Shown here: positions 1 through 64,000 of the stretch, piece after piece
Numbering within the stretch: position 1 is the stretch's first letter
How the letters are laid out: each line of letters starts with the position of its first letter
Source of the DNA: Minisyncoccota bacterium
GTDB lineage: Bacteria; Patescibacteriota; Minisyncoccia; Phycocordibacterales; UBA9973
Length of the DNA: 64,000 bases
Direction of reading: 5' to 3'
NCBI GenBank assembly: GCA_041657885.1
Contig: JBBABB010000001.1
Span: forward strand, 1,094-65,093
Notes under the pieces: model-generated
Databases searched by the model: none
Seen by the model: only the letters and a program-made list of their open reading frames with translations
What the model was told of the DNA's origin: nothing
Translations under genes and position numbers: made by a program

Positions 1-1067
1 TCTTCTTCTATATCTAACATTTCAAAAAACTTTGTTGCCAATTCTTTCGGCATAATATATTCGCTTAATGTTGACGAAAGTTGTCGTTCCAGTTCTTCGC
101 CTCGTATGCACGGTTCAAAACATTTTTGCGTTTTAGATTTCTTTGAGCAGTGATAATAAGTATAAAAATGTTTATTCCCGTTCTTTTGTCGTTTTATTTT
201 TATCTCTCCAGTAATTCCCATACCACACGAACCACAAGAGAGAAGTCCACAAAATGGTCTTGGGTTAGCTTCCTTTTTTGGTTTGCGACCCTTGCCTCGT
301 AAAATAGCATTTGCTTTATCAAAAAGTTCTTTGGAAATAATCGGCTCATGCTTGCCCTCGTATATTTCGCCTGCGTGGCGAAAATGTCCGTAATAAATAG
401 GGTTGCTAATAATGTGCGATATTCGTGAAATATGTACACGATTATTATTTTTTGATTTTACATTTCCATTTTCTAAAACTTTTGCGAGGTCTTCAAGTCT
501 GACATTTCCCGTTGCATAAAGTTCAAATATTTTTTTCACGAGTTTTGCGTTTTTCTGATGAATAGCAATTTTCTTAATATTGGAATTATTTATATATCCA
601 AATGGAGCAAGTCCGGGATAGTCGCCATTTCGTGCTTTCTGTCGTAGTCCGCGGGCGGTATTCTCGCTTAATTGGCGGACATATTCATTTGCCATTCCTA
701 ACTCAATAGACATCATTAACACATTATCATTTGGATAATGACTTTGTCCGTGTGTTTGAATATGTTGGATAATTCCTTGTTGCAAAAGCCATTGTATTTT
801 TCCACTATCTACTGGATTGCGTGATAAGCGGTCAATTTTCCAGCAAACAATTCCTTGTGCTTCACCATTTTGTATACGCGAAAGCATATTGTTAAAAACT
901 GGACGGCCGGGGATTTTTGCTGACCGCTTTTCTATAAATTCATCAGAAATATAAATATTTTCTCGTTTGGCTAGTTCACGAAGTTCGGCGAGTTGTGATT
1001 CAATAGAGAGGATTTGTTTATCCTCAACGTCAGTGCTTTTGCGAGCATATAAAAAGTATTTAAGCAT
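1..1067 (-). CDS. Large serine recombinase (resolvase/invertase N-domain, recombinase domain and zinc beta-ribbon); 5' part only, continues past the window edge
   Basis: Minus-strand translation from ATG at 1067-1065 reads MLKYFLYARKSTDVEDKQILSIESQ...GIVCWKIDRLSRN...CGLLSCGSCG..YYHCSKK. This gives the catalytic Ser motif (YARKST), the DRLSR motif and a C-terminal Cys4 ribbon. It is absent from the ORF track because it has no in-window stop. Confidence 0.8.
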   Translation of the reverse strand, partial: MLKYFLYARKSTDVEDKQILSIESQLAELRELAKRENIYISDEFIEKRSAKIPGRPVFNNMLSRIQNGEAQGIVCWKIDRLSRNPVDSGKIQWLLQQGIIQHIQTHGQSHYPNDNVLMMSIELGMANEYVRQLSENTARGLRQKARNGDYPGLAPFGYINNSNIKKIAIHQKNAKLVKKIFELYATGNVRLEDLAKVLENGNVKSKNNNRVHISRISHIISNPIYYGHFRHAGEIYEGKHEPIISKELFDKANAILRGKGRKPKKEANPRPFCGLLSCGSCGMGITGEIKIKRQKNGNKHFYTYYHCSKKSKTQKCFEPCIRGEELERQLSSTLSEYIMPKELATKFFEMLDIEE

Positions 1068-1127
1068 AGTTGTATTATACCACAACTGATGACATAAAGC
1101 ACAACTATAGAGTATAATCTGTGTATA

Positions 1128-1331
1128 ATGAATGAATCAGAAAAACTGGGCGAAAATCTAAAACGTATTAGAACTGCAAAAGGTATCTCGCAAGGCGAGA
1201 TTGGCCGAATACTTGAAGTAGATAAAAGTTTTATAAGTAATATTGAAAATGGTAAAACAAATCCCACTCTTTCAACGATTGCAAAAATAGCAAAAGCGGT
1301 CGGGGTGTCGGTCGGGGAGTTAATGAAATAG
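1128..1331 (+). CDS. XRE/Cro-C1 family helix-turn-helix transcriptional regulator
   Basis: 67 aa. LKRIRTAKGISQGEIGRILEVDKSFISNIENGKTNPTLSTIAKIAKAVGVSVGEL is a canonical HTH_3 motif. The stop lies 2 nt before the next ORF, implying an operon. Confidence 0.8.
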   Translation: MNESEKLGENLKRIRTAKGISQGEIGRILEVDKSFISNIENGKTNPTLSTIAKIAKAVGVSVGELMK

Positions 1332-1333
1332 TT

Positions 1334-2923
1334 ATGAAAATAAAAGAAATTAAAATTATCAACAATACAGAAACTTGTGCTGATATAAACCTAATTCTAG
1401 GTGCTAACAACACGGGTAAAAGTACTTTTATAAGAGAGCTTGAAGAAGCAAGTAAAACCTGTCAAATTGGGTTAAAGAACAAATGGATAACAGGCGTAAA
1501 ATTTGAGGCGTCTGGAATCAAGACTAGATTTGATAGTTTATTTCCCGGAGTATCTGCCTTTGCTGTTTACGAGGGAACAGAACAAGAAATAAATAGTATT
1601 GGAGGAGCAAATATTTTTAGTTCAAACTGGAATAATGAAGTTTTTCAAGCAATGAAGGCAAAGCTGGATACTTCTGAAACATATGAAGCTATAACTCATC
1701 CATCAAAAGATAGGGATTGGCATTATTTTAGTTTTGTTAATAATATGTCTGTTTCTATGGAAAACTGTGATTCAAGATTATCAGGACCATTTTTTACTCA
1801 AATAAACAGGGTGGATGAAAATTATAAAGATATAGTTCATTACTTTTATTCACAAAACTCTCTTTTTCAAAAAATATCAGATCATATTAAAGATGTTTTT
1901 GGTATAGAAATTATTTTTGACGACTTAGAGCAAGGACAAAAAGATATCCGCTTAGCACCTGATGTTGCTAAACCTGCTTCTTTTCCAAACCGTAGAAATG
2001 AAGGTCAGTTTTGGGCAGAACATTCTCCGATATTAGCTTCTCAAGGTGATGGCTTGAAAGCTTACTTGAAAATATTATACGCTCTCTTTAATCCCGCAAA
2101 GGATGTGATCATAATTGATGAACCTGAAGCATTTTTACATTCACCTCAAAGAAGAAGTTTAGGTAAATTCATTGCCGATAACGCATCTAGTGGTAAGCAA
2201 ATATTTATTTCTACTCATGATAGTGAATTTTTAAGAGGAGTTCTCACAAATACTACCTGTGATACACAAGTAGTTCATTTAAAAGAGAAACTAGGTAAAA
2301 GAAGCTATACAGTTAATAGAACACCTTCAAATACCAGAACGAGAAATAATAATGAACTCATGCTTAATTCTTATTTTAATAAATTAACCGTATTATGCGA
2401 AGCCGAAGACGATAGAGTAATTTATCAATATGCAAGTCAATCTTTTTTCCCTACACCGACGGTTGATATTCATTTTCTTGGACTCAATGCTAAAAGTGAT
2501 TTGTTTCTAATATTCAAACATTTACAGAGTTTAGAAATTGAAACCGTAGGAATAGTGGATATCGATGTTCTTTATTCAGGAGAATGTTTAGGGCTTTCTC
2601 TTAACCAAACAGAAAAAAATTTAATAGAGGAGGTGAAAAACCTCTTAAATGCTTTATCACAAGCAGACAGAGATATATTTAAGGAAAATGGGGTTGTCTC
2701 TCTGTCGTCCAATGCTTCACTTAGTCAGAAGGTTCAAGATGCAATACAAATAGCGAAGAAATACAAAATTTTTATTGTACCCATAGGAGAACTTGAGAGT
2801 TGGCTAGATACACCAACCGCATCAAAAAGAAAAGTGCAGGCTATGAAAAATGAGATCGACACAAGTCCAACGACTACAAAAAAATCAACCTTAAAAAAAT
2901 TCATAGGAGAAGTTATTTCTTAA
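1334..2923 (+). CDS. OLD-family / PARIS-like ABC-type ATPase fused to a Toprim nuclease (putative anti-phage or abortive-infection effector)
   Basis: Walker A ILGANNTGKST, Walker B VIIIDEPEAFLHSPQ and H-loop ISTHDSEF. The C-terminal half carries Toprim-like acidic motifs (VLCEAEDD, GIVDIDVLYSGE). It is coupled to the upstream HTH gene. Confidence 0.6.
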   Translation: MKIKEIKIINNTETCADINLILGANNTGKSTFIRELEEASKTCQIGLKNKWITGVKFEASGIKTRFDSLFPGVSAFAVYEGTEQEINSIGGANIFSSNWNNEVFQAMKAKLDTSETYEAITHPSKDRDWHYFSFVNNMSVSMENCDSRLSGPFFTQINRVDENYKDIVHYFYSQNSLFQKISDHIKDVFGIEIIFDDLEQGQKDIRLAPDVAKPASFPNRRNEGQFWAEHSPILASQGDGLKAYLKILYALFNPAKDVIIIDEPEAFLHSPQRRSLGKFIADNASSGKQIFISTHDSEFLRGVLTNTTCDTQVVHLKEKLGKRSYTVNRTPSNTRTRNNNELMLNSYFNKLTVLCEAEDDRVIYQYASQSFFPTPTVDIHFLGLNAKSDLFLIFKHLQSLEIETVGIVDIDVLYSGECLGLSLNQTEKNLIEEVKNLLNALSQADRDIFKENGVVSLSSNASLSQKVQDAIQIAKKYKIFIVPIGELESWLDTPTASKRKVQAMKNEIDTSPTTTKKSTLKKFIGEVIS

Positions 2924-2942
2924 AATAAAACTACAAAGGGAG

Positions 2943-2966
2943 TTTGCCGATTCGCAAATCGGCAAA
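2943..2966 (+). terminator. Stem-loop (9-bp stem, CGCA loop) immediately after the OLD-like gene stop
   Basis: tttgccgatt cgca aatcggcaaa forms a perfect hairpin. There is no strong U-tract, so the terminator assignment is tentative. Confidence 0.35.
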
Positions 2967-3263
2967 GGTTAACACGCGCATGGGCGTGGGTGGGTGAGAA
3001 GCGAATACTTGGAGCTTCGCAAGGCCGGAGGCTGGCGAGCCGAGGCGGGGTCGCAGGATTTTTCCGCAGAAAAATACCTGTGACAATGACTAATACGTAC
3101 GACCTCCCCTCCAAAAAACTCTCCCTCCAAAAAATCTTGGGCTTTTGAATTTTTGAACCTCACCCTAAAAAAACGCGAAGCGTCCGGAAACCCTTTGCCA
3201 CACTACGCAGAGCTTCGCTCTGCTCGCGAAAATTTTTCTGAAAAACCCTTGAGTTTGATTGCG

Positions 3264-3496
3264 GAGTATCTTTTAAAATCAGCTAGAACCTATTTTAGTA
3301 AAAATTGTTCCTAAAAACCTATCAAACGAACTAATGCGCACGCTCCGCGTGCCTCTTAACTTTAAACTAATTACCACGCTCTACTAATGTGCTAATTCCA
3401 AATGGACTCAGAAAATGGAAACAAATATTTTGGGGATTAGGATTTCCATTTTCCTCGACTGTATCTTTTGGCGAGATTTCAAATTCTGCCCGCAGG
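3264..3496. repeat. Left copy of a ~233-bp inverted repeat bracketing the R-M module
   Basis: The reverse complement of 8829-9060 matches this segment with about 5 differences (1 indel, ~4 substitutions). It contains internal hairpins (gcacgc..gcgtgc; aaaatggaaa..tttccatttt). Confidence 0.85.
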
Positions 3497-3572
3497 AGGG
3501 GTTTGGGGAGGAATGCGGGCGAAATTTATTGGTAGGCTATGGAAAGAATGCAAAAAATGTTAGAATTACTCT

Positions 3573-4412
3573 GTGGAATATATAAACAAAGTTTATTTTA
3601 AAGATGCTAGAAAAATGACAGAATTACCAGACAATTCTGTACAGTTAATTGTAACTAGTCCTCCTTATTTCAATATAAAAGATTATTCTCTTGACGGATA
3701 TCAAAAAAATAAAAAAGCTCAAAAAGCAACTGGTCAAATTGGTGATATCGCAGATTATGAAAAATACATTGATGAAATGGTTTTGGTTTGGAAAGAATGT
3801 GAGCGTGTATTAAAACCGAATGGAAAGTTAATAATTAATACACCACTTATGCCGATGTTAAAAAAAAATCTGATCACTCATTACAACAGGCACATTTTTA
3901 ATATTAACAACGACATAGAACACTCAATATTAAAAAAAACTAATTTGTTTTTAATGGATGTTTATTTTTGGAATAGAACGAATCCGAGCAAAAAACTAAT
4001 GTTCGGTAGCTATCCATATCCGCGAAATTTTTATGCTCAAAATACAACAGAGTTTATAACTGTGTTTGTGAAAGACGGAATTCCAGAAAATAATCTCCCA
4101 GCAAAAATTAAAGATAGAAGTAAATTGAGCCAAAAAGAATGGGTAGAATTTACTAAGCAAATTTGGAATATTCCAATCCCCGGCAAAGGCGATTTGGCTT
4201 TTGGAGAACATTCAGCACTAATGCCAGAAGAAATTGTTAGGCGTTGTGTTAGATTATTTACCTTTGTTGAAGATGTTGTCTTAGACCCATTTGCAGGATC
4301 AGGGACTACTTTAAAAGTAGCAAAGGAATTAGAAAGAAATTTTGTCGGGTATGAGATTTCTAAAAGTTATGAGGATATTATAAAATTAAAGTTGCGACCT
4401 AAATTATTTTAA
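3573..4412 (+). CDS. DNA methyltransferase, beta-class amino-MTase (N6-adenine or N4-cytosine); M subunit 1 of a Type II R-M system
   Basis: Motif IV TSPPY lies N-terminal to motif I DPFAGSGTT, which is the beta permutation. The likely true start is ATG at 3615 (MTELPDNS), since the track start at 3573 is a GTG. Confidence 0.85.
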   Translation: MEYINKVYFKDARKMTELPDNSVQLIVTSPPYFNIKDYSLDGYQKNKKAQKATGQIGDIADYEKYIDEMVLVWKECERVLKPNGKLIINTPLMPMLKKNLITHYNRHIFNINNDIEHSILKKTNLFLMDVYFWNRTNPSKKLMFGSYPYPRNFYAQNTTEFITVFVKDGIPENNLPAKIKDRSKLSQKEWVEFTKQIWNIPIPGKGDLAFGEHSALMPEEIVRRCVRLFTFVEDVVLDPFAGSGTTLKVAKELERNFVGYEISKSYEDIIKLKLRPKLF

Positions 4413-4415
4413 TTT

Positions 4416-5198
4416 ATGCTTAAAATTAACAAAATCTATAATTTAGACTGCTTCGACTTTTTAAGTAAAGTTGATGATTCGTCAATCAATCTTGCTGTTA
4501 TTGATCCCCCTTATAATATGAGCAAGGCAGATTGGGATACATTCAAATCACATAAAGACTTTTTGGATTTTACTTACAAATGGATAGACGCATTATTACC
4601 GAAATTAACACAAAATGGAAGTTTGTATATTTTTAACACACCATTTAACTCAGCATATATTTTACAATATCTTACTTCAAAAAATATGGTTTTCCAAAAT
4701 TGGATTACTTGGGACAAAAGAGATGGGCTTGGAACATCAAAAAGAAAATATAGCAATGGACAAGAATCAATACTATTTTTCACAAAATCTGATAAACATA
4801 TTTTTAATTACAACGATATAAGAGTTCCTTATGAATCCACAGACAGAATAGAACACGCCGTTAAAAAAGGAATCTTAAAAAATGGTGAGAGATGGTTTCC
4901 TAACCCGAACGGAAGATTTTGTGGAGAAGTTTGGCACATCACTAGTGAACGACACAAAAGAAAAATAAATGGGAAAGTTCAAAAAATGGAACACTTAACA
5001 CCTAAGCCGTTGGATTTAATTGAAAGAATTGTAAAAGCAAGTTCTAAAAAAGGAGATTTAGTTTTGGATTGCTTCGTCGGTAGCGGAACGACAGCAGTTG
5101 CTTCAAAAATACTAGGTAGAAATTTTTTGTGTTCCGATATAGACAAAAAATATGTTAAATTAGCAGAAAAAAATTTATATTTATATGCCGATAAATAA
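4416..5198 (+). CDS. Second beta-class amino DNA methyltransferase (M subunit 2)
   Basis: IDPPYN (motif IV) is followed C-terminally by DCFVGSGTTAVAS (motif I). It starts 3 nt after the M1 stop. Confidence 0.85.
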   Translation: MLKINKIYNLDCFDFLSKVDDSSINLAVIDPPYNMSKADWDTFKSHKDFLDFTYKWIDALLPKLTQNGSLYIFNTPFNSAYILQYLTSKNMVFQNWITWDKRDGLGTSKRKYSNGQESILFFTKSDKHIFNYNDIRVPYESTDRIEHAVKKGILKNGERWFPNPNGRFCGEVWHITSERHKRKINGKVQKMEHLTPKPLDLIERIVKASSKKGDLVLDCFVGSGTTAVASKILGRNFLCSDIDKKYVKLAEKNLYLYADK

Positions 5199-6441
5199 TA
5201 TCAATCAAGGAAATAAGGCACTAGAATTTATAGATTTTAGAATTAAAGACGACAAATATCGTGGTTCTCGTTCTTCGCAACATAACAGATATATCATGCA
5301 ACAAGTTGTAGATATATTAAAACTTTTTAATCAATATGCTCCAAATAAAATGCTTATGCCTATTCGTACGGCTGATATTTCAAAAAGACCACAAAATACA
5401 GCAGAGGAAGCTACATACGCTCAATTTTGTAATGACGCAAAAGAAAAAACAAAAGGCATAACAAGTAAAGAAGGAATAGGAACGCAAGATGCTATGAGAA
5501 AAAATTTATTTCCCGATTTGCACAGAATGGGACTTATTGTTAGGTATGATAAAGATAAAAAACCAACAGACCCATTTTCAAAACAAGGTGTTAAATATGT
5601 ATCGCTGAGTAATCAAGGACTAAAGTTGATAAAAGGGAAAACTATTCTTGAGCAATACTTTATATTTTCAAAAGGAATAGATAATTTACTTGGTGGTTAT
5701 ATTGACATTATTTTGGATATATTAAGAGATAAAGAGTATGGAATAGATAACCTAAACATTTTTGAATATATGTTTTTTGTTTCAGCAGTAGGAACGGAAA
5801 CAAGTTTTAACAAAAGCACAGATGAAGCAGTCGATTTAATAAAAGAATATAGAAATTTAACATCCACACAAAGAAAATCTGTAATTGAAACTTTAAAAGT
5901 TGAGCTAAATCCTAAAAAGTTTGCAGGAAATAAGACAAAGAAAAGAGATTTTCATAATTGGCATAATAAAGCCGTACAAGTATTTTATCTTCTAAATCAA
6001 ACAGTTTATTTTGAAGTCAGGGGCGATCAATTAGTTCTTAAGGGAGGAATAAATGGTTTTGCTGAAACAGCAATAATAAGCACAAGACTAGATAGATCAT
6101 TAAATGAGAAATACCAGTATTTTGTAAAAAATGAAATTGAAAAAGTAACGGGATTTGAACTTCATCATGTTGTTCCTTTGGCGTGGTCAGAAAGTATCCA
6201 CCATTTCAAATTGTTAGATAAATGGGAAAATATGGTTTATATAGATGCGTTTAGTCATGCAAAAATTACACAAAACAGAAACCGTAATGTAATTATAGAT
6301 TTTGTGAGTGATGACATGACACTAACCGATCATTCAAAAAATCAGATATATTTAAAAGTTCAAGATAATATTGCATATAAACCAACAAACAAGACAGTGA
6401 TGAAAAAGTATAATAATGAATTGCTGAATACGGTGAAATAA
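5185..6441 (+). CDS. Putative restriction endonuclease with a C-terminal HNH-like motif
   Basis: It overlaps the M2 stop by 14 nt. The C-terminus ELHHVVPLAWSE...NMVYIDAFSHAKIT has an HNH-like His-His...Asn...His spacing. The N-terminus shows no recognisable similarity. Confidence 0.5.
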   Translation: MPINNINQGNKALEFIDFRIKDDKYRGSRSSQHNRYIMQQVVDILKLFNQYAPNKMLMPIRTADISKRPQNTAEEATYAQFCNDAKEKTKGITSKEGIGTQDAMRKNLFPDLHRMGLIVRYDKDKKPTDPFSKQGVKYVSLSNQGLKLIKGKTILEQYFIFSKGIDNLLGGYIDIILDILRDKEYGIDNLNIFEYMFFVSAVGTETSFNKSTDEAVDLIKEYRNLTSTQRKSVIETLKVELNPKKFAGNKTKKRDFHNWHNKAVQVFYLLNQTVYFEVRGDQLVLKGGINGFAETAIISTRLDRSLNEKYQYFVKNEIEKVTGFELHHVVPLAWSESIHHFKLLDKWENMVYIDAFSHAKITQNRNRNVIIDFVSDDMTLTDHSKNQIYLKVQDNIAYKPTNKTVMKKYNNELLNTVK

Positions 6442-6452
6442 AAAATCCCCTA

Positions 6453-6798
6453 AAATACTAGTGGGAAAGGTAAATGGCTAACTACTACTTGTGCTTTGTC
6501 TTATCGACAAGCACAAAGGTTTTCGCGTCGCCTCCGTAAGGAGGAACGCGCTCACCTTTAGTTAGAGTAATCTCGCGTTTCGTTCCCGAGACTTGATATT
6601 GCCCTGACTTAGGAGCAGTGCCACCTGTTTTGATTTTAGTCATAACAGTTATTTGCTTAATTCTAATAATCTAGGGGCTTATCGAACCTCTCACCCCCTC
6701 GTTTAAGCTTCGTAGAAGCACAAACGAGGGGGAGGAGGATAAGTTGATCCCATAGAGAATAAAATTCGGCACCTAAGTTTTTCCCACTAGTATTTTAA
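6453..6798. repeat. MITE-like or structured-RNA element bounded by perfect 16-bp terminal inverted repeats (TAAAATACTAGTGGGA)
   Basis: 6453-6468 is the exact reverse complement of 6783-6798. The interior has nested hairpins including GNRA-type loops (cctcc-gtaa-ggagg; ccccctcgttt...aaacgaggggg) and no ORF of 60 aa or more. Confidence 0.5.
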
Positions 6799-6892
6799 AG
6801 GACTTTAATTTTTGAATTATATACTTATTTTAAAATTTTACAATTTCAAGAAAGTGCTTTCTCGTGCGCGAACGTGAGAATGGGTTAAGTGT

Positions 6893-6901
6893 GCTATAAT
6901 A
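6893..6901 (+). promoter_or_regulatory. Extended -10 promoter (TGcTATAAT) upstream of the zinc-ribbon ORF
   Basis: tgctataat matches TGnTATAAT. It overlaps the 3' end of a recurrent 30-nt motif. Confidence 0.35.
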
Positions 6902-6929
6902 TACTTACAACTGAATAGTTCGATCAAGA

Positions 6930-7367
6930 GTGGTGGTAGAGAATTGGCTCGATGACCCCACAGCAACCTGCTTCGGTAAGGTGCTAAATCCAACCAGACA
7001 CGAAAGTGTCAGGAAAGATGTGTTTGTGCCTAGTCCGCACAAAAACTCTTTCCTCTTTATTAGAGGAATTTTTTATTTTATGAAGAAAATACCAGAAGGT
7101 TTAGTTAGGTGTGAAGTATGTGGAGAGTATAAAGGTGAGGTAAAAGAGAAAGACTTAAATTGGGGCGACTCTTGTTTTTACAAAGCAGAAGTAGAAAAGA
7201 GTGAAGAATACCTCTCTGTGTCTTGTCTTTGCGACGGCATCTTATGTCATAAGTGTAAGAAAAATAAAATTCATAGGCCTATATCAAATTCTTATGATGA
7301 GATTGATAATGACATTGGTCATTGGCCGTGGTTCACCGGAATGATGCCATGTAAAGAGTGTAAATAA
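6930..7367 (+). CDS. Small cysteine-rich zinc-ribbon protein; likely real start at ATG ~7080 (MKKIPEGL...)
   Basis: CEVCG...SCLCDGILCHKCKK...PCKECK gives three CxxC pairs. The upstream 150 nt of the track ORF looks like a structured 5' UTR rather than coding sequence. Confidence 0.4.
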   Translation: MVVENWLDDPTATCFGKVLNPTRHESVRKDVFVPSPHKNSFLFIRGIFYFMKKIPEGLVRCEVCGEYKGEVKEKDLNWGDSCFYKAEVEKSEEYLSVSCLCDGILCHKCKKNKIHRPISNSYDEIDNDIGHWPWFTGMMPCKECK

Positions 7368-7379
7368 TAAAAAATCATT

Positions 7380-7610
7380 ATGAAAAATATAGAAGAATAC
7401 AAAACAACCAGTGAGTGGTATAAAGATGCTCGAAGTGAAGGATATAATTTCCCCGTCTCAATGTGCCACGGATTAGATGTTGGACAAAGAAAATTAAAAT
7501 TAAGTTTTGCAGACGTTTTTCAATTGTTTGTAAAAAATAATATAATTATTCAAGTCAATGATAGGTTTATTTATAATTTGGAGGGATATCTCGCTATCAA
7601 AAACAACTAG
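7380..7610 (+). CDS. Hypothetical small protein (76 aa)
   Basis: An ORF only 13 nt after the previous stop, with no recognisable motif. Confidence 0.3.
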   Translation: MKNIEEYKTTSEWYKDARSEGYNFPVSMCHGLDVGQRKLKLSFADVFQLFVKNNIIIQVNDRFIYNLEGYLAIKNN

Positions 7611-7644
7611 GATTAAATTATAAAAGAATGATAAAATAAAATAT

Positions 7645-8337
7645 ATGCCCGACGACCAAAACGCATCTCAAAATCCAATTTCCGAAGAAAACCCTTCACC
7701 TACAAGCCCCCAAGAGTCCATAGAGCAAGGCACTGAAAACACAGCACATTCTGAACCTTCCGTTGCACCTCTTGATGCCCTAGAAAGCTCACCGAACGAC
7801 TTTTCAGTGAAAAGTAATGATATACCACCCTCAAATTCTACCCCTACGGAAGCAGTAAATGAGCCAGAAACTCTAGAAAAACAAGTCCCAAATGAACCTA
7901 ACCCCGAGCCAGTTTCTGAACCCATAGAATCTCCTGAACCCGAAACGGCTCAAATACCGGTATCTGAGCCGTTGAACTCTACGAGCGAGCCGTTAGGCGA
8001 GCAAGTAGAATTCCCAGAAACTAAAACAGAGACAAAACCAACCCCCGAAGTAAAACCTGAACCAGTAGAAACTAACCCCATTCTTGTTTCAACTAAACCC
8101 TCCCAAAAAAATTTATGGCAAAGATTTCTAAGTAAAATACAAATTGGAAAAAGAAAAAAGCTGGATCGTGTTATGACTTTATTTCTTAAACAATCTAAAA
8201 TCACAAACGACGAAGTCGAGAAATTTCTTCATGTCTCGGATGCAACTGCAACTAGATACCTTTCACAATTGGAGAAAGAAGGAAAAATAAAACAAGTTGG
8301 TAAAATTGGAAAAGCAGTTTCGTATTCCAGAATTTAA
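7645..8337 (+). CDS. Protein with a Pro/Glu/Ser-rich disordered N-terminal half and a C-terminal winged-HTH domain
   Basis: About 150 aa of low-complexity PEPV/SEP repeats precede LDRVMTLFLKQSKITNDEVEKFLHVSDATATRYLSQLEKEGKIKQVGKIGKAVSYSRI, a DeoR/MarR-like wHTH. Confidence 0.5.
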   Translation: MPDDQNASQNPISEENPSPTSPQESIEQGTENTAHSEPSVAPLDALESSPNDFSVKSNDIPPSNSTPTEAVNEPETLEKQVPNEPNPEPVSEPIESPEPETAQIPVSEPLNSTSEPLGEQVEFPETKTETKPTPEVKPEPVETNPILVSTKPSQKNLWQRFLSKIQIGKRKKLDRVMTLFLKQSKITNDEVEKFLHVSDATATRYLSQLEKEGKIKQVGKIGKAVSYSRI

Positions 8338-8418
8338 TTTTCGGGGAGTCGCCGTCCTTCTTTTCCTCACGGCGGTTTAGTGCGCGAACGGGAGGGTGGG
8401 TCAAGCACGAGTATTTCC

Positions 8419-8730
8419 GCCTCGGGCATTTCCGCTAGGGTGTCCATGACTAAAGGACGAGTGCCGCCCAGCTGGTGCAATACTAAAATCTAAAGGCGAA
8501 AGCTATACACACTAAACACGGATATGAATAAAGTAGAGTGGGGATGGCGAGGGCAGACTGCTGGTAATCCAGCAGAGCCCGACCCGGGGAGAGGAAACTT
8601 CCTCTCCCCAAGAAGTTGCGGGCAATCTAGTGAACGGCTCATTTACTGGTATTTGAGCCGTTCGGATATTTTGCTTGCCCGCTCATAGGCATCTAGGCAC
8701 TCGTAGCCCTAGCGGAAATGCCCGAGGCGG
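8419..8730. repeat. Second MITE-like or structured element, closed by a perfect 24-bp inverted repeat
   Basis: ccgcctcgggcatttccgctaggg (8420-8443) is the exact reverse complement of 8706-8729. The interior holds hairpins such as gggagagga-aactt-tcctctccc. Confidence 0.5.
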
Positions 8731-8781
8731 ATGCCGAGGGTGCACCTCAAAACTTTAAATAACCACCAAAGTAGAAAAATG

Positions 8782-8791
8782 GTATAATGCC
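8782..8791 (+). promoter_or_regulatory. Extended -10 promoter (TGgTATAAT) reading into the right inverted repeat
   Basis: tggtataatg is a perfect extended -10. A transcript would cover 8829-9060, which is complementary to the plus-strand RNA of the left repeat. Confidence 0.35.
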
Positions 8792-8828
8792 CGAGACAAT
8801 GATTTTTGTATTTTGATTTTGAGTTTTT

Positions 8829-9060
8829 CCTGCGGGCAGAATTTGAAATCTCGCCAAAAGATATAGCCGAGGAAAATGGAAATCCTAATCCCCAAAATTT
8901 TGTTTCCATTTTCCGAGTCCATTTGGAATTAGCACATTAGTAGAGCGTGGTAATTAGTTTAAAGTTAAGAGGCACGCGGAGCGTGCGCATTAGTTCGTTT
9001 GATAGGTTTTTAGGAACAATTTTTACTAAAATAGGTTCTAGCTGATTTTAAAAGATACTC
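8829..9060. repeat. Right copy of the ~233-bp inverted repeat
   Basis: See the left copy at 3264-3496. Its outer end lies 6 bp from the cysK-like stop codon. Confidence 0.85.
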
Positions 9061-9066
9061 ATTAAA

Positions 9067-10068
9067 TTAAATATAAAAATTTGCTAATTCTTGAGTTATT
9101 TTTTCATCTAAAAGTTCCTTTTCAGCCATCCAGTCATCATTAAAGGCGTGGGTAAGATAACTTTCACCACTGTCGCCAATAATTAAGACCATATTTTTTA
9201 TTTTTTCTGAAATCGGTTCTCCATTAATAAATTTCATCGCATAATAAAGAACCATTCCACTTGAATCTCCAACTAGCAATCCTTTCTGTTCAGCAAAAAA
9301 GCGCATAGTATTAAATGCTTCCTTATCCGCAACATAATCATGTTTATCAAAAATAGAAGTATTAATATTTTTAGGTGGAATAGCTCCGGCTGGATATCCT
9401 GGGCCGGAAATAAAATAACCATGTCCGCGTGGGGAGAAATGACTGGAACCTTTTGGCTCTAGGGCGATTACCTTAGTATGTCCATGTTCTTTTATATATC
9501 GGCCAGATCCAGATAGGGAACTACCAGTACCGATTGTTCCAACTAAATAATCAGCATCAGGTACTTGTTCAAAAATTTCTTTACCCAAAGTGTTGTAGTA
9601 GCCCTTGGGGTTTTCAGGGTTGTCGTACTGGTCAAGATTGATTCCGCCTTTTTCTTCAGCCAGTCGCTTAGCAGTTTTGCGACGGACATCAACCAAATGC
9701 CCACCCTTTGGGTCTTCTTCGTCACTACAGAAATGTAATTTGCCGCCATAGGCCTTGATTGACCTAAGCTTATCGGCTGGAGCATGTTTGTCAACGATAG
9801 CGGTGAATTTATATCCCCGAGCGGCTGACAGCATTGCTAGGGCCTTGGCTGTATTTCCAGAAGAAGATTCAAAAATTTCCATTCCTTTTTTTAATTGGCC
9901 AGATTGTTCGGCTGCATTCATTAAGACTTGAGCAGTCCTATCTTTAAAACTTCCAGCTGGGTTAAAATATTCCAGCTTTAAATAAATCTTCCAATCCGAC
10001 CTAGTGGTCGATATTTCAAGCATTGGGGTTTCCCCGATGAGTTCATCAATACTTTTATTAATAGTCAT
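9067..10068 (-). CDS. cysK: PLP-dependent cysteine synthase / cystathionine beta-synthase family enzyme (fold type II)
   Basis: SFKDR lysine motif, GNTAKALA, and a Gly-rich loop GTIGTGSSLSG. Confidence 0.75.
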   Translation of the reverse strand: MTINKSIDELIGETPMLEISTTRSDWKIYLKLEYFNPAGSFKDRTAQVLMNAAEQSGQLKKGMEIFESSSGNTAKALAMLSAARGYKFTAIVDKHAPADKLRSIKAYGGKLHFCSDEEDPKGGHLVDVRRKTAKRLAEEKGGINLDQYDNPENPKGYYNTLGKEIFEQVPDADYLVGTIGTGSSLSGSGRYIKEHGHTKVIALEPKGSSHFSPRGHGYFISGPGYPAGAIPPKNINTSIFDKHDYVADKEAFNTMRFFAEQKGLLVGDSSGMVLYYAMKFINGEPISEKIKNMVLIIGDSGESYLTHAFNDDWMAEKELLDEKITQELANFYI

Positions 10069-10119
10069 CTTCCTATTATATAGGGGTTTTTTATTTTTGT
10101 GAACTGTGGTATTTTATAA

Positions 10120-11034
10120 GTGATGGACAAAGAAAAAATTCAGAAAGAAATAGAAGAACTTGAGGCACAAACGGCGCAAGGGAATTTTTGGGATGATAAA
10201 ATTTCTGCACAAGCGACAATCAAACGGATTGCATTTTTGAAAGATGAAATTCTAGGAAATCAAAAATATGACAAAGGGAATTGCATACTTTCAATTCTTT
10301 CAGGCGCTGGGGGTGATGATGCCGAAGATTTTTCGGCGATGTTGCTTCGAATGTATACAAAATATTTTGAGAGAAAAGGTTGGTCTTGGGAGGTAATCCA
10401 TGAAAATAAAAATGACAACGATGGATATCGCAATGTTTCTGTTGAAGTTTCTTCTCCCCCTGCGAAGGGGGAGTGGCCGAAGGTCGAGGGGGTCTATGGC
10501 ACTTTAAAAAATGAATCAGGTGTACATCGATTAGTTCGAATATCTCCATTTAATGCGAATGCCAAAAGGCACACTTCTTTTTCTCTCGTTGAAGTGATTC
10601 CAGAATTTGCGAAAGATGATAGCGCCATAGAAATCCCCCCAAATGACCTTCGGATTGAGCTTTCAAAGTCAGGTGGCCCCGGTGGGCAAAATGTAAACAA
10701 ACGCGAGACCGCTGTCAGGGTAGTCCATTTGCCAACCAATCTGTCTGTTCATGTAACATCAGAGCGTTCTCAAGAACAAAACAAAGAAAAAGCCATTGAA
10801 ATGCTAAAAGGTAAACTTTTCAAGAAAAGAGAAGATGATAAAAAGAGAGAAAAAGACGGAATGTCCATCTCAAAGACGACAGATATAGAATGGGGAAGTC
10901 AAATTCGCTCTTATGTCCTTCATCCATATAAAATGGTCAAAGACCACCGCACGGGAGTTGAAATTAATAATGTTGACTCTGTTCTTTTGGATGGTCAGAT
11001 AGATGAATTTATTGAAACAGAACGCAATTTGTGA
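10120..11034 (+). CDS. prfB: Peptide chain release factor 2, with a short N-domain and no programmed frameshift
   Basis: SPF tripeptide, GGQ motif (GGPGGQNVNK) and GVHRLVRISPF. The N-terminal region is contiguous in a single frame. Confidence 0.85.
   Translation: MMDKEKIQKEIEELEAQTAQGNFWDDKISAQATIKRIAFLKDEILGNQKYDKGNCILSILSGAGGDDAEDFSAMLLRMYTKYFERKGWSWEVIHENKNDNDGYRNVSVEVSSPPAKGEWPKVEGVYGTLKNESGVHRLVRISPFNANAKRHTSFSLVEVIPEFAKDDSAIEIPPNDLRIELSKSGGPGGQNVNKRETAVRVVHLPTNLSVHVTSERSQEQNKEKAIEMLKGKLFKKREDDKKREKDGMSISKTTDIEWGSQIRSYVLHPYKMVKDHRTGVEINNVDSVLLDGQIDEFIETERNL
10450..10490 (+). repeat. GC-rich palindromic element (CTCCCCC-TGCGAA-GGGGGAG) inserted in-frame within prfB
   Basis: It encodes SSPPAKGEWPKVE between the conserved VEV and GVYGTLK..GVHRLVR segments. 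The hairpin core is 10454-10473. Confidence 0.6.
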
Positions 11035-11728
11035 TATTCTTAATAACGGGATGATTTATTTCAATAATGTTACAAAAAAATATTCAGGCAGTGTATCTCT
11101 AGAAGATATTAATATTACAATCACACAAGGGGAATTTGTGGCAATAGTAGGGCACTCAGGCGCTGGCAAAACTACACTAACTAAATTAATTTTAGCCGAA
11201 GAATCACCAACAGGCGGGACTGTCTTCTTTGAATCTAAAGATATTCACAAGCTTTCAAGTAAAGATTTGACAAAGTTTCGTCGTAAAGTAGGGATAGTTT
11301 TTCAAGATTTTCGTCTTTTGCCCAATAAGACGGCCTATGAAAATATTGCATTTGCCTTGGAAGCAATAGAGAAAAATGAACATGAAATTGCTCAAGATGT
11401 CCCTCATGTGCTTGAGTTAGTAGACCTGACCGCAAAAGCATCTCTTTTCCCTCACCAGCTTTCTGGTGGAGAAAAACAACGTCTTGCTATCGCTCGCGCA
11501 ATAATAACTCAACCTGATTTAATAATTGCCGATGAACCCACAGGAAACCTTGACCCTATAAATACCAGTGAGGTTATCAACCTTCTAAAAAAGATAAATG
11601 ATTTAGGAACTACAGTTATTCTAACTACTCACAATAGAAATGTAGTAGACCAGGTCAAAAAAAGAGTTATCACCCTAGAAAATGGCCGTGTGATTAGGGA
11701 TGATAAAGATGGTAAATATATGTTATAA
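11003..11728 (+). CDS. ftsE: Cell-division ABC transporter ATP-binding protein FtsE
   Basis: Walker A GHSGAGKTTL, signature LSGGEKQRLAIARA and Walker B IIADEPTGNLD. The likely start is ~11051 (MIYFNNVTKKY). Confidence 0.85.
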   Translation: MNLLKQNAICDILNNGMIYFNNVTKKYSGSVSLEDINITITQGEFVAIVGHSGAGKTTLTKLILAEESPTGGTVFFESKDIHKLSSKDLTKFRRKVGIVFQDFRLLPNKTAYENIAFALEAIEKNEHEIAQDVPHVLELVDLTAKASLFPHQLSGGEKQRLAIARAIITQPDLIIADEPTGNLDPINTSEVINLLKKINDLGTTVILTTHNRNVVDQVKKRVITLENGRVIRDDKDGKYML

Positions 11729-12659
11729 TACGCCTATGTTTTTTATTAAATTAAAAAGAATAATAGTTTCAGGTTATCGTAATTTTAAACGCAGTGGTTT
11801 TACTTCTGTCGCCAGTATTCTTGTCATGACCATAACTCTTTTTGTTGTCACATCTCTTATATTTATACAGGCCGCACTAAATTCTTCTCTCAATGATATA
11901 AAAGAAAAAGTTGATGTAACTGTTTATTTTGTTTCAGATACTCCAGAGTCCTCTATTAAAAATATTGAAGGAGCGTTAAAAAATCTGCCGGAAGTTAGAG
12001 ATGTAACTTATACTTCCCAAGATGATGCCTTAATAAAATTTAAAGAGAAACACTCAAATGATTATCTAACACTTCAAGCTCTTGATGAATTAGACTCAAA
12101 TCCACTAGGTGCGTCTCTTAATGTTAAAGCAAAAGACCCTTCTCAATATGAGAATATTGCCAAATATTTTGAGAGCGAAGATGCTCTTTCAAAAGGGGCT
12201 TTAACCATTATTGACAAAATTGATTATCACCAGAATAAGATTGTTATAGATAGACTTACTTCTATTATTAATGGAGCCAAAAAACTTGGTTTTGCTGTCT
12301 CTCTTATTCTTATTTTAATTTCTCTTCTTATTACATTTAATACCATCCGACTTATTATTTATATGTCTCGTGAAGAAATAAGTGTTATGAAGCTTGTGGG
12401 TGCTGAAGGCAGATATATTCGTGGACCGTTTATTGTTTCAGGTGTCCTTGTCGGTATTGTCGCTTCTCTTCTTACTGTTTTAATCTTTTTCCCTGTATCT
12501 ATTTGGTTGGGCAATCAAATGACGGATTTCGTTGGGATTAATTTATACACATACTTCAAATCAAATTTCTTCCAGTTGTTTATTATTATGCTTGGGTCTG
12601 GCGTGATTATTGGAAGTATTTCCAGTATCTTTGCTATTCACCGATACTTACGAAAGTAA
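11700..12659 (+). CDS. ftsX: Cell-division permease FtsX
   Basis: It follows ftsE. It has 4 predicted TM segments and an FtsX-like extracellular domain. The likely start is ~11735. Confidence 0.7.
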   Translation: MIKMVNICYNTPMFFIKLKRIIVSGYRNFKRSGFTSVASILVMTITLFVVTSLIFIQAALNSSLNDIKEKVDVTVYFVSDTPESSIKNIEGALKNLPEVRDVTYTSQDDALIKFKEKHSNDYLTLQALDELDSNPLGASLNVKAKDPSQYENIAKYFESEDALSKGALTIIDKIDYHQNKIVIDRLTSIINGAKKLGFAVSLILILISLLITFNTIRLIIYMSREEISVMKLVGAEGRYIRGPFIVSGVLVGIVASLLTVLIFFPVSIWLGNQMTDFVGINLYTYFKSNFFQLFIIMLGSGVIIGSISSIFAIHRYLRK

Positions 12660-12662
12660 TTT

Positions 12663-14342
12663 ATGATGAAAAATAAACGAGGAAAGACAGTAGAAAAAAA
12701 ACTATCTGAGTGCAAATATATATTTGTTGTTGGTGGAGTTATCTCTGGCGTTGGTAAAGGAGTAGCTGCTTCTTCTATTGGTAAAATAATGCAGGCACGT
12801 GGGCATGTTGTAACATCTATTAAAATTGATCCATATATAAATATTGACGCTGGGACCATGAATCCTACAGAACATGGAGAAGTTTTTGTTTTGGATGATG
12901 GTTATGAATGTGACCAAGATATGGGTAATTATGAGCGTTTCTTAGGTATAGACTTGTCTCGTATGAATTATATGACTACTGGTAGTGTGTATCAGGAAGT
13001 TATTCGTAAAGAGCGTAATTTAGAATACAAAGGTAAGAATGTCGAAGTTGTTCCTGATTTTCCTTTTGAAGTCATAAGAAGAATAGAAGAAGCTACAAAG
13101 AAAGCCAAAGCAAATATTACTATTATTGAGATTGGTGGTACTGTGGGTGAATATCAGAACATTTTGTTTCTAGAAGCAGCACGTATGCTTAAGACCAAAC
13201 ATCATAATGATGTAGCTTTCGTTCTAGTATCATATCTTCCTATTCCTTCAAGGTTAGGTGAGATGAAGACTAAACCAACTCAATATGCTTCACGAACCCT
13301 TAATTCGGCTGGAGTTCAAGCTGATGTTATTATTGCTCGTGGTGAAGTTCCTCTGGATAAGAAAAGAAAAGAAAAGATTGCCTTATTCTGTAATATTTCA
13401 GAAGAGAATGTTATATCTGCTCCAGATGTAGATAGTATATACGATGTAGCTTTAAATTTTGAGAAAGATAAATTAGGAGAAATATTAGAAAAAGTGCTTG
13501 GTCTTACTAAGAGTCGAGCTAATCTCTCAAAGTGGAGAAATTTTGTAGCTAAAACAAAGAATGGTAAAGATAAAATAAAAATAGCAGTTGTTGGTAAGTA
13601 TTTTGATTCAGGAGATTTTGTACTTTCAGATGTATATATATCAGTTCTTGAAGCTCTAAAGTTTTCAGCTTATAAATCTGGTGTTAAAGTAGAAATTGCT
13701 TGTGTTAATTCTAAACATTTTGAATCAAAAAAAATCCCATTATCTATCCTTAAGAAATATGATGGAATTCTTGTTCCAGGTGGTTTTGGAGAAAGTGGAA
13801 TTGAAGGTATAATCTCTACTATTGGTTATGTAAGACGTGAAAAGATTCCATACTTTGGATTATGTTATGGGATGCAACTTATGATTATTGAATATGCTCG
13901 AAATATACTGGGATTAAAAGATGCAAATACTCGTGAAATAAATCCAAACTCTAAAAATCTAGTTATTGATGTAATGGAAGACCAGAAAGAAAAAATTAAA
14001 AATAAAAATCTAGGTGGAAGTATGCGACTCGGGGCATACCCAGCACGTTTAAAAAAGGGGACTATTGCACAAAAAGCATACTTGAAATCGGAAATCTCAG
14101 AACGTCATCGTCATCGTTATGAGGTGAATAATGATTATAAGGAAGCTTTAGAAAAAGCTGGGCTAATATTCTCTGGAATGTCACCAGATGGTAAACTTTG
14201 TGAAATTGCCGAATTGCCATCAAATAAGCATCCATTTTTCTTGGGGACACAATTTCATCCAGAGTTTAAAGCAAGACCATTATCCCCTCATCCACTATTT
14301 ACTGCTTTTATTAAATCTTGTATTAAGAACAAAAAGAAATAA
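12663..14342 (+). CDS. pyrG: CTP synthase
   Basis: N-terminal synthetase (GGVISGVGKG) and C-terminal glutamine amidotransferase (GLCYGMQ, HPEF). Confidence 0.9.
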   Translation: MMKNKRGKTVEKKLSECKYIFVVGGVISGVGKGVAASSIGKIMQARGHVVTSIKIDPYINIDAGTMNPTEHGEVFVLDDGYECDQDMGNYERFLGIDLSRMNYMTTGSVYQEVIRKERNLEYKGKNVEVVPDFPFEVIRRIEEATKKAKANITIIEIGGTVGEYQNILFLEAARMLKTKHHNDVAFVLVSYLPIPSRLGEMKTKPTQYASRTLNSAGVQADVIIARGEVPLDKKRKEKIALFCNISEENVISAPDVDSIYDVALNFEKDKLGEILEKVLGLTKSRANLSKWRNFVAKTKNGKDKIKIAVVGKYFDSGDFVLSDVYISVLEALKFSAYKSGVKVEIACVNSKHFESKKIPLSILKKYDGILVPGGFGESGIEGIISTIGYVRREKIPYFGLCYGMQLMIIEYARNILGLKDANTREINPNSKNLVIDVMEDQKEKIKNKNLGGSMRLGAYPARLKKGTIAQKAYLKSEISERHRHRYEVNNDYKEALEKAGLIFSGMSPDGKLCEIAELPSNKHPFFLGTQFHPEFKARPLSPHPLFTAFIKSCIKNKKK

Positions 14343-14371
14343 CCCACCACAACTTCGCAGATGTCGGCGGG

Positions 14372-15040
14372 TTATTTTAATGAGTCGTCCCCGTTACGAA
14401 TTTTACTATTTTTGATTATTTCTAGGATTTCATCTTCATCATCTTTTACGATATACATATTTATATCTTCTTTGTTTATAGTTTGAAATTTTTCTAATAA
14501 ATTTTCTTTTATCATTTTTACTATTGGATTCCAATAATCAGACCCGAGAAGAATTACAGGAATTTTTCCTATTTTACCCGTTTGTTGCAATGTAAGAATT
14601 TCAAAAAGTTCATTAAGTGTTCCAAATCCACCAGGGCAGAAAATACAGACCTCTGTAGAATACGACATTGCCGATTGTCTTGTAAAAAAGAAATGGAATT
14701 GTATCTCATCTGTTATATAAGGATTAGCTATTTGTTCAGTTGGCAATTTTATGGTAAGTCCTACGGATTTACCTCCTGCTTCAAATGCTCCTCTATTTGC
14801 AGCTTCCATTATTCCCGGGCCTCCACCAGATAAAATAGCATAACCTAATTCCTTGGCAATTCTAAAGGTTAAATTTCTAACCTTTTCATAGTATGGATGA
14901 CCTTCATTTACTCGTGTTGACCCATAGAAAGAGACCGATGGATTAAATTTATTTACAGTATCTATCCCATTATGGAACTCCTCCTGAACCATTTTTAATT
15001 TTATTTCCTCCTCTATATTTCTTTCATTATTATTATTCAT
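14372..15040 (-). CDS. LOG-family (TIGR00730) cytokinin riboside 5'-monophosphate phosphoribohydrolase-like protein
   Basis: PGGxGTxxE motif (CPGGFGTLNELFE) and GYGILSGGGPGIMEA. Confidence 0.75.
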   Translation of the reverse strand: MNNNNERNIEEEIKLKMVQEEFHNGIDTVNKFNPSVSFYGSTRVNEGHPYYEKVRNLTFRIAKELGYAILSGGGPGIMEAANRGAFEAGGKSVGLTIKLPTEQIANPYITDEIQFHFFFTRQSAMSYSTEVCIFCPGGFGTLNELFEILTLQQTGKIGKIPVILLGSDYWNPIVKMIKENLLEKFQTINKEDINMYIVKDDEDEILEIIKNSKIRNGDDSLK

Positions 15041-15126
15041 AAAGGCTATTGTAACCTAATTTTAAACGTTTTTCAACCGTTGTTTTTTTATCATTTTGTG
15101 GTACTATGTTGGGGTCGTAGATATTT

Positions 15127-15200
15127 TGGGAGATCGTCTAATGGTCGGACAACGGTTTCTGGAACCGTTTATCTAGGTTCGAGCCCTAGTCTCCCAGCCA
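15127..15200 (+). tRNA. tRNA-Gln (anticodon CUG)
   Basis: Cloverleaf with U1:A72, anticodon loop TTCTGGA, T-arm CTAGG-TTCGAGC-CCTAG, discriminator G and an encoded CCA. Confidence 0.8.
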
Positions 15201-15248
15201 AAAAATAGACAATAGGGATTTTAACTATTAATTTAATATAATAAAAAT

Positions 15249-15827
15249 ATGAAAAAAATTATTCTCGCTTCCACTTCTTCACATAGAAAAGAATTACTTG
15301 AAAACGCCGGTTTGATTTTTGAAGTTGCATCAAGTGATTATGAGGAAGATATGACCTTGGATTTAATGCCCGATGAATTAGCGAAGTTTTTATCGAGAGG
15401 AAAAGCTGAAAGTGTTGCCAAAAATTTTGAAGATGCAATTATCATATCCGCAGATACATTTGTATCATTTCAGAATAAAGTTATAGGTAAACCGCATACA
15501 GAAGAAAAGGCGAAAATCACATTAAGGACACTAAGTGGAAATACTCATTCTGTTTTTACTGGTTTTACTATCATTGACACGAAGAAAGAGAAATCTATTT
15601 CAAAAGTAGTTGAAACAAAAGTTACTTTTAAAGAATTGTCAGACGAAATGATTGACGATTATATTAAAAATGGTAACCCACTCAAATATGCTGGTTCTTA
15701 TACCCTAAACGATATCGCAGATAAATTCATCGAAAGAATAGAAGGGGATTCGTCAAATATCATTGGTCTCCCCGTTGATACAGTAATGGAAACCCTAAAA
15801 GAATTTGGTATTATTGTAGATAAATAG
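15249..15827 (+). CDS. maf: Maf-like nucleoside triphosphate pyrophosphatase
   Basis: ILASTSSHRKELL N-terminus and the Maf fold length (192 aa). Confidence 0.8.
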   Translation: MKKIILASTSSHRKELLENAGLIFEVASSDYEEDMTLDLMPDELAKFLSRGKAESVAKNFEDAIIISADTFVSFQNKVIGKPHTEEKAKITLRTLSGNTHSVFTGFTIIDTKKEKSISKVVETKVTFKELSDEMIDDYIKNGNPLKYAGSYTLNDIADKFIERIEGDSSNIIGLPVDTVMETLKEFGIIVDK

Positions 15828-15965
15828 GTATAATAAAAATAGGATATGACACAACAAGTAGCTTTGTTGGGGGTGTTATGCTAGGGCGTATTTTAAGTTT
15901 GCGTTTTTATATTAATAAAGTTCTCACAGAACAAGGAAAGACTAAATTAGATTAGATTTAAAAAA

Positions 15966-15988
15966 GGGTGTTCGTTTAGCGAACACCC
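15966..15988 (-). terminator. Rho-independent terminator of the sigma-factor gene
   Basis: A 9-bp stem (gggtgttcg / cgaacaccc) is followed on the minus strand by a U-run. Confidence 0.5.
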
Positions 15989-15995
15989 CAATTCC

Positions 15996-16856
15996 CTATA
16001 ACTCATTTAGAATATTTAATTGTTTTTTTATACGGCGAATTGCGTTATTCATTAATTGCCTAACTCTTTCTTTTGTTAGGCCTAATTTAGAGGCAACCTC
16101 ACTTTTTGACATTTCTTGTTCATATTCACCGAGTCCGAAAAGCATCTCAATAACTTCTCTCTCACGTCCGTGGCCATGAAGTGTTTTTAATAATCTTTCA
16201 ACTTCCTTACGTGATGAGATCTTCATTAGATCACCATCAGCAGATGGGGAATTCTCGTCAGTCAAAATATCAAGTAATCTATTATTTTCATTTTCGCCCC
16301 AAGATGAGTCAAGTGAAAAATGACAACCTTGATTATTGAGTGCATCATTTATTTTATATTTAGGTAAATTAAATGATGTAGCAAGTTCATCAGATGATGG
16401 TTCTCGCTCGTATTCTTGCAAAAATCTTGAAGATAGTTTATTGATTTTACTCAATAAACTTGTCTGATTGATTGGAATGCGGACCATTCTAGCTTGTTCG
16501 GAAATTGCCTGTAAAATAGATTGTCTAATATACCAAACAGCATAAGAAATAAATTTAAAGCCCATGGTTTCATCAAACCTTTCAGCGGCTTTAATTAATC
16601 CTATATTCCCCTCATTAATAAGGTCAGGTAAAAGTAACCCTTGGTTCTGATACTGTTTTGAGACCGAAACTACGAAGCGCAGATTGGCCAGTACCAGTTT
16701 TTCCAGTGCTTTTTTATCGCCCTCTCTTATTCTTTGTGCCAATTCTAATTCTTCTTCAGGAGATATCATTTCTTCTCTAGCAATTTCCTGTAGATATTTA
16801 TCTAGAGAAGGGAGATCATGATTAGTGACCCGTTGAGTGATTTTTAATTGTCTCAT
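15996..16856 (-). CDS. rpoD: RNA polymerase sigma-70 family factor (compact RpoD-like, regions 2-4)
   Basis: Region 2 motifs (LINEGNIGLIKAAERFD, FISYAVWYIRQ) and region 4 HTH (EVASKLGLTKERVRQLMNNAIRRIK). Confidence 0.85.
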   Translation of the reverse strand: MRQLKITQRVTNHDLPSLDKYLQEIAREEMISPEEELELAQRIREGDKKALEKLVLANLRFVVSVSKQYQNQGLLLPDLINEGNIGLIKAAERFDETMGFKFISYAVWYIRQSILQAISEQARMVRIPINQTSLLSKINKLSSRFLQEYEREPSSDELATSFNLPKYKINDALNNQGCHFSLDSSWGENENNRLLDILTDENSPSADGDLMKISSRKEVERLLKTLHGHGREREVIEMLFGLGEYEQEMSKSEVASKLGLTKERVRQLMNNAIRRIKKQLNILNEL

Positions 16857-17085
16857 TGTAGATAGTGTTTTTTGGTTGTTTTTTAAAGGAAGTTTATTTT
16901 CTCAATTTATACCATAATTTTATAAAAATGCAAAGACAACATCGGCCTAGACAATCAACTTGAAAATTTAATATCATAAAAAAGAATTTTGCTTTCTTCT
17001 TGCATTTTGGGGTTAAAAAGCATAGAATCTAAATATAATCATAATAACTTGTCTAGTATAGGCAGGTAAAAACATATATAATTTT

Positions 17086-17601
17086 ATGGGAAATTTTCAA
17101 GGAGGAGGTAATAGAGGAGGAGGTAGTTTTAGGAGTGGTAATGGGGGAGGTAATCGTGGTGGAGGGTATCATAGTGGCAGTGGTAGTGATCGAGGAGAAA
17201 AAACTATGTATAAAGCAGTTTGTGATGAATGTCACAAAAGTTGTGAAGTTCCCTTCCGTCCATCAAGCGATAAGCCAGTATATTGCAACGATTGTTTTGC
17301 AAGTAAGAGAAAAGATGATGATAGAGCACCACGAAGAGATTTTGGGGACAGAGGGCCAAAAAGAGATTACAATGCAAGTCCTGCACAATCTTCCTTTGCA
17401 AAGCCTGCTGTTGTCCAAGGTGACATGTCTAAACAATTAGCAGATATAAGTGCAAAGCTTGATCGTCTAATAAGTGCAATAGAAAAGCTTACTCAACCTA
17501 AAGTGGAAACAAAACCCATGGCAAAAATTGTTCCAGTTATTAAAAAGACAATTGCAGTTAAAACAGTAACCAAAAAAGTAGTAGCTAAAAAGACTAAATA
17601 A
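17086..17601 (+). CDS. Hypothetical protein with an RGG/Gly-rich N-terminus, a CxxC-x17-CxxC zinc ribbon and a Lys-rich tail
   Basis: CDECHKSCEVPFRPSSDKPVYCNDCF, followed by a KK-rich histone-H1-like tail. Confidence 0.4.
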   Translation: MGNFQGGGNRGGGSFRSGNGGGNRGGGYHSGSGSDRGEKTMYKAVCDECHKSCEVPFRPSSDKPVYCNDCFASKRKDDDRAPRRDFGDRGPKRDYNASPAQSSFAKPAVVQGDMSKQLADISAKLDRLISAIEKLTQPKVETKPMAKIVPVIKKTIAVKTVTKKVVAKKTK

Positions 17602-17682
17602 AAGAATACTTTTATCGTCCGAACTTTTGTACTCAAAAGTTTTAGGAAATAATTAAACATAACAACAGTCCTCAAAAATAAA

Positions 17683-18078
17683 ATGAAAAAAGGATACAAA
17701 GATAATATAGAGAGTTTAACTACAGAAAATAATAATTTTCGCAAGGTTTTGTATACAGGTGAACATTGTCAGTTTGTTCTTATGAGTTTATTACCAAATG
17801 AAGAAATTGGTATGGAGGTACACGTTGATAATGATCAGTTTTTCCGTTTTGAAAAGGGTAGTGGTAAAGTTGTAATTAATGGAACAGAATATGAAGTAAA
17901 AGATGGAGATGCAGTTATTGTTCCATCCGGAGCAAATCATAATGTTATCGCGAATAGTGATGGACTTAAAATGTACACAATTTATTCTCCGGCTCATCAC
18001 AAAGATGGCATCGTTCGCGCGACTAAAAATGAAGCAGAAAGTAATAGGGCCGATTTTGATGGAGTTACTACTGAATAA
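17683..18078 (+). CDS. Cupin-domain protein
   Basis: Beta-barrel cupin motifs (G..HVD...F..G.G; AVIVPSGANHNV). Confidence 0.55.
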   Translation: MKKGYKDNIESLTTENNNFRKVLYTGEHCQFVLMSLLPNEEIGMEVHVDNDQFFRFEKGSGKVVINGTEYEVKDGDAVIVPSGANHNVIANSDGLKMYTIYSPAHHKDGIVRATKNEAESNRADFDGVTTE

Positions 18079-18131
18079 TAAATGATTGGAAAATTTTATA
18101 GAAAAATTCTTAAGTCAATAAACTGTAATTT

Positions 18132-19343
18132 ATGTTTAATATAGAGAAAATAAGGACAGATTTTAATATTTTAAATAGAAAGAATGGGTCTGTGCCTATA
18201 TATTTTGATAGTGCTTGTATGAGCTTAAAACCAAACCAAGTCATTGATGCTATAAATGACTACTATTTGAATTATCCCGCTTGTGCGGGTAGAAGTTCTC
18301 ATAAACTAGGGGACACTGTTACTAAAAAAGTAAAAGAAACAAGACAGCTTATTGCAAAATTTATAAATGCGAATGATGAGAACGAGATAATTTTTACACA
18401 TAATACTACTGAAGGAACAAATTTATTTGCGAATTCTATCGGTCTTAAAAAAGGAGATATTGTTTTAATTTCTGATAAGGAGCACAATTCAAATCTAGTT
18501 CCGTGGTTATTACTTCGAGACAAGATAGGTATTGTTGTGAAAATAATTCCTTCAAATGAAGATGATAGTTTCAACTTAAATAATTTATCTCAAATGATTG
18601 TTGGAGCTAAAATAGTTTCAATAGTTCATACTTCAAACTTAGATGGTGCTACAAATCCCATAAAAGAAATAGTAGAAATTGCTCACAAAAATAATGCTCT
18701 AGTTTTTTTAGATGCTGCTCAAAGTATCGCTCATAAGAAAATTGATGTTCAAGATTTAGATGTTGATTTTTTAGCCTTTTCTGGGCACAAAATGCTAGGG
18801 CCTACTGGCACTGGAGTTCTTTATGGTAAATACAAATTATTAGAGAAATTAGAACCTTTTATTGTTGGCGGAGATACAGTATTATATTCAACTTATACTA
18901 GTTATGAATTTTTGCCTGTCCCTGAGAAATTTGAAGCAGGGCTTCAAGATTATGCTGGAATAATAGGATTAGGGGAGGCCGTTAAATATTTGAGCCAGTT
19001 TGATTTTAATGATATAAAAGAGTATGAACTTAAATTAAACACTTATATCACAGAAGAATTACAAAAAATTCCACAAATAAAGATTATTGGGCCTAAAGAC
19101 CCAAAGGATAGGTCTGGAATTATTAATTTTTATATTGATGGCACAGATATGCATAAATTCGCAATCATGCTTGATGAAATGGCGAATATAGAAATACGCT
19201 CAGGGCAACACTGCGTGCATTCATGGTTTGATGGTAAAAAAATTTTCAATTCTGCACGTGTTTCTTTATATTTATATAATACAATGGAAGAAGCAGAAAT
19301 ATTTATTACAAATTTAAATAAGATTATAAAAATATTATCCTAG
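18132..19343 (+). CDS. Class V aminotransferase / cysteine desulfurase (SufS/NifS-like)
   Basis: PLP lysine motif FSGHKMLGPTGTGVLYGK and active-site Cys region RSGQHCVHS. Confidence 0.8.
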   Translation: MFNIEKIRTDFNILNRKNGSVPIYFDSACMSLKPNQVIDAINDYYLNYPACAGRSSHKLGDTVTKKVKETRQLIAKFINANDENEIIFTHNTTEGTNLFANSIGLKKGDIVLISDKEHNSNLVPWLLLRDKIGIVVKIIPSNEDDSFNLNNLSQMIVGAKIVSIVHTSNLDGATNPIKEIVEIAHKNNALVFLDAAQSIAHKKIDVQDLDVDFLAFSGHKMLGPTGTGVLYGKYKLLEKLEPFIVGGDTVLYSTYTSYEFLPVPEKFEAGLQDYAGIIGLGEAVKYLSQFDFNDIKEYELKLNTYITEELQKIPQIKIIGPKDPKDRSGIINFYIDGTDMHKFAIMLDEMANIEIRSGQHCVHSWFDGKKIFNSARVSLYLYNTMEEAEIFITNLNKIIKILS

Positions 19344-19379
19344 TACTAGAGCAAAGCTCAGTACCGGACACGTAAATAT

Positions 19380-20318
19380 ATGCCTTGCATACTAGCTTTA
19401 ATTATTTTTTCAATTTTAGGAATATTTAGCGCGACTCAAAGAGCATTAGCCAAGGAAGCCTTTGATTGTGTTTTTCGACGAATTACTTTCAGACCTTGTA
19501 ATACAGGTTTTCAAGAAAAAATAAAAGGAAAAATTTTATCAAAATTGATTGCTCGTTCTACCTTTCTCGCAAAGATGGTCAATAAACATTATGAAATATT
19601 ATCTTGGATATTTTTTATTTTAATGGTTGGAAGCGCTATATGGGTATTTAGAGGAGGATATAATTTTTATGTTTATGGAAGTTGTAATGGTTTAAATCAA
19701 AGTGGATTTTGTGCTTTCGACCCAAGTGGAGAGAATAATAAAGTCACGGCCCTAGGGGATGATACGACTTGCGGTATTACTCAACAAACAGAAGCAAATC
19801 TAACACTTAAAAATGTAGACCTTTCTAGCTTCCCAACTCAAAATATTGGAGAGAAAGACCAAGTTGTATTTATCGGTTGTTATGCTTGTGACTATAGTAG
19901 AAAGGCGTATCCTGATATTTTGAAATTAATAGAAAATAAAAATGCCAATTATGCTTTTGCTCATTATCCAGCAAAAGGAGATACTACTTTTCTTGGAGAT
20001 GCTGGATATTGTATAGATAAAATGTATGAAGATAAATATTGGGATTTTAATAGTTATTTATTTAGTACAGATAAAAATTATATTTTAGATAAATTAAATT
20101 TGGATAAAATACTAGAGAATTTTAGTTTTGATGTCAAAAAGGTCAATGAATGTATGGATAGTGTTGAAACGAAAACTATCATAGAAAATCAAGTGAAAGA
20201 ACTTAATAAAACTAATATATATGGTACTCCGACAATATTTATAAACGGTAAAGCGTTTGTAGGACCAAAACCATATAGAGTTTATAGAAGTGCCATAAAT
20301 AAATATATTTTTTTCTAA
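19380..20318 (+). CDS. Membrane-anchored thioredoxin-fold (DsbA-like) protein
   Basis: Two N-terminal TM helices, then a CxxC redox motif (GCYAC). Confidence 0.5.
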   Translation: MPCILALIIFSILGIFSATQRALAKEAFDCVFRRITFRPCNTGFQEKIKGKILSKLIARSTFLAKMVNKHYEILSWIFFILMVGSAIWVFRGGYNFYVYGSCNGLNQSGFCAFDPSGENNKVTALGDDTTCGITQQTEANLTLKNVDLSSFPTQNIGEKDQVVFIGCYACDYSRKAYPDILKLIENKNANYAFAHYPAKGDTTFLGDAGYCIDKMYEDKYWDFNSYLFSTDKNYILDKLNLDKILENFSFDVKKVNECMDSVETKTIIENQVKELNKTNIYGTPTIFINGKAFVGPKPYRVYRSAINKYIFF

Positions 20319-20407
20319 AATCAATAAAGAGCTCGCTCTATTACTCAAAAAAGATGGATTCAAAAATATAAAGGAAGTGGTAGGGAGTTATAAATAAAAA
20401 TAATAAG

Positions 20408-20444
20408 AAATTACCCACAAGTGCATGGTTAGCATTTGTGGGTA
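20408..20444. terminator. Bidirectional terminator hairpin between convergent genes
   Basis: aattacccacaa...ttgtgggtaatt forms an 11-bp stem. Confidence 0.5.
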
Positions 20445-20476
20445 ATTATTTGGATGAAACTAGTTACTTGTTTAAA

Positions 20477-20788
20477 TCAAGCGGGAACAACATGTTCCGC
20501 TTCGCGGTGCTCCCAGTTTAATTTTACCGGGTGAGGGACTTTCCTCGCTATGAGGTTTTTAAGAATAGTAATCTTGCCTTCGTTTATATTCGTTTTGAAG
20601 ACAATTTCTGTTGGTTTTACAGCAGTAACCATATCCAGTAATTCGTCTGGCGTGGCAAACTTTGCTGAAACTCCATTAGGGAGGGCATTTAAAATTTCTG
20701 CCCGGAGTTTTTTTTCATAGTCGATTCTCTTTCTTTTTTCACTCGGAAGAAAAGGAGGAATTTCAAAAATCCAACAATTTTTACACAT
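20477..20788 (-). CDS. Hypothetical protein (103 aa)
   Basis: ORF only; no motif recognised. Confidence 0.3.
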   Translation of the reverse strand: MCKNCWIFEIPPFLPSEKRKRIDYEKKLRAEILNALPNGVSAKFATPDELLDMVTAVKPTEIVFKTNINEGKITILKNLIARKVPHPVKLNWEHREAEHVVPA

Positions 20789-20907
20789 AGCTTTAAAATT
20801 TTAAAAGATCTAAAAATTATTTAAGTTCTTTATTACTATATCGCTTTTGAGATAATAGTCAACCTTTATCTTTCTGTTTCAAATAAAATCATGTTATAAT
20901 TTGAAAT

Positions 20908-21519
20908 ATGGAGAAAGCTCAAAAACACCTCAAAAAGGCCAAAAATACCTTATATACAGGCTTTGGAGATAAAGGTACAACCACTCTTTTTGGTTGCAAG
21001 CAAGGCCGTATTTCCAAAAGTTCTATCCTCATAGAAGCGCTTGGCTCAGTGGATGAGTTGAACGCATACTTGGGAATAATAAAAGTATATTCTCTCATTG
21101 ACAAAATAATGTTAAAAATTGGTAACAAGAAAATTTTATATAACGAGATTATAGAAGACATTCAACAAAATCTTTTTGTTATTCAAGCAGAACTTGGTGG
21201 GTCTAAAATGTCTATTGGGAAAAAAGAATTAACAAAAATTGAAAATATAATAAATAAGATTGGAGAAGTACTTCCTCCGATTACATCTTTTACGATTTCT
21301 GGTGGAAGTATTATTAGTTCAGGACTTGATTTTGCTCGAACCCTTGCTCGTAAATCTGAAAGAAGAATTATCTCTGTTTCTGACGAGGGGAGTAGAATTA
21401 TTAATCCCAATACTATTTCTTATATGAATAGATTATCAAGCATACTCTTTGCAATGTCTCGATATGCAAACTATCTTTTTTCTATTCCCGAAAGTCATCC
21501 AAAATATAATAAAAAATAG
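20908..21519 (+). CDS. PduO-type ATP:cob(I)alamin adenosyltransferase
   Basis: TGFGDKGTTTLFG and EALGSVDELNAYLG signature motifs. Confidence 0.8.
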   Translation: MEKAQKHLKKAKNTLYTGFGDKGTTTLFGCKQGRISKSSILIEALGSVDELNAYLGIIKVYSLIDKIMLKIGNKKILYNEIIEDIQQNLFVIQAELGGSKMSIGKKELTKIENIINKIGEVLPPITSFTISGGSIISSGLDFARTLARKSERRIISVSDEGSRIINPNTISYMNRLSSILFAMSRYANYLFSIPESHPKYNKK

Positions 21520-21531
21520 TATAATGTTTCT

Positions 21532-22146
21532 ATGGATTTAATTAAACACGAAAAAGAACTTGTTTGGCTACAAATCTTGTATTTGTTTCTTATTCCAACA
21601 CTTCTTTTATATTTCAAAATTATTCCAGGTAATTTTCGAGTATTAATTCTACTTTCGATTTCGATTTTAATTTATGGTATTGCTAGACATGAACAATGGA
21701 AAAATGAAGATTTTGGCATTAAAAAGAATTGGACAAAAGAATCTATCCCATATATTATTTTTACAATTATAGGTATTTTTTTTCTTGTGTTTCTTGCAAA
21801 GACAACTATTCATCAACCATTTTTAAACTGGTGGAAAAATGCTAGATTTTTGCTTTTATTTATTCCTCTCAGTGTCTTACAAGAATTTGTCTTTCGTGGG
21901 ATTTTAATGCACATGCTCCGTAGAGCATTTACCAGTCCTTTATTTATCATTTTACTTAATGCGGCATTATTTACTATTATTCATATCATTTACTTAAATT
22001 CATTTATTGTTTTACCCGCAATGTTCATTGCTGGAGTTGGTTTTGCTTGGATGTATTATAAATACAAAAATTTGGTTTTAATCTCAGTTTCTCATACAAT
22101 TCTTAATTTTGTTGCAATGATTTTAGGTTTTTTTATTATTAGATAA
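21532..22146 (+). CDS. CPBP-family (CAAX/Abi) intramembrane metalloprotease
   Basis: EExxxR-like QEFVFRGIL, FxxxH (FTIIH) and HxxxN (HTILNF) motifs in a polytopic membrane protein. Confidence 0.7.
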   Translation: MDLIKHEKELVWLQILYLFLIPTLLLYFKIIPGNFRVLILLSISILIYGIARHEQWKNEDFGIKKNWTKESIPYIIFTIIGIFFLVFLAKTTIHQPFLNWWKNARFLLLFIPLSVLQEFVFRGILMHMLRRAFTSPLFIILLNAALFTIIHIIYLNSFIVLPAMFIAGVGFAWMYYKYKNLVLISVSHTILNFVAMILGFFIIR

Positions 22147-22158
22147 TAATTTTAATTT

Positions 22159-23475
22159 ATGGGAGTTTTTAATATATATAAAAAAAATTTAATAAAATTC
22201 TTTCATCTTACCTCTGTAAGAATAGTAGTTACAAGTATTATAACTTTTGTAGTTTTGTTAGTAATCGGCATTGGATTTTTATGGTTTTATCGTGATGACA
22301 TTTCTAATTATATTGTTAAAAATTATTTAGAAAAACCAGAAGTTTCAAATGATTTAACTAAAATTAGTAATTTTAAAAAAGAAAATTCAATTGAACCAAC
22401 CAAAATTGTTAAAAGTGAAGAAGATACAGTTGTAAATGCAGTCAAGAAAGCTAGACCTGCTGTTGTTTCTATTGTGATAAGTAAACAAGTTCCAAAATAT
22501 ACGGTCACATATAAAGACGAAAATGTTCTGGATCAAAACGGTAATGCCATCCCTGGATTATCTATTACTACACCAGTATATACACCAAATGGCACTGAGA
22601 AAAAACAACTTGGCAGTGGTTCCGGTTTTCTTATATCTGCCGATGGTATGATTGTTACTAACCGTCATGTAGTAGAAAAAACAGATGTAGATTACACAGT
22701 TCTTCTTAATAATGGGAAAGAATATCCTGCTGTGGTTCTTGCTCGAGATAGTATTTTAGATGTTGCTTTGATTAAAATTTCGGCAAATAATCTTCCTTAT
22801 TTGCAATTTGCAGATTCAGATAAACTTGAGGTTGGACAAAGTGTTATCGCTATTGGTAACGCACTTGGTGAGTTTAAGAATACTGTTTCTGTTGGTGTGA
22901 TTTCTGATTTATCTAGATCTATTACTGCCGGGAATAATTCTGGTCAACAAGAATACTTAGATAAGGTTATTCAAACAGATGCTGCCATTAATCCAGGAAA
23001 TTCTGGAGGGCCACTTCTTAATCTTAAAGGAGAAGTTGTCGGAATTAATGTGGCTGTAGTGCAGGGGTCTTCAAGTATTGGTTTTTCTCTACCAATCAAC
23101 AGTGTTAAAAATGCTATTGATTCAGTCAAAAAAACGGGGAAAATTATTAGCCCTTATGTCGGAATAAGATATATAGTTATAAATGATGAATTAAAAGTTA
23201 AAAATAATTTACCAGTTAATTATGGAATATTAGTTCAAAGAGGAAAGACCGCGAGTGAGTTGGCGATTATTCCAGGTTCTTCTGCGGATAAAGCTGGTAT
23301 TTTGGAAAATGATATTATTCTTGAGATCGATGGAATAAAAATTGATAAAAATCAAAGCTTTCTTTTCATAATCCGTGGTAAAAATGTTGGAGACACAATA
23401 AGTATGAAAGTTTTATCAAAGGGAGTTTACAAAACTGTCTATTTAGTTCTTGATGCTGCTTCAGATAGCCAATAA
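22159..23475 (+). CDS. htrA: HtrA/DegP family serine protease with a PDZ domain
   Basis: N-terminal TM, trypsin-like catalytic triad region (NRHV, D, GNSGGPL) and a C-terminal PDZ. Confidence 0.85.
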   Translation: MGVFNIYKKNLIKFFHLTSVRIVVTSIITFVVLLVIGIGFLWFYRDDISNYIVKNYLEKPEVSNDLTKISNFKKENSIEPTKIVKSEEDTVVNAVKKARPAVVSIVISKQVPKYTVTYKDENVLDQNGNAIPGLSITTPVYTPNGTEKKQLGSGSGFLISADGMIVTNRHVVEKTDVDYTVLLNNGKEYPAVVLARDSILDVALIKISANNLPYLQFADSDKLEVGQSVIAIGNALGEFKNTVSVGVISDLSRSITAGNNSGQQEYLDKVIQTDAAINPGNSGGPLLNLKGEVVGINVAVVQGSSSIGFSLPINSVKNAIDSVKKTGKIISPYVGIRYIVINDELKVKNNLPVNYGILVQRGKTASELAIIPGSSADKAGILENDIILEIDGIKIDKNQSFLFIIRGKNVGDTISMKVLSKGVYKTVYLVLDAASDSQ

Positions 23476-23501
23476 ATTTTTTAGGAGTTATAATATGGAT
23501 T

Positions 23502-23984
23502 ATGAAAAACACAAAAAATAAAAAAGTGACAGAAGCTCGTAACCGTATTTCATGGGATGAGTGTTTTATAAGAATGGCTCATGTTATAGCAGATAGATCT
23601 CAAGACCCCTCTACTCAAGCGGGAGCAATAGTTGTTAATGAGAAGAATGTAGTTGTCGGGGCAGGATATAATGGTTGGCCGAGGGGAATAAAAAATGAAG
23701 ATCTTCCTTGGGACAGAGAGGGTAATTTTGAAAATACAAAATATGCCTATGTTTGTCATGCCGAAGAGAATGCTGTTTATAATGCTAATAATTCAACAGA
23801 GGGATGTAAAATATACTGTACTCTTTTCCCTTGTAATGAATGTGCAAAAACAATGATTCAAAATGGAATAAAAGAAGTTATTTATGAAAGTGATAAATAT
23901 GCAAATACTCCAGTAATAAGAGCTTCAAAAAGAATGTTTAAATTAGCTAAAGTAACTCTTAGACAATATATTAGTAAGAAATAA
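23502..23984 (+). CDS. dCMP deaminase (cytidine/deoxycytidylate deaminase family)
   Basis: CHAEENA and PCNECAK zinc-binding motifs. Confidence 0.8.
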   Translation: MKNTKNKKVTEARNRISWDECFIRMAHVIADRSQDPSTQAGAIVVNEKNVVVGAGYNGWPRGIKNEDLPWDREGNFENTKYAYVCHAEENAVYNANNSTEGCKIYCTLFPCNECAKTMIQNGIKEVIYESDKYANTPVIRASKRMFKLAKVTLRQYISKK

Positions 23985-23994
23985 AAAAACAAAA

Positions 23995-24546
23995 ATGCCA
24001 AAAATAATTTTAGCAGTCGTAGGATTGCCCGGAGCTGGTAAAACGGAAACAGTCAATTATTTAATAAAGAAAAAAAATTGGCCGAAAGTTTATTTCGGTG
24101 ATGTTACTTTAGATGAAGTAAAGAAAAGGGGGCTTGAAGTAAATGAAGTCAATGAGCGAAAAACCCGAGAAGAAATTAGGAAAAATTTAGGAATGGGTGC
24201 TTATGCTATTTTAAATTTACCAAAGATTAAAAAACTTTTTGAAAACGGAAGTGTGGTAGTTGAAAGTTTGTATAGCTGGGAAGAATATATAGAAGTTAAA
24301 AAAGAGTTTGGAGATGATTTCAAAGTTTTAGCTATATATTCTTCTCCAGAAACAAGAATAGCAAGGTTGACTAATCGTCCTATCCGACCTCTAAATAGAG
24401 AAGATGTGATTTTACGTGATTATGCACAGATACAAAATCTTAATATGACTGGACCTATTGCTCGCGCCGACTGGACTATTGTGAACGAAGGGACAAAGGA
24501 AAATTTATATAAACAAATAGATAAAATTCTAGAAAAAATTATTTAA
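23995..24546 (+). CDS. P-loop nucleotide/nucleoside kinase (CoaE/dNMP-kinase-like), function uncertain
   Basis: Walker A GLPGAGKTE. It sits within the dTMP-synthesis cluster. Confidence 0.45.
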   Translation: MPKIILAVVGLPGAGKTETVNYLIKKKNWPKVYFGDVTLDEVKKRGLEVNEVNERKTREEIRKNLGMGAYAILNLPKIKKLFENGSVVVESLYSWEEYIEVKKEFGDDFKVLAIYSSPETRIARLTNRPIRPLNREDVILRDYAQIQNLNMTGPIARADWTIVNEGTKENLYKQIDKILEKII

Positions 24547-24562
24547 AATTAAAAAATAAAAA

Positions 24563-24598
24563 CCTATACAAACTCTGCCATGGCAGAGTTTGTATAGG
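24563..24598. repeat. REP-like 36-bp palindrome, copy 1; acts as a bidirectional terminator between convergent genes
   Basis: cctatacaaactctgccatggcagagtttgtatagg is a perfect palindrome. Near-identical copies lie at 28823 and 29367. Confidence 0.6.
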
Positions 24599-24601
24599 TT
24601 T

Positions 24602-25102
24602 TTATTTTCTCTTATATTCCGCAAATGACAATCTATATTTATTTTTCTCATCAGCTTCGTGTTTTTCTTCGGAGATTTTTTGCCATTTAGTCATATCAAT
24701 TTGAGGGAAGAAAGTATCGGCATCGGGGAATTCTACTTCCACATGAGTAATATAAAGCTTATCCACTTTGTCCATGAATAGTTTGTATATTTGTCCTCCG
24801 CCGATTATAAAACATTCACTATCTTCCGGTTCTGTTTTTTCAAGTAATTCCATGAGTTCATCTACCCCGTATACTATTTCAATTCCTTCACTTTTAAAAT
24901 CAGCATCTTTTGTAAGAATTATATTTCGGCGATTTGGAAGTGGTCGCCCAATAGATTCAAAAGTTTTTTGCCCCATTATTACTGTGTGTCCACTTGTGGT
25001 CTCTCTGAAATGCTTCATGTCAGCAGGTAAATCCCAAAGAAGGGCATTTCCTTTTCCAATTTCATTATTTTTTCCTATGGCTGATATTATTGATAGAATC
25101 AT
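24602..25102 (-). CDS. folA: Dihydrofolate reductase
   Basis: IAAIGKNNEIG..LPW (substituted LLW here) and GRKTFESIGRPLPNRRNIILT. Confidence 0.85.
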   Translation of the reverse strand: MILSIISAIGKNNEIGKGNALLWDLPADMKHFRETTSGHTVIMGQKTFESIGRPLPNRRNIILTKDADFKSEGIEIVYGVDELMELLEKTEPEDSECFIIGGGQIYKLFMDKVDKLYITHVEVEFPDADTFFPQIDMTKWQKISEEKHEADEKNKYRLSFAEYKRK

Positions 25103-25215
25103 CCCAGTACTAAAATTTTAAATTTATAATTTTTCATATCTTTTTTAATCATTTTGTATTCATATTATACACGTTGAGCTATCTAATCGAAAATTTAGTA
25201 CGGGACAAGTAATTT

Positions 25216-26088
25216 TTATACTGCTATTTCAAATACTATTCTGTCGTAACTCTGATAGTTTAGTATTTTTGAATCTTCTATATGCCAATCAAAAATTGAT
25301 TTCCAATTTTCTGTTTCAATTTTTGACAATGGAAATTTTTCTGGATCACGCGACAATTGTTCTTTTGCTCCCTCTAAATGATTTTCGTATATATGAACAT
25401 CAGCCAGGAATCCAACAAGTTTACCTTCTTCAAATCCAGATTCTTTTGCTAGTAGGTGTAACAACAACGCGTAACTTGCGATATTGAAGGGGAGACCAAG
25501 CATTGTATCTACTGATCGCTGATTCCACAAAAGATTCAATTTATTATCTATCACTGTTATTTGAAATGCATAATGACATGGTGGCAAAGCCATCTCATTA
25601 AACTGTTGTGGATTCCAAGCACTGACAATCATCCGACGATCACGAGGATTTGTTTTTAGTGTTTCTATTATTTTTTTAATCTGGTCGATACCTTGTCCTG
25701 TGTAATCTGTATCATAATTTATGTAAGGAGCATTGAAATGTCTCCACTGAAAACCATAAATTGGTCCAAGGTCGCGTTCTTCTAACATTTTCTTTTTTGA
25801 AACTTCATCGTGTCCATAGGGGGCAAGCTGCGGTTTTGCCCACTCATCCCAAATATGATTGTTTTTATCCTGCAACCATTTTTTATCAGTGATGCCATTT
25901 ATGAAAAATTCTAATTCACTAGCTACTAGACGAAATGGAACTTTTTTGGTTGTCAGTAGTGGAAAACCTTTAGACATATCGTGTTCAAACATCGCCCCAG
26001 CTATTGTATAAGCTTTTACTCCAGTTCTTGTGTCAACTAATTTTCCATCATTTAATATTTTTTTAACGATATCTAAATAGCTTCTCAT
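25216..26088 (-). CDS. thyA: Thymidylate synthase (ThyA type)
   Basis: Active-site PPCHYAFQ and DRRMIVSAWNP. Confidence 0.9.
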   Translation of the reverse strand: MRSYLDIVKKILNDGKLVDTRTGVKAYTIAGAMFEHDMSKGFPLLTTKKVPFRLVASELEFFINGITDKKWLQDKNNHIWDEWAKPQLAPYGHDEVSKKKMLEERDLGPIYGFQWRHFNAPYINYDTDYTGQGIDQIKKIIETLKTNPRDRRMIVSAWNPQQFNEMALPPCHYAFQITVIDNKLNLLWNQRSVDTMLGLPFNIASYALLLHLLAKESGFEEGKLVGFLADVHIYENHLEGAKEQLSRDPEKFPLSKIETENWKSIFDWHIEDSKILNYQSYDRIVFEIAV

Positions 26089-26167
26089 ACACTTATTATA
26101 CCCTTTTCTTATTTTTTGCCAAACGTGTTAAAATCAGATTATTAACAAATTAATTACTAATAAAAAA

Positions 26168-27349
26168 ATGCACGATAAACAAGTAGAAAAGCTCATAAAA
26201 GCCGAAGAGAAAAGACAAAAAAGCGTTATAAATTTAATTGCTTCTGAAAACTATGTTTCTAATGACGTTTTAAGGGCTCTTGGCTCAAAATTGACCAATA
26301 AATACGCTGAAGGTTACCCAGGGCGCCGATATTACGGTGGAAATAAAATTATTGATAAAGTTGAAAATCTTTGCATTGAGAGGGCTTTAAAGCTGTTTAA
26401 ACTGAAAAAGGAAGATTGGCATGTAAATGTTCAACTTCTTTCTGGGAGCCCGGCCAATTTTGCTCTTTATTCGGCTTTAATGCCAACTGATCGACAAGGA
26501 AAGATTATGGGAATGAAATTATCATCTGGAGGGCATTTAACTCATGGCCATCCAGCTTCAATGACGGGTAAACTTTGGAAACCAATTCAATTTGAACTTG
26601 ATCCAAAAACAGAAATGATAGATTATGAAGCTTTAAAAAAGTTAGCCATCGCTGAAAAACCAGATATCATTGTTTGCGGATTTACGGCTTATCCAAGGAT
26701 TGTTGATTTCAAAAAGTTTCGTGAAATTGCTGATGCTTGCAGTGCAATTCTTCACGTTGATATGTCGCATTTCGCTGGACTTGTAGCCGGAGGAGCATAT
26801 CCATCACCTTTTTCGTATGCTGATAGTGTAATGACGACAACTCACAAGTCTCTTCGTGGGCCGAGGCATGCAATTCTTTTTGTGAAAAAAGATGACCGTG
26901 GTTTTGATAAAAAAATAGACAAAATGGTGATTCCCGGGCTCTTCGGTGGTCCTCATGAAAATAATATTGCAGCGGTCGCCGTAGCTTTAGCGGAGGCGAC
27001 CAGACCAGATTTTAAAAAATATGCAAAGCAAGTTGTAAAAAATGCAAAAGTTTTAGCAAAAGAATTGCAAAAACTCGGCTGGCATATTATTTCAGGCGGG
27101 ACAGATTCTCACTTAATACTGATGGATACATGGATGGAAGGGAAAGGAATTTCTGGAAAGGAGGCCAGTATTAAATTAGAAAAAGCTGGAATTATTGTAA
27201 ATATGAATACAATTCCAGGTGACCCTCGCTCTGTCATGGACCCATCAGGAATTCGTCTTGGCACTTGCGCCGAAACAACGCGAGGACGAAAAGAAAAAGA
27301 TATGATAAATATCGCCAAGAAAATGGATAAAATTTTACGAGGTAAATAA
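26168..27349 (+). CDS. glyA: Serine hydroxymethyltransferase
   Basis: PLP lysine motif TTTHKSLRGPR and YYGG motif. Confidence 0.9.
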   Translation: MHDKQVEKLIKAEEKRQKSVINLIASENYVSNDVLRALGSKLTNKYAEGYPGRRYYGGNKIIDKVENLCIERALKLFKLKKEDWHVNVQLLSGSPANFALYSALMPTDRQGKIMGMKLSSGGHLTHGHPASMTGKLWKPIQFELDPKTEMIDYEALKKLAIAEKPDIIVCGFTAYPRIVDFKKFREIADACSAILHVDMSHFAGLVAGGAYPSPFSYADSVMTTTHKSLRGPRHAILFVKKDDRGFDKKIDKMVIPGLFGGPHENNIAAVAVALAEATRPDFKKYAKQVVKNAKVLAKELQKLGWHIISGGTDSHLILMDTWMEGKGISGKEASIKLEKAGIIVNMNTIPGDPRSVMDPSGIRLGTCAETTRGRKEKDMINIAKKMDKILRGK

Positions 27350-27350
27350 A

Positions 27351-27920
27351 ATGAATGAAATAGAAGTAAAAGCAAAACTAAGAGATAAAGAGAAAGTGCT
27401 AGAATTTATTAAAAATTCTGGGGCAGAATTTTTAGGCAAAAAACACCAAAGAGATATTGTTTTTTGGCCAAACCATATTAGAAAAATAGAAGATGGTACA
27501 AATTTACTCGGTATCAACTATTTGAGAATTAGAAAACAGGAATCAGAAAATGGTAAAAAAGTAATTTTTACTCTCAAACAACCCACAACAAATCAATCAG
27601 ATTGCAAGGAGCACGAAATTGAAATAAAGGAAGAAGATGTAGCCAAATTAGAATCAATTATTCTTGCTTTGGGATTTTATGAATTTTGCGTAACCGAAAA
27701 AGATAGAGAAACTTATAAATTAGGAGAAATTGAAATTTGCATTGATAATGTTGTGGAACTGGGTCAGTATATAGAATTAGAAAAATTTGGAAATGTAGAT
27801 GAGACAGAAAAAATTCAAAAAGAATTAAGCGATGTATTAGAATCATGGGGTGTGGATAAAGAAGATCATACCGAAAATGGTTATGATATATTAGCGTATA
27901 AATTGAAAAATAATTTATGA
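27351..27920 (+). CDS. CYTH-domain triphosphate-tunnel metalloenzyme
   Basis: N-terminal EIEVK(A)KL signature and length (189 aa). Confidence 0.65.
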   Translation: MNEIEVKAKLRDKEKVLEFIKNSGAEFLGKKHQRDIVFWPNHIRKIEDGTNLLGINYLRIRKQESENGKKVIFTLKQPTTNQSDCKEHEIEIKEEDVAKLESIILALGFYEFCVTEKDRETYKLGEIEICIDNVVELGQYIELEKFGNVDETEKIQKELSDVLESWGVDKEDHTENGYDILAYKLKNNL

Positions 27921-28369
27921 AAAGAAAGAATAAAAAAACAATTGTTATATGTTCAAGCGCTTCTTTTTATGAAAAAGTCGCTGAAGTGGAAACTAAACTG
28001 AAAGGTATAGGTTTTAAAGTTAAATCTCCTCTAAATGTATCGAAAATGAAAAAAAGCGGTAATTATAAAGTTGAATCATATAAGACCTGGTATAAAAATC
28101 CAGATGATTACAAAAGAAAAGCCTTTTTAACTCGAAAACATTTTAATGAAGTTATTAAAGGTGATGCAGTGCTTGTACTAAATTATGAAAAGAATGGTAA
28201 GCTTGGATATATAGGAGGTGCGGTTTTAATGGAAATGGGAATCGCTTTTCATTTTAAGAAACCAATTTATATTTTAAATAAAATTGATGAAAGTTCAAAT
28301 TTAAAAGAAGAAATTTATGGTTTTCTACCAACTATTCTAAATGGTGATTTTAATTTAATTAAAAAATAA
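27917..28369 (+). CDS. Nucleoside 2-deoxyribosyltransferase-like protein
   Basis: N-terminal strand IVICSSASF and C-terminal E(M)G(I)A..KPIYIL motif of the NDT family. Confidence 0.45.
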   Translation: MKRKNKKTIVICSSASFYEKVAEVETKLKGIGFKVKSPLNVSKMKKSGNYKVESYKTWYKNPDDYKRKAFLTRKHFNEVIKGDAVLVLNYEKNGKLGYIGGAVLMEMGIAFHFKKPIYILNKIDESSNLKEEIYGFLPTILNGDFNLIKK

Positions 28370-28372
28370 TTT

Positions 28373-28813
28373 ATGAGTAATCACAAAGATGGGATAGCAT
28401 CAAATGGAGAGTTACTTCACTATTCTGTGGGGGCTGTTATTGAAAAAGATGGAAAATATTTGCTAATTGATCGAGTTAATCCACCCTTTGGCTTCGCAGG
28501 GCTTGCTGGTCATGTGGATGAAGGTGAATCGGAAGATGATGCAATCACACGAGAAGTGACAGAAGAATCTGGGTTGAAAGTATTGTCTTATAAACTTCTT
28601 TTTGAAGAAGAAATTCTTTGGAATTATTGTCGTGGTGTTAGCCGTGGGGCTACAGCACATAAATGGCGTTTATATGAATGTGAGGTTGAAGGAGAAGTTA
28701 TTCATAACAAAGAGGAAACTAAATCAATCGGATGGTATAGTATTGATGAAATCAAAAAGATGAATCTTGAGCCAGTTTGGGAGTATTGGTTCGAAAAATT
28801 AAAAATAATTTAA
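28373..28813 (+). CDS. NUDIX hydrolase
   Basis: Nudix box GHVDEGESEDDAITREVTEESGL. Confidence 0.8.
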   Translation: MSNHKDGIASNGELLHYSVGAVIEKDGKYLLIDRVNPPFGFAGLAGHVDEGESEDDAITREVTEESGLKVLSYKLLFEEEILWNYCRGVSRGATAHKWRLYECEVEGEVIHNKEETKSIGWYSIDEIKKMNLEPVWEYWFEKLKII

Positions 28814-28822
28814 ATATAAAAA

Positions 28823-28858
28823 CCTATACATTTTCTGCCATGGCAGAGAATGTATAGG
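28823..28858. repeat. REP-like palindrome, copy 2
   Basis: cctatacattttctgccatggcagagaatgtatagg shares the core CTCTGCCATGGCAGAG with copies 1 and 3 and has compensatory arm changes. Confidence 0.6.
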
Positions 28859-28861
28859 TTT

Positions 28862-29338
28862 TTATTTGTATGGTTTTTCTAATTTGAAAGTTTTAATACA
28901 CTTATCTAATTTAATTTCCTTAATATAATCTTTAAATTCTTTTGGCATAGGAGATGGTCCCACCCAAACACTTTTTTGAATCATAATGTAATTAAATTTT
29001 TTCAAATGCCATCTCAACCATTCCCTATGAGCTTTCTTCTCTGTTGGTACATCAAACATCACCAATAGAGTTTTATCTTTGGAAATATTTTCTGGTCGAT
29101 CGAATTGTTTTAATGAATCAAATTTTCTTTTCACATATTCTTTCCCATATTTTGATAAAACTATTCCCGCCAATTCTTTTTCAATTAAACCTCTTTTCCT
29201 CAATCTACTTATAGTGTTATACATGACATCTTTTTTGTATTTCTTAAAACGGGGGATTCCAAAAAGATTTACCCTAACTCCTTTGTAGTTAAGTTCGGTA
29301 TTCCACAACTCTTCTAATAGTTCACTTACAATAGACAT
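28862..29338 (-). CDS. Small winged-HTH plus Cas2/VapD-like-pattern protein (paralog A)
   Basis: N-terminal YNTISRLRKRGLIEK (wHTH-like) and C-terminal LLVMFDVPTEKKAHREWLRWHLKKFNYIMIQKSVWVG. The ORF at 40491 is a paralog. The gene is bracketed by REP-like palindromes. Confidence 0.35.
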   Translation of the reverse strand: MSIVSELLEELWNTELNYKGVRVNLFGIPRFKKYKKDVMYNTISRLRKRGLIEKELAGIVLSKYGKEYVKRKFDSLKQFDRPENISKDKTLLVMFDVPTEKKAHREWLRWHLKKFNYIMIQKSVWVGPSPMPKEFKDYIKEIKLDKCIKTFKLEKPYK

Positions 29339-29366
29339 ACAATATATATTATATACTCTTGATAAA

Positions 29367-29404
29367 ATCTATACAAACTCTGCCATGGCAGAGATTGTAT
29401 AGAT
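29367..29404. repeat. REP-like palindrome, copy 3, in a divergent promoter region
   Basis: atctatacaaactctgccatggcagagattgtatagat. Confidence 0.6.
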
Positions 29405-29443
29405 TTCTCGAGATTAGATTTTAGTGATATAATTTAACTTAAT

Positions 29444-30145
29444 ATGAAACAAAAATATAAGGGAAAACTAATTGTTATAGATGGGACAGATGGAAGTGGA
29501 AAGGCGACGCAAGTTGCTTATTTAACAAAACATCTTAAAAAGGATGGACATACTGTAAAAATTGTAGATTTTCCCGAATATTATAAAAACTTTTTCGGTA
29601 AGTTTATTGGGCATTGTTTGAGCGAACAATACTATAATTGGCTCAATATACACTCTAAAATCGCTTCTGTGATGTATGCAGCGGACAGGTGGGAATCAAG
29701 TGACGAGATAAGAAAATGGCTTAAAAAGGGCTATATAGTCATTGCCAATAGATATGTTTCAGCCAACCAGATTCATCAAGGTGGTAAAATCAAAAGTGCA
29801 AAAAAACGAGCTAATTTTATGAAATGGCTTAATCAAATGGAATATGAAGTTTTTGGAATTCCAAGACCAGATTTAACATTGTATTTGAGTTTGCCGATAG
29901 ATATTGTTCTCAAGCTTTTGAAGAATCGAGATAGTAGTAAGATGAAAAGAGAATATTTGAAAAAGAAAAAAGATGTTCACGAGAGTGATGTAAATCATCT
30001 AATTAATTCCCGCAAAAGTGCATTAAAGTTAGTTAAAGAAATACCCCATTTTATTAAAATAGAATGTGCCGAAGGTGGCAAAATTTTGTCTCGTGAGGAA
30101 ATTCACGAAATTATTTATCAGAAAGTTAAAAAAATATTAAGATAG
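29444..30145 (+). CDS. tmk: Thymidylate kinase
   Basis: P-loop IVIDGTDGSGKAT, DRY-like motif and LID region. Confidence 0.85.
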   Translation: MKQKYKGKLIVIDGTDGSGKATQVAYLTKHLKKDGHTVKIVDFPEYYKNFFGKFIGHCLSEQYYNWLNIHSKIASVMYAADRWESSDEIRKWLKKGYIVIANRYVSANQIHQGGKIKSAKKRANFMKWLNQMEYEVFGIPRPDLTLYLSLPIDIVLKLLKNRDSSKMKREYLKKKKDVHESDVNHLINSRKSALKLVKEIPHFIKIECAEGGKILSREEIHEIIYQKVKKILR

Positions 30146-30148
30146 TTT

Positions 30149-30763
30149 ATGAAATTTGAAGAAAATGTATTTAAAAACATAAAAGAGACTGTAGAAAAAA
30201 AGGTTGAAAAAGCTGTAGCAAATTATTTTACCGTTGGACAGAACTTGGAGCAAGATTTGACTGACGATGCTTTAAGGGGGGAGATATTCTCTAAACTTGA
30301 AAATGCAACAATAAAAGTGAATACATTAAATGAATTTCGTCTTGCCTTAGAAAAATTAAAAAATCTGCGAATTTTTAAGGATTTTGGGGAAAAACAAATT
30401 AATGAGTTGATTTCTCATGAGAATGCCCACGCTAACAAGGCAGAAGAGTTAGGGGCTGAACATAAGTCTTTCAAAATAGTTATTATAAAAAATAATGAAA
30501 ATGATTATGCTCTGTCAACGACAACGGCAGAAATTTATATTCCTGAAGAATGGGATGCAAAAAAGAAAAGAGAAGTTTTGGTACAAATTTTTAAGGCTCC
30601 AGAAATTTATGGAGGTAGTAATATGTCTTCTTACGATAAGAAAATGTTACTTGAAATTTTATACGAAGAAAGAGAGGCTTTATTGAAAGAAAGAGAAGTT
30701 TTGTTGAAAGAAATTAAAGATAGGCAAAAAGATAATGAAATAATTAAATCAAATGAAAATTAA
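30149..30763 (+). CDS. Hypothetical coiled-coil protein with an HExxH motif (possible small metallopeptidase)
   Basis: LISHENAHANKAEELG has HExxH spacing. There is no further homology, so confidence is low. Confidence 0.3.
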   Translation: MKFEENVFKNIKETVEKKVEKAVANYFTVGQNLEQDLTDDALRGEIFSKLENATIKVNTLNEFRLALEKLKNLRIFKDFGEKQINELISHENAHANKAEELGAEHKSFKIVIIKNNENDYALSTTTAEIYIPEEWDAKKKREVLVQIFKAPEIYGGSNMSSYDKKMLLEILYEEREALLKEREVLLKEIKDRQKDNEIIKSNEN

Positions 30764-31175
30764 AATTAAAAAATTAAAAGAAGGAGCCAAATTGCCGAAA
30801 TATCACCATCCGGGAGATGTGGGGATGGATATGTATGCTATGGAGACAGTTGTGGTTCCACCAGGTGGGCATGTTAGACTCTATCATGGGTTTGCTCTAG
30901 AATTTCCGGATGGATATGCAGCTGTTATAATGGATAAAAGTAGTATTTCTAAAGCAGGATTAACCAAAATGGGTGGAATTTTTGATGCTGGTTTTCGTGG
31001 AGAATATAATACTCATCTTGTTAATCTTTCAGATAAATCTTATACAATAGAAGAAGGAGATAAAGTATCTCAACTTATAATTTTTCCAGTAAGTATAGTA
31101 GAATTAGAAGAGACTGATATTTTGAGTGAATCGGCTAGGGGAATAGATGGTTTTGGTTCAACAGGGAGGAAATAA
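30753..31175 (+). CDS. dut: dUTP diphosphatase
   Basis: dUTPase motifs (DKSSISKAGL; GIFDAGFRGE). Confidence 0.8.
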   Translation: MKIKIKKLKEGAKLPKYHHPGDVGMDMYAMETVVVPPGGHVRLYHGFALEFPDGYAAVIMDKSSISKAGLTKMGGIFDAGFRGEYNTHLVNLSDKSYTIEEGDKVSQLIIFPVSIVELEETDILSESARGIDGFGSTGRK

Positions 31176-31184
31176 ATTCCCCTC

Positions 31185-32975
31185 TTGAGGGGTGGACTCT
31201 GTAATCAGAGGACGGGGTGGAAAATCATTATGAAAGAAAAGATACAAAAATTAATACAAGAGATATTGAAAAAACTCGATATAGATGAGTGTGATTTTTC
31301 AGTTGAACATCCAGATGATTTTAAAAATGGAGATTATTCGACAAATGTGGCGATGGTTTGTGCTAAGCAATTGAAAACTAATTCAAAGGAATTTGCAGAG
31401 AAAATAGTTATAGAATTAAGGGGTTTACCGAAGCAAGGCTTCGGTGGAATTGAAAAAATGGAAGTTGCCGGTCTTGGATTTATAAATTTCTATTTATCAC
31501 GAGAATTTTTTACAGATAGTATCAAAGAGATTTTGGAACAAAAAGAAGATTGGGGAAAGAATAATTTATTAAAAGGGAAGAAAATTATGGTTGAATATAC
31601 AGACCCGAATCCTTTTAAACCCTTTCATATAGGGCATTTAATGGCGAATACAATAGGTGAATCAATATCTCGAATTGTGGAATTCTCTGGCGCAAAAACC
31701 ATAAGAGCGAATTATCAGGGTGATGTAGGTCCCCATGTGGCAAAAGCAATATACGGGCTTATGAAATTTGGAATGCCTGATTTATCGAAGTCTATATCAG
31801 AACAAGCTCAATATATTGGTGAATGTTATTCAAAGGGAAGTAATCTATATGATACAGATGAAAATGCAAAAAAAGAAATAGATGAAATAAATAAAAAAAT
31901 TTACGACAAGACAAATCCCGATATAAATAAAATTTATGATTGGGGGAAAAAGGCAACTCTTGATGCTTTTGAAGAAATTTATAAAATTCTGGGAACAAAA
32001 TTTGATTACTATTTCTTTGAAAGTGAAATGACAATAATAGGTGAAAAAATTGTTAGGGAAAATATTGGAAAAGTTTTTGATGAATCAGATGGCGCAATAA
32101 TATTTCACGGTGAAAACTATGATAAAAAACTTCACACTCGTGTTTTTATAAATTCTCAAGGATTGCCGACTTATGAGACAAAGGAAATTGGTCTCACCGT
32201 TACAAAGTTTGAAAAAGAAAACCCTGATATTTCAATAATAACAACAGCGATAGAGCAAGCTGAATATATGAAAGTTGTCCAGAAAGCAATTTCTATAATG
32301 CATCCAAATCTTGAATCAAGAATGAAACATATTACGCACGGCATGATGCGCCTTTCAACTGGGAAGATGTCTTCAAGAAAAGGTAATGTCATTACCGGTG
32401 AGTCACTTTTACGTGATTCGATGGATGTTGTATATGAAAAAGTCAAAAATCGTGAACTAACAGATGAAGAAAAAAAGAAAATTTCTGAGATTGTTGGAGT
32501 TGCGGCGCTCAAATATTCAATACTTCGTTCATCACTTGGTAGTGATATTGTTTATGATTTTGAAAAATCAATTTCTTTTGATGGAGATTCAGGTCCATAT
32601 TTACAATATACTGCTGTTCGCGCAAATTCTATTTTGTTGAAAGCAGATAGTTTTAAAAAAGTAGGAGTTGGAATTCCAGAAGAAATAACTGAATTAGAAA
32701 AAATATTATATCAATTTCCTGAAGTTGTAGAACAATCATATAATCTTCTTGAACCTCACCACATCGCCACTTATCTCACCCAACTTGCAAGTGCATTTAA
32801 TACTTTCTATGGAAACACAAAAATATTGCCTGCCCGCCCTCACGATGGTTCGGGAGCAAGTGGGGAGAGTGGCAATAAATACATGAGCTATCATCTTGAA
32901 CTCGTAAAAGCGTTTTATCAAACCATGAAGAATGGTCTCTGGCTACTAGGTATTGAAACACCAGAAAAAATGTAA
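31185..32975 (+). CDS. argS: Arginyl-tRNA synthetase
   Basis: HIGH motif (PFHIGHLM) and anticodon-binding DALK-like C-terminus. The likely start is ~31230 (MKEKIQKL). Confidence 0.9.
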   Translation: MRGGLCNQRTGWKIIMKEKIQKLIQEILKKLDIDECDFSVEHPDDFKNGDYSTNVAMVCAKQLKTNSKEFAEKIVIELRGLPKQGFGGIEKMEVAGLGFINFYLSREFFTDSIKEILEQKEDWGKNNLLKGKKIMVEYTDPNPFKPFHIGHLMANTIGESISRIVEFSGAKTIRANYQGDVGPHVAKAIYGLMKFGMPDLSKSISEQAQYIGECYSKGSNLYDTDENAKKEIDEINKKIYDKTNPDINKIYDWGKKATLDAFEEIYKILGTKFDYYFFESEMTIIGEKIVRENIGKVFDESDGAIIFHGENYDKKLHTRVFINSQGLPTYETKEIGLTVTKFEKENPDISIITTAIEQAEYMKVVQKAISIMHPNLESRMKHITHGMMRLSTGKMSSRKGNVITGESLLRDSMDVVYEKVKNRELTDEEKKKISEIVGVAALKYSILRSSLGSDIVYDFEKSISFDGDSGPYLQYTAVRANSILLKADSFKKVGVGIPEEITELEKILYQFPEVVEQSYNLLEPHHIATYLTQLASAFNTFYGNTKILPARPHDGSGASGESGNKYMSYHLELVKAFYQTMKNGLWLLGIETPEKM

Positions 32976-32983
32976 GCTAAAAA

Positions 32984-33011
32984 GTAGTAAGTAGTAAGTA
33001 GTAAGTAGTAT
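32984..33011. repeat. GTAGTAA heptamer tandem array (about 4 copies) abutting the start codon of the next gene
   Basis: gtagtaa gtagtaa gtagtaa gtagtATG. Confidence 0.7.
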
Positions 33012-34746
33012 GGAATATAAATCAGAAAATCGAATATGCCAAAACTGCAAAAATGACTTCACTATTGAGCCAGATGATTTTTTGTTTTATGAAAAAATTA
33101 AAGTTCCCCCGCCTACATTTTGTCCAAATTGTAGACGAATCAGAAGATGGGTGTGGAGGAATGAAAGAACTTACTATAAAAGAAAGTGTAATGTGCCTAA
33201 CCATTCTGAGGAAATTGTCAGTCTTTATAGTCCAGAGCAACCATTTTTTGTGTATGACCAAAAATATTGGTGGTCTGACCAATGGGACCCCTTAGATTAC
33301 GGTGTGGATTATGATTTTTCGGAATCATTTTTTAAACAATTTTCGAAACTACTTAAGAATATTCCATTGATAACTTTATCAAACACCGAGGCTATAAATA
33401 GTGAATATTGCAGTTCTACTGCTTGGAATAAGGATTGTTACTTAATAAGTGCAAGTGGCTGGAACGAAAAAGTTTTATACTCTAATAGACTAGCAAAAAA
33501 TAAAGATTCGATGGATTTATATATAGCTGATAATAACGAATTGTGTTATGAGGATTTATATTGCAATAAATGTTACCAAACTTGTTACTCTAATCAGTGT
33601 GAAGGATGTAGTGATTCAATGTTTTTACACAATTGTCGTAATTGCTCCAATTGTTTTGGATGTACTAATTTAATGGGGCAAGATCATTGTTTTTTCAATA
33701 AGAAATTACCTAAAGAAGAATATAAAAGAAAAATTGCACAGCTTAATCTAGGAAGTTCAAAAGAAATTCAAAAGATAAAAAGAAAATTTTACGAAGAAAT
33801 ATATCTTAATACAATAAATAAATACTCCGACCAAATAAATTGTATCAATTCAACTGGTGACCACTTGCGTAACACAAAAAATTGCCACGAGTGTTATGAT
33901 TTTCCCGGTGATAATAATGAAGATTGTAAATTTGTAGATTGGGGGGGTTTTAAATCAAAAGATATATATGATACTGGGCCAGGTGTCGGCTGGAATACTG
34001 AACTTGTCTATGAGGGGGTAGATAATAACGACGACTCAAATATGATAGGTTGTATCGTCTGTTATAATTCAAATAATTTGTTTTATTGTATGAATTGTCA
34101 TGGTTCTTCAAATTTATTTGCTTGCATAGGGCTTCGTAATAAAAAGTACTGTATTCTTAATAAACAATATACAAAAGAAGAGTACGATGAAATAATTTTA
34201 AAAATAAAAAAACAAATGGAAGAAATTCCTTATATTGATAGAAGAGGAATGATTTATAAATATGGAGAATTTTTTCCATCAGAATTATCGCCATTTGCTT
34301 ACAATGAAACAGTAGCCCAAGAATATAACCCATTAACCAAGGAGCAAGCTCTAGAACAAGGTTACAAATGGAAAGACAAAGAAGAAAGAAACTATCAAAT
34401 AGACATTAAGAACGAAGACATTCCTGATAATATTAAAGATATAACTGATGATATCATCGGTAAAGTCATTGAATGTGGTCATAAAGGAGAATGTAACCAA
34501 CAATGTACCGAAGCCTTCAAGATAATTCCCGAAGAACTTCAATTCTACCAACGGATGAACCTTCCTCTACCTCGTCTCTGTCCTAATTGTCGTCATTATG
34601 AACGACTCTCCCAACGTAATCCTCTTAAACTCTGGCACCGTTCCTGTATGAAAGAGGGATGTAATAATGAATTTGAAACTAGCTACTCACCAGATCGACC
34701 TGAGATAGTATATTGTGAACGTTGTTATCAGAATGAAGTGTATTAA
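33010..34746 (+). CDS. Large cysteine-rich protein with duplicated N- and C-terminal zinc ribbons and internal Cys-rich repeats (unknown function)
   Basis: N-terminal FLFYEKIKVPPPTFCPNCRRIRR resembles C-terminal LQFYQRMNLPLPRLCPNCRHYER. The interior has many Cys clusters. Confidence 0.5.
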   Translation: MEYKSENRICQNCKNDFTIEPDDFLFYEKIKVPPPTFCPNCRRIRRWVWRNERTYYKRKCNVPNHSEEIVSLYSPEQPFFVYDQKYWWSDQWDPLDYGVDYDFSESFFKQFSKLLKNIPLITLSNTEAINSEYCSSTAWNKDCYLISASGWNEKVLYSNRLAKNKDSMDLYIADNNELCYEDLYCNKCYQTCYSNQCEGCSDSMFLHNCRNCSNCFGCTNLMGQDHCFFNKKLPKEEYKRKIAQLNLGSSKEIQKIKRKFYEEIYLNTINKYSDQINCINSTGDHLRNTKNCHECYDFPGDNNEDCKFVDWGGFKSKDIYDTGPGVGWNTELVYEGVDNNDDSNMIGCIVCYNSNNLFYCMNCHGSSNLFACIGLRNKKYCILNKQYTKEEYDEIILKIKKQMEEIPYIDRRGMIYKYGEFFPSELSPFAYNETVAQEYNPLTKEQALEQGYKWKDKEERNYQIDIKNEDIPDNIKDITDDIIGKVIECGHKGECNQQCTEAFKIIPEELQFYQRMNLPLPRLCPNCRHYERLSQRNPLKLWHRSCMKEGCNNEFETSYSPDRPEIVYCERCYQNEVY

Positions 34747-35141
34747 GAATAAGTAGTATGTAGAATGTAGAAAGTAATATTAAAGCAATTAAGAATTAAA
34801 ATGAAAGAAGAAAAAAGGGCTCAGCACATCAATGTTGAGCCCATAACCTTCGAGGGGTAGAGTAAGTGGTGTTTGTTTTTAAACCCCAGAAAGGTTTATT
34901 CCTCGACATCAGTAGACCGTTTTTTACGGCCGTCGGGGTTTGCCTTGGGCAGTGTCTGCAAGGAACAGATTTAATGTTATATATTCCCCAAGGAGATATA
35001 TAGAACAAAAAGATTGCCCTAATAAGGCTGAACTATTATGTTCTGCTCGCATACCGTTAGGCGCATCTCAAAAGGGCAATCTATTTAATATATTACATAA
35101 ACCTATGAAAAAAGCAATATTTCTGTTAAAATCATCCATAT

Positions 35142-38100
35142 ATGGATAAGAACAACGAAAAGAGCCCACCCGCCTCCGCACAAGGCTATGGCGAGGCAAA
35201 GTCAGCGTTACCCGCCTCTGCAGAACGCTCCGGCGTGGCAAAGCGAGAAGAGGCAATTTTACAATTCTGGAAAGAAAATAAAATTTTTGAAAAAAGTTTA
35301 GAAAAAGAAGCACCAAAAGGAAAGTATGTTTTTTATGATGGTCCTCCTTTTGCTTCTGGTCTTCCTCATTATGGACATATACTTGGCAGTACGGCTAAAG
35401 ATGTAATTGGCAGATATAAAACTATGTGCGGATTTAATGTTCCACGACGTTGGGGTTGGGATTGTCATGGTTTACCAATTGAAAATATTGTTGAAAAAGA
35501 TTTGGGAATTTCTGGAAAGAAAGCCATTGAAGCACTGGGAATTGATAAATTCACCGAACATGCGCGCAGTAAAGTTTTAACTTATGTAAGCGAATGGAAA
35601 AAGACGATAGATCGTATGGGGCGCTGGGTAGATTTTAATAATTCTTACAAAACTATGGACAACACTTTCATTGAAAGTGTTTGGTGGGCTCTTGGTGAGA
35701 TGAATAAAAAAGAATTACTTTATGAAGGAGTCCGAGTGCTTGCTTATTGTCCTCGTTGTGAGACACCGATTGCAAATTCTGAAATTGCCATGGATAATAG
35801 TTATAAAGATATTACAGATATTTCTGTATATGTGAAATTCCAACTTACAGAGGCTTCACATTCTCAAATTTCTTCGTGCTTTACCCTAAAGGGCTCCGAC
35901 GCGACGAAGAAATTAGAAAATGTTTTGACTATTTATCTATTGGCTTGGACGACGACTCCGTGGACGCTTCCCGGGAACACTGCTATTGCTATCAATAAAA
36001 AATTAAATTATGTATTAGTAAAAAATAAAATAGAGACAGGAGAAGAAATATTAATAGTGGCAAAAGAACTATTTGAAGGATTAAAAAATAAATTTAACAA
36101 TCCTGAGATAGTAAAAGAAGTGAAAGGCAGTGAACTTATAGGTCTTTCTTATGAACCATTATTCTCATATTATAAAAATAAAGACGTGGCAAAAAATCCA
36201 AATATTTGGAAAATTTGGCATGCCGATTTCGTAACGCTTGATAAGGGAACGGGTGTTGCTCATCAGGCTCCAGCTTTTGGAGAGGATGATATGGACCTTG
36301 CCAAGAAAAATAATGTTCCATTTATTCGTCATGTTGAACCGAATGGTGATTTCTCAAAAGAGATTACCGATTTCCCAAATGTAAAAGTCAAACCCAAAGA
36401 AGACCATCAATCTACAGATATCCTTATTATCAAACACCTTGCCCATGCTGGGCTTCTGTTTGCCAAAGAAAAAATTATTCACTCATATCCGTATTGTTAT
36501 CGTTGCGAGACACCGCTTCTTTACTATGCGTTGCCATCTTGGTTTGTGAATATTCAAAAAGTTAAAAATGATTTAGTAAAAAAAGGTGAAGAGATGAATT
36601 GGATTCCAGCGCATTTGAAAGAAGGACGTTTCAAAAATACAATGGAAAGTGCGCCTGATTGGACCATATCTAGGAATCGTTATTGGGCAAGCCCACTTCC
36701 TATTTGGAAAAATAAAGAGGGTAGGGTGATGGTAGTAAATTCACTTGAAGATTTAAAAATAAAAACAAAAAAATCAGGGAATAAATATTTTGTGATGAGG
36801 CATGGAGAATCAGAAGGAAATCTCAATGGACTTGTCAGTTCTTCTTATGAAGAAGATGATAATTTAACGGAAAATGGAAAAAGACAAGCTGAAGAAGCAT
36901 CTATAGGGTTAAAAAATAAAAAAATTGATTTAATTTTTTCTTCTCCCATTAAAAGAACCAAAGAAACAGCTGAAATTATGTGTTCCGCATTAGGTTTAGA
37001 TAAAAAAAATATTATTATAGATGATAGAATTCGTGAAATTTCTATTCCTGATTATGAAGGAAAAACATGGACAGAGTTTCGTAAAGATTTTCCTAATACA
37101 ATAGAAAACTTTTATCATATTAAAGAAAACAATGAATCATACAATGATGTTAAAAAAAGAGTTATGAATTTTCTTTATGAAATAGAAGAAAAATATAAAG
37201 ATAAAAATATTCTGATTGTTACTCATGCAGGTCCAATATGGCTTGCAATTTCAGGGGCTATGGGTTTTGATGCTAAAGAATCACTGAATATAAAGAATAT
37301 AGATACTTCTGGTAAAAATGCGGAATATCGAGAATTAGATTTTACTTTTATTCCTCACAATGAAAATTATGAGCTTGATTTACATAGGCCATATATTGAT
37401 TCTGTAACACTTGTTGATGAAAAAGGGGAAGAATATAAAAGAATTCCAGAGGTTGTGGATTGTTGGTTTGAGTCTGGCTCAATGCCATTCGCGCAAGACC
37501 ATTATCCATTTGAAAATAAAAATTGGCAAAAAGAAAATTTCCCAGCAGGATTTGTGGCTGAATATATAGCTCAAACAAGGACATGGTTTTACTATACTCA
37601 CACTATTTCAACAATACTTTTTGGGCATGCTCCATTTGAAAATGTGGTAACGACAGGAACTATTTTGGCAGAGGATGGGAGTAAAATGTCAAAATCAAAA
37701 AATAATTATCCAGACCCTTGGCTTTTGTTTGATAAATATGGAGTGGATGCTCTTCGTTTTTATCTGATGTCTAGTACTTTAATGAAAGGGGAAGATGTAA
37801 ATTTTTCTGAAAAATTAGTTCAAGAAGTTGCCAGTAAAATAGTTAACCGTTTTGACAATGTCATGGCTTTTTATGAATTGTATAGGAGTAAAGAAGTAGA
37901 AAGTAGTAAGGAAAAAATAGTAAGTAAAAATATTTTAGACCAGTGGATAATCGCGCGAACTTCACAATTTATTAATGAAGTGAAAGACAGTATGGAAATT
38001 TATGATATGGCACAAGCTGCAAAACCTTTTGATTTATTTGTTGAAGATCTCTCAACTTGGTATTTGCGTCGTTCGCGTGAAAGAATAAAAAATGGAGATG

Positions 38101-38789
38101 AAAATGCAAAACAGACACTATATTTTGTTTTAAAAACCGCCATTCAACCCTTCGCACCATTTATGCCTTTTATTGCAGAAGATATTTGGCAGAAATTAAA
38201 ATTTAATTCTGATCCAGAGAGTGTCCACTTAACAAACTTTTTCTTAGATGTTGAAACTAAAAAAATTGATAATAAAATTATCGAAGAAATGCAAAAAGCG
38301 CGTGAGGTTGTGACGCTTGGATTACAAGCTCGGCAGAAAGCGGGGATTCCGGTGAGACAACCGTTAAAAGAATTACGAATTACGAATTACGAATTACGAA
38401 AAGAATACGAGGAGATAATAAAAGATGAATTAAATGTAAAAGAAATTAAAATAATTAAAGGCGAAGAAGAGAAAGTTGAATTGGATACAAATATTACAGA
38501 AGAATTAAAGAAAGAAGGGCAATATCGCGAGCTTGTTCGAGCCATACAAGATATTCGTAAGAAAAATGGATTAAATCCAAATGATATTGTAACTCTCCAG
38601 ATTTCTGCTTCAACAGAAGGACAAGAATTGATAAATAAATTTAAAAAAGAATTAATGAAGGCAGTTAGTGCAAAAGAAATACAAATTAAAGAAAATAATG
38701 GGGTACCTGCCCGCAATACTTCTGGTACAGCTGATGCAGGCGGGGAAATAAAAATTGATGAATTAATATTTATAATTAGTCTTATATAA
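35142..38789 (+). CDS. ileS: Isoleucyl-tRNA synthetase carrying an embedded histidine-phosphatase-superfamily domain
   Basis: Class I motifs HYGH and KMSKS, plus WTISRNRYW and DCWFESGS. A ~190-aa insert between these two blocks (~36760-37340) carries RHGESEGN and THAG motifs. Confidence 0.9.
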   Translation: MDKNNEKSPPASAQGYGEAKSALPASAERSGVAKREEAILQFWKENKIFEKSLEKEAPKGKYVFYDGPPFASGLPHYGHILGSTAKDVIGRYKTMCGFNVPRRWGWDCHGLPIENIVEKDLGISGKKAIEALGIDKFTEHARSKVLTYVSEWKKTIDRMGRWVDFNNSYKTMDNTFIESVWWALGEMNKKELLYEGVRVLAYCPRCETPIANSEIAMDNSYKDITDISVYVKFQLTEASHSQISSCFTLKGSDATKKLENVLTIYLLAWTTTPWTLPGNTAIAINKKLNYVLVKNKIETGEEILIVAKELFEGLKNKFNNPEIVKEVKGSELIGLSYEPLFSYYKNKDVAKNPNIWKIWHADFVTLDKGTGVAHQAPAFGEDDMDLAKKNNVPFIRHVEPNGDFSKEITDFPNVKVKPKEDHQSTDILIIKHLAHAGLLFAKEKIIHSYPYCYRCETPLLYYALPSWFVNIQKVKNDLVKKGEEMNWIPAHLKEGRFKNTMESAPDWTISRNRYWASPLPIWKNKEGRVMVVNSLEDLKIKTKKSGNKYFVMRHGESEGNLNGLVSSSYEEDDNLTENGKRQAEEASIGLKNKKIDLIFSSPIKRTKETAEIMCSALGLDKKNIIIDDRIREISIPDYEGKTWTEFRKDFPNTIENFYHIKENNESYNDVKKRVMNFLYEIEEKYKDKNILIVTHAGPIWLAISGAMGFDAKESLNIKNIDTSGKNAEYRELDFTFIPHNENYELDLHRPYIDSVTLVDEKGEEYKRIPEVVDCWFESGSMPFAQDHYPFENKNWQKENFPAGFVAEYIAQTRTWFYYTHTISTILFGHAPFENVVTTGTILAEDGSKMSKSKNNYPDPWLLFDKYGVDALRFYLMSSTLMKGEDVNFSEKLVQEVASKIVNRFDNVMAFYELYRSKEVESSKEKIVSKNILDQWIIARTSQFINEVKDSMEIYDMAQAAKPFDLFVEDLSTWYLRRSRERIKNGDENAKQTLYFVLKTAIQPFAPFMPFIAEDIWQKLKFNSDPESVHLTNFFLDVETKKIDNKIIEEMQKAREVVTLGLQARQKAGIPVRQPLKELRITNYELRKEYEEIIKDELNVKEIKIIKGEEEKVELDTNITEELKKEGQYRELVRAIQDIRKKNGLNPNDIVTLQISASTEGQELINKFKKELMKAVSAKEIQIKENNGVPARNTSGTADAGGEIKIDELIFIISLI
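38371..38398 (+). repeat. GAATTAC heptamer x4 in-frame inside ileS
   Basis: gaattacgaattacgaattacgaattac encodes ELRITNYEL. Confidence 0.6.
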
Positions 38790-38790
38790 T

Positions 38791-39234
38791 ATGTTACCAA
38801 TTAAGCAATGTTATGGAATTGTTGTTGTTCTTAAAGAAGAACAATATAAATTTCTAATTCTAAAACAAGAAGATACTAAAGATAATAATAACTGGAGTTT
38901 TGCAAAAGGTCACGCAGAAGAAGGTGAGACACCAAAAGAAACAGCGATTAGAGAGTTGGAAGAAGAAACGGGAATAACAAAAATTGATATTCTTGATTTT
39001 CCACTTATTCATGAAGAATATGAGCTTATTTATCATGATGGGAAACATTTAAAAGTGAATGGATATTTTATAGGCTTTGTTAAAGAAAAAAAAGTTAAAA
39101 TTGATGAAAAAGAACTTAATTCTTATAAATGGGCAACATATGAAGAAGCTTTAAATACTTTTAGTCATGAAAGTCGCAAACAAGTGTTAAAAGAAGCTCA
39201 AAAATATATAAATAAAAATGGACTCACAAAATAA
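38791..39234 (+). CDS. NUDIX hydrolase
   Basis: Nudix box GHAEEGETPKETAIRELEEETGI. Confidence 0.75.
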   Translation: MLPIKQCYGIVVVLKEEQYKFLILKQEDTKDNNNWSFAKGHAEEGETPKETAIRELEEETGITKIDILDFPLIHEEYELIYHDGKHLKVNGYFIGFVKEKKVKIDEKELNSYKWATYEEALNTFSHESRKQVLKEAQKYINKNGLTK

Positions 39235-39850
39235 AAAATTAGTTATATTTGATTTTGATGGAGTATTGGTGGATACTTTGATTATGCACTATAAGATAAG
39301 TAGTAAAGTTAATAAAGGCATATCTCTCAACACGTTTAAATCATTTTTTGAGGGAAATATTCACAAAGCAATTAGGTTTGACGGAACACCAAAAATTCGA
39401 CACCATAATTTCAATGAGCTTTATAAACAACATACTCGTGAGTTGGTAATCCCTGAAATATTAAAAAATATTTTAAAAAATCTATCTGAAATGTATAACT
39501 TAGTAATAATTTCTTCGGCAGATACTTTTTTAATAAATGATATTTTGAATAAAGAATGTGTTGGAGTTTATTTCCAAGATATTTTGGGGGCAGATATGGC
39601 TCGTGATAAAACTGAAAAGATAAAAACTATTCTAAATAAATATAATATTGGATCTGAGAATTCAGTATTTGTTACTGATACATCTGGGGATGTCAGAGAA
39701 GGTTTTAAATGTGGAGTAAAATCTATCGCAGTAACGTGGGGATTCCATGACAGAAAAACGCTAGAAAACGCTAATCCTATCGCTATTATTGATGACCCAA
39801 GAGATTTATTGGGTGCGATAAAAAATGCCTGCCCCGTAGGAGATTTTTAA
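39218..39850 (+). CDS. HAD-superfamily hydrolase
   Basis: Motif I LVIFDFDGVLVD. Confidence 0.75.
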   Translation: MDSQNKKLVIFDFDGVLVDTLIMHYKISSKVNKGISLNTFKSFFEGNIHKAIRFDGTPKIRHHNFNELYKQHTRELVIPEILKNILKNLSEMYNLVIISSADTFLINDILNKECVGVYFQDILGADMARDKTEKIKTILNKYNIGSENSVFVTDTSGDVREGFKCGVKSIAVTWGFHDRKTLENANPIAIIDDPRDLLGAIKNACPVGDF

Positions 39851-39879
39851 AATCTCGTTCGGGGTGTTAAAATAGGGAT

Positions 39880-40446
39880 ATGAAAAAAGTATTTATGGTA
39901 CATGGATTTAAGGGAGAGCCAAATGGAGGTTGGCGACCTTGGCTTATGGGGGAACTTGCAAAGAAAGATATATACGCTTGTGCTTTACCAATGCCAAATC
40001 CTAATGCACCAGATAAAGAAGAATGGGTAAAAACAATAAAAGATGCAGTTGGAGAACCCACAGAAGAAATATTTTTGATTGGGCATTCTCTTGGTGTTCC
40101 TGCTATTTTAAGATATTTAGAAACTTTACCAAGTGAATCAAAAATTGGTGGAGCTGTCCTTGTGTCTGGTTTAATATATGAGATTAAAGAAAATGGTTAT
40201 GATTCTCTGAATAGTTTCTTAAACACACCATTTGATTTTAAGAAAATAAAAAGTGTTTGTGAAAATTTTGTAGTAATTCATGGTGATAATGATAAATCTG
40301 TTTCATTTGAAGAAGGGCAAGCTCTTTCTAAAATACTTTATTGTAATTTAATTTCTATACCTAATGGTAGCCACTTAAATGGATCTGCTAGGTTTTATAA
40401 ATTACCTGAAGCACTGGATTCTTTACTAAAAATGATAAAAAACTAA
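39880..40446 (+). CDS. Alpha/beta serine hydrolase (YdeN/RBBP9-like)
   Basis: GHSLG nucleophile elbow. Confidence 0.55.
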   Translation: MKKVFMVHGFKGEPNGGWRPWLMGELAKKDIYACALPMPNPNAPDKEEWVKTIKDAVGEPTEEIFLIGHSLGVPAILRYLETLPSESKIGGAVLVSGLIYEIKENGYDSLNSFLNTPFDFKKIKSVCENFVVIHGDNDKSVSFEEGQALSKILYCNLISIPNGSHLNGSARFYKLPEALDSLLKMIKN

Positions 40447-40490
40447 CATAACGACTTTTCGCGGTCGTCAAAAAGTGTTATACTTATTAT

Positions 40491-40982
40491 ATGAACAATA
40501 AATATAGAAATACTTTTTCTGAAGAGCTAATTGCTTTTTTGTTTTCGTGTAAATCTCATAAAATGCGAAGAGCGATTCTATATGAATTTGCTAAAAAAAG
40601 ATTTGAGATGGAAAAGTCTGTTTATAATCAGAATATATATCGTCTAAAAAAGAATGGTTTTTTAATTCAGGACGAAGATGTTTTTTTTCTTTCTTTAAAG
40701 GGGGTTTCTTATTACACTAATCCGTATAGACATATTAAAGAAAAAATAGATAAGAAAAATAAAATAATTATTATTTTTGATATACCGGAAAATAAAAGAA
40801 AAGTTAGAGAATGGATAAGAAGCCAAATAAAATTTTGGGATTTTGAAATGATCCAGAAGAGTGTATGGGTGGGGTATGGGCCATTACCATCTGAATTTAT
40901 GAGTCGTTTAAGGATGTTGGGAGTATATGATGGAGTGAGGATTTTTAACGTACAAAGTAAAAATAGTACCGTAACGAAATAA
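40491..40982 (+). CDS. Small winged-HTH plus Cas2/VapD-like-pattern protein (paralog B)
   Basis: IIIIFDIPENKRKVREWIRSQIKFWDFEMIQKSVWVG matches paralog A (28862-29338). It is flanked by ~21-bp direct repeats (40460-40481 / 40985-41004). Confidence 0.35.
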   Translation: MNNKYRNTFSEELIAFLFSCKSHKMRRAILYEFAKKRFEMEKSVYNQNIYRLKKNGFLIQDEDVFFLSLKGVSYYTNPYRHIKEKIDKKNKIIIIFDIPENKRKVREWIRSQIKFWDFEMIQKSVWVGYGPLPSEFMSRLRMLGVYDGVRIFNVQSKNSTVTK

Positions 40983-41040
40983 TGCGGTCGCGAAATAGTG
41001 TTATGGTTTAGTTTTAGGAAATTTGTGCTAAAATAAAGGT

Positions 41041-41433
41041 ATGAAAACTATTTTAGTTGATGCTGTACATTGTTTTATAATAGAAAGAAAAGGAAAATTT
41101 GTCGTTTTTGCAGATATGTATAAATTACTTGAAGAGTACCTGAACAGAAAGATTGTCTTAACTGGTGCAAATGACGAGGAAATAAAAAAATTTGAATTAG
41201 ATAATATACCTTATCAATACTTTACTCTAAAACATAACCCTGAAAAAACTAATCCTGAGTATTATAAAACACTACTGGCTAACCTAAATTTAAAGGAAAA
41301 TGGAGTAATTTATTTTGAACATAATATAAATGCTGTTAAAAGTGCTCAATCTATTGGAATGAATACTTATCATTATGATAATGATAAAAAAGATTTAGAA
41401 AGTTTAAAAAATTTTCTAGACGATAATTTGTAA
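41041..41433 (+). CDS. Hypothetical, HAD-like small protein
   Basis: ILVDAVH near the N-terminus; weak evidence. Confidence 0.3.
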   Translation: MKTILVDAVHCFIIERKGKFVVFADMYKLLEEYLNRKIVLTGANDEEIKKFELDNIPYQYFTLKHNPEKTNPEYYKTLLANLNLKENGVIYFEHNINAVKSAQSIGMNTYHYDNDKKDLESLKNFLDDNL

Positions 41434-41476
41434 TAAGAATATTTTCCTAGAACCTAATCACTAGAACCTAACTCAC

Positions 41477-42061
41477 ATGCATCACATTTATCACACACAT
41501 GGATTTATATTAAGCTCTCGAAACACTGGCGAGGCGAATAAAATGTTCACGATTTACACTCGCGAGATGGGACTTGTGCGTGCAATGGCTCAAGGTATAC
41601 GGTTACACAAATCAAAACTTCGTTTTACCCTTCAAGATTTTTCTTATATTAATGTTGACTTAGTTAAAGGTAGGGAATTGTGGCGAGTTACTTCAGCCAA
41701 ACATATTTCTTCATTCCCATTTGCAAGAAGTAGTACTCCATCTCTTCTTTTGATTACAAGAATTAGTAAATTACTAGAACGACTTTGTACTGGAGAAAGC
41801 CCAAGTGAAAATATTTTTAATGATTTTATTCAAGCACTTTATTTATTAGATGATGAAAACATGACACCTCATTCTCGAGAAGCGCTTGAGTTACACCTTG
41901 TGCTTAGGATTATGAATAGTCTCGGATATATAGGAGATTCAGATATTTTGTCAAAGTATTTGTCTTCTTCGTTTGATTATAATAAAACAGAGATGTTACT
42001 TAAAGAGCGACAGTCCATAATTGCTTATATAAATAAAGCACTAAATGAGAGTCAATTATAA
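41477..42061 (+). CDS. recO: DNA repair protein RecO-like (short form)
   Basis: N-terminal OB-fold pattern (GFILSSRNTGEANKMFTIYTREMGLVRAMAQGIR). Confidence 0.55.
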   Translation: MHHIYHTHGFILSSRNTGEANKMFTIYTREMGLVRAMAQGIRLHKSKLRFTLQDFSYINVDLVKGRELWRVTSAKHISSFPFARSSTPSLLLITRISKLLERLCTGESPSENIFNDFIQALYLLDDENMTPHSREALELHLVLRIMNSLGYIGDSDILSKYLSSSFDYNKTEMLLKERQSIIAYINKALNESQL

Positions 42062-42087
42062 AGTTAAATTATGATATAATAAAACGT

Positions 42088-43974
42088 ATGCCCGAAGATA
42101 GTAAAAATAAAATTGAAGATGTAAAAAGACACCTCTATGACCCAAATGATAAATCAATGACCCACCAAAGAGAGGGTATATTACACCAGATAAGTCACAA
42201 TGTACCGCTTGAATGGAAAGAAGATAGTCAAACTAAATCGGAAGATAATATGAAGAATAAATTTAAAAAACCACCAGTATCAATATTTAAAAAGTTTTTT
42301 GTTGTCTCAATTATTTTTTTTATAGGAGCTTTGGGTTTTGCTTTCTATAAATTTTCTAATAATGATGTATCCGTATCAAGCGATAAGATAGATATAGAGG
42401 TTATTGGTAATTCTTTTACTAAAGGTGGAGATGAGTTGCCTCTTCAAATTGAAATTACTAATAATAATAATGCTAGTCTTGAACTCGCAAACCTTGTTAT
42501 AGAATATCCCAAAGGGGCAGATGATAGTGTTAATGATGTTGTTCGTCTACCTCGAGATGCTATAGGCACAGTAAAGCCCGGGGAAAGTATTATTAGAAAT
42601 ATTAAAGTTAAACTTTTTGGAGAAGAGAAATCAATTCGTAATATTAAAGTTAGCTTAGAATATCACCCCGAGGGTTCTAATGCAATTTTTACTAAAGACA
42701 AATTATATCCTGTCACAATAAGTTTGGCGCCGCTGTCTCTCATCATAGTGGCTCCTACTAGTATCTCTTCTGACCAGCCTATTTCATTTGAGATAACAGC
42801 TACATTAAATACTTCTTTACCAAACGAGAATACAATGTTGCAAGTGTCATACCCTAATAATTTCGTTTTTGATAGTGCTATACCAGCTCCTTCCTTAGGA
42901 AATTCTACTTGGGACCTTTCATCTATTACGGTCACAAACCCAGTAACCGTTGAAGTTAAAGGGCGTCTCATAGGTGAGGATGGCGATGAACAAGTATTTC
43001 ATGTTTATGCGGGGACAACCAATCAAACTAACCGGTCAGTAATAAATGTAATTTACAGTTCTATTTTGCAGAAAATTTTAATAACAAAGCCATTCCTTGA
43101 AGCGCATATTTTAGTTAATGGTCAAGACCAGACAGAGTACGCTGTTTCGGGAGGAACAACAGTTAACGGAGAGATAGCTTGGGCAAATAATTTACCAACA
43201 CGAATAACAGATGGACAAATTATTGTAAGTTTATCTGGTAATGTTTTTGATAAGAGTATGGTTAATTCAACTAATGGTTTTTATGATTCAGCGAATAATC
43301 AAATTATATGGGACAAGAATTCAGTCTCTGAATTATCAGAAATAAATCCCGGGGAAAAAGGAACAGCTTCATTTAGCTTTAAAATACCTTCTCTCGTTGG
43401 TTTATTAAATACTATTAAAGACCCACAAGTTTCTATTAAGGTCAGTATCAAAGGGAGACAACCACAACTTGGTTCTACTTATACTGATGTGAATAATTTT
43501 TCTGAAAAAGTGGTAAAGGTATTGTCTGATTTTCAGATTGCTTCATCTGCAACTTATCTTTTGGGAAGCATACCACCAAAAGCAGAAACTGAAACAAAGT
43601 ATACGGTTACTTGGACGCTTTCAAACTCTGCAAACAATATATCGGGAGCTCAAGCACGTTCTACATTACCAATATATATAAACTGGACTGGTGTTACAAC
43701 TGGAGAAAATGAAAATGTGACCTATAATGAAGTTTCTCGTGAAGTAATCTGGAATATAGGTTCGGTTCTTCCCAATACAGGGATAGATTCAAATCGCGAA
43801 GTTTCTTTTATTATTTCTCTTAAACCATCTTTATCTCAAGTAGGTAGTGTCCCTCAACTTATGAAAGAGATTTATCTTTCAGGGATGGATTCATTTGCTA
43901 ATGCTTTAATTAAAAATACTCGTGGCGTCATTACAACCTCATCAATTGGTGGTGATGGAAGGGTTACACAGTAA
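42088..43974 (+). CDS. Membrane-anchored cell-surface protein (unknown function)
   Basis: Single TM after ~75 aa, then a long beta-rich extracellular region. Confidence 0.4.
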   Translation: MPEDSKNKIEDVKRHLYDPNDKSMTHQREGILHQISHNVPLEWKEDSQTKSEDNMKNKFKKPPVSIFKKFFVVSIIFFIGALGFAFYKFSNNDVSVSSDKIDIEVIGNSFTKGGDELPLQIEITNNNNASLELANLVIEYPKGADDSVNDVVRLPRDAIGTVKPGESIIRNIKVKLFGEEKSIRNIKVSLEYHPEGSNAIFTKDKLYPVTISLAPLSLIIVAPTSISSDQPISFEITATLNTSLPNENTMLQVSYPNNFVFDSAIPAPSLGNSTWDLSSITVTNPVTVEVKGRLIGEDGDEQVFHVYAGTTNQTNRSVINVIYSSILQKILITKPFLEAHILVNGQDQTEYAVSGGTTVNGEIAWANNLPTRITDGQIIVSLSGNVFDKSMVNSTNGFYDSANNQIIWDKNSVSELSEINPGEKGTASFSFKIPSLVGLLNTIKDPQVSIKVSIKGRQPQLGSTYTDVNNFSEKVVKVLSDFQIASSATYLLGSIPPKAETETKYTVTWTLSNSANNISGAQARSTLPIYINWTGVTTGENENVTYNEVSREVIWNIGSVLPNTGIDSNREVSFIISLKPSLSQVGSVPQLMKEIYLSGMDSFANALIKNTRGVITTSSIGGDGRVTQ

Positions 43975-44032
43975 TTAAGAATTAAGAATTAAGAATTAAG
44001 AATTAAGAATTAAGAATTAAGAATTAAGAATT
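43973..44032. repeat. AATTAAG heptamer tandem array (7 full copies plus 1 partial) filling the intergenic spacer upstream of glyQS
   Basis: Exact 7-nt period; every unit contains TAA. Confidence 0.8.
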
Positions 44033-44035
44033 AAA

Positions 44036-45391
44036 ATGGAAAAAAAAGAAAACAACTTAATGGAAAAGATAATCTCACTTTGTAAAAGAAGAGGTTTTGT
44101 TTATCCCGGGTCAGAGATTTATGGTGGGTTAGCGGGGACATATGATTATGGTCCACTCGGGGTAGCTTTAAAGAATAATATAAAAAATCTTTGGTGGAAG
44201 AAGTTTGTCGATTCTCGAGAAGATATATACCCTATAGATGCTGCAATACTGATGCGTCAAGAAGTTTGGCAAAAAGTAGGGCATGTTGCTAATTTTGCGG
44301 ATCCGATGGTGGAATGCAAAAGATGTCATGAAAAATTTCGTATTGAGTTTGAAATGTCTAGTCAAAAAATACCTAAAGAAATCTATGAACATCAAGAGAC
44401 TAAACATAAATTAGGGGTGGATACTTATGAATCAATAAAACAAGATTTTTCCGAAACAAAACAATTTAATATGATGTTTAAGACCCAGATTGGAGCAGTT
44501 CTAGATTCTTCTGCCACGGTTTATCTTCGTCCAGAGACGGCGCAAGGAATGTTTGTCAATTTCAAAAATGTAGTTGATTCTTTCCACCCTAAATTACCTT
44601 TTGGTATGGCACAAATTGGGAAGGCCTTCAGGAATGAAATTACACCACGTGATTTTATTTTTCGAGTTCGTGAAATTGAACAAATGGAGATAGAGTATTT
44701 CTTGAGACCTGAGGATTGGGAAAAATATTTTGAATATTGGCGAAATGAAATGCTTGCGTGGATAGAAATGATAGGTATTGATATGAACAAAATCCACGAG
44801 CTTGAAGTGAAAGGGGCAGATCTCGCACATTATTCTAAACGCACGATAGATTTTGAATTTGATTTTCCATTTGGACGAAGTGAACTTTACGGATTAGCTT
44901 ACAGAACTGATTTTGATTTGAAGAATCACAATCTCTCATATCTTGACGAAGAGACAAATACGAAAATTGTTCCGCATGTTGTTGAACCTACTTTTGGTGT
45001 AGAAAGAACTTTTCTTGCCCTTTTGCTCTCTGCTTATACCGAAGATATAAGTGGTGAAGAAGTAAGGCTGTATTTGGCATTCAATCCAACTGTTGCACCG
45101 GTTATATGTGCAGTGTCGCCACTTCTTAAAAATAAACCAGAACTTCGTGATTATGCGCATTTAGTTTATCGTACGCTTAAAGATGAGTTCGGACGTGTGA
45201 TGTGGGATGATAACGGTAATATTGGCAAACGTTATCGTCGACAAGATGAAATCGGTACCCCTTGGTGTATTGTTATAGACTTTGACACCCTCACAGATGA
45301 TTCTGTAACTATCCGCGACCGCGATACAGGCAAGCAAGAAAGAATTAAAAAAGAAGATATTGTGGATTATATAAAAGACAAGATGAATTAA
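44036..45391 (+). CDS. glyQS: Glycyl-tRNA synthetase (class II, alpha2 type)
   Basis: Motif 2/3 regions ([35 protein letters not shown]). Confidence 0.9.
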   Translation: [451 protein letters not shown]

Positions 45392-45398
45392 AAACTAA

Positions 45399-46670
45399 AT
45401 GCAAAAAGCTAAAAAGAAAACATATAAAAATGGGTTGCGGGTTGTAACTGTACCAATGAAGGACAATCCGACCGTGACCGTACTTGTCCTTGTGGGAACG
45501 GGGAGCAATTATGAAACGAAAGATATAAATGGTATTTCTCATTTCTTGGAGCATATGTGTTTCAAGGGAACTGTAAAGCGTAAAAATTTTCAGGTTATCT
45601 CTCACGAATTAGATTCACTTGGTTGCCAGTATAATGCTTTTACGGACCACGAAATGACTGGATATTATGCAAAAGGGGATGCAAAGAATTTCAAACAAAT
45701 ATTTGATGTTGTTTCGGATATTTATCTAAATTCTACTTTTCCAGAAGCTGAAATGGAAAAAGAAAAAGGTGTAATAATAGAAGAAATAAATATGTATGAA
45801 GATATGCCACAGCGACACGTAAATGATTTATTTGAAGAAGTGCTCTATGGTAATCAACCCGCAGGATGGAGTGTCGCAGGCACCAAAGAAAATATTCGTA
45901 AAATGAAACGTCCCAATCTTGTGAATTATAAAGGAAGTCACTATGTGGCATCCAATACTCTTATTGTAGTGTCTGGAAATATTACAAATGATGAAGTTTA
46001 CAAAGAAGTAGATAAATATTTTAAAGATATAAAATCTACAAAAAAAGTCAAAAAATTAAAGACAAAAGATGAGCAAGTTAGTCCAAGAGTTTTAATTAAA
46101 TACAAAAAAACAGACCAGACACATTTTGTGCTTGGGGTACGCACTTTCTCATTATTTGATAAAAGAAATATGGCACTTTCTTTACTCTCTGGTATTCTTG
46201 GAGCAGGGATGAGTTCACGATTATTTATTAAACTTCGTGAAGAAATGGGTGTGGCATACTATGTGAGAGCTTATAATGAGCCATCACTTGACCATGGGGC
46301 TTTTCAAATATCAGCTGGAGTAAATAATACGCGAACTGCAGAAGTGATAATAGAAATTCTAAAAGAGTGTAAAGATTTGATGAATCAAAAAGTAAGTGAG
46401 AAAGAACTTAATAAAGTAAAATCATACCTCGTAGGAAATATGAAGATGTCTCTTGAAGCAACTGATGATATTGCAAATTTTTATGGTGGGCAAGAACTTA
46501 TGAAGAATGAAATAAAAACATTGGAAGAAAAAATAAAAGAAATAAAAAAAGTGACAGCGAACAACATACAAAAAATGGCAAAAACAATATTTAAGACCAA
46601 GAATCTTAACCTCGCTATTATTGGGCCCCTTAAAGACAACTCAAAATTCAAAGAAATATTGAAATTCTAA
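45399..46670 (+). CDS. M16-family zinc peptidase (pitrilysin-like)
   Basis: Inverted zincin HxxEH motif (HFLEHM). Confidence 0.8.
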   Translation: MQKAKKKTYKNGLRVVTVPMKDNPTVTVLVLVGTGSNYETKDINGISHFLEHMCFKGTVKRKNFQVISHELDSLGCQYNAFTDHEMTGYYAKGDAKNFKQIFDVVSDIYLNSTFPEAEMEKEKGVIIEEINMYEDMPQRHVNDLFEEVLYGNQPAGWSVAGTKENIRKMKRPNLVNYKGSHYVASNTLIVVSGNITNDEVYKEVDKYFKDIKSTKKVKKLKTKDEQVSPRVLIKYKKTDQTHFVLGVRTFSLFDKRNMALSLLSGILGAGMSSRLFIKLREEMGVAYYVRAYNEPSLDHGAFQISAGVNNTRTAEVIIEILKECKDLMNQKVSEKELNKVKSYLVGNMKMSLEATDDIANFYGGQELMKNEIKTLEEKIKEIKKVTANNIQKMAKTIFKTKNLNLAIIGPLKDNSKFKEILKF

Positions 46671-46705
46671 TTCTCATCATAATGTGTTATTATGAGAGTA
46701 TATGG

Positions 46706-46818
46706 ATCCCGTACGAAACGTTTATCACTCGTAACGGGGAATAAAATACGAGTTTTTATTTATGTCGAGTTTATTTAATCAATAATAACAACGGAAATGT
46801 AAACATTTCCTGCTTCGT
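46706..46818 (+). ncRNA. Candidate cis-regulatory RNA (three-way junction) upstream of the AI-2E transporter gene
   Basis: A 12-bp closing stem (atcccgtacgaa / ttcgtacgggat) encloses two hairpins (actcgta..tacgagt; ggaaatgt..acatttcc). The 3' strand overlaps the annotated start codon. Confidence 0.35.
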
Positions 46819-46823
46819 ACGGG

Positions 46824-47891
46824 ATGGACGAAAAGGTTAAAAATATGCATATAAGTATTTCTACAAATACTCTAATAAAAATACTTCTTTTGGGGGTACT
46901 GGTTTTTGTTGTTATAAAATTATTTAATGTCGTTCTTATTATTCTTGTGGCCATAGTGCTTGCTTCTTTTGTGGAATCAGCCGTTAGGAAACTTAAGCGT
47001 TTTATAAAGAATCGTTCCATTGCAGTTTTCCTTATATATGTCATAACTCTCGGCATAATAGTTGGTTTGTCATCTGTATTCATGCCTGTTTTTATTGAAG
47101 AAATGTCTGCCCTTGTCACATCACTTTCCCAATATATTCCTCACGGTAGTATTTTAAATACTTTTCAAGCTGATACTATTTCCGGGGCAAAAGATGTGGT
47201 TTCTAGCTTATCACACAATGCATCTTTGAGTGATGTTGTAAAAAGTGTGCAGAGTTTAGTCTCTGGTTTGTCTGGTGGTTTTATGGATATTTTTAATGGA
47301 GCTTTTGGTGGTATTCTTAATTTTATACTGATTGTAATTATTTCTTTTTACTTATCGGTTACAGAAAAAGGTATTGAGAATTTCTTGCGTATTATTACTC
47401 CAAGAAAAAGCGAAGAATATATAATTGACTTATGGCAAAGGACAGAACACAAAATCGGGTTATGGATTCAAGGTCAGATGCTTCTAGGACTTATTATTGG
47501 TGTTTTAGCTTATCTAGGACTTACTATCATAGGGGTTAAGTATTCACTTGTTCTTGCCATATTAACTGCATTTTGTGAGCTTGTGCCATTTGGAATATAT
47601 TTGGCTGTAATTCCAGTTGTTCTCTTTAGTTTTTTGGGCGGTGGAATGACGATGGCGATGCTTTCTTTCGGATTATATTTTATCCTTCACCAATTTGAAA
47701 ATTATTTAATATATCCTTTAATTATAAAAAAAGTTATTGGCATATCACCACTTGTGGTTATTCTTTCTATTATTATCGGAGCAGAACTCGCAGGATTTCT
47801 AGGTGTGATTTTGGCAATACCCGCGGCCGTTTGTTTATTAGAATTTTTAGATGATCTTGAAAAGAAAAAGATTCTTTCAAAGACGGAGTAG
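46824..47891 (+). CDS. AI-2E family transporter (PerM/YhhT-like permease)
   Basis: Eight predicted TM helices with the typical family topology. Confidence 0.6.
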   Translation: MDEKVKNMHISISTNTLIKILLLGVLVFVVIKLFNVVLIILVAIVLASFVESAVRKLKRFIKNRSIAVFLIYVITLGIIVGLSSVFMPVFIEEMSALVTSLSQYIPHGSILNTFQADTISGAKDVVSSLSHNASLSDVVKSVQSLVSGLSGGFMDIFNGAFGGILNFILIVIISFYLSVTEKGIENFLRIITPRKSEEYIIDLWQRTEHKIGLWIQGQMLLGLIIGVLAYLGLTIIGVKYSLVLAILTAFCELVPFGIYLAVIPVVLFSFLGGGMTMAMLSFGLYFILHQFENYLIYPLIIKKVIGISPLVVILSIIIGAELAGFLGVILAIPAAVCLLEFLDDLEKKKILSKTE

Positions 47892-49401
47892 TATGCAAAA
47901 ATCATTTTTTCTAACAACAACGCTCCCTTATATAAATGCGCCACTTCATATGGGTAATGCGCTTGAATTTGTGCGCGCTGATACGATTGCCCGCTACAAA
48001 AAGCTTCTTGGTTTTGATGTATATTTTAATACGGGAACAGATGAGCATGGAATAAAAAATTATCTAAAAGCCGAAGAAAAAAAGATATCGGTAGAAAATT
48101 TTGTGGACCTTGGTTTTGCAACTTTTAAAGAGCAACTTAAAATGTTTGGAGTAAGCGATGATATACATTTCGTTCGCACAACAGATAAACATCACGAATT
48201 CGCAGCGCAGGAATTTTGGAAGAAAGTAGCAAACAACGGTTACATTTATAAGAAAAATTATGAAGCTAAATATTGTGTTGGTTGCGAGAGTGAAAAAACT
48301 GATTCGGAGTTGAATGATGCAGGTGAATGTCCAGAGCACCCGGGTAAAAAACTTGAGACAATAAATGAAGAGAATTATTTTTTTAAATATTCAGCCTTCC
48401 AACAACAACTTTTAGATTTTTATGAGAAAAATCCAAGTTTTGTAATTCCAGATTTTCGTTTTAATGAAATGAAAAATTTTGTCAAAAATGGATTACGTGA
48501 TTTTTCAATTTCAAGGTTAAAATCAAAAATGCCTTGGGGAATAGAAGTGCCAGGAGATAAAAATCACGTAATGTATGTTTGGTTTGATGCACTTGTAAAT
48601 TATATTTCAACGCTTGGTTGGCCTAAAACACGTGCTAATGGCACGTGTTCGACCGAACATTCATCTACTGATGAATGTTTTAGGCCAGATGAAGAAGATT
48701 TATTTACTAAGTATTGGGTCAATGGTACTCCCACGCAGTATTGCGGAAAAGATAATACTCGTTTTCAAGGTGCAATGTGGCAAGCTATGCTTATGGCAGC
48801 AGGATTACCGAACTCGCACCAAATAGTTGTGAATGGATTTATCACAGCCGAAGGAGGAGTACGAATGTCAAAAACTATTGGGAACGTAGTTGACCCAAGG
48901 GATATTGTAAAAGAGTATGGGACAGACGCATTGCGATATTTTCTCTTGCGAGAAGTCGGAAGTTTTGAAGATAGTCCATTTACAATTGAACGTTTTAAAG
49001 ATGCGTACAATTCAGGTCTTGCAAACGGGCTGGGGAATTTGGTGAGTCGCGTGATGACTATGGCTGTGAGTTATGGAGTAAAACTTTCAGGTATTGATTT
49101 GGAAGTTAAATATTATACAAATCCAATTGAAGAATTAGAAAGTTTTGATATAAATAAATTTATAAATAAAATTTGGGCAGATTTAAAAAGTTTGGATGAA
49201 TATATACAAAAGAACGAACCATTTAAGAAAATAAAAATAAACAAAGAAGAAGCCAAAAAAGATGTTTATTATTTACTTTTTCATTTGTATAAATGCGCAT
49301 TGGCTATTGAACCGTTGTTGCCTGAAACATCAAAGAAAATTCAAGAATTAATAAAAGAGAATAAAAAACCAAAGCAACCATTATTTTTAAGGAAAGAATA
49401 A
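47851..49401 (+). CDS. metG: Methionyl-tRNA synthetase
   Basis: PYINAPLHMGNALE (variant of the HLGH motif), zinc knuckle CVGCESEKTD...ECPEHPG and KMSKS variant VRMSKT. The likely start is 47893. Confidence 0.85.
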   Translation: MILKRKRFFQRRSSMQKSFFLTTTLPYINAPLHMGNALEFVRADTIARYKKLLGFDVYFNTGTDEHGIKNYLKAEEKKISVENFVDLGFATFKEQLKMFGVSDDIHFVRTTDKHHEFAAQEFWKKVANNGYIYKKNYEAKYCVGCESEKTDSELNDAGECPEHPGKKLETINEENYFFKYSAFQQQLLDFYEKNPSFVIPDFRFNEMKNFVKNGLRDFSISRLKSKMPWGIEVPGDKNHVMYVWFDALVNYISTLGWPKTRANGTCSTEHSSTDECFRPDEEDLFTKYWVNGTPTQYCGKDNTRFQGAMWQAMLMAAGLPNSHQIVVNGFITAEGGVRMSKTIGNVVDPRDIVKEYGTDALRYFLLREVGSFEDSPFTIERFKDAYNSGLANGLGNLVSRVMTMAVSYGVKLSGIDLEVKYYTNPIEELESFDINKFINKIWADLKSLDEYIQKNEPFKKIKINKEEAKKDVYYLLFHLYKCALAIEPLLPETSKKIQELIKENKKPKQPLFLRKE

Positions 49402-49402
49402 T

Positions 49403-50035
49403 ATGAAAAAGAAAGTAATAATTTTTGATATGGATGGAGTGCTTTTTGATACTATTCCTTTTGCTGAAGAATTTTTTTTAAATAACCATCCAGGCATAAC
49501 CAGTGAAATGTACAAAGATATGCATACCGGCAATTTTCACGAAGGGACTCAAAAATATTCTCACCTCAAAAAATCTGAAACAGAGGAAGAAAGATCTCAG
49601 CGACTTATTTTTTACGCTGAGAAAAAAAGCAAAACTCCTTTATTTGAAGGGATAAAAGAATTTTTAGAAACTTTACATAATAGTGGATACTTCTTGGCAT
49701 TAAATACAAATGCTTATGATCGTAATTGTTTACCATTACTGGAAAGTACTGGAATCAAATCGTTATTTGATTTTTTAGCTACTGCTGAACTATCTAAGGA
49801 CAAAGTAGAAAAATTTAGATTAATTAAAGAAAAATATAAAGTAGATGAAAAAGAGATGCTATTTATAACAGATGCACTTGGAGATGTTAAGGATGCAGAT
49901 ATTGCCAGAGTTCCAACCATTGCTGTTACTTGGGGTGTTCACGATAAAACATTTTTTGAGCGAGAAAAACACGACAATCTAATTGGTATTGTTAACACAG
50001 TAAAAGAATTGAGTAATTTTATAAAAAAACAATAA
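49403..50035 (+). CDS. HAD-superfamily hydrolase
   Basis: VIIFDMDGVLFD. Confidence 0.7.
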   Translation: MKKKVIIFDMDGVLFDTIPFAEEFFLNNHPGITSEMYKDMHTGNFHEGTQKYSHLKKSETEEERSQRLIFYAEKKSKTPLFEGIKEFLETLHNSGYFLALNTNAYDRNCLPLLESTGIKSLFDFLATAELSKDKVEKFRLIKEKYKVDEKEMLFITDALGDVKDADIARVPTIAVTWGVHDKTFFEREKHDNLIGIVNTVKELSNFIKKQ

Positions 50036-50038
50036 TTT

Positions 50039-51007
50039 ATGCCTAAATACATTGATATACATTCACACGTAAATTTCAAAGCATTTGATGAGGACAGGGA
50101 TGCGGTTATTCGTCATGCCCTCGACAATGATACTTGGGTCATAAATATCGGCACACAATTTGATACTTCAAAAAAGGCAGTTGAGATGACGAACGATTAT
50201 AAGGAAGGAATTTATGCAACAATTGGGCTACATCCGATTCACACTGATGTTTCGTATCATGATGAAAATGAATTGGGTGCTGAGGCTAGCGAATTTATCT
50301 CTCGTGGAGAAATTTTTGACAAAGAAAAATATAGAGAGCTCGCAAAACTTGGTAAGGTTGTCGCAATAGGGGAATGCGGACTTGATTATTATAGAATGGA
50401 ACTAGAATCTATTGAAAAACAAAAAGTTGCTTTTATTGCTCAGATTGAATTGGCTAATGAACTTAATCTTCCACTTATGCTCCATGTTAGAAATCCTTCA
50501 CCCCTCAGTCCCTTGGACAGCTCCTTACAGGAGCAGTACACCTTTCGCATTTTGATTACAAAAATGCTCAAGGTCTTGCACTTGGGTCCCTTTCCCAAGC
50601 TCACCCCTTCGCAGGGGAGCAAGAATGCTTATGCCGATGTTGCTGATTTATTAAAAAAATATTCAAAAAGAGAAATAAAAGGTGTGTCACATTTCTTTGC
50701 AGGAAATGTGGAAGATATGAAAAGATTTATTGAGATAGGTGTATATGTTTCTTTTGCTGGTCCAATAACTTATAAACCAAAACCAGAAATTTGTGATTAT
50801 ATAAGTGTTATAAAAGAAACCCCCGTGGATATGATATTGGCTGATACAGACAGCCCCTATGTCGCTCCAGTGCCTCACAGGGGAGAGAGAAATGAACCAA
50901 GCAATGTTTGTGATATAGTAGCTAAAATAGCTGAAATTAAAGAGTTATCGAAAGAAGAAGTTGCAACAGTAATTCTCTCTAATGCAAAAAAACTCTTTGA
51001 CTTATAG
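50039..51007 (+). CDS. tatD: TatD-family metal-dependent DNase with an in-frame insertion
   Basis: IDIHSHV N-terminus and GECGLDY. A ~46-aa GC-rich insert lies at ~50487-50625. Confidence 0.8.
   Translation: MPKYIDIHSHVNFKAFDEDRDAVIRHALDNDTWVINIGTQFDTSKKAVEMTNDYKEGIYATIGLHPIHTDVSYHDENELGAEASEFISRGEIFDKEKYRELAKLGKVVAIGECGLDYYRMELESIEKQKVAFIAQIELANELNLPLMLHVRNPSPLSPLDSSLQEQYTFRILITKMLKVLHLGPFPKLTPSQGSKNAYADVADLLKKYSKREIKGVSHFFAGNVEDMKRFIEIGVYVSFAGPITYKPKPEICDYISVIKETPVDMILADTDSPYVAPVPHRGERNEPSNVCDIVAKIAEIKELSKEEVATVILSNAKKLFDL
50487..50625 (+). repeat. GC-rich palindromic element cluster inserted in-frame within tatD
   Basis: cttgggtccctttcccaag and ccccttcgcagggg hairpins encode PSPLSPLDSS...LTPSQGSKN. 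Confidence 0.6.
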
Positions 51008-51127
51008 CTAAATCTTTGTTAGTATATAGCTCATCTCGTTTGTCCCGACCCTGAAGTCGGTACACACAGGTCCATAGCGAGATAATATTAAAATTAATAA
51101 TTTATTGCGTTTTTACGCGTTTATCGG

Positions 51128-51634
51128 ATGGCAAAAACAAAAAAAGACACAGAAACAGAGGAAAATACCCCTGAAGAAGTAGAGTTTCGTGTGAGTGTCT
51201 ATGAAGTGGGTTACATTCTAGTGCCTACAATTGCAGAAGAAAACCTTGGTGGTGAGGTAACACTATTTAAGGATATGTTCACAGAAAATGGAGCGGTGTT
51301 CATTTCTGATGAATATCCTAAACTCATAGAATTGGCATATGAAATGTCACGTGCTATCAATAATAAAAAACAAAAGTTTTCTTATGGTTATTTTGGTTGG
51401 GTAAAGTTTGAGTGTACAACTATAGAAGCTAAAGTTATAAAAGATATTTTGGACAAGAATGAAAAGCTTGTCCGCTATCTTATGATTAAGACAGTTCGTG
51501 AGAACACTATGTCGATCAGGCGTTCTTATAGTAAGCAAGATGGCAGAAGTCGTCGTCCTATCCAAAAACACGAAGCAATTGAGAAAATAAATGAGGAAAC
51601 AATAGACAGAGAAATTGACGCTTTGGTGGTATAA
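51128..51634 (+). CDS. rpsF: Ribosomal protein S6 (extended termini)
   Basis: YE..YIL.P pattern. It is followed by ssb and rpsR, the canonical operon order. Confidence 0.7.
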   Translation: MAKTKKDTETEENTPEEVEFRVSVYEVGYILVPTIAEENLGGEVTLFKDMFTENGAVFISDEYPKLIELAYEMSRAINNKKQKFSYGYFGWVKFECTTIEAKVIKDILDKNEKLVRYLMIKTVRENTMSIRRSYSKQDGRSRRPIQKHEAIEKINEETIDREIDALVV

Positions 51635-51664
51635 TAAAATTATTAATAATTTAACTATTTATTT

Positions 51665-52129
51665 ATGTATTTAAACAAAGTATTTATAATAGGTAACCTT
51701 ACTCGTGACCCAGAATTGAAAGCAATTCCCTCAGGTATAAAAGTTTGTAGTTTCTCTGTCGCAACTAATCGTGTCTGGAAAGATAAAAATGGAGCCAAAC
51801 AAGAAGCAGCGGACTTTCACAATGTAGTTGTCTTTGGTCGCCAAGCAGAGACGACGGCTCAATATATGAAAAAGGGTAGTCAAGTTATGGTAGAGGGTCG
51901 CATGCAGACCAGAAGTTGGGATGATGCAGCGACAAACACTAAGAAATATCGTACCGAAGTTATCGCCGACAGAGTCCAATTTGGTTCAAATAGTGGGGGA
52001 GCTAAAAGTGGAGGAAATTTTGACCAATCAGCTTCACCTAAAAGTGCTCAACCAGAAGCAAAAGAAGAAGAACTAGATACTATTGAATATCCAGAAGAAC
52101 AAATAAACGCAGAAGATATACCGTTCTAG
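51665..52129 (+). CDS. ssb: Single-stranded DNA-binding protein
   Basis: OB-fold with an acidic C-terminal tail ending DIPF. Confidence 0.85.
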   Translation: MYLNKVFIIGNLTRDPELKAIPSGIKVCSFSVATNRVWKDKNGAKQEAADFHNVVVFGRQAETTAQYMKKGSQVMVEGRMQTRSWDDAATNTKKYRTEVIADRVQFGSNSGGAKSGGNFDQSASPKSAQPEAKEEELDTIEYPEEQINAEDIPF

Positions 52130-52147
52130 ACCCCTCCGCCTACGGCA

Positions 52148-52167
52148 CCTCCCCTTCGCAGGGGAGG
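52148..52167. repeat. GC-rich palindromic element (CCTCCCC-TTCGCA-GGGGAGG), intergenic between ssb and rpsR
   Basis: Same core as the elements in prfB, tatD and the infB-rbfA spacer. Confidence 0.6.
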
Positions 52168-52205
52168 AAGAATACAAAAAATTAAAAATTTAACAAATCA
52201 CTAAC

Positions 52206-52406
52206 ATGAAACAAGATTATTTTTCATCGAATAATATAAAACATATTGACTACAAAGACATAGAAGTATTAAAAAGATTTCTAACTCCAAGTGCCCGTAT
52301 GCTTGCACGCCGACGTACAGATGTGACAGCTAAGAATCAACGCAAGCTTTCTATGGCAATCAAGCGTGCAAGATTTATGGGGTTATTGCCCTATATAGCA
52401 AAGTAA
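52206..52406 (+). CDS. rpsR: Ribosomal protein S18
   Basis: DYKDIEVLKRFLT...RRTDVTAKNQRKLSMAIKRARFMGLLPY. Confidence 0.85.
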   Translation: MKQDYFSSNNIKHIDYKDIEVLKRFLTPSARMLARRRTDVTAKNQRKLSMAIKRARFMGLLPYIAK

Positions 52407-52424
52407 AAGAATCACCACCCCCTG

Positions 52425-52484
52425 CCCCCTCCTCAATAAGGAGGGGGTTTTGGATTTCCCAGACAGTGCTTTAGGCGCTGTCTG
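52425..52484 (+). terminator. Tandem GC hairpins after rpsR (ccccctcc-tcaataa-ggaggggg then cagacag..ctgtctg)
   Basis: The first hairpin is followed by TTTTGG. Confidence 0.5.
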
Positions 52485-52565
52485 AACTTGTGTATAACTT
52501 CCTTGCGGGGGGGGTATTTGTGATACAATATGAGTATATTAATAATCATAATTTTTTAAATATAT

Positions 52566-54233
52566 ATGAAAAAAATATTATTAGGATTGTTTGTTTTGAG
52601 TTTTTTGGTGGTTGGTTATAATGCCTATGCTGAAAGTGCTGTTGATTGCCCCGCAGATCAAAATTACAGCTCTCTAACAGGAGAGCTTTGTGGTTGTTCA
52701 CATAATGAAGTTTATAGTTCAACAACAGGACAGACATGTCCAGTTATTGTTCCTTCTATTAAGGTCACATCTCCTAACAGTGGCTTTGAAGCGATAGAAT
52801 CAGGTCAAAAAGTAGAAATAAGATGGGAATCAAACGTTTCAATAAATGCTTTGGTAGACGTTTACGTTTCAGACAGGATTCATACAGGAGAAGTAGTAAG
52901 GACCAATAATAATGGTGCTCATGGTTTAATATATACTCTCGATAACAGTTTAACTCCGGGTTCAAATTATAGAGCTTATGTTTCTCTCGTTTCCGAAAAC
53001 CCAGTTAGTGATTCGTCAGATAATCCATTTATCATTAAACCCGCAAATTCTGGTTGTTTAAATGGCGAAGTTTTTAGTTCTACCACAGGAGCAATTTGTC
53101 CTACTACTCCTTATAAAATTACTACTACGACAGATTTAACTCCTCGTATTTCATATTGGCAAGGTAAGGTGAATCAACATGTAAGTGTAAGTGAGGGCAT
53201 GTGGCAAACAGATTCGGATGGAGTTTCGGGAGCTGAAATCAACAAGCTCACATATTGTAAAAAGTTTTATCCAAATACGACGAGTGTAGTTGAATACAAG
53301 AAGGAATATATAAATGCTTGGCATGATAGGGGTAATGTAAATGATTATTTAGGTCTGAACATGTCTTATCAATGCGTGGGAATAGATGCTGGTTGTTCAA
53401 ATGGCCAAGTTTATAGTTCAACAACAGGGCAAAGATGTCTTGTAAATACAAATCCAATAATTTCAGGAATTTCTGGTCCACAAACATTAGCCATAACTCA
53501 ATCTGGAACATGGAAGGTTACAGCTTCAAGTTCAAGTGGAGGAAATCTAACATATTCTGTTGTTTGGGGAGATGAAGCTGTTCAAACAAATTATTCCACT
53601 GCAACAAGGCAAATACCTCAGCAATCAGCAACATTTACTCACAGTTATTCACAAATAGGAACATATACACCAACATTTACTGTTACAAATAGTAATGGTG
53701 GAAGTGCAAAGACAAGTATCACAGTAAAAGTAAATAATTTAACAAATACTTGCCCTGTTGTATTGACAGATTGTATAGTTGGTTATTCTGCTGTACTTTC
53801 GGGTAAAGATTCCAATGGTTGTAATTCTTGGTCCTGCAAAAAAGATTCTGAATCAGATAATGGATGTCATTTAGGTAACATATATAGTGTTACGACTGGC
53901 AAAATGTGTCCTATCAAAGATGATGGGTGTCTTCTCGGTTATAACTATAGTCCAATAACAGGAAAAGCATGTGTTGAATATTTTATTTATCCATGTACCT
54001 CTTCATCAGAATCTAATTGTTTTAATCCAACTACTTCCATAACTAGAACCCTCAAGGTTGGTACGACAGGGGAGGATGTTAAAACATTACAGTCATTCCT
54101 TGGGATAAACGCAGATGGAGTATTCGGTCGCGGAACGCAAGCCAGTGTTATAAACTGGCAAACATCAAAGGGTCTCACTGCTGATGGTGCATTTGGAAGT
54201 ATGAGTCGTGCAAAAGCAGGATTTACTCAATAA
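52566..54233 (+). CDS. Secreted protein with about 6 cysteine-containing YSSTTGQxCP repeats, an Ig/PKD-like segment and a C-terminal peptidoglycan-binding domain
   Basis: Signal peptide, repeats of C..G.VYSSTTGQ.CP, and a PG_binding_1-like C-terminus (GEDVKTLQSFLG...DGVFG). Confidence 0.6.
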   Translation: MKKILLGLFVLSFLVVGYNAYAESAVDCPADQNYSSLTGELCGCSHNEVYSSTTGQTCPVIVPSIKVTSPNSGFEAIESGQKVEIRWESNVSINALVDVYVSDRIHTGEVVRTNNNGAHGLIYTLDNSLTPGSNYRAYVSLVSENPVSDSSDNPFIIKPANSGCLNGEVFSSTTGAICPTTPYKITTTTDLTPRISYWQGKVNQHVSVSEGMWQTDSDGVSGAEINKLTYCKKFYPNTTSVVEYKKEYINAWHDRGNVNDYLGLNMSYQCVGIDAGCSNGQVYSSTTGQRCLVNTNPIISGISGPQTLAITQSGTWKVTASSSSGGNLTYSVVWGDEAVQTNYSTATRQIPQQSATFTHSYSQIGTYTPTFTVTNSNGGSAKTSITVKVNNLTNTCPVVLTDCIVGYSAVLSGKDSNGCNSWSCKKDSESDNGCHLGNIYSVTTGKMCPIKDDGCLLGYNYSPITGKACVEYFIYPCTSSSESNCFNPTTSITRTLKVGTTGEDVKTLQSFLGINADGVFGRGTQASVINWQTSKGLTADGAFGSMSRAKAGFTQ

Positions 54234-54234
54234 T

Positions 54235-54272
54235 TAAGAATTAAAAATTAATAATTAAAAATTAAATGCAAA
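54235..54272. repeat. Degenerate AATTAAN heptamer array (about 5 copies)
   Basis: aattaag aattaaa aattaat aattaaa aattaaa. Confidence 0.6.
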
Positions 54273-54274
54273 AT

Positions 54275-54299
54275 GCCCCCGAACCTACGGTTCGGGGGC
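54275..54299 (+). terminator. Rho-independent terminator
   Basis: gcccccgaacc tac ggttcgggggc followed by a T-rich run. Confidence 0.7.
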
Positions 54300-54348
54300 A
54301 TTTTAATTTGCAATAAATATACAGGGGTGTATTTTTTGCAAATTATTT

Positions 54349-55098
54349 TTATATTAGTTGTAAGGATTTAAGAAATTCTTTTAATTCTTTTTCTTTGATT
54401 TCTTGAAACTCTCCAAGGGGTATTTTATCAAGCACTATGTTCATTATACGTATTCGTTTTAAGTTGATGACATTATGGTGTAATGCCTCACACATGCGTC
54501 TTATTTGGCGTTTTTTACCCTCTGTGAGGACTATATGGAAGGTATCTTTGGACTTTGGCTTGCGGAATACTTCGCACTTCCTACTGATAAATCCGTCAAA
54601 GTGAACACCGTTTGACATTAATTCTACAAATTTATCTGAAAAGTTTGGCTCTACTTTTACAACATATTCTTTTTCATGAACATATTTGGGAGAAAGAAGT
54701 CGGTCTGTTACTCGGCCATCGTTTGTCATTATCATTAGCCCATGCGAATCTTTATCAAGTCGGCCAACAGGGAAGACAGAATTCCCCCTCCCCTTACTAA
54801 GGGGAGGGTTGGGGAGGGGTATTGGAAATTTTGTGACTGATAAAATATCTTTGGAATTGAGCTCGGGATTAGTTGCAATTCCAATCGGTTTATTGTAAGC
54901 ATAATAAACAAAATCTTTGTGGATACCTTTTGATTTTACAACTACTTGATCTCCCTCATTTACTTTATCTCCTAAAACTGCCTTTCTGCCATTTATAGAA
55001 ACAAGACCTTTTTTGATAAGGTCGTCTCCACCCACGCGAGTAGAGTAATTATTCATTGCGAGATATTTATTTATTCGGATCGGGTAAAATATTTTCAT
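54349..55098 (-). CDS. rluB: Pseudouridine synthase, RsuA/RluB family (S4 domain plus catalytic domain) with an in-frame insert
   Basis: S4 domain (RINKYLA..GRKAV) and catalytic PVGRLDKDSHGLMIMTNDG. Confidence 0.8.
   Translation of the reverse strand: MKIFYPIRINKYLAMNNYSTRVGGDDLIKKGLVSINGRKAVLGDKVNEGDQVVVKSKGIHKDFVYYAYNKPIGIATNPELNSKDILSVTKFPIPLPNPPLSKGRGNSVFPVGRLDKDSHGLMIMTNDGRVTDRLLSPKYVHEKEYVVKVEPNFSDKFVELMSNGVHFDGFISRKCEVFRKPKSKDTFHIVLTEGKKRQIRRMCEALHHNVINLKRIRIMNIVLDKIPLGEFQEIKEKELKEFLKSLQLI
54785..54821. repeat. GC-rich element (CCCCCTCCCC-TTACTAA-GGGGAGGG-TT-GGGGAGGGG) in-frame within rluB
   Basis: It encodes PLPNPPLSKGRGNS immediately before the conserved FPVGRLD. A near-identical element lies at 63284-63319. 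Confidence 0.6.
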
Positions 55099-56263
55099 TA
55101 GGATATTCGTGACTATGTTTTAAGTGTGGAATATAATATAGGCCAGACAGTAAAATGATACTTAAAATAATAAACAAAAATTTGAATGGTAAGAAAATAA
55201 ATATCAAAGTACTTATGAGTGGAGCAATAATGTATGCAACAGGCATCATATCTCGGAATACACTAAGTAAATATGCCTCTTCCTCTTTTATGTGTGTAAA
55301 GAAATAAATTTCTGAAGTTGTTTCTATTATACTTGCTCCAACTCTTGTTATAAATAATACTGCGCCCCATAGAATAACATTTTTAGTAGTTATCCCAGCT
55401 ATTAAGAGTGTAGATACACTTATAATAATAAATCCAATATATAGTAACGTTCTTTTACTTACATGATATTTGTCTATTAATATTCCAATAGGAAAACCAA
55501 AAATGACAAACGGAGTAAGCATTATCGTAAATATAATACCAATTTGACCCCACTCCAATCCTATATGTTGATATAAGTATATTGGAGTATAAACAACCAT
55601 CCAAGCATAGAAGAATTGCAAAATAAAATTAATTATTGCGATTGCAAGCATGTGGTGATTTGTTTTTAGATATCTATATGTTTCTAAAAATGGAGTTTTT
55701 TTGTAGGTTCTATCTTTGAAAGTTTTTACTGAAAACATTAACCCGATTGTCATTATAATTACTGTGGCAAAAGCTAAAATATATATTGTCTTATATCCTC
55801 CTTCTTTTGTTATTAGAAATGCGGCTAAAAGAGGAGAGGCCATCCACGCAAGATTTATTATTGTTAGGTAAAGTCCACGATTTTTCCCGACGGTCTTTTT
55901 ATCTCCAAAATGCTGAATAAATATATCAATACAGAAAAGTATTTGGGTGTTTGTAGAGACAAATAAAACAAAAGAAGCTCCAACTATATAGGGATTTGCC
56001 GATGTTATCATTCCCGCCAATGACAACATATTTACTAAAAGAAGTATCAATGTTAATCTTTTATTACCAAAATGCTTTAATATATTTGAACTTTTTGAGA
56101 GAAGCAGTAGCGTTACGAGAGAAGCTATTGTAAACAATATACCAACATATTTTTCTGAAATAATATTAGTTAAGAAAGTAGAATTTACATATGCAGAAAG
56201 TGCTATGTGTAAAGAGAAAAGAAATGATAAAACATACATTCTTTTGATTTTTGTTGTTTTCAT
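55067..56263 (-). CDS. MFS transporter
   Basis: About 12 TM helices with an MFS loop pattern. Confidence 0.7.
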   Translation of the reverse strand: MKTTKIKRMYVLSFLFSLHIALSAYVNSTFLTNIISEKYVGILFTIASLVTLLLLSKSSNILKHFGNKRLTLILLLVNMLSLAGMITSANPYIVGASFVLFVSTNTQILFCIDIFIQHFGDKKTVGKNRGLYLTIINLAWMASPLLAAFLITKEGGYKTIYILAFATVIIMTIGLMFSVKTFKDRTYKKTPFLETYRYLKTNHHMLAIAIINFILQFFYAWMVVYTPIYLYQHIGLEWGQIGIIFTIMLTPFVIFGFPIGILIDKYHVSKRTLLYIGFIIISVSTLLIAGITTKNVILWGAVLFITRVGASIIETTSEIYFFTHIKEEEAYLLSVFRDMMPVAYIIAPLISTLIFIFLPFKFLFIILSIILLSGLYYIPHLKHSHEYPNENILPDPNK

Positions 56264-56317
56264 TTTATTTTTTAGTAGTCCGACTACTAAAATTTTAATT
56301 TGTGTTATAATATTTTT

Positions 56318-58303
56318 TTATATGCTTAATAATACTGGTATAACAATTGGTCTCTTGGCTGTTTTTTGGAAAAGAAATTTTGATATATTGTCTCCCAGTG
56401 CAGTTTTTATAACGTCAAAATTGATAGGGTTCATCCCATGAGTTTCATCTTCAACAGTTTTCTTGATGATAAGCCTGACTTGATGTAACAACTCTTGATT
56501 TTCTTTTAAATAAATAAATCCACGAGATATTATATCGGGTGATTTCCTTAACTTTCCTGTGGCAGAATCAATAGTTGCAATTAAAACAAACATTCCATCT
56601 TGGGCAAGCATTACTCTATCTCTGATAACCACATCTTGTTCATCTCCAATTGAGAATCCATCTACCATCATTGGGCCTGAAGGTGCTTTTTCTTTTCGAA
56701 GAATCATTTTATTTCCATTATCAACAATTTCAATAATTGAACCATTATCAGGCACGATTATATTTTCTTCAGACATTCCGAGCAACATTGCAATTTCTTT
56801 GTGTTTAACTAGCATTGAATGCCATCCGTGGATAGGAATAAAAAATTTAGGATGTGTTTTTCTATGTAACCACTTAATATCTTCTTGATTACCATGTCCA
56901 GTCGCATGAATATATTCTTCACTTGTTCGGTAACTTATAAGACGAACACCGTGACGAGTTAAATTATCTTTTAAATGTTGGACGGCAATTTCATTTCCTG
57001 GAACAATGGAAGCCGAAAGAATTATTGTATCACCAGCTTTAATTTGGAATTTTTTATGAGTTTTATTTGCTGCTCTGGAAAGAGCAGCAAATTCTTCGCC
57101 TTGAGCTCCAGTCATCATAATAAGAATTTTATTTGGAGGATATTTATCAGCATCTTCAACAGGAATAATAGTACCTTTTTTCGGTTTAAAAATTCCAGCT
57201 TGTTCACAGACCTCCATATTTGTTTTTAGAGACCTTCCATCGAGCACTACTTTTTTATTAAGAGATTCAGCGATCTCAACGATTTTCATCAGACGAGTAA
57301 TAGACGAAGCAAAAGCTGAAATAATAACACGACCAGTTACTTGTTTTATAAGTTTATCTAAACCTTCATGGACTTTAATTTCTGGAAGAGCAAATCCTTC
57401 GTTCTCAATGTTGGTTGAGTCAGTCATAAGCAAAAGTACTTTTTCTTTATCAAAAAAGGCATACTCTTTTTCCTCTTCCTCTGTTGCTTTTCCATCTATT
57501 TGGTCAAGTTTAAAATCTCCCGGTGTAACGATTGACCCATAAGGAGTTTCAATTACTATGCCCATAGAATCAGGGAAAGTATGTGTTACTCCAAAAAAAC
57601 GAATACGAATATTTCCAGCATAGACAACAGAATCTTTTTCAACAATATGAGTATTAAGAGGAAGTAAATGTGAAAATTCCTCTTGGCGTTTTTTTATTAA
57701 TAAAATTGAAAGGTTGCGAGAATAAAGTGGGGGATTACCAATACGACTCATTACAAGAGGAACACCTCCAATATGGTCTAGATGTCCATGGGTTATAAAC
57801 ATACCTCGTATTTTATCTTTACGTTCTTCTAGGTATGTTGTGTTTGGTATAATGTAATCAATTCCAGGAGTATCTTCTGTCTTGAATTGCATTCCAGCAT
57901 CGATAACGATAATATCGTCACCAATTTCAATAGCTGTCATATTTTTCCCGATTTCTTCTGCTCCTCCAAGGGGGATTATTCTAATAACTCCTTTTTCTGG
58001 AGACGGTATTGGATTTGTTTTGTTTTTTTGTAAAGTTATTTTGTTTTGAATTCCTTCCATTTCTTTTCTCGAACGGCTGTTGCCTCTTTTAATATTGCTG
58101 TATTGATAACTTCCACGACTTATTCTCTTATTAATTACTTGTGTTTTATCACTAGTGTAATTTTGTTTAATTGTTGAACCGATTATATTATTGGTAGGTT
58201 GCTGTGTCTTATGCATAACACGGATGTTGCCTTGTTTGCGATAACTGAATCTTTGACCGCTTTTTAATTTAGGGTTTTGAATTTGTTTAGGTATTTCATT
58301 CAT
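56318..58303 (-). CDS. rnj: Ribonuclease J (with a basic N-terminal extension)
   Basis: Metallo-beta-lactamase HGHLDHIG, beta-CASP and the RNase J C-domain. Confidence 0.85.
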   Translation of the reverse strand: MNEIPKQIQNPKLKSGQRFSYRKQGNIRVMHKTQQPTNNIIGSTIKQNYTSDKTQVINKRISRGSYQYSNIKRGNSRSRKEMEGIQNKITLQKNKTNPIPSPEKGVIRIIPLGGAEEIGKNMTAIEIGDDIIVIDAGMQFKTEDTPGIDYIIPNTTYLEERKDKIRGMFITHGHLDHIGGVPLVMSRIGNPPLYSRNLSILLIKKRQEEFSHLLPLNTHIVEKDSVVYAGNIRIRFFGVTHTFPDSMGIVIETPYGSIVTPGDFKLDQIDGKATEEEEKEYAFFDKEKVLLLMTDSTNIENEGFALPEIKVHEGLDKLIKQVTGRVIISAFASSITRLMKIVEIAESLNKKVVLDGRSLKTNMEVCEQAGIFKPKKGTIIPVEDADKYPPNKILIMMTGAQGEEFAALSRAANKTHKKFQIKAGDTIILSASIVPGNEIAVQHLKDNLTRHGVRLISYRTSEEYIHATGHGNQEDIKWLHRKTHPKFFIPIHGWHSMLVKHKEIAMLLGMSEENIIVPDNGSIIEIVDNGNKMILRKEKAPSGPMMVDGFSIGDEQDVVIRDRVMLAQDGMFVLIATIDSATGKLRKSPDIISRGFIYLKENQELLHQVRLIIKKTVEDETHGMNPINFDVIKTALGDNISKFLFQKTAKRPIVIPVLLSI

Positions 58304-58343
58304 CTTTTTCTTTGGCTCGCCGAAGCAAAAGCGTAGGCGGCTG

Positions 58344-60155
58344 TTATTTAGTAAAAATTTTCCACACTTTGTCTGTATCAGCAGACCATGTATAGATTTC
58401 AGAAAAACGATCTGATGGTATCGTTATATTTTCAATTGAAAAATTATTAAGATTAGGTGAAGTTACATACAAATATTCTGGAGAATAAATTAATATTGCT
58501 GGTATATTAATAGTAAATTCTTTTGCAAGATCCTCATATTTATTTATACGATCTTCGATTTTTAGTGTTTTTTGGATTGATTCAAGAATAGTATCTGCCT
58601 TCTTATCATTATACATTGCGATGTTTAATCCGGGGTCTGTTCGTTGAGTTGAGTGCCAAAATGAATATAAGTCAGATTCATGATTTACAACTTGCCCAAA
58701 GAATAATGCTTCATACTCACGAGCTCGGATAAGTTGGTTTAATTGGCCAGTCTCATAAACCTTTTTTATATCTACTTCAACACCAATTTTTGCTAATTGT
58801 TCTTGGATTAATAATGCTGTTTGTTTGAGTTCTGGGGTATCTCCAGTGGTTAGAGAAAAAGAAAGTCTGGTGACTGGAGTTGTACTTTTCACTGCTTGTG
58901 TGACTGTTTTTCCGCCCACTTTTTTCGTTACAGTTTTGGTAGTTGTTCCTCCTTTTGTACGAATACCATCATCTCCTTTCACCCACCCCGCTTTTTCAAG
59001 TAGAAGATTAGCTTCTTCTATTGTTGCATTATTATACTTTTCTTTAGATTCACTTGGAATAATTTTTTCTGGTATTGGACTATAAACCATAGACCCATAA
59101 CCTCCTAATACTTGGTCTACGATTTCTTGTTTATTTATCGCTTTATCAAAAGCTTTAACAATTGTCTGGTCGGTAAAAATTTTATTTTTACTACTATTAA
59201 AAAAGATTCCGAAGATTCTAGGTAATGTTGCTGTGCGGATTACGTATTTACCCTTTTTTATGCTTTCTGTGTTTTCTGAACTTATTCCGCCTGCTTGGTC
59301 AATTGAATGATTGAGCAATGCTTTTACTAAATCTTTTTCATTAGCATAAGAAATAATATTGAAATATTTAATGCGTGGTTTACCAAGAGAAAAATTATTA
59401 AAACGTTCAAGCTTATATTCCAAAGATATTCCATCTTTATTTTTTAAAACAGATTTAATTTTATAAGGACCTGTTCCTATGGCTTTAGTGTTGAGAGGGG
59501 ATAAATTAAATTCATTTACATTAACACTTTTCCATAAACTAGAAGGAAGTATTCCGATAGTTGTGTTATCTAGGAAAGATATATAAGGTTGAGCGAGTGT
59601 AAAGACAATTGTATAATCATCTTTTTTACTAACACTAATCCCATCCCATCCCATTTTGCGAGGGCTCTTTATTATCGGGTCTTTTATTTTTTCTATTGTA
59701 AAAATAACATCGTCGGCTGTAACTTTTGTGCCATTATGGAATTTCGCATTTTTTTTAATTATAAAAGTATAACTTGTGCCGTCAGGGGATACTGTAAATG
59801 ATTCAGCGATGTCTGGTATAAATTTACCTTCAGGGGTTTTTCTCATTAAACCAGAATAAACAAGCGAGGTTAAGTCTTTATCTGCATCAGATAAAGAAAT
59901 AACTGGGCTAATCAGTGTTGGAACACCAATAATGCCCTCCGTGATGGTTCCTCCGTTTGTTGGGATATTAATCATGAATACAGAATTAATTTTCCCCAGT
60001 AAAACTATCATAAAAATAAAAGCAACAAATAAAATTGTTACGAAAACTAGAAATTGCTTCTTAGAAAAAGATGCAACAGCCTCCAGGAGTTCTTTTTTCT
60101 TATAAATATGGAATTCTTTAATGAATAGAATAAATTTACGCATAAAAGCACTCAA
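58344..60155 (-). CDS. ABC transporter substrate-binding protein, family 5 (OppA/DppA-like), membrane-anchored
   Basis: N-terminal TM, SBP_bac_5 architecture and an internal Thr/Lys-rich linker. Confidence 0.7.
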   Translation of the reverse strand: MSAFMRKFILFIKEFHIYKKKELLEAVASFSKKQFLVFVTILFVAFIFMIVLLGKINSVFMINIPTNGGTITEGIIGVPTLISPVISLSDADKDLTSLVYSGLMRKTPEGKFIPDIAESFTVSPDGTSYTFIIKKNAKFHNGTKVTADDVIFTIEKIKDPIIKSPRKMGWDGISVSKKDDYTIVFTLAQPYISFLDNTTIGILPSSLWKSVNVNEFNLSPLNTKAIGTGPYKIKSVLKNKDGISLEYKLERFNNFSLGKPRIKYFNIISYANEKDLVKALLNHSIDQAGGISSENTESIKKGKYVIRTATLPRIFGIFFNSSKNKIFTDQTIVKAFDKAINKQEIVDQVLGGYGSMVYSPIPEKIIPSESKEKYNNATIEEANLLLEKAGWVKGDDGIRTKGGTTTKTVTKKVGGKTVTQAVKSTTPVTRLSFSLTTGDTPELKQTALLIQEQLAKIGVEVDIKKVYETGQLNQLIRAREYEALFFGQVVNHESDLYSFWHSTQRTDPGLNIAMYNDKKADTILESIQKTLKIEDRINKYEDLAKEFTINIPAILIYSPEYLYVTSPNLNNFSIENITIPSDRFSEIYTWSADTDKVWKIFTK

Positions 60156-60188
60156 TCAAAATAGTTAGCTAGAGATAACAACCTTTAA

Positions 60189-60458
60189 TTATTTGATGAA
60201 TATAGCTATGAACGATGACACGGCGAAAATGATACCAATAACTATTGTTAAGATAAAGAGAAATTTCTCAAAACCACGGCGTGTACTATAAAGTCCACCT
60301 CCATCTCCTCCACCTAGAGCACCCCCGACCCCAGCACTTGATTGCTGAAGCAAGATTGCAGCTATTAAAATAATGGACAGTATAATCTGTAAATAAGGCA
60401 ATATATTAGCAATAATCGTCATGCTTTTGAGTATACTATATTTGGATAAGATAAGCAA
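60189..60458 (-). CDS. secG: Preprotein translocase subunit SecG
   Basis: LLQQSSAGVGGALGGG motif between two TM helices. Confidence 0.6.
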   Translation of the reverse strand: MLILSKYSILKSMTIIANILPYLQIILSIILIAAILLQQSSAGVGGALGGGDGGGLYSTRRGFEKFLFILTIVIGIIFAVSSFIAIFIK

Positions 60459-60478
60459 ACAAAAAATGATATTTTTAC

Positions 60479-60565
60479 TGGTGCTGGGGAGAGGATTTGA
60501 ACCTCCATGAGATGAATCTCGTTGCGTCCTAAGCGCAGTGCGTCTACCAGTTTCGCCACCCCAGC
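60479..60565 (-). tRNA. tRNA-Leu (anticodon UAG), class II with a long variable arm
   Basis: Acceptor GCTGGGG/CCCCAGC, anticodon loop CTTAGGA, T-arm GAGG-TTCAAAT-CCTC and an encoded CCA. Confidence 0.8.
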
Positions 60566-60614
60566 AATAAAATTATACTAACAAAAATTTGTATAAATTG
60601 CTACTTTATTTTTG

Positions 60615-60686
60615 AGGCCTGGGGCGGAATTGAACCGCCGTATAGAGATTTTGCAGATCTCTGCCTTACCACTTGGCTACCAGGCC
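60615..60686 (-). tRNA. tRNA-Cys (anticodon GCA)
   Basis: Acceptor GGCCTGG/CCAGGCC, anticodon loop CTGCAAA and discriminator U. CCA is not encoded. Confidence 0.8.
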
Positions 60687-60724
60687 TTGATTTTTACTAT
60701 AACCTAGAAACTATAACCTAGCAA

Positions 60725-61048
60725 CTAACTCTTCAGCAACTCGTCAATTTTTTGGCGATTTTTTTCGCCCTCGTCTATTACTACATCTAAAAATGGGATA
60801 GGGTTTATTTTTAGATTTTTAGAAACATACTTTCTCAATTCCCCCAGATTTCTTTTTATAAATCCATAAGCGGCATTTTCTTTTTCTCTAGGTAAGACGC
60901 TTATCATAATCGTTGCTCTTTTTCCGTCAGGAGAGAGAATAACTCTAGTGACTGTAATCATAGATGTAGGTCCCGCTTCGCGCTCTATATAAAGGGCTGC
61001 GAGTTCTTTCACATTATTTTTTATTTTTTCATTTCTAAATTCAGACAT
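60725..61048 (-). CDS. rbfA: Ribosome-binding factor A
   Basis: KH-like RbfA pattern (RVILSPDGKRATIMISVL). Confidence 0.8.
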   Translation of the reverse strand: MSEFRNEKIKNNVKELAALYIEREAGPTSMITVTRVILSPDGKRATIMISVLPREKENAAYGFIKRNLGELRKYVSKNLKINPIPFLDVVIDEGEKNRQKIDELLKS

Positions 61049-61055
61049 AATTTAT

Positions 61056-61141
61056 GCTCCCCTGCGAAGGGGAGCTGTCGCTTGCGACTGAGGGGTGATA
61101 CACCCCCTCGTCCTCCGGGCACTCCCCCTTCGCAGGGGGAG
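61056..61141. repeat. Three tandem GC-rich palindromic hairpins in the infB-rbfA spacer
   Basis: gctcccc-tgcgaa-ggggagc; gagggg-tgatacac-cccctc; ctccccc-ttcgca-gggggag. Confidence 0.7.
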
Positions 61142-61150
61142 AAAAATACG

Positions 61151-62680
61151 TTACTTAATTACTATTTCAAAAACTTCTAAAACATCACCTGCTGAAATGT
61201 CTATTTTGGTTTCTACTTGAATTCCACAATCAGAGCCCTCTAAAACTTCTCTTGATTTTAATTTGTTCACTTGTAATTCTACAATTTTTCCAGTTCCTAT
61301 TTCAAAATCACGACGAATTATACGGATTTTACTGCCGAGAGCTATTCTTCCAGTTGTAACTTTTCCCCCGACGATATGCTTATCCTTTGTTGACCCAAAT
61401 GTTTTTAGAACTTTGAGAGACCCTATTACTTCTATAGTTTCAAGACGAGGACGACGAATTTCTACGAGTTCTTTTAGCCAATCAGTAAGTTTATAAATAA
61501 TATTAAATATTTCCACATTTACCTTCAGGGTCTCATTCAAATCCCCAGCTCCACTGTCCATCTTTGTATTAAATCCAACAATTATACTTTCTTTATTCAC
61601 ATTTCCCATTTTGAGGTCTGATTCATTTATCGCTCCAACTCCCTTACTAATTATTTTGAATGAAATTTCTTCGGTATTTAATTTTGCTATTTCTTTTTCT
61701 ATGGCTTCGATTGTTCCAGAAACATCTGTTTTTATTATTATCGGAATTATTTTACCTGCCTTGCCGGTAGGCAGGCTCCCGACGTTTACAGTCGAGACCC
61801 CGACTCCTTTGGACTTCGGGGCAGTAACGCTCAATTTTACATAATTTTCAGCTTCTTTTTTTGTGTTAAATGACTCAAATACATTACCCACTTCTGGCAT
61901 TGATTCAAATCCAACAAGTTTAATAGGGGACGAGAAGGTGGCTTCTTTTATGGGTTTACCCAAGAAGTTCTCCATTATACGGGTGTTAACTATGGCTTCT
62001 CCACAGGCTACAAACATTCCAGCACGAAGTGTCCCGTCTTTTATCACACATGTTGCAGAAACTCCTCGTTTTGGTTCACGTTTTGCTTCTATTATTACGC
62101 CCGTAGCATTTAGTTCTCTGTTTCCGGTGAGTCCTTGTAGGTCAGCAACAAGAATAATCATCTCTAAAAGCTCGGATACACCTGTTCCTGCTTTAGCTGA
62201 AATAAGAACAAAAGGAATATCGCCACCCATTCCTTCTAAATATATTTCTTTTTCAGATAAATCCATTTTTGTTTTTTCAATGTTGGCATTTGGTTTATCT
62301 ATTTTATTTATAGCTACAATATATGGAATTTTACTTTCCATTATTGTTTTGTAGGCTTCAAGTGTTTGAGCCTTAACTCCATCTTCAGCTGATACGACTA
62401 GTATTGCAATGTCTGCGGCTTGTGCGCCACGAGTTCGCATTTTTGAAAATGCTTCGTGTCCGGGTGTATCTAAAAATGTGATTAGTCGATTTTCACCTTT
62501 ATCATCCTTAGCCACAACTTCATACGCACTAATATGCTGAGTTATTCCACCCGCTTCACCTTCGACGATATTTGATTTCCTAATATAGTCAAGAAGAGTT
62601 GATTTTCCATGGTCAACGTGCCCCATAACAACTACTACGGGAGGGCGAACCTTTTCAATTGTTTTTGTTTCTGTTGACAT
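61151..62680 (-). CDS. infB: Translation initiation factor IF-2 (short form)
   Basis: G-domain [25 protein letters not shown], and C-terminal beta-barrel domains. Confidence 0.9.
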
Positions 62681-62790
62681 AAATGAAATTGGAGCAGAAA
62701 ATGAAATTTTATGAGTCGCGTCGGAGCCCTTTAGGGTAAAGCGCGAATAAAATTATATTTTCTGCGGAAATAATTATTATCTTGCTATTT

Positions 62791-63237
62791 TTATTTAATG
62801 GTTTTTTCTAGAACCTCTTTTTCTTCACTAGACAATTCAAATTCTGATTTACCATTTACTATTGGCTTTGCAAAGATGCTCATACGGTCCCGTGCATAAA
62901 GGCTCGACATCACGACTCCATTTTTTTCATCATTCATAAAGGCGATTGCAAAACTTTGGTTTCCACCGGCATCTATAAATGGATTAAAACGTACCATCTC
63001 AACATTTCTAATGGATTTATCCAATCTACTATCTATGGTGACTAAATGCTTATCTATCTTTACTTGAGTCTCTTCTAATTGATTTATCTTTTTACCAACA
63101 ATAACGATCATTTCTTCTAAATTGCGGGCCTTTGTTCCAGCAAAGATTTTATTCAATCTGAGCTCAATTATTAAAATCCATAATAAGATGATAACAACAG
63201 CCCCGGAAATTATATAAAATAAGATAATAGTATTCAT
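62791..63237 (-). CDS. Hypothetical membrane-anchored coiled-coil protein
   Basis: N-terminal TM, then a coiled-coil region. Confidence 0.3.
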   Translation of the reverse strand: MNTIILFYIISGAVVIILLWILIIELRLNKIFAGTKARNLEEMIVIVGKKINQLEETQVKIDKHLVTIDSRLDKSIRNVEMVRFNPFIDAGGNQSFAIAFMNDEKNGVVMSSLYARDRMSIFAKPIVNGKSEFELSSEEKEVLEKTIK

Positions 63238-63283
63238 ATATTAAAAGAGTATATACCAATAAGGCTTTTTTTACAATAAGAAC

Positions 63284-63319
63284 TCCCTCCCTCTGCCAAG
63301 GGGAGGGTTGGGGAGGGGT
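63284..63319. repeat. GC-rich element (CTCCCTCCCTC-TGCCAA-GGGGAGGG-TT-GGGGAGGGG), intergenic copy
   Basis: Near-identical 3' half to the element at 54802-54821. Confidence 0.6.
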
Positions 63320-63342
63320 GAAAATATGGTATAGTAATAAGC

Positions 63343-64000
63343 ATGTTTAGAAATAAAAATATTTATCTTGATTATGCAAGTGCTACGCCGATAGATAAAA
63401 GTGTGGCACGGAAAATGGCTCTTTATGAGTGTAATTTTTTTACTAATTCAAGTGCGATACACCAAGAAGGGGTTAAAGTAAGAAATGTTATAGAGGAATC
63501 AAGGAATAAAATTGCGAAGCTTATAAATGCTCATAATGATGAGATTATTTTTACAGGGAGTGGAACAGAAAGCATTGCCCTCGCTTTGCTCGGGCTAATT
63601 AAGAATTATGAATTAAGAATTAAGAATGAAAATTCCGAATTCGAATATAAAAAGCCACATATAATTACTACAAAAATAGAACATCCTGCAGTACTTGAAA
63701 ATTGTAAAATGCTCGAAGAGAGCGGGGAAGCTGAAGTCACTTATATTTCTGTTGATAAATCTGGAATTGTAAATCTCGAAGAATTAAAAGATTCTTTGAA
63801 AGAAAATACGGTTTTAGTTTCGGTAATGTATGCGAACAATGAAATTGGGACGGTCCAACCGATACAGGAGATTGCAAAAATAATTCGGCATTTTAAGAAG
63901 AATTACCTTACCCCAGCCCTCTCCAAAGGAGAGGGAGCTCCTTCCCCTTTGGGGAAGGCGGGGGATGGGGTTTTCCCTGTTTTCCACACAGATGCATGTC
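63343..64000 (+). CDS. Cysteine desulfurase (IscS/NifS-like), 5' part, with two in-frame low-complexity inserts
   Basis: IYLDYASATP, FTGSGTESI and ..HTDA motifs. Inserted segments are IKNYELRIKNENSEFEYKK and LTPALSKGEGAPSPLGKAGDG. Confidence 0.75.
   Translation, partial: MFRNKNIYLDYASATPIDKSVARKMALYECNFFTNSSAIHQEGVKVRNVIEESRNKIAKLINAHNDEIIFTGSGTESIALALLGLIKNYELRIKNENSEFEYKKPHIITTKIEHPAVLENCKMLEESGEAEVTYISVDKSGIVNLEELKDSLKENTVLVSVMYANNEIGTVQPIQEIAKIIRHFKKNYLTPALSKGEGAPSPLGKAGDGVFPVFHTDAC

What the first reader, a model, noticed from the sequence alone, without database searches (positions are those of the whole stretch)
1..2923. Large serine recombinase divergently linked to an XRE-HTH / OLD-PARIS-like ATPase-Toprim nuclease operon
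The recombinase has a clear catalytic-Ser motif, a DRLSR motif and a Cys4 zinc ribbon, and is truncated by the window edge. The 67-aa HTH gene stops 2 nt before a 529-aa protein carrying ABC-ATPase Walker A/B and H-loop motifs plus Toprim-like acidic motifs. This architecture matches the OLD family (P2 Old, Gabija GajA) and fused AriA-AriB (PARIS). No helicase partner (GajB-like) is present, so it resembles a class-1 OLD or a single-chain PARIS-like effector under an XRE regulator. It is the first cargo of the island, next to the recombinase.
Basis: partly seen in the sequence, partly recalled or inferred. Interest (0 to 1): 0.65.

Follow-up and report, generated by a model that had tools for sequence, protein, structure and literature searches.

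The report
OLD-family nuclease on a recombinase island
A small mobile island in a Paceibacterota (CPR) genome carries a stand-alone OLD-type ATPase-nuclease behind a small repressor-like gene and next to a restriction-modification system, which makes it an ordinary new member of a known anti-phage family.

Summary
A large serine recombinase (LSR) lies on the minus strand, starts at 1067 and runs off the window. A 67-aa XRE/HTH_3 gene (1128-1331) ends 2 nt before a 529-aa ORF (1334-2923).

The 529-aa protein is an OLD-family ABC-ATPase/Toprim nuclease:
- The ATPase motifs and the Toprim acidic residues (E356, D360, D409, D411, E488) are invariant in 44 homologues.
- A family profile hits Thermus scotoductus (Ts) OLD best among solved structures, and E356, D360, D409 and D411 align with four of its six metal ligands.
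- The AlphaFold model's top matches are the retron Eco8 OLD nuclease, GajA and Ts OLD.

No helicase, reverse transcriptase or separate Toprim gene accompanies it, here or in 80 related loci, so it is class-1-like. The PARIS (AriA/AriB) reading is not supported.

The HTH partner is lineage-specific. It is present only in homologues at 88% identity or more, and absent at 52-77% identity and in all 80 distant loci.

The gene is cargo of a ~9.5 kb LSR island. The island is inserted at the 3' end of tRNA-Thr(CGT), which lies left of the window, and ends at about 9060. It also carries a type II restriction-modification system.

Verdict: a new member of a known kind, of modest interest.

The parts
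1..1067 (-). Large serine recombinase, N-terminal 355 aa. The full gene is 531 aa and extends 528 nt left of the window.
   Evidence: Translation. Pfam Resolvase, Recombinase and Zn_ribbon_recom. Full-length gene in L001 at 8139..9734. Its last 34 codons are antisense to two tRNA-Thr genes.
1068..1127 (.). 60-bp divergent control region. It holds a sigma70-like promoter (ATGACA-18-TATAAT, 1089-1118) ending about 10 nt before the HTH ATG, and three ACAACT/AGTTGT half-sites (1068-1073, 1082-1087, 1101-1106).
   Evidence: Promoter scan gives 11 of 12 matches, although the total site count in the region equals chance. Inverted and direct repeats. Operator function is inferred.
1128..1331 (+). 67-aa XRE-family helix-turn-helix protein, the putative repressor of the HTH-OLD operon and perhaps of the recombinase.
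   Evidence: HTH_3 3.1e-16. PADLOC HTH_VI, C-protein 'Control_protein' and capH models. A 78% identical orthologue sits in the same position in L092.
1334..2923 (+). 529-aa OLD-family nuclease. The ABC ATPase covers residues 1 to about 335 and the Toprim domain about 340-529.
1400..1423 (+). Walker A (GANNTGKS; G23, N25, G28 and K29 invariant).
   Evidence: Alignment A1.
2114..2131 (+). Walker B with catalytic Glu (IIDEPE; D262, E263, P264 and E265 invariant). The H-loop H295 lies at 2216-2218.
   Evidence: Alignment A1.
2399..2413 (+). First Toprim motif E356-x3-D360 (CEAEDDR). E356 corresponds to Ts OLD E377 (metal A) and D360 to D381 (metal B).
   Evidence: Invariant in A1. HMM alignment to 6p74. 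Residue roles from PMC7049728.
2558..2566 (+). Toprim DxD motif (D409-I-D411), corresponding to Ts OLD D431/D433 (metal A).
2786..2797 (+). GELE motif (G485 and E488 invariant). It is the proposed equivalent of the Ts OLD S478-x-E480 and P2 D541-x-E543 metal B ligands.
   Evidence: Invariance. The equivalence rests on position and order only; it was not aligned residue by residue.
2924..3091 (.). GC-rich, strongly structured non-coding stretch directly after the OLD stop. Its first hairpin is at 2943-2966.
   Evidence: Fold z-scores of -3.6 and -3.7. No Rfam match. Not conserved in other loci. Function unknown.
3092..3497 (+). Internal attP-like site in inverted orientation. It joins a frameshifted copy of the recombinase 3' end (3092-3266, 90% identical) to a copy of the island's right end (3264-3497, 98% identical). 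The core GAG is at 3264-3266.
   Evidence: Self-BLAST, translations, junction alignment.
3573..6441 (+). Type II restriction-modification cargo: two N6/N4 methyltransferases (3573-4412, 4416-5198) and an endonuclease (5185-6441).
   Evidence: N6_N4_Mtase 8.6e-47 and 2.7e-59. PADLOC MTase_II, and REase_II at 4.6e-123.
8828..9060 (-). Right end of the island (the attR element arm). The crossover core, CTC on the plus strand, is at 9058-9060, 7 nt from the stop of the chromosomal PALP gene.
   Evidence: Housekeeping genes lie to the right.

Best explanation
The 529-aa protein is a stand-alone (class-1-like) OLD-family nuclease. [quoted passage not shown] E356, D409 and D411 would bind metal A; D360 and the E486-x-E488 motif would bind metal B.

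By analogy with P2 OLD, Vibrio cholerae (Vc) OLD, GajA and Eco8, it most likely sits inactive as an oligomer. A phage or foreign-DNA cue would release the Toprim site, which then nicks or degrades DNA, or cleaves tRNA, and stops infection.

In this lineage a 67-aa XRE repressor is co-transcribed just upstream. It probably binds ACAACT repeats that overlap its own promoter and the divergent recombinase start. That would hold expression of the nuclease, and perhaps of the recombinase, at a low and safe level on a mobile element.

The pair is the first cargo of a ~9.5 kb island moved by a large serine recombinase. The island is inserted at the 3' end of tRNA-Thr(CGT) and also carries a type II restriction-modification system.

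Shown here: domain identity, conserved catalytic residues, lack of a partner gene, and the island junction sequences. Inferred: the anti-phage role, the substrate, the trigger, and repression by the HTH protein.
For: ATPase domain: AAA_21 and AAA_15 score above their cut-offs. G23, N25, G28, K29, D262, E263 and H295 are invariant.

Toprim domain:
- E356, D360, D409, D411, G485 and E488 are invariant in 44 homologues spanning 21-77% identity.
- 37 of 44 homologues hit Pfam OLD-like_TOPRIM, and 44 of 44 hit the PADLOC 'Old' model, best 2.9e-30.
- The family profile's best solved relative is Ts OLD (6p74, 1.9e-12), then the retron Eco8 OLD nuclease (8.5e-12). E356, D360, D409 and D411 align with Ts E377, D381, D431 and D433. 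Those are experimentally defined metal ligands (PMC7049728).

Structure:
- The full-length model has pLDDT 88.9. Its top 21 PDB matches are all OLD-family proteins: Eco8 at 1.2e-13, GajA at 7e-11 and Ts OLD at 3.9e-09, each over 580-650 columns. SMC and Rad50 heads match only about 390 columns.
- The Toprim-only model has pLDDT 93.2. Its top 22 matches are all OLD Toprim regions.

No partner gene: no gene family recurs beside the 80 related genomic loci. HsdR appears in 9 and there is no helicase or RT cluster. None appears in the close loci either.

HTH link: the same LSR<-|->HTH->OLD layout occurs in L092. There OLD is 88% and HTH 78% identical but the recombinase only 52%.

Island: the junction triplet shares a GAG core. 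tRNA-Thr lies at the left junction. Housekeeping genes flank both sides.

Function of known OLD proteins: PMC12392090, bioRxiv 10.64898/2026.07.10.737580 and PMC10568477.
Against: - On its own sequence the Toprim Pfam hit is below threshold, 18.8 against 23.2 bits.
- Identity to solved OLD proteins is only 13-17%. TM-scores are modest, 0.42-0.45 for the full length and up to 0.56 for the domain. Domain-level Foldseek E-values are weak, 7e-3 and worse.
- The third acidic motif (E486/E488) was matched to Ts S478/E480 by position only.
- The candidate catalytic Lys/Arg was not identified.
- The HTH is missing from most homologues, so it is not needed for the nuclease to be tolerated.
- Some homologues sit among housekeeping genes (L085, L093). 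An archaeal OLD class, Cran1, has a non-defence role (PMC12796447). A defence function therefore cannot be assumed.
- No empty attB was found to confirm the island ends.
Confidence: 0.8

Rival explanations
1. The HTH-OLD pair is mainly an addiction (toxin-antitoxin-like) module that stabilises the island. The nuclease would be the toxin. The XRE protein would be the labile antitoxin or repressor, whose loss after island excision kills the cell.
For: - The two genes are tightly coupled, 2 nt apart, on a mobile element.
- The pair is conserved together while the recombinase diverges.
- The HTH resembles HipB/Y4mF-type antitoxins and C-proteins, though below curated cut-offs.
- P2 OLD is lethal in recBC cells (PMC7049728).
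Against: - Homologues at 52-77% identity, and all 80 distant ones, lack an adjacent HTH. Some sit alone in core-genome neighbourhoods, so the nuclease is not intrinsically toxic.
- Vc OLD is reported as non-toxic when expressed (PMC12392090).
- The 67-aa protein is a bare DNA-binding domain with no extra domain to neutralise a 529-aa enzyme.
Confidence: 0.12
2. It is a single-chain PARIS-type effector (a fused AriA-AriB, class 4 OLD). It would sense phage anti-restriction proteins and cleave tRNA.
For: - The PADLOC AriA model matches the ATPase domain at 2.4e-16, and AriAB at 1.3e-11.
- The AriA ATPase is a sequence hit in the PDB.
- An R-M system sits next door, which is the kind of context PARIS guards. 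That link is my own knowledge, not tested here.
Against: - The AriAB match covers only residues 255-376, the C-terminal end of the ATPase plus the first Toprim motif.
- There is no DUF4435 hit in the query or in any of 44 homologues, whereas 37 hit OLD-like_TOPRIM.
- The Toprim model matches AriB poorly (8ux9_A, rank 26, E 0.27, TM 0.28), behind 22 OLD Toprim regions.
- The best profile hit is class 1 Ts OLD.
Confidence: 0.05
3. It is not a defence gene. It would be an OLD-like ATPase-nickase used by the mobile element or the cell for DNA processing (replication, repair or chromosome handling), as with archaeal Cran1.
For: - Cran1 shows that OLD-family proteins can have cell-cycle roles (PMC12796447).
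- Homologues in L085 and L093 lie among housekeeping or metabolic genes.
- In L088-L091 the homologue travels with a Prim-Pol/helicase replication module.
Against: - Here it sits directly beside a type II R-M system on a 9.5 kb island.
- In L083 it is adjacent to a second OLD paralogue and a HicA toxin.
- 9 of 80 distant loci have HsdR next door.
- The distribution is patchy, which is typical of accessory defence genes: only 40 representative clusters reach E<=1e-30.
Confidence: 0.08

Closest known systems
Class 1 OLD family nucleases (P2 Old, Thermus scotoductus OLD PDB 6P74, Vibrio cholerae Vc OLD)
   Same: [quoted passage not shown]
- The E / D / DxD metal-ligand pattern aligns with Ts E377, D381, D431 and D433.
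- There is no helicase, RT or split Toprim partner.
- It is carried on a mobile element, as P2 old is.
   Different: - Identity to Ts OLD is only about 13-17%.
- About 50 residues of helices (three helices) sit between the DxD strand and the last acidic motif. The spacing is 75 residues, against 45 in Ts OLD and 86 in P2.
- The metal-B motif reads E-x-E rather than S-x-E.
- A co-transcribed XRE repressor precedes it in this lineage.
- It lies inside a defence island next to an R-M system, whereas class 1 genes were described as isolated (PMC10568477).
- The host is a CPR bacterium.
Retron Eco8 OLD nuclease (class 3; PDB 9LP9, 9P4J)
   Same: It is the best full-length fold match (E 1.2e-13) and the second-best profile hit (8.5e-12). 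The PADLOC retron I-B ATPase-Toprim model matches residues 255-468.
   Different: There is no reverse transcriptase or msr/msd RNA nearby. The Eco8 effector is about 750 aa with large insertions. The NCBIfam Eco8 model scores 28.9 bits against a cut-off of 250.
Gabija GajA (class 2 OLD; PDB 8SM3)
   Same: Same two-domain fold (Foldseek 7e-11). The Toprim-only model reaches TM 0.53-0.56.
   Different: There is no GajB/UvrD-like helicase gene in the window neighbourhood or in related loci.
PARIS AriA/AriB (class 4 OLD; PDB 8UX9)
   Same: The ATPase domain is of the AAA_21/AriA type.
   Different: The Toprim domain is fused and OLD-like, not DUF4435. The fold match to AriB is poor.
C-protein / XRE-controlled restriction and defence operons, and serine-integrase islands such as SCC (CcrA/B)
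   Same: A small HTH gene directly upstream of a potentially harmful nuclease gene on a mobile element. The recombinase's best NCBIfam similarities are CcrB, XisF and CcrA-type large serine recombinases.
   Different: All recombinase scores are far below the equivalog cut-offs. The HTH protein's targets are untested.

Membership tests
OLD family nuclease | N-terminal ABC-type ATPase with Walker A, Walker B/catalytic Glu and H-loop | tested here: met
   AAA_21 scores 58.2 bits (cut-off 27) and AAA_15 37.3 bits (cut-off 32.1). G23, N25, G28, K29, D262, E263 and H295 are invariant.
OLD family nuclease | C-terminal Toprim domain with metal A ligands (Glu + DxD) | tested here: met
   E356, D409 and D411 are invariant. 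They align with Ts OLD E377, D431 and D433 in the profile hit to 6p74. Residue roles come from PMC7049728.
OLD family nuclease | Metal B ligands (Asp/Glu four residues after the first Glu, plus an S/T/D-x-E motif) | tested here: inconclusive
   D360 is invariant and aligns with Ts D381. E486-x-E488 (E488 invariant) is in the expected place after the last strand, but it was not aligned residue by residue to S478/E480.
OLD family nuclease | Match to the curated Pfam OLD-like_TOPRIM model (PF20469) above its gathering score | tested here: inconclusive
   The query scores 18.8 bits against a cut-off of 23.2, so it fails on its own. 37 of 44 aligned homologues match at E<=1e-3, best 3.5e-11.
OLD family nuclease | Overall fold like solved OLD proteins | tested here: met
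   The top 21 Foldseek PDB hits are Eco8 OLD, GajA and Ts OLD over both domains. The Toprim-only model's top 22 hits are all OLD Toprim regions, with TM up to 0.56 but weak E-values.
OLD family nuclease | Metal-dependent nuclease and ATPase activity | not testable with these tools
   Needs biochemistry.
Class 1 OLD (stand-alone) | No adjacent UvrD-like helicase, reverse transcriptase/ncRNA, or separate Toprim gene | tested here: met
   The window neighbours are the LSR, the HTH gene and R-M genes. No partner family recurs in 80 related loci or in the close loci. There is no retron RNA or other Rfam hit in 1-9000 apart from a SAM riboswitch.
Class 1 OLD (stand-alone) | No alpha-helical insertion or C-terminal helical domain in the Toprim region, as in Ts OLD | tested here: not met
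   The model shows three helices (about residues 425-476) between the DxD strand and the last strand. P2 OLD has a similarly long spacing between the D453/D455 and D541/E543 residue positions given in PMC7049728. This feature may therefore not be universal for class 1.
PARIS (AriA + AriB, or fused AriAB) | DUF4435-type Toprim effector | tested here: not met
   No DUF4435 hit in the query or in 44 homologues. The AriAB model covers only residues 255-376. The AriB fold ranks 26th with TM 0.28.
Gabija | GajB helicase gene adjacent to the OLD gene | tested here: not met
   There is no helicase ORF within the island.
Retron type I-B (Eco8) | Reverse transcriptase and msr/msd ncRNA adjacent | tested here: not met
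   No RT domain in the neighbours. No retron RNA in Rfam at E<=1. NCBIfam retron_eff_Eco8 scores 28.9 bits against a cut-off of 250.
Large serine recombinase | Resolvase catalytic domain with the Ser nucleophile, plus Recombinase domain, plus zinc ribbon | tested here: met
   All three Pfam domains score above their cut-offs. The YARKST and KIDRLSRN motifs and four Cys are present.
Integrated LSR element | attL and attR junctions that recombine to give attP and attB with a shared short core | tested here: inconclusive
   attL, attR and an internal attP-like copy share a GAG core and swap arms exactly as expected. tRNA-Thr lies at attL. No empty attB was found in two metagenome scans.

The most novel reading that the evidence does not exclude
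The recombinase gene itself spans the attachment site, so its last residues differ between states: 34 aa in the integrated state (antisense to tRNA-Thr) and 15 aa in the excised state. The island also keeps a second, sequence-intact attP in inverted orientation, between the HTH-OLD module and the R-M module. The most novel reading still open is that this is a functional design. The serine recombinase could then integrate the circle in two permutations, or invert or exchange the defence modules. The XRE protein at the divergent promoter would couple expression of the OLD nuclease to the integration state. That would be a programmable defence-cargo switch in CPR bacteria.
Probability: 0.08. Interest if true: 0.6.

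Novelty: new member of a known kind. Interest (0 to 1): 0.3.

Why it matters
It adds a well-supported, divergent class-1-type OLD nuclease from a Paceibacterota (CPR) genome. It also shows the gene being moved between such genomes as cargo of serine-recombinase islands, together with restriction-modification genes. That is useful for cataloguing defence in ultra-small bacteria and for choosing divergent OLD proteins for biochemistry. It does not change how OLD nucleases are thought to work. The XRE partner is a local add-on rather than a new system type.

Tried and rejected
- A single-sequence search of solved structures gave only weak ABC-ATPase and AriA hits. The profile search was needed to reach Ts OLD and Eco8.
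- I looked for an HTH gene next to homologues. phmmer with the window HTH against all ORFs of 80 genomic loci and 11 close loci found no co-directional upstream HTH, except in L001, L002 and L092. A conserved two-gene 'HTH-OLD system' is therefore rejected.
- I looked for any conserved partner by clustering neighbour ORFs. Only HsdR (9 loci) and unrelated ABC ATPases (8 loci) recur.
- I looked for an empty attB, with tRNA-Thr abutting the PALP gene end, using two exact or gapped patterns in metagenome contigs.
- I looked for an RNA family in the 650-bp gap after the nuclease. Nothing was found in Rfam at E<=1.
- Tandem-element accretion was considered as the origin of the internal attP-like site. 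It is rejected as a simple explanation because the site is in the wrong (inverted) orientation for a tandem array. This rests on my own reasoning.
- The ABC-transporter and SMC readings are rejected. There is no membrane partner, a Toprim domain is present, and the SMC/Rad50 matches cover only the ATPase head.
Full report
**1. What is in the sequence**

The window comes from a Candidatus Paceibacterota (CPR) metagenome-assembled genome. The 529-aa ORF is 100% identical to a protein NCBI names 'MAG: ATP-binding protein [Candidatus Paceibacterota bacterium]', on a 361,958-bp contig.

On the minus strand an ORF starts at 1067 and runs off the left edge. It reads MLKYFLYARKSTDVEDKQ..., with KIDRLSRN and a four-cysteine cluster. 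It matches Pfam Resolvase, Recombinase and Zn_ribbon_recom above their cut-offs. Another assembly of the same locus (L001) gives the complete gene as 531 aa.

A 67-aa HTH_3 protein is encoded at 1128-1331 (3.1e-16). Its stop is followed after 2 nt by the ATG of a 529-aa ORF at 1334-2923.

**2. The 529-aa protein is an OLD-family ATPase-Toprim nuclease**

Sequence evidence:
- Alone, the sequence passes the AAA_21 and AAA_15 cut-offs. It only grazes OLD-like_TOPRIM, at 18.8 bits against a cut-off of 23.2.
- PADLOC models for NsnB and AriA match the ATPase half. The 'Old' and retron I-B 'ATPase-Toprim' models match from residue 255 into the C-terminal domain.
- A database search found 742 relatives, many of which carry PF20469.
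- In an alignment of 44 relatives (21-77% identity), the invariant columns are the Walker A residues (G23, N25, G28, K29), G240, Walker B with the catalytic Glu (D262, E263), the H-loop H295, and in the C-terminal domain E356, D360, D409, D411, G485 and E488.
- 37 of the 44 hit OLD-like_TOPRIM and all 44 hit PADLOC 'Old' (best 2.9e-30). None hits DUF4435.
- A profile of the alignment finds Thermus scotoductus (Ts) OLD (6p74) as the best solved relative (1.9e-12), then the retron Eco8 OLD nuclease (8.5e-12). The printed alignment puts query E356/D360 on Ts E377/D381 and D409/D411 on D431/D433. Schiltz et al. showed by mutation that E377, D431 and D433 (metal A) and D381, S478 and E480 (metal B) are the Ts OLD catalytic ligands (PMC7049728).
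- The query's invariant GELE motif (E486-x-E488) sits where the S/T/D-x-E element is expected. I could match it only by order and position.

Structure evidence:
- The AlphaFold model built on the alignment is confident, with pLDDT 88.9 and pTM 0.85.
- Its 21 best PDB matches are all OLD-family proteins aligned over both domains: Eco8 effector 1.2e-13, GajA 7e-11, Ts OLD 3.9e-09. SMC, Rad50 and cohesin heads follow and cover the ATPase part only.
- A separate model of residues 335-529 (pLDDT 93.2) returns OLD Toprim regions as its top 22 hits: the Xcc and Bp OLD C-terminal regions, GajA, Ts OLD at TM 0.53, and Eco8. The E-values are weak, 7e-3 to 0.2. AriB of PARIS is only rank 26, with TM 0.28.

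The PARIS alternative is not supported.

**3. Which class**

OLD classes are defined by gene neighbourhood. Class 1 is alone, class 2 has a UvrD-like helicase (Gabija), class 3 lies in retrons, and class 4 is split as AriA/AriB (PMC10568477; PMC12796447).

Here the neighbours are the recombinase, the HTH gene and, after a 650-bp gap, two methyltransferases and a type II endonuclease. In 80 related loci from reference genomes no neighbour family recurs, apart from type I HsdR in 9 loci and unrelated ABC ATPases in 8. Close homologues show no helicase or RT either. The protein is class-1-like.

It differs from Ts OLD in having about 50 residues of helices between the DxD strand and the last acidic motif. 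That spacing (75 residues) is closer to the one between the P2 OLD positions D453/D455 and D541/E543.

The family is large. It has 2,336 representative clusters at E<=1e-3 and 1,618 at <=1e-10. The tight clade around this protein is small, with 40 clusters at <=1e-30. Where that clade is named, it is mostly Patescibacteria.

**4. Is the HTH gene part of the system?**

Only locally.
- The same LSR<-|->HTH->OLD layout occurs in an independent contig (L092). There the nuclease is 88% and the HTH 78% identical, but the recombinase only 52% identical. The pair has therefore stayed together while its neighbour diverged.
- Homologues at 77% identity (L083, L087) have no upstream HTH. They have an unrelated, convergent HTH gene downstream, next to a different 592-593-aa serine recombinase.
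- Homologues at 73%, 63%, 58% and 52% identity, and all 80 distant loci, have no adjacent HTH.

The XRE protein is thus an accessory regulator, not a defining component.

The 60-bp divergent region holds an 11-of-12 sigma70-like promoter that ends about 10 nt before the HTH ATG. The number of such sites in the scanned region is no more than chance. The region also holds three ACAACT/AGTTGT half-sites. One abuts the recombinase start, one lies just upstream of the -35 hexamer, and one lies in the spacer. I infer autorepression and possibly co-repression of the recombinase. This is untested.

**5. The island**

Extending left with L001 shows tRNA-Thr(GGT) and tRNA-Thr(CGT) immediately beyond the recombinase. 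The last 34 codons of the recombinase are antisense to them.

Self-comparison revealed two repeats:
- The recombinase 3' region (window -426..-262) recurs inverted at 3092-3266, at 90% identity and frameshifted.
- The stretch 3264-3497 recurs inverted at 8828-9060, at 98.3% identity.

Aligning the three junctions gives the following:
- attL: ...GATTGCG GAG CCGAAGGTGAG... (tRNA side)
- internal site: ...GATTGCG GAG TATCTTTTAAAA...
- attR: ...TTTAAT GAG TATCTTTTAAAA..., 7 nt from the stop of a PALP-family gene

This is the arm-swap pattern expected for attP x attB recombination with a short core. To the right of 9060 lie PALP, prfB, ftsE, ftsX and pyrG. To the left lie tRNAs, gatA, gatC and ligA.

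The island is therefore about 9.5 kb, from window -426 to 9060. It carries the LSR, HTH-OLD, the R-M system, a SAM-riboswitch-led small ORF and a winged-helix protein.

I could not find an empty attB in metagenome contigs, so the boundaries rest on the junction logic and the flanking genes.

The internal site is, by sequence, an intact attP. It is identical to attL for 45 nt on one side and to attR for at least 42 nt on the other. It is in inverted orientation. I have no tested explanation for it.

Homologues of the nuclease are also found on other serine-recombinase elements: L083/L087 with TrwB-like genes, and L088-L091 with a Prim-Pol/helicase.

**6. How it most likely works**

This section is inference from characterised relatives.
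- P2 OLD is an inactive tetramer that opens to cleave tRNA when it senses aberrant or phage-origin DNA structures (bioRxiv 10.64898/2026.07.10.737580).
- Vibrio cholerae (Vc) OLD nicks DNA and blocks phage replication (PMC12392090).
- Ts OLD degrades DNA by two-metal catalysis.

With every ATPase and Toprim catalytic position conserved, the Paceibacterota protein most likely acts the same way. The ATPase module would gate a Toprim nuclease that is released on infection. Trigger and substrate cannot be read from sequence.

A non-defence role, as for archaeal Cran1, and an addiction-module role for the HTH-nuclease pair remain minority possibilities.

**7. Verdict**

This is a sound observation with a largely correct interpretation. 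It is a divergent but recognisable class-1-type OLD nuclease with a lineage-specific XRE regulator, riding a small serine-recombinase defence island at tRNA-Thr. It is a new member of a known kind, and interest is modest. The more unusual items are peripheral to the finding: the recombinase gene spanning its own attachment site, the spare inverted attP, and a SAM riboswitch inside the island.

Noticed in passing
window 6918-7024 (+): A full-length SAM riboswitch (RF00162, 56.1 bits against a gathering score of 44.4, E 4e-11) lies inside the mobile island, just after the R-M genes. It sits upstream of a roughly 95-aa cysteine-rich ORF (MKKIPEGLVRCEVCGEYKGE...) that has no Pfam match. A SAM sensor on a defence island next to SAM-using methyltransferases is unusual.
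   Followed up: partly
window 3092-3497 and 8828-9060; L001 8241-8405: An internal, sequence-intact attP-like site in inverted orientation. It joins a frameshifted copy of the recombinase 3' end to a copy of the island's right end. In the circular form the R-M module would therefore be flanked by inverted repeats of about 410 bp, each containing an att core. Its origin and function are unexplained.
   Followed up: partly
L001 8139-8244 (window -528..-424): The recombinase ORF crosses attL. Its last 34 residues are encoded antisense to tRNA-Thr(CGT) and tRNA-Thr(GGT). After excision the ORF would instead end with the 15 residues YLLKSARTYFSKNCS. The recombinase C-terminus thus depends on the integration state.
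   Followed up: partly
window 2924-3091: A GC-rich stretch in a genome of about 33% GC, directly after the nuclease stop. It folds far better than shuffles on both strands (z -3.6 and -3.7). It has no Rfam match and no copy in related loci.
   Followed up: partly
window ~3190 and ~8915: Two other assemblies of the same organism break inside the island. The ENA contigs end at about 3190 and about 8915. The Logan contigs end 44 nt after the nuclease stop and 36 nt after the PALP gene. This could reflect the repeats, or structural heterogeneity in the population.
   Followed up: no
L083 3786-5558 and 6001-7590: In a 77%-identical locus the homologue sits directly downstream of a second, different OLD-family gene (590 aa, with AAA_15, AAA_21 and OLD-like_TOPRIM). 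It shares an element with HicA, ArdC-like, TrwB-like and two serine recombinase genes.
   Followed up: no
window 24553-24608, 28796-28885, 29365-29406: A family of palindromic repeats of about 40-90 bp, related to each other, recurs between genes in the 24-30 kb region.
   Followed up: no
L003-L082 (80 genomic loci): Distant homologues of the nuclease lie next to a type I restriction HsdR gene in 9 of 80 loci. This argues against the published view that class 1 OLD genes avoid other defence genes.
   Followed up: no
L001 7393-7647; L088 8158-8400: Small (80-84 aa) GIY-YIG ORFs lie close to the island border in this genome, and just downstream of the nuclease homologue in the L088-L090 elements.
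   Followed up: no

What the first reader, a model, noticed from the sequence alone, without database searches (positions are those of the whole stretch)
3264..9060. Type II R-M module plus cargo bracketed by ~233-bp, ~98 % identical inverted repeats
3264-3496 and the reverse complement of 8829-9060 differ at only about 5 positions, which is seen directly in the sequence. The 5.3-kb segment between them holds two methyltransferases, an HNH nuclease candidate, three small ORFs and two MITE-like elements. The right repeat ends 6 bp from the stop of a core gene (cysK-like). Long, near-identical inverted repeats around a defence module suggest either a composite transposon or cassette, or a segment that can invert. 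A large serine recombinase lies 2 kb to the left and could mediate inversion, as could homologous recombination between the repeats. The repeats themselves are highly structured (internal hairpins), so they may also encode RNAs.
Basis: seen in the sequence. Interest (0 to 1): 0.8.

Follow-up and report, generated by a model that had tools for sequence, protein, structure and literature searches.

The report
Inverted attachment-site repeats of integrase island
The two near-identical inverted repeats are two copies of the "integrase gene tail plus attachment site" module of a 9.5-kb mobile defence island that a serine integrase inserted next to a tRNA gene in a candidate-phyla-radiation bacterium. 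One copy is the island's end and the other is a spare internal copy, and this paired layout recurs across the lineage.

Summary
Window 3264-3497 and the reverse complement of 8828-9060 differ by 3 mismatches and 1 indel, and they are the only large repeat in the window.

The repeats are not transposon ends. Each unit holds the last 17 codons and stop of a large serine recombinase (LSR) gene, followed by 183 nt of conserved non-coding DNA.

The outer edge of the unit is the LSR crossover point:
- The resident LSR ORF breaks at the same GAG, where it is fused to tRNA-Thr(CGU).
- The right copy abuts the cysK-like stop.
- Five related contigs (cysK-like 90% identical) have the empty site, with the tRNA-Thr 3' end 6 nt from the cysK stop.

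The mobile unit is therefore about 9.48 kb. It starts 423 nt left of the window and ends at 9060. It carries the LSR, an HTH gene, an OLD-like ATPase, a Type II R-M system, a three-gene cluster (here called the trio) behind a SAM riboswitch, and a conserved 450-nt structured domain.

The left repeat is an internal, inverted, attP-like copy preceded by a 175-nt LSR pseudogene tail. The same inward-facing pair occurs on at least 6 contigs of Nomurabacteria/Paceibacterota. Copies are 98-100% identical within a genome but 65-90% identical between genomes, which indicates concerted evolution. Both flank combinations occur in near-identical strains, so inversion or two-way integration is plausible but unproven.

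The parts
1..1067 (-). 5' two-thirds of the island's large serine recombinase (LSR) gene. The gene runs off the window start; its 3' end and the island's left junction with tRNA-Thr(CGU) lie about 423 nt upstream of window position 1.
   Evidence: L003 is the same strain, 100% identical to window 1-3190. Its 531-aa product carries Resolvase + Recombinase + Zn_ribbon_recom. The ORF tail is fused to antisense tRNA-Thr genes at L003 8172-8244.
1128..1331 (+). XRE-type HTH regulator, divergent from the LSR gene.
   Evidence: Pfam HTH_31/HTH_3 on L003/L004. PADLOC HTH and control-protein models. Homologues sit beside the repeat unit in many related loci.
1334..2923 (+). OLD-like ABC-ATPase/TOPRIM protein, a candidate defence nuclease. 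It is not a recombinase.
   Evidence: Pfam AAA_21 at 1.8e-15 and a weak OLD-like TOPRIM match. PADLOC NsnB, AriA, ATPase-Toprim and Old models.
3090..3263 (+). P*: a pseudogene fragment of an LSR 3' end (about 58 codons), in frame with the start of the left repeat. Together with the repeat it forms an unrecombined attP-like site.
   Evidence: Frame 0 reads ...REASGNPLPHYAELRSARENFSEKPLSLIAE|YLLKSARTYFSKNCS*. It is 90% nt identical to the resident LSR's 3' end (L003 8241-8405) in inverted orientation.
3264..3497 (+). Left repeat (element A, type A). Sub-features: 3264-3314 last 17 LSR codons plus stop; ACGCTC boxes 3339-3345 and 3375-3381; hairpin arms 3411-3421/3443-3453; invariant 22-mer 3470-3491.
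   Evidence: The family alignment shows conservation and compensated hairpin variants.
3488..3520 (+). Type-A flank. This is the conserved hairpin GCCCGC-AGGAGGGGTTTGGGGAGGAAT-GCGGGC, terminator-like and followed by a T-run in most related loci. It marks the inner junction of the left repeat.
   Evidence: Present downstream of 49 of 86 copies of the unit.
3573..6441 (+). Type II R-M cargo: methyltransferases 3573-4412 and 4416-5198, and restriction enzyme 5185-6441.
   Evidence: Pfam N6_N4_Mtase 8.6e-47 and 2.7e-59. PADLOC MTase_II 8.5e-88 and 3.4e-69, REase_II 4.6e-123.
6442..6863 (.). Spacer with a 27-nt inverted repeat (6442-6468/6780-6806) and a 52-aa ORF (6485-6643, minus strand). Nature unknown.
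   Evidence: (I5). No other copy in the window or in about 100 related loci.
6918..8337 (+). Conserved island backbone: SAM-I riboswitch 6918-7024, Cys-rich 95-aa ORF 7080-7367, 76-aa ORF 7380-7610, and 230-aa protein with a C-terminal winged helix 7645-8337.
   Evidence: Rfam RF00162 at 56.1 bits (gathering score 44.4). The same riboswitch plus three genes occur at 87-92% nt identity in L007-L011 behind different cargo. The wHTH homologue lies next to type-B copies in 25 loci.
8380..8827 (-). B-domain: a ~450-nt GC-rich conserved structured region that follows the right repeat, read on the minus strand.
   Evidence: 82-89% identical in L012, L016, L017, L022 and L026. In a 20-sequence alignment, 87 pairs are predicted, 14 show compensatory changes, and there is a ~29-bp invariant long-range helix. 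No Rfam match.
8828..9060 (-). Right repeat (element B, type B). This is the P' arm at the island's right end; the junction with the chromosome is at GAG 9058-9060.
   Evidence: The junction TAA-TTTAAT-GAG-TATC compares with the empty site TAA-TTTATT-GAG-CCATCC(tRNA) in L094.
9061..10068 (-). Chromosomal flank: a 6-nt spacer and the PLP-dependent cysteine-synthase-family (cysK-like) gene.
   Evidence: Pfam PALP 1.6e-62. Orthologues at 90% identity have tRNA-Thr(CGU) 6 nt after the stop.

Best explanation
The repeat unit is the 'tail' of a large serine recombinase (LSR) gene with its attachment site. It comprises the last 17 codons and stop of the LSR, followed by 183 nt of conserved non-coding DNA. 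Its outer edge is the LSR crossover point.

Shown:
- A ~9.48-kb island was inserted by this LSR between the 3' end of tRNA-Thr(CGU) and the stop codon of the cysK-like gene.
- The island carries the LSR, an HTH gene, an OLD-like ATPase, a Type II R-M system, a riboswitch-led three-gene backbone and a 450-nt structured domain.
- The right repeat (9060 to 8828) is the island's P' arm at the chromosome junction (B-O-P').
- The integrase's own 3' end at the other island end is fused to the tRNA (P-O-B').
- The left repeat is an internal, inverted, still unrecombined attP-like copy (P*-O-P'), preceded by a 175-nt LSR pseudogene tail.
- This A/B inward-facing pair is a conserved design of a family of tRNA-targeting LSR islands in Nomurabacteria/Paceibacterota.

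Inferred:
- The two copies are kept nearly identical within each genome by gene conversion.
- The pair lets the cargo segment exist in two orientations relative to the integrase and chromosome. This could happen by homologous recombination between the repeats or by integration through either of the two attP-like sites.
For: Four-way att relationship with a common GAG core:
- Empty site TTTATT-GAG-CCATCC in L094/L100/L095-97.
- Right junction TTTAAT-GAG-TATCTT (window 9054-9066).
- Left junction GATTGCG-GAG-CCGAAGG (L003, at the tRNA-Thr end, position 8244).
- Internal copy GATTGCG-GAG-TATCTT (window 3255-3270).

Synteny on both sides is preserved in the empty-site contigs: prfB-ftsE-ftsX-pyrG on one side, and the tRNA cluster, a 213-aa ORF, gatA, gatC and ligA on the other.

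LSR evidence:
- The LSR has Resolvase + Recombinase + Zn-ribbon domains.
- Nine further LSR 3'-end/tRNA 3'-end junctions occur in related loci, at tRNAs Thr, Glu, Asn, Gln x3, Ser and Ala.
- An intact 519-aa LSR ORF ends inside the unit in L035, and the C-terminal motif ARTYFxxN is conserved.

Family evidence:
- 86 copies of the unit occur in CPR genomes and metagenomes, nearly all with one of two inner flanks: 49 type A and 30 type B.
- A+B inward-facing pairs occur on 6 contigs or contig pairs. Within-pair identity is 98-100% in 5 of them, against 65-90% between genomes.
- The same 0.6-3.1 kb outer flank, at 99.6-100% identity, is joined to a B flank in L012/L068 and to an A flank in L082/L046.
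- Intact LSR-to-unit-to-B junctions exist in L035 and L075.
Against: - No reads were available, so excision circles, in-situ inversion and LSR activity are unobserved.
- The two-isomer evidence comes from short-read assemblies, which can mis-join across a 223-nt exact repeat. One such contig (L082) also jumps at an IS copy.
- The independent assembly of this strain simply breaks at the repeat and says nothing about orientation.
- Canonical LSR rules (attP x attB only; attL x attR with a directionality factor) give no role to an internal inverted attP.
- The origin of the inverted duplication is unexplained.
- One pair (L013/L022) is only 76% identical, so homogenisation is not universal.
- The island's left end lies outside the window and rests on contig L003 from another assembly, though that contig is 100% identical over 3190 nt.
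Confidence: 0.8

Rival explanations
1. The repeats bound a dedicated invertible (phase-variable) segment. The nearby serine recombinase acts on sites inside the two repeats and flips the 5.3-kb R-M/trio segment as a switch, as in Hin/Gin-type systems.
For: - Long inverted repeats with a serine recombinase gene 2.2 kb away.
- Each repeat carries the recombinase's core and P' half-site.
- Both flank combinations occur in near-identical strains, and LSR-adjacent copies are mostly type A (12) but sometimes type B (L041, L057).
- Copies are homogenised within genomes.
Against: - The recombinase is a 531-aa integrase-type LSR whose demonstrated product here is an insertion at a tRNA.
- The two sites are attP-like and attL-like, a pairing that LSRs are not known to recombine (established LSR directionality; my own knowledge).
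- Nothing in the segment has an obvious orientation-dependent promoter or gene fusion.
- No read-level evidence is available.
Confidence: 0.25
2. The left copy is only a relic. A second, related LSR island once nested or accreted here and decayed, leaving its integrase tail and att site. The inverted pair has no function, and its identity reflects a recent event.
For: - The left copy is preceded by a truncated LSR 3' pseudogene (3090-3263) only 90% identical to the resident LSR.
- GC-rich small repeats and an unrelated spacer surround it.
- Islands of this family do pile up: two LSR genes flank the pair in L075.
Against: - The same A(+)...B(-) arrangement, with the same inner junctions, is found in at least 6 lineages whose units differ by up to 35%. 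The duplication is therefore old, yet copies are 98-100% identical within genomes.
- The type-A hairpin flank is conserved in 49 copies.
Confidence: 0.2
3. The repeats are terminal inverted repeats of a composite or non-autonomous transposon that carries the R-M module.
For: Long near-identical inverted repeats bracket accessory genes.
Against: - There is no transposase between or beside the repeats.
- The flanks show no target-site duplication...GATTGCG| versus |ATTAAAT.
- The empty site in relatives shows that the inserted DNA extends 3.7 kb beyond the left repeat, up to the tRNA.
- The first 51 nt of each repeat are integrase coding sequence.
Confidence: 0.02
4. Each repeat is a small-RNA gene or RNA leader, and the duplication reflects two RNA gene copies.
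For: - A 12-bp hairpin (3411-3421/3443-3453) is kept through at least 4 compensated stem variants and G-U intermediates that favour the inward-reading strand.
- The type-A copy ends in a terminator-like hairpin plus T-run.
- The type-B copy continues into a covarying 450-nt domain.
Against: - The 5' 51 nt are protein-coding.
- No promoter was found upstream.
- Whole-unit fold energies are ordinary, z = -0.19 and -1.35.
- No Rfam family matches at E<=5.
- RNAalifold on 42 copies finds little consensus structure.
- The hairpin could simply be the integrase gene's terminator.
Confidence: 0.1

Closest known systems
Serine-integrase (LSR) prophages and integrative elements (phiC31, Bxb1, A118, TP901-1; SCCmec Ccr; Tn4451 TnpX)
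   Same: - Resolvase + Recombinase + zinc-ribbon recombinase.
- Precise insertion with only a 2-3 nt common core and no long direct repeats.
- attB/attP/attL/attR can be written as four hybrid combinations.
- The integrase gene lies beside one end.
   Different: - The target is the 3' end of tRNA genes, and several different tRNAs are used. In mycobacteria, tRNA-overlapping attB sites were reported only for tyrosine integrases, not for serine integrases (PMC10654092).
- attP lies inside the integrase's own last 17 codons, so integration replaces the protein's tail.
- A second, inverted attP-like copy sits inside the island.
- No phage, conjugation or transposition genes are present.
- The host is a CPR bacterium.
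tRNA-associated genomic or defence islands with tyrosine integrases (P4-like islands, PICI-like satellites, P2/P4 defence hotspots)
   Same: - Small island at a tRNA 3' end.
- Variable anti-phage cargo (R-M, OLD-like ATPase; ThiF/E2-type and other modules in relatives) sits between conserved backbone parts.
- Present or absent among close relatives.
   Different: - The recombinase family is serine, not tyrosine.
- There are no direct repeats made from the tRNA 3' end.
- The backbone consists of a SAM riboswitch, three small genes and a large structured non-coding domain.
Recombinase-plus-long-inverted-repeat replicons that exist as two isomers (yeast 2-micron plasmid FLP/FRT; phage Mu G segment/Gin; chloroplast IR flip-flop)
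   Same: - Long inverted repeats contain the recombinase's site.
- The copies are homogenised.
- Both flank combinations are seen among near-identical strains.
   Different: - Isomerisation is not demonstrated here.
- The element is integrated in a chromosome.
- The recombinase is an integrase-type LSR, whose known rules do not include recombination between two P-type sites.

Membership tests
LSR (serine-integrase) integrative island | Encodes a large serine recombinase (Resolvase catalytic domain + Recombinase domain + zinc ribbon). | tested here: met
   The 531-aa product on L003 (same strain) carries PF00239, PF07508 and PF13408. The N-terminus has the YARKST motif.
LSR (serine-integrase) integrative island | The insert is absent from the same chromosomal site in close relatives (empty attB). 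| tested here: met
   In L094, L100 and L095-L097 the cysK-like protein is 90% identical, and tRNA-Thr(CGU) lies 6 nt after its stop with the same flanking synteny.
LSR (serine-integrase) integrative island | attL, attR, attB (and attP) are hybrid combinations sharing only a very short core. | tested here: met
   A GAG core is shared by the empty site, both island junctions and the internal attP-like copy. The analogous core TGGCTCC is seen in the L034/L012 lineage.
LSR (serine-integrase) integrative island | The recombinase catalyses attP x attB integration and, with a directionality factor, excision. | not testable with these tools
   No reads or experiments were available. No directionality factor was identified; the three backbone proteins have no Pfam, PADLOC, PHROG or PDB match.
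Composite or non-autonomous transposon | Inverted repeats are the extreme ends of the inserted DNA, flanked by a target-site duplication, with a transposase available. | tested here: not met
   The insert extends to the tRNA, 3.7 kb beyond the left repeat. There is no duplication at the flanks and no transposase domain.
Site-specific invertible segment (Hin/Gin-type, invertons, shufflons) | Both orientations of the segment between the inverted repeats occur in one population. | tested here: inconclusive
   Alternative flank combinations occur in near-identical strains from different assemblies, but assembly error across a 223-nt repeat is not excluded. Contigs of this strain break at the repeat.
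Site-specific invertible segment (Hin/Gin-type, invertons, shufflons) | A dedicated invertase acts on two equivalent sites. | not tested
   The two sites differ on their outer half: P* fragment versus chromosomal flank. The recombinase is of integrase type.
Type II restriction-modification system (cargo) | A DNA methyltransferase or methyltransferases plus a cognate restriction endonuclease in one operon. | tested here: met
   Two N6_N4_Mtase proteins and a full-length REase_II match at E 4.6e-123.
MITE (for 8340-8827 and 6442-6806) | Many dispersed copies at unrelated sites, bounded by terminal inverted repeats and target duplications. | tested here: not met
   8380-8827 is single-copy in the window, always at the same position after type-B units, and shows covarying helices. 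6442-6863 has no other copy anywhere searched.
Known RNA families (Rfam 15) | A covariance-model match to the repeat unit or the B-domain. | tested here: not met
   Only the SAM riboswitch at 6918-7024 scores above noise in 2900-9200 at E<=5.

The most novel reading that the evidence does not exclude
A CPR-specific family of 'double-headed' serine-integrase islands. The integrase's own C-terminus and attP are duplicated as inverted repeats on either side of the integrase gene. The island can therefore integrate at tRNA 3' ends through either site, or flip by recombination between them, which places its defence cargo and a new ~450-nt structured non-coding domain in either orientation. Expression of the backbone genes, possibly including the excision factor, is gated by a SAM riboswitch.
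Probability: 0.3. Interest if true: 0.75.

Novelty: new variant of a known kind. Interest (0 to 1): 0.58.

Why it matters
- It turns an unexplained repeat pair into precise, testable att sites (attB, attP, attL, attR with a GAG core) for a serine integrase from a candidate-phyla-radiation bacterium. Mobile elements are poorly described in that group, and the integrase type is in demand for genome engineering.
- The family targets tRNA 3' ends, which is unusual for serine integrases. It also embeds attP in the integrase's last codons, so the protein's tail changes on integration.
- The conserved, homogenised inverted second att copy suggests a way for a small island to exist as two isomers.
- The island backbone contains a SAM riboswitch and a large conserved structured domain with no Rfam family. 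Both are new leads for how such islands are regulated.
- The work shows that defence cargo in these tiny genomes sits in a swappable slot between conserved island parts.

Tried and rejected
- **Contig ends.** I first read the ERZ27247322 contig ends as evidence for the inverted orientation. After placing the first variant correctly (repeat position 147, not 138), the contigs simply break at the last shared 141-mer. They say nothing about orientation.
- **Known RNA families.** Rfam searches, both gathering-threshold and E<=5, found no family for the repeat or the GC-rich domain.
- **Folding of the whole repeat.** Fold energies on both strands were ordinary. RNAalifold on 42 copies gave little consensus because the alignment shifts the hairpin arms, so stem variants were counted separately.
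- **Promoter and terminator scan.** The number of sites was no higher than in shuffled sequence, and no promoter lay in front of the unit.
- **Target-site duplication.** A check of the repeat flanks found none.
- **Viral contigs.** A scan for the conserved 22-mer gave 0 hits.
- **Backbone proteins.** Sequence searches against Pfam, NCBIfam, PADLOC, PHROGs and PDB were uninformative.
- **Literature.** Searching for serine-recombinase islands in Patescibacteria returned nothing. A second search gave only general background.
- **Far end of the alternative isomer in contig L082.** Tracing it led to an IS-associated jump into unrelated DNA.
- **The 'MITE' at 6442-6863.** No other copy was found.

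Full report
**1. Observation**

The inverted repeat is real. The repeat finder gives two overlapping arm pairs offset by one base. blastn gives 3264-3497 versus 9060-8828 at 98.29% over 234 nt (E 9e-117) and nothing else above 30 nt. A self-blast of all 64 kb shows no comparable repeat.

The four differences (3410/8914, 3426 indel, 3458/8867, 3461/8864) all lie in the inner 88 nt. An independent megahit assembly of the same strain reproduces each copy with its own variants (L005, L006), so the pair is not an assembly artefact.

That assembly breaks exactly at the last 141-mer shared by the two copies. It therefore gives no information on orientation, and my first reading of it was wrong and is withdrawn.

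The source is a MAG of Candidatus Paceibacterota (CPR), on a contig of 361,958 bp.

**2. Gene content**

| Window coordinates | Strand | Feature | Evidence |
|---|---|---|---|
| <1-1067 | - | Large serine recombinase (Resolvase + Recombinase + Zn ribbon), seen whole on L003, which is 100% identical to window 1-3190 | |
| 1128-1331 | + | XRE-type HTH | |
| 1334-2923 | + | AAA_21/TOPRIM OLD-like ATPase | |
| 3573-4412, 4416-5198 | + | N6/N4 methyltransferases | |
| 5185-6441 | + | Full-length Type II restriction enzyme | PADLOC 4.6e-123, |
| 6918-7024 | + | SAM-I riboswitch | 56 bits, |
| 7080-7367, 7380-7610, 7645-8337 | + | Three small genes | |
| 8380-8827 | - | GC-rich region | |
| 9067-10068 | - | PALP/cysK-like gene, ending 6 nt from the right repeat | |

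**3. The unit is a lineage-wide module**

L007 is a contig from a relative, brought in through the 76-aa protein. It starts inside a homologue of the unit and carries different cargo in front of the same riboswitch-plus-three-gene cluster, here called the trio.

A 22-mer invariant in all three copies (GGCGAGATTTCAAATTCTGCCC) was scanned against three collections:
- Species-representative genomes: 16 loci, all Nomurabacteria/Paceibacterota-type MAGs, with up to 3 copies per MAG.
- JGI metagenomes: 66 loci.
- Viral contigs: none.

The 86 copies share a unit of about 230 nt with defined ends. Their inner flank is almost always one of two kinds:
- **Type A (49 copies, as in the window's left copy).** The conserved hairpin GCCCGC-AGGAGGGGTTTGGGGAGGAAT-GCGGGC, usually followed by a T-run and then an HTH gene and variable cargo.
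- **Type B (30 copies, as in the window's right copy).** An A-rich stretch followed by a ~450-nt conserved GC-rich domain, then the convergent wHTH gene of the trio.

**4. What the unit is**

The region just left of the left repeat (3090-3263) is an in-frame fragment of an LSR 3' end. It continues into the repeat as ...KPLSLIAE|YLLKSARTYFSKNCS*, with the stop at 3312-3314.

In L035 an intact 519-aa LSR ORF ends inside the unit in the same way. The C-terminal motif ARTYFxxN is conserved across lineages. The first 51 nt of each repeat are therefore the last 17 codons of an LSR gene. The remaining 183 nt are non-coding: two ACGCTC boxes, a 12-bp hairpin kept through at least four compensated stem variants, and a ~40-nt near-invariant block.

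The resident LSR has the same sequence up to ...KPLSLIAE. At exactly the base where the repeat would begin, it is instead fused to antisense tRNA-Thr(CGU) (L003 8172-8244).

**5. Island boundaries and empty site**

Five contigs with a 90%-identical cysK-like protein lack the whole block and keep synteny on both sides. Synteny is prfB-ftsE-ftsX-pyrG on one side, and the tRNA cluster, a 213-aa ORF, gatA, gatC and ligA on the other. In all five the tRNA-Thr(CGU) 3' end lies 6 nt after the cysK stop (L094, L100, L095-97).

The four sequences form the classic hybrid set around a GAG core:

| Site | Sequence | Location |
|---|---|---|
| attB | TTTATT-GAG-CCATCC | L094 |
| Right junction | TTTAAT-GAG-TATCTT | window 9054-9066 |
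| Left junction | GATTGCG-GAG-CCGAAGG | L003 |
| Internal copy | GATTGCG-GAG-TATCTT | window 3255-3270 |

The mobile unit is thus about 9.48 kb, from 423 nt left of the window to 9060, and it includes the LSR. Nine further LSR-3'-end/tRNA-3'-end junctions in related loci, at tRNAs Thr, Glu, Asn, Gln, Ser and Ala, show that this is the family's habit. In mycobacteria, tRNA-overlapping attB sites were reported for tyrosine integrases but not for serine integrases (PMC10654092), so the target choice is unusual.

**6. The inverted pair is a conserved design and is homogenised**

An A copy and a B copy face each other on the window, on DATKGV01 (L013+L022), on L051, on L075, on L066+L030 and on L045+L035. 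The variable cargo, the trio and the B-domain lie between them.

Within-pair identity is as follows:
- Window: 98.3%.
- L075: 100% over 238 nt.
- L066/L030: 99.1% over 230 nt.
- L045/L035 and L051: 100% over the parts available.
- L013/L022: 76%.

Units from different genomes are only 65-90% identical, and they do not cluster by type. An old duplication with near-identical copies in each genome implies recurrent gene conversion between the inverted copies.

**7. Two isomers?**

In one strain, the same chromosomal flank (99.6-100% identical over 0.6-3.1 kb) plus the unit is joined to the B flank in L012 and L068. The same flank plus unit is joined to the A flank in L082 and L046. The LSR-side flank is joined to A in L027 and L034.

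Among copies lying just upstream of an LSR gene start, 12 are type A and 2 are type B (L041, L057). Intact LSR-to-unit-to-B junctions exist in L035 and L075.

Two processes would produce these patterns. One is inversion by homologous recombination between the repeats. The other is integration through either of two inverted attP-like sites (LSR-tail/unit-B or P*/unit-A).

Short-read assemblers can mis-join across a 223-nt exact repeat, and L082 also jumps at an IS copy. I therefore treat isomerisation as plausible (about 0.5) but unproven. Whether the LSR itself can act on the internal site could not be tested, and known LSR directionality argues against it (my own knowledge).

**8.

- **Composite transposon.** Rejected. 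There is no transposase and no target duplication, and the left repeat is not an end of the insert.
- **The repeats as RNA genes.** Weak, because the 5' part is coding, there is no Rfam hit and the fold z-scores are ordinary. The hairpin is conserved, though, and may be the integrase terminator.
- **The 'MITE-like' region 8340-8827.** It is instead a conserved structured domain. In 20 sequences, 87 pairs are predicted, 14 show compensatory changes, and a ~29-bp helix is invariant. Whether it acts as RNA or as DNA is open.
- **The 6442-6863 spacer.** It has no other copy.

**9. Verdict**

This is a serine-integrase defence island in a CPR bacterium. The repeats are its duplicated integrase-tail/attachment-site module. 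It is a known kind of element with an unusual, conserved variant architecture: a tRNA 3'-end target, attP inside the integrase's last codons, and a homogenised inverted second att copy. The backbone is uncharacterised and consists of a SAM riboswitch, three small proteins and a large structured domain.

Noticed in passing
window 6918-7610 (and L007 8008-8730, L008-L011): A SAM-I riboswitch (56 bits) with a terminator-like hairpin at 7050-7068 precedes a Cys-rich 95-aa ORF and a 76-aa ORF that have no family match. The unit is conserved at 87-92% nt identity in related islands that carry quite different cargo, so the riboswitch belongs to the mobile element's backbone rather than to a metabolic operon.
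   Followed up: partly
window 8380-8827 (minus strand); alignment A1: A ~450-nt GC-rich domain follows every type-B copy. It has covarying hairpins and an invariant ~29-bp long-range helix (8416-8440/8707-8731), and no Rfam family matches it. It could be a new large non-coding RNA of mobile elements or a DNA-level structure such as an origin.
   Followed up: partly
window 6864-6889 and 8380-8405: A 26-nt direct repeat (GTGCGCGAACG.GAG..TGGGT.AAG, 85% identical) lies just upstream of the riboswitch promoter region and at the distal end of the structured domain. This may be a shared regulatory or binding site.
   Followed up: no
window 10120-11034: The RF2 (prfB) homologue is only 304 aa. It matches the family model from position 110 onward, so the N-terminal domain seems to be missing, and no upstream frameshift segment is evident. 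Orthologues in relatives are 293-303 aa.
   Followed up: no
window 2924-3091: A GC-rich 168-nt stretch lies between the OLD-like gene and the LSR pseudogene tail. It has partial copies (74-90% identical) in several related loci, including as insertions inside the structured domain of L017 and L098/L099. This looks like a small dispersed hairpin element.
   Followed up: partly
L098 10970-11500 (cysK-like 86% identical): At the same chromosomal site, another relative has a unit plus B-domain directly after the cysK stop, with only 13 nt of integrase-tail sequence in front. There is no LSR, no trio and no tRNA-Thr. It appears to be a decayed island remnant, suggesting the site is used repeatedly.
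   Followed up: partly
L007 4073-6185; L013, L024, L027 cargo regions: The slot between the type-A hairpin/HTH gene and the riboswitch cluster holds different modules in different relatives: Prok-E2/ThiF/BubE genes, an M78 peptidase with HTH, and other methyltransferases. It behaves like a defence-cargo hotspot.
   Followed up: partly
L082 9033-10323, L068 1-93, L012 6597-6646: In one lineage an IS with an rve-type transposase tail sits between the wHTH gene and the structured domain. Contigs diverge at its end, which complicates reading island isomers from assemblies.
   Followed up: partly
L003 7393-7647 (left of the window): A small GIY-YIG ORF lies within the tRNA cluster just outside the island's left junction. 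It is absent from the empty-site contig L094.
   Followed up: no

What the first reader, a model, noticed from the sequence alone, without database searches (positions are those of the whole stretch)
6453..6798. 346-bp element with perfect 16-bp terminal inverted repeats and an RNA-like interior
TAAAATACTAGTGGGA at 6453-6468 is exactly reverse-complemented at 6783-6798. The interior has nested helices with GNRA or UUCG-type loops (cctcc-GTAA-ggagg; an 11-bp stem ccccctcgttt/aaacgaggggg enclosing gcttc-gtag-gaagc) and no ORF. It is either a MITE (perfect inverted repeats imply recent mobility) or a structured ncRNA with a long closing helix. It sits between the R-M nuclease gene and a promoter-like TGcTATAAT.
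Basis: seen in the sequence. Interest (0 to 1): 0.55.

Follow-up and report, generated by a model that had tools for sequence, protein, structure and literature searches.

The report
Small-protein mRNA clamped end to end
The "inverted-repeat element" is a complete mini-gene on the minus strand whose mRNA, encoding a conserved 52-residue protein, pairs its first bases with its last; the design is conserved with compensatory mutations across candidate-phyla-radiation (CPR) bacteria, is absent from Rfam, and usually sits beside restriction-modification genes.

Summary
The inverted repeat is real. It is 18 nt perfect (6451-6468 / 6780-6797) and extends to 27 bp if G-U pairs are allowed on the minus strand. 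The claim of "no ORF" is wrong: the interior holds a 52-codon ORF on the minus strand (6643-6485).

That ORF encodes a conserved, basic, all-beta, distantly YjzC-like protein. It has 59 close clusters, 271 50%-identity representatives and 109 genomic loci.

About 45 of 80 loci, mostly Patescibacteria-type, show the same layout: a -10 box, a 5' arm, a ~136-nt structured leader, the ORF, and a 3' arm 10-20 nt after the stop. The closest relatives add a U-tract.

- Closing helix: compensatory changes at 23 of 24 pairs.
- Strand: 96 G-U against 10 A-C, so the RNA is read from the ORF strand.
- Leader hairpin and a hairpin inside the ORF also covary, the latter at synonymous positions.

It is not a MITE: one copy per genome bar one MAG (whose two copies lack the long helix), no target duplication, and arms that covary. 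No Rfam family matches.

Best reading: a clamped small mRNA whose long-range helix protects both ends and probably serves as the terminator stem.

Unexpectedly, the unit nearly always abuts different restriction-modification genes, and sequence homology between genomes equals the transcript exactly. The function of the protein is unknown.

The parts
6816..6843 (-). Promoter-like site of the unit: TTGTAA (6843-6838), 16 nt spacer, TATAAT (6821-6816). The first paired base of the mRNA lies about 10 nt downstream of the -10 box.
   Evidence: Consensus scan, 10 of 12 matches. In 30 of 32 aligned units a -10-like hexamer ends upstream of the first paired base, 5-16 nt upstream in 27 of them; several carry an upstream TG (extended -10 type). 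The transcription start is inferred, not shown.
6780..6806 (-). 5' arm of the closing helix P1 (AAAGUCCUUUAAAAUACUAGUGGGAAA).
   Evidence: Of 24 consensus pairs, 23 show compensatory changes, and 88-96% of cells are paired.
6660..6764 (-). Conserved structured leader: a rod made of P3 (CUAUGGG / CCCCUAG) and P2.
   Evidence: Covariance model R1 scores 105.5 bits on the minus strand against 37.7 on the plus strand. It hits once per locus, always just 5' of the ORF, in 37 loci plus the window.
6684..6741 (-). P2 hairpin. The C-rich strand UCCUCCUCCCCCUCGUUU pairs with the G-rich strand AAACGAGGGGGUGAGAGG.
   Evidence: Of 16 pairs, 12 show compensatory changes and 89% of cells are paired.
6485..6643 (-). 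ORF of 52 codons plus stop: MTKIKTGGTAPKSGQYQVSGTKREITLTKGERVPPYGGDAKTFVLVDKTKHK. The start region is AU-rich, unpaired in the consensus, and has no Shine-Dalgarno sequence.
   Evidence: Variability by codon position is 85 / 74 / 276. Match to Pfam YjzC is weak. AlphaFold2 pLDDT is 88, with four beta strands.
6496..6510 (-). Hairpin inside the ORF: UUGUC-GAUAA-GACAA, covering the codons Leu-Val-Asp-Lys-Thr.
   Evidence: Synonymous third positions covary, with 17 and 9 double changes at two pairs; 92.5% of cells are paired.
6442..6468 (-). 3' arm of the closing helix P1 (UUUCCCACUAGUAUUUUAGGGGAUUUU). It starts 16 nt after the stop codon.
6436..6445 (-). U-tract (UUUUUUAUUU) that overlaps and follows the outer end of the 3' arm. 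It overlaps the stop codon (6439-6441) of the convergent restriction nuclease gene.
   Evidence: A similar T-rich tail is present in the closest relatives (mean about 8.7 T in 16 nt) and is weaker in distant ones. No local terminator hairpin exists on this strand.
5185..6441 (+). Context, not part of the RNA: a convergent type II restriction endonuclease gene, preceded by two N6/N4 DNA methyltransferase genes (3573-5198) and an OLD/AbiL-like ATPase-Toprim gene (1334-2923).

Best explanation
The element is an autonomous single-gene transcription unit on the minus strand, about 370 nt long, from roughly 6809 to 6436.

**Layout.** It encodes a conserved 52-residue, basic, all-beta protein that is a distant relative of the YjzC-like family. 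Transcription starts a few bases before the 5' arm. The RNA then runs through three parts:
- a ~136-nt leader that folds into a conserved rod (P3 and P2);
- an unpaired AU-rich start region followed by the ORF, which itself contains a conserved hairpin;
- a 3' arm, 16 nt after the stop codon, that pairs with the very 5' end in a 24-27-bp helix ending in a U-tract.

**Shown.**
- The ORF is a real gene.
- The helices are selected at the RNA level, on this strand.
- The architecture is conserved in Patescibacteria.
- The leader is specific to this gene.

**Inferred.** The clamp hides the 5' end from 5'-end-dependent RNases and the 3' end from 3' exonucleases. This would give a long-lived mRNA that stays closed while it is translated, because the stop codon lies 10-20 nt short of the helix. 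In the close relatives the same helix plus U-tract would act as the only available terminator stem.

**Not explained.** The unit lies at the edge of a fast-changing restriction-modification island. The reason for that link is unknown.
For: **The gene is real.**
- 59 protein clusters at 67-96% identity.
- 271 representatives at 50% identity.
- 109 genomic loci.
- Variability by codon position 85 / 74 / 276.
- 18 of 25 members give a weak YjzC hit.

**The closing helix is conserved.**
- My screen found a helix of 13-29 bp in 38 units (window plus 37 loci), with the 5' arm at about -160 to -137 from the ATG and the 3' arm 10-20 nt after the stop.
- An RNA-duplex test gives z <= -3 in about 45 of 80 loci, and about 0 in most Clostridia and Chloroflexi homologues.

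**Covariation.**
- 23 of 24 P1 pairs and 12 of 16 P2 pairs show changes on both sides.
- 85.9% of cells are paired, against 44-54% when partners are slid by 1-3 columns.
- 0 of 500 shuffles reach the observed values.

**Strand.**
- 96 G-U against 10 A-C in P1.
- Covariance model: 105.5 bits on the minus strand against 37.7 on the plus strand.
- Fold energy -155.9 kcal/mol (z -11.4) against -143.2 for the other strand.

**Transcript ends.**
- A -10-like box ends upstream of the first paired base in 30 of 32 units (5-16 nt in 27), and a T-rich tail follows the 3' arm in the close group.
- There is no local terminator on this strand.

**Precedent.** A 14-bp 5'/3'-UTR pairing modulates RNase Y cleavage in the leader of B. 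subtilis hbs mRNA (PMC5737220).
Against: - No expression data are available, so the 5' and 3' ends are inferred only from consensus motifs.
- A terminator whose 'loop' is 311 nt has no precedent that I know of.
- The U-tract is missing in the more distant members, so termination cannot be the universal role of the helix.
- A near-perfect duplex of 24-27 bp is also a textbook RNase III substrate, which would destabilise rather than stabilise the mRNA.
- The stability model does not explain the leader rod, the association with restriction-modification genes, or why homology between genomes equals the transcript.
- Two loci (L015, L019) keep the helix although the ORF carries an in-frame stop.
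Confidence: 0.55

Rival explanations
1. **RNase III gate.** The 24-27-bp closing helix exists to be cut by RNase III. Cutting would either mature the mRNA, leaving a shorter clamp as at rRNA and phage T7 processing stalks, or destroy it in a regulated way.

The duplex could also be supplemented by antisense read-through from the convergent restriction-modification operon. That operon has no convincing terminator before the unit (one weak terminator-like site inside it).
For: - Helix length and near-perfect pairing are conserved.
- The restriction nuclease gene stops inside the unit's U-tract.
- The only plus-strand terminator-like site nearby lies inside the unit (6577-6592), so plus-strand read-through would be antisense to the small mRNA.
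- In the close group, convergent genes end within tens of nt of the 3' arm in most loci.
- It is established knowledge that bacterial RNase III needs about two helical turns of dsRNA.
Against: - The promoter sits directly at the helix base, so no 5' precursor needs trimming.
- Many G-U pairs are tolerated.
- No cleavage data exist.
Confidence: 0.2
2. **Locked effector mRNA of a defence or addiction module.** The mRNA would behave like hok or aapA1, with a 5'-3' long-distance interaction. The clamp keeps a stable mRNA inert until processing, phage attack or DNA damage opens it. The small protein would be a toxin, or a regulator tied to the neighbouring restriction-modification or defence genes.
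For: **Clamp.** A 5'-3' clamp occurs in aapA1 mRNA (PMC5416894) and in hok mRNA (my own knowledge; PMC9841398 appeared but was not read).

**Neighbours.**
- Diverse restriction-modification genes lie next to the unit in at least 22 of 38 helix-bearing loci (tally).
- At least 12 (up to 20 if the two groups of models hit different proteins) of 150 neighbour ORFs are DNA methyltransferases; no R-M family is among the 25 most-matched of the 30 PADLOC families hit by 55 control ORFs of the same window.
- LexA lies immediately upstream in 5 loci.
- In Clostridia the homologue sits between an AbiLi-like ATPase gene (11 loci) and a DUF1883-TIR gene (4 loci).

**Antisense signal.** A -10-like hexamer is conserved on the antisense strand in 18 of 32 units.
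Against: - The protein is hydrophilic and basic: GRAVY -0.85, no membrane segment, 11 K+R against 4 D+E.
- The start region is unpaired in the consensus structure and there is no Shine-Dalgarno sequence to sequester.
- No antisense terminator is evident.
- Copy number is one per genome with high sequence conservation.
- No PADLOC model matches the protein.
Confidence: 0.15
3. **Functional RNA first.** The conserved object would be the RNA itself: a stable structured RNA or a dual-function RNA. Alternatively it would be a recombination anchor at the edge of a restriction-modification island, with the small ORF secondary.
For: - Homology between genomes begins at the first base of the 5' arm and ends at the 3' arm.
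- Pairs of loci 90-95% identical lose homology right after the U-tract and carry different restriction-modification systems.
- Four-fold degenerate sites are far from saturated between different CPR phyla: 6 of 25 differ between L001 and L004.
- L015 and L019 keep the helix despite nonsense codons.
- A second clamped structured RNA lies nearby and is syntenic.
Against: - The coding signature is strong.
- Protein homologues exist without the RNA structure in Clostridia and Chloroflexi, so the protein has its own function.
- The nonsense codons could be assembly errors.
Confidence: 0.07
4. **MITE or other DNA transposon remnant.** The terminal inverted repeats would be transposase binding sites.
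For: - Perfect 18-nt terminal repeats.
- Homology blocks bounded by the repeats.
- Unrelated flanks.
Against: - Single copy in the window; only one MAG supplied two of the 80 listed loci.
- The leader model finds no extra copies in 511 kb.
- No target-site duplication.
- The arms covary, with strand-specific G-U pairs.
- The unit contains a promoter-proximal start, a conserved ORF and a U-tract.
Confidence: 0.03

Closest known systems
hok (hok/Sok) and aapA1 (aapA1/IsoA1) type I toxin mRNAs with a 5'-3' long-distance interaction
   Same: - A small ORF in a compact, highly structured mRNA.
- The extreme 5' end pairs with the 3' end, closing the whole transcript.
- The structure is conserved through covariation.
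- The genomic company is addiction or defence genes.

Sources: PMC5416894 (abstract read); the hok details are my own knowledge; PMC9841398 and PMC6733600 appeared in the search list but were not read.
   Different: - Here the protein is hydrophilic and basic, not a membrane peptide.
- The start region is open rather than sequestered.
- No antitoxin RNA is demonstrated.
- The helix is longer (24-27 bp).
- The gene is single-copy and highly conserved across a super-phylum.
Bacillus subtilis hbs mRNA 5'/3'-UTR interaction
   Same: - An mRNA for a small basic protein.
- A structured leader and a long-range 5'-UTR/3'-UTR pairing that modulates RNase access (14 bp; PMC5737220).
   Different: - The hbs pairing is shorter and internal to the UTRs.
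- hbs relies on a strong Shine-Dalgarno sequence and the initiating ribosome.
- Here the pairing involves the very ends, there is no Shine-Dalgarno sequence, and the 3' arm is followed by the U-tract.
RNase III processing stalks flanking rRNAs and phage T7 early mRNAs (established knowledge)
   Same: Long duplexes of about 20-30 bp formed by sequences flanking a functional RNA, enclosing hundreds of nucleotides or more.
   Different: - Those stalks lie within longer precursors and are removed.
- Here the promoter and the U-tract coincide with the ends of the stalk, so the stalk looks like part of the mature RNA.
Intrinsic (Rho-independent) bidirectional terminators
   Same: An A-tract, a helix and a U-tract, located between convergent genes.
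   Different: The 'loop' is 311 nt and contains a whole gene. The scan finds no local G+C-rich hairpin.
YjzC-like proteins (Pfam PF14168)
   Same: - Similar size.
- The shared pattern G-x-x-A-P-x-S-G-x-Y ... L-x-K-G-x-R-x-P-P.
- Weak hits for 18 of 25 members.
   Different: - Scores lie below the family's gathering threshold (18 against 25 bits).
- The function of YjzC itself is unknown.
- No literature on it was found.

Membership tests
MITE / non-autonomous DNA transposon | Many dispersed copies in a genome | tested here: not met
   - The arms occur once in the 64-kb window.
- 109 loci were found in 185,579 species genomes; only one MAG supplied two of the 80 listed loci.
- The leader model finds one hit per locus in 511 kb.
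MITE / non-autonomous DNA transposon | Terminal inverted repeats conserved in sequence and flanked by a target-site duplication | tested here: not met
   - The arms covary between species.
- The bases outside the 18-nt core continue the helix through G-U pairs and are not direct repeats.
- The junctions of close pairs show no duplication.
MITE / non-autonomous DNA transposon | No coding capacity | tested here: not met
   A conserved 52-codon ORF with a coding substitution pattern.
Any Rfam 15 RNA family | Covariance-model score at or above the gathering threshold | tested here: not met
   - The whole window at gathering threshold gives only a SAM riboswitch and three tRNAs.
- Region 6380-6930 at E <= 10 gives only microRNA or rRNA-model noise.
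Type I toxin-antitoxin mRNA (hok-like / aapA-like) | Long-distance 5'-3' pairing that closes the full-length mRNA | tested here: met
   P1: 24 consensus pairs, 23 of them with compensatory changes.
Type I toxin-antitoxin mRNA (hok-like / aapA-like) | Small hydrophobic, membrane-active toxin | tested here: not met
   GRAVY is -0.85, the most hydrophobic 15-residue window scores 0.27, and net charge is about +7. The predicted fold has four beta strands. Toxicity itself was not tested.
Type I toxin-antitoxin mRNA (hok-like / aapA-like) | Ribosome-binding site sequestered in the full-length fold | tested here: not met
   - The region between P3 and the first codons is unpaired in both consensus folds.
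- There is no Shine-Dalgarno sequence.
- The genome as a whole hardly uses one: 6 of 51 long ORFs.
Type I toxin-antitoxin mRNA (hok-like / aapA-like) | Cis-encoded antisense antitoxin RNA | tested here: inconclusive
   A -10-like hexamer on the antisense strand is positionally conserved in 18 of 32 units. However, there is no terminator and no expression data. The same bases could be conserved for the sense RNA.
Intrinsic terminator | Short-loop G+C-rich hairpin immediately followed by a U-tract | tested here: not met
   - There is no local hairpin on the minus strand.
- The only helix abutting the U-tract is P1, with 311 nt between its arms.
- The U-tract is present in the close group only.
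RNase III substrate | About 20 bp or more of nearly continuous dsRNA, cleaved by the enzyme | not testable with these tools
   The structural prerequisite is met (24-27 bp). Cleavage cannot be tested here.
YjzC-like protein family (PF14168) | Profile score above Pfam's gathering threshold | tested here: not met
   Score 18 bits against a cut-off of 25, E 0.0037. 18 of 25 homologues give sub-threshold hits, best E 2e-4. It is a distant relative at most.
Known anti-phage defence proteins (PADLOC 2.0) | Match of the small protein to a defence-system model | tested here: not met
   No family at E <= 0.001. Only the neighbouring genes match.

The most novel reading that the evidence does not exclude
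The unit would be a new kind of RNA-gated module travelling with restriction-modification and defence islands in CPR bacteria.

- It is a self-contained cassette whose conserved block is exactly the transcript, from start site to U-tract.
- It appears to spread between CPR phyla without its flanks.
- Its whole-mRNA clamp, possibly together with antisense read-through from the convergent restriction-modification operon, would decide when a small basic nucleic-acid-binding protein is made. Possible triggers are loss or change of the neighbouring restriction-modification system, DNA damage (LexA is a neighbour in some loci) or phage attack.
Probability: 0.15. Interest if true: 0.85.

Novelty: new variant of a known kind. 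Interest (0 to 1): 0.68.

Why it matters
**For RNA biology.** Long-range pairing between the two ends of a bacterial mRNA is documented in only a handful of cases: the hok and aapA toxin mRNAs, and the hbs and icaR mRNAs.
- This one is among the best-supported by comparative evidence, with dozens of independent compensatory changes, including at synonymous codon positions.
- It encloses an entire gene.
- It comes from the largely uncultured Patescibacteria, where almost nothing is known about RNA-level regulation.
- The window's genome mostly lacks Shine-Dalgarno sequences, and many of its genes look leaderless.

**For defence and mobile-DNA research.** The constant adjacency to ever-changing restriction-modification systems, and the sharp coincidence of homology with the transcript, offer a testable handle on two questions:
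- how defence islands are organised and exchanged in these reduced genomes;
- what the widespread YjzC-like small proteins do.

**For annotation.** The unit is missing from Rfam, and the ORF is unnamed or labelled only 'hypothetical protein' in the sources that hold it.

Tried and rejected
**RNA family and RNA gene searches**
- Rfam at gathering threshold and at permissive thresholds gave nothing.
- tmRNA/tRNA scan and Rfam on the second structured RNA gave nothing.

**Searches on the small protein**
- NCBIfam: no family.
- PDB sequence profile: no hit.
- Foldseek against PDB with a pLDDT-88 model: best E 1.5, meaningless.
- PADLOC: none.
- PHROGs: two weak families of unknown function.

**Literature**
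- Searches for YjzC, for structured RNAs in CPR bacteria, and for small proteins near restriction-modification genes in Patescibacteria found no prior description.

**Ideas considered and dropped**
- *The C-rich leader strand mimics the anti-Shine-Dalgarno sequence, or sequesters a Shine-Dalgarno sequence.* Dropped because this genome hardly uses such sequences (6 of 51 long ORFs) and the G-rich strand lies about 50 nt from the AUG.
- *Retron msr-msd (a1/a2 repeats).* Dropped because of the conserved ORF, and because no reverse transcriptase appeared among the recurrent or individually annotated neighbour genes; a targeted search was not made.
- *DNA cruciform or recombination site.* Dropped as the primary role because the mismatches are strand-specific G-U pairs.
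- *A conserved syntenic neighbour that would explain function.* Flanks differ on both sides even between units 90-95% identical. Only an HTH protein (5 loci) and the second structured RNA recur upstream.
- *The ~160-residue ORFs just downstream in L005, L007 and L013 as a shared neighbour.* They are not homologous to each other.
- *The cctcc-GTAA-ggagg hairpin as an RNA motif.* It is the coding sequence of the conserved PPYGG, and it is kept only where those residues are kept.
Full report

The 16-mer TAAAATACTAGTGGGA lies at 6451-6466, and its reverse complement at 6782-6797.

- The perfect repeat is 18 nt: 6451-6468 / 6780-6797.
- The repeat extends to 27 nt: 6442-6468 / 6780-6806, with three DNA mismatches.
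- Read as RNA of the minus strand, all three mismatches are G-U pairs. Read as plus-strand RNA they are A-C clashes.
- In 200 first-order Markov simulations of the window, only 7 contained any perfect 16-nt inverted repeat within 500 nt.

The statement that there is no ORF is wrong. The minus strand carries a 52-codon ORF, ATG 6643 to TAG 6485, encoding MTKIKTGGTAPKSGQYQVSGTKREITLTKGERVPPYGGDAKTFVLVDKTKHK. The cctcc-GTAA-ggagg hairpin is simply the coding sequence for PPYGG.

**2. The ORF is a real, conserved gene.**

- The peptide has 59 cluster representatives at 67-96% identity among 5.8 billion proteins, nearly all 52-58 residues long.
- A profile search finds 271 representatives at 50% identity (E <= 0.001). 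Most are 50-90 residues; a few carry 3-4 tandem copies of the domain.
- A scan of one genome per species finds 109 loci. Most of the closer hits carry Patescibacteria-group labels: Woesebacteria, Paceibacteria/Minisyncoccia, Magasanikbacteria and MAGs labelled Saccharibacteria. Weaker relatives occur in Clostridia and Chloroflexi.
- Among 18 close sequences, differences from the column majority fall 85 / 74 / 276 on codon positions 1 / 2 / 3.
- The protein is basic and hydrophilic: 11 K+R against 4 D+E, GRAVY -0.85.
- AlphaFold2 predicts four beta strands at pLDDT 88.
- It has no relative in the PDB by sequence or by fold.
- Its only family signal is a sub-threshold match to Pfam YjzC-like, PF14168: 18 bits against a cut-off of 25, with 18 of 25 homologues also giving weak hits.
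- NCBIfam and PADLOC give nothing; PHROGs gives two weak families of unknown function.

**3. The inverted repeat is a conserved RNA helix that closes the whole mRNA.**

I searched the flanks of every homologous ORF for 5'/3' pairing.

- My screen found a continuous helix of 13-29 bp in 38 units (the window plus 37 loci).
- The 5' arm ends 127-141 nt before the ATG. The 3' arm begins 10-21 nt after the stop codon.
- The arm sequences differ between lineages but stay complementary. Examples of the 5' arm are AAATACTAGTGGGA, AAATGCTAGCGGGA, AAATGCCAGCAAGA, AAAAACTGGCGGGGA and GATGCCAGCGAGA.
- A duplex-energy test with shuffled controls gives z <= -3 in about 45 of 80 loci, and about 0 in most Clostridia and Chloroflexi homologues.

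On an alignment of 32 complete units, RNAalifold and explicit pair counting give the following:

| Helix | Pairs | Pairs with changes on both sides | Cells paired |
|---|---|---|---|
| Closing helix P1 | 24 | 23 | 88-96% |
| P3 (CUAGGGG / CCCCUAG) | 7 | 6 | 74% (weaker) |
| 5-bp hairpin inside the ORF | 5 | 2 | 92.5% |

- The ORF hairpin spans the codons Leu-Val-Asp-Lys-Thr (CUN GUY GAU AAR ACN'). Its covariation lies at synonymous third positions, with 17 and 9 double changes at two pairs.
- Over the whole structure, 85.9% of cells are paired, against 44-54% when partners are slid by 1-3 columns. None of 500 shuffles reaches the observed values.

Three results fix the strand as that of the ORF:
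- P1 contains 96 G-U cells against 10 A-C cells.
- The window's minus strand folds to -155.9 kcal/mol (z -11.4), against -143.2 for the plus strand.
- A covariance model of the leader scores 105.5 bits on the minus strand and 37.7 on the plus strand.

That model hits once per locus, always just upstream of the ORF, in 37 loci plus the window. Nine of those loci were not used to build it. It hits nowhere else in 511 kb, and none of the Clostridia or Chloroflexi loci.

One 'Bacilli' MAG (L061) keeps a 17-bp closing helix around a different leader that has a canonical Shine-Dalgarno sequence. The clamp is therefore more deeply conserved than the leader.

**4. Transcript ends (inferred).**

- In the window, TTGTAA-16-TATAAT (6843-6816, minus strand) ends about 10 nt before the first paired base.
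- In 30 of 32 aligned units a -10-like hexamer ends upstream of the first paired base, 5-16 nt upstream in 27 of them; several carry an upstream TG of the extended -10 type. The 5' end of the RNA should therefore sit at the base of the helix.
- On the 3' side, the window reads GGGGAUUUUUUAUUU. The first U residues pair with the 5'-terminal A residues.
- The closest relatives have similar T-rich tails; the distant ones do not.
- No local terminator hairpin exists on this strand.
- The AU-rich region around the start codon is unpaired in the consensus folds.
- There is no Shine-Dalgarno sequence. That is normal for this genome: only 6 of 51 long ORFs have one, and many ATGs lie a few bases after a TATAAT, which suggests leaderless mRNAs. 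A 136-nt structured leader is thus unusual here.

**5. What it is not.**

No Rfam 15 family matches, at gathering or at permissive thresholds. It is not a MITE:
- there is one copy in the window; only one MAG supplied two of the 80 listed loci, and my screen found no long closing helix in either, though a pairing test is significant in both;
- there is no target duplication;
- the arms covary, which a protein-binding terminal repeat would not do;
- the interior is a gene.

**6. Context: an unexpected and unexplained link to restriction-modification.**

The window upstream of the unit's 3' end is a defence island:
- an OLD/AbiL-like ATPase-Toprim gene (1334-2923);
- two N6/N4 DNA methyltransferase genes (3573-5198);
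- a type II restriction nuclease gene (5185-6441), whose stop codon overlaps the unit's U-tract.

In the other loci, the gene next to the unit is very often a restriction-modification gene of a different kind. It is usually convergent and ends tens of nt after the 3' arm.

| Neighbouring gene type | Loci |
|---|---|
| Eco57I/MmeI-like type IIG | L005 |
| AlwI | L007, L016 |
| Type I M and S subunits | L009, L017 |
| Type ISP | L015 |
| NOV_C plus C5 methyltransferase | L014 |
| HNH plus C5 methyltransferase | L002 |
| LlaMI nuclease plus C5 methyltransferase | L011 |
| GmrSD-HNH | L025 |
| N6/N4 methyltransferases | L018, L019, L022, L023, L042 |
| C5 methyltransferases | L001, L010, L024, L029, L030, L062 |

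- Of 150 neighbour ORFs from 35 helix-bearing loci, 12 match one N6/N4 methyltransferase model and 8 match C5 methyltransferase models; the output does not show whether these two sets overlap.
- No methyltransferase or nuclease family is among the 25 most-matched of the 30 PADLOC families hit by 55 other ORFs of this window.
- Five loci have lexA immediately upstream on the same strand.
- In Clostridia the homologue, without the clamp, sits downstream of an AbiLi-like AAA ATPase gene (11 loci) and, in 4 loci, directly before a DUF1883-TIR gene.

Homology between genomes is bounded by the arms.
- The window matches L001, L004 and L019 from AAGTCC to GGGGATTT and nowhere else.
- Units that are 90-95% identical (L007/L009, L004/L006, L017/L018) lose homology right after the U-tract and carry different restriction-modification systems. 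Upstream homology extends only 70-85 nt.
- Neighbouring proteins are not homologous either.
- Yet four-fold degenerate sites differ at only 2 of 29 positions between the window and L001. Between L001 (Woeseibacteriota) and L004 (Minisyncoccota) they differ at 6 of 25.

Two readings fit. Either the RNA constrains even synonymous sites very strongly, or the unit moves horizontally between CPR phyla, or its flanks are replaced very fast. I could not separate these.

**7. Mechanism.**

*Shown:* a conserved coding gene; RNA-level selection on a whole-transcript closing helix, on a leader rod and on an ORF hairpin; leader specificity for this gene; single copy; adjacency to restriction-modification genes.

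*Inferred (best guess, about 0.55):* the clamp hides both ends of a short mRNA from end-dependent RNases, and in the close relatives it doubles as the terminator stem. The stop codon lies 10-20 nt short of the helix, so translation need not open it.

The nearest experimentally studied analogues are two:
- the 14-bp 5'/3'-UTR interaction of B. subtilis hbs mRNA (PMC5737220);
- the 5'-3' long-distance interactions of hok and aapA1 toxin mRNAs (PMC5416894; the hok details are my own knowledge).

*Rivals:*
- an RNase III gate, possibly involving antisense read-through from the convergent restriction-modification operon (about 0.2);
- a hok-like locked effector linked to defence (about 0.15), weakened by the hydrophilic protein and the open start region;
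- an RNA-first or recombination-anchor role (about 0.07);
- a MITE (about 0.03).

**8. Novelty.**

- The unit is not in Rfam 15.
- I found no description of it in the searchable literature.
- The ORF is unnamed or labelled only 'hypothetical protein' in the sources that hold it.
- The principle of 5'-3' mRNA pairing is known. This is a new, unusually well-supported variant in an unusual lineage and context.

Noticed in passing
window 8416-8731 (+), arms 8416-8440 / 8707-8731: A second long-range perfect inverted repeat (25 nt) closes a G+C-rich, highly structured stretch of about 316 nt (MFE -163.9 kcal/mol, z -11.2).
- It has no credible ORF, no Rfam hit and no tmRNA call.
- Homologues lie upstream of, and divergent from, the small-ORF unit in L003, L005, L006 and L018.
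- It looks like an undescribed clamped non-coding RNA that is syntenic with the unit.
   Followed up: partly
window 6864-6900 and 8380-8415 (+): The regions upstream of the SAM riboswitch and of the second structured RNA share a motif: GTGCGCGAACG(T/G)GAG...GGGT(T/C)AAG. It may be a common regulatory or promoter element.
   Followed up: no
window 6918-7367 (+): A SAM riboswitch (56 bits) with a terminator at 7050-7068 precedes a ~95-residue cysteine-rich ORF (MKKIPEGLVRCEVCGEYKG...), not a recognisable methionine or SAM gene.
   Followed up: partly
whole window: Only 6 of 51 long ORFs have a Shine-Dalgarno-like motif. Many start codons lie 5-10 nt after a TATAAT. Leaderless or Shine-Dalgarno-independent initiation therefore seems to be the rule in this genome.
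   Followed up: partly
window 1334-6441: A defence island: an OLD/AbiLi/AriA-like ATPase-Toprim gene (1334-2923), two N6/N4 methyltransferase genes (3573-4412, 4416-5198) and a type II restriction nuclease gene (5185-6441, PADLOC REase_II 4.6e-123).
   Followed up: partly
L015:3001-3165 and L019:308-472: Two MAGs carry an in-frame TAA or TAG at codons 23 and 25 of the small ORF, yet keep the closing helix and the leader. These may be pseudogenes, assembly errors, or a hint that the RNA matters by itself.
   Followed up: partly
window about 6663-6670 (+); alignment A2 columns 165-170: A -10-like hexamer (CTRATAAT) on the antisense strand is positionally conserved in 18 of 32 units. It may be a promoter for an antisense RNA covering the leader, or merely the complement of a conserved AUUAU in the sense RNA.
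   Followed up: partly
L044, L046, L048, L053-L055, L065 and others (Clostridia): Homologues of the small protein, without the clamp, lie downstream of an AbiLi-like AAA_21 ATPase gene (11 loci). In four loci they lie 9-13 nt before a DUF1883-TIR (ThsB-like, PDC-S66) gene. This looks like a candidate three-gene defence operon.
   Followed up: partly
L022, L023, L029, L032, L037: lexA lies 165-181 nt upstream of the small ORF on the same strand, with a DNA methyltransferase gene before it in four of the five (L032's contig ends too near to tell) and two conserved unknown genes after the unit in four of the five (not L023).
   Followed up: no
proteins P0060-P0062, P0078: Some relatives are proteins of 270-360 residues with 2-4 tandem copies of the 50-residue domain.
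   Followed up: no
window 24553-24608, 28816-28865, 54270-54304: Perfect local palindromic hairpins of 28, 17 and 16 bp. The first lies between convergent ORFs (23995-24546 on the plus strand, 24602-25102 on the minus strand) and is probably a strong bidirectional terminator.
   Followed up: no
L081-L085 (IMG/VR contigs): Five contigs classified as viral encode relatives of the small protein. L081 also carries the closing helix and the leader.
   Followed up: partly
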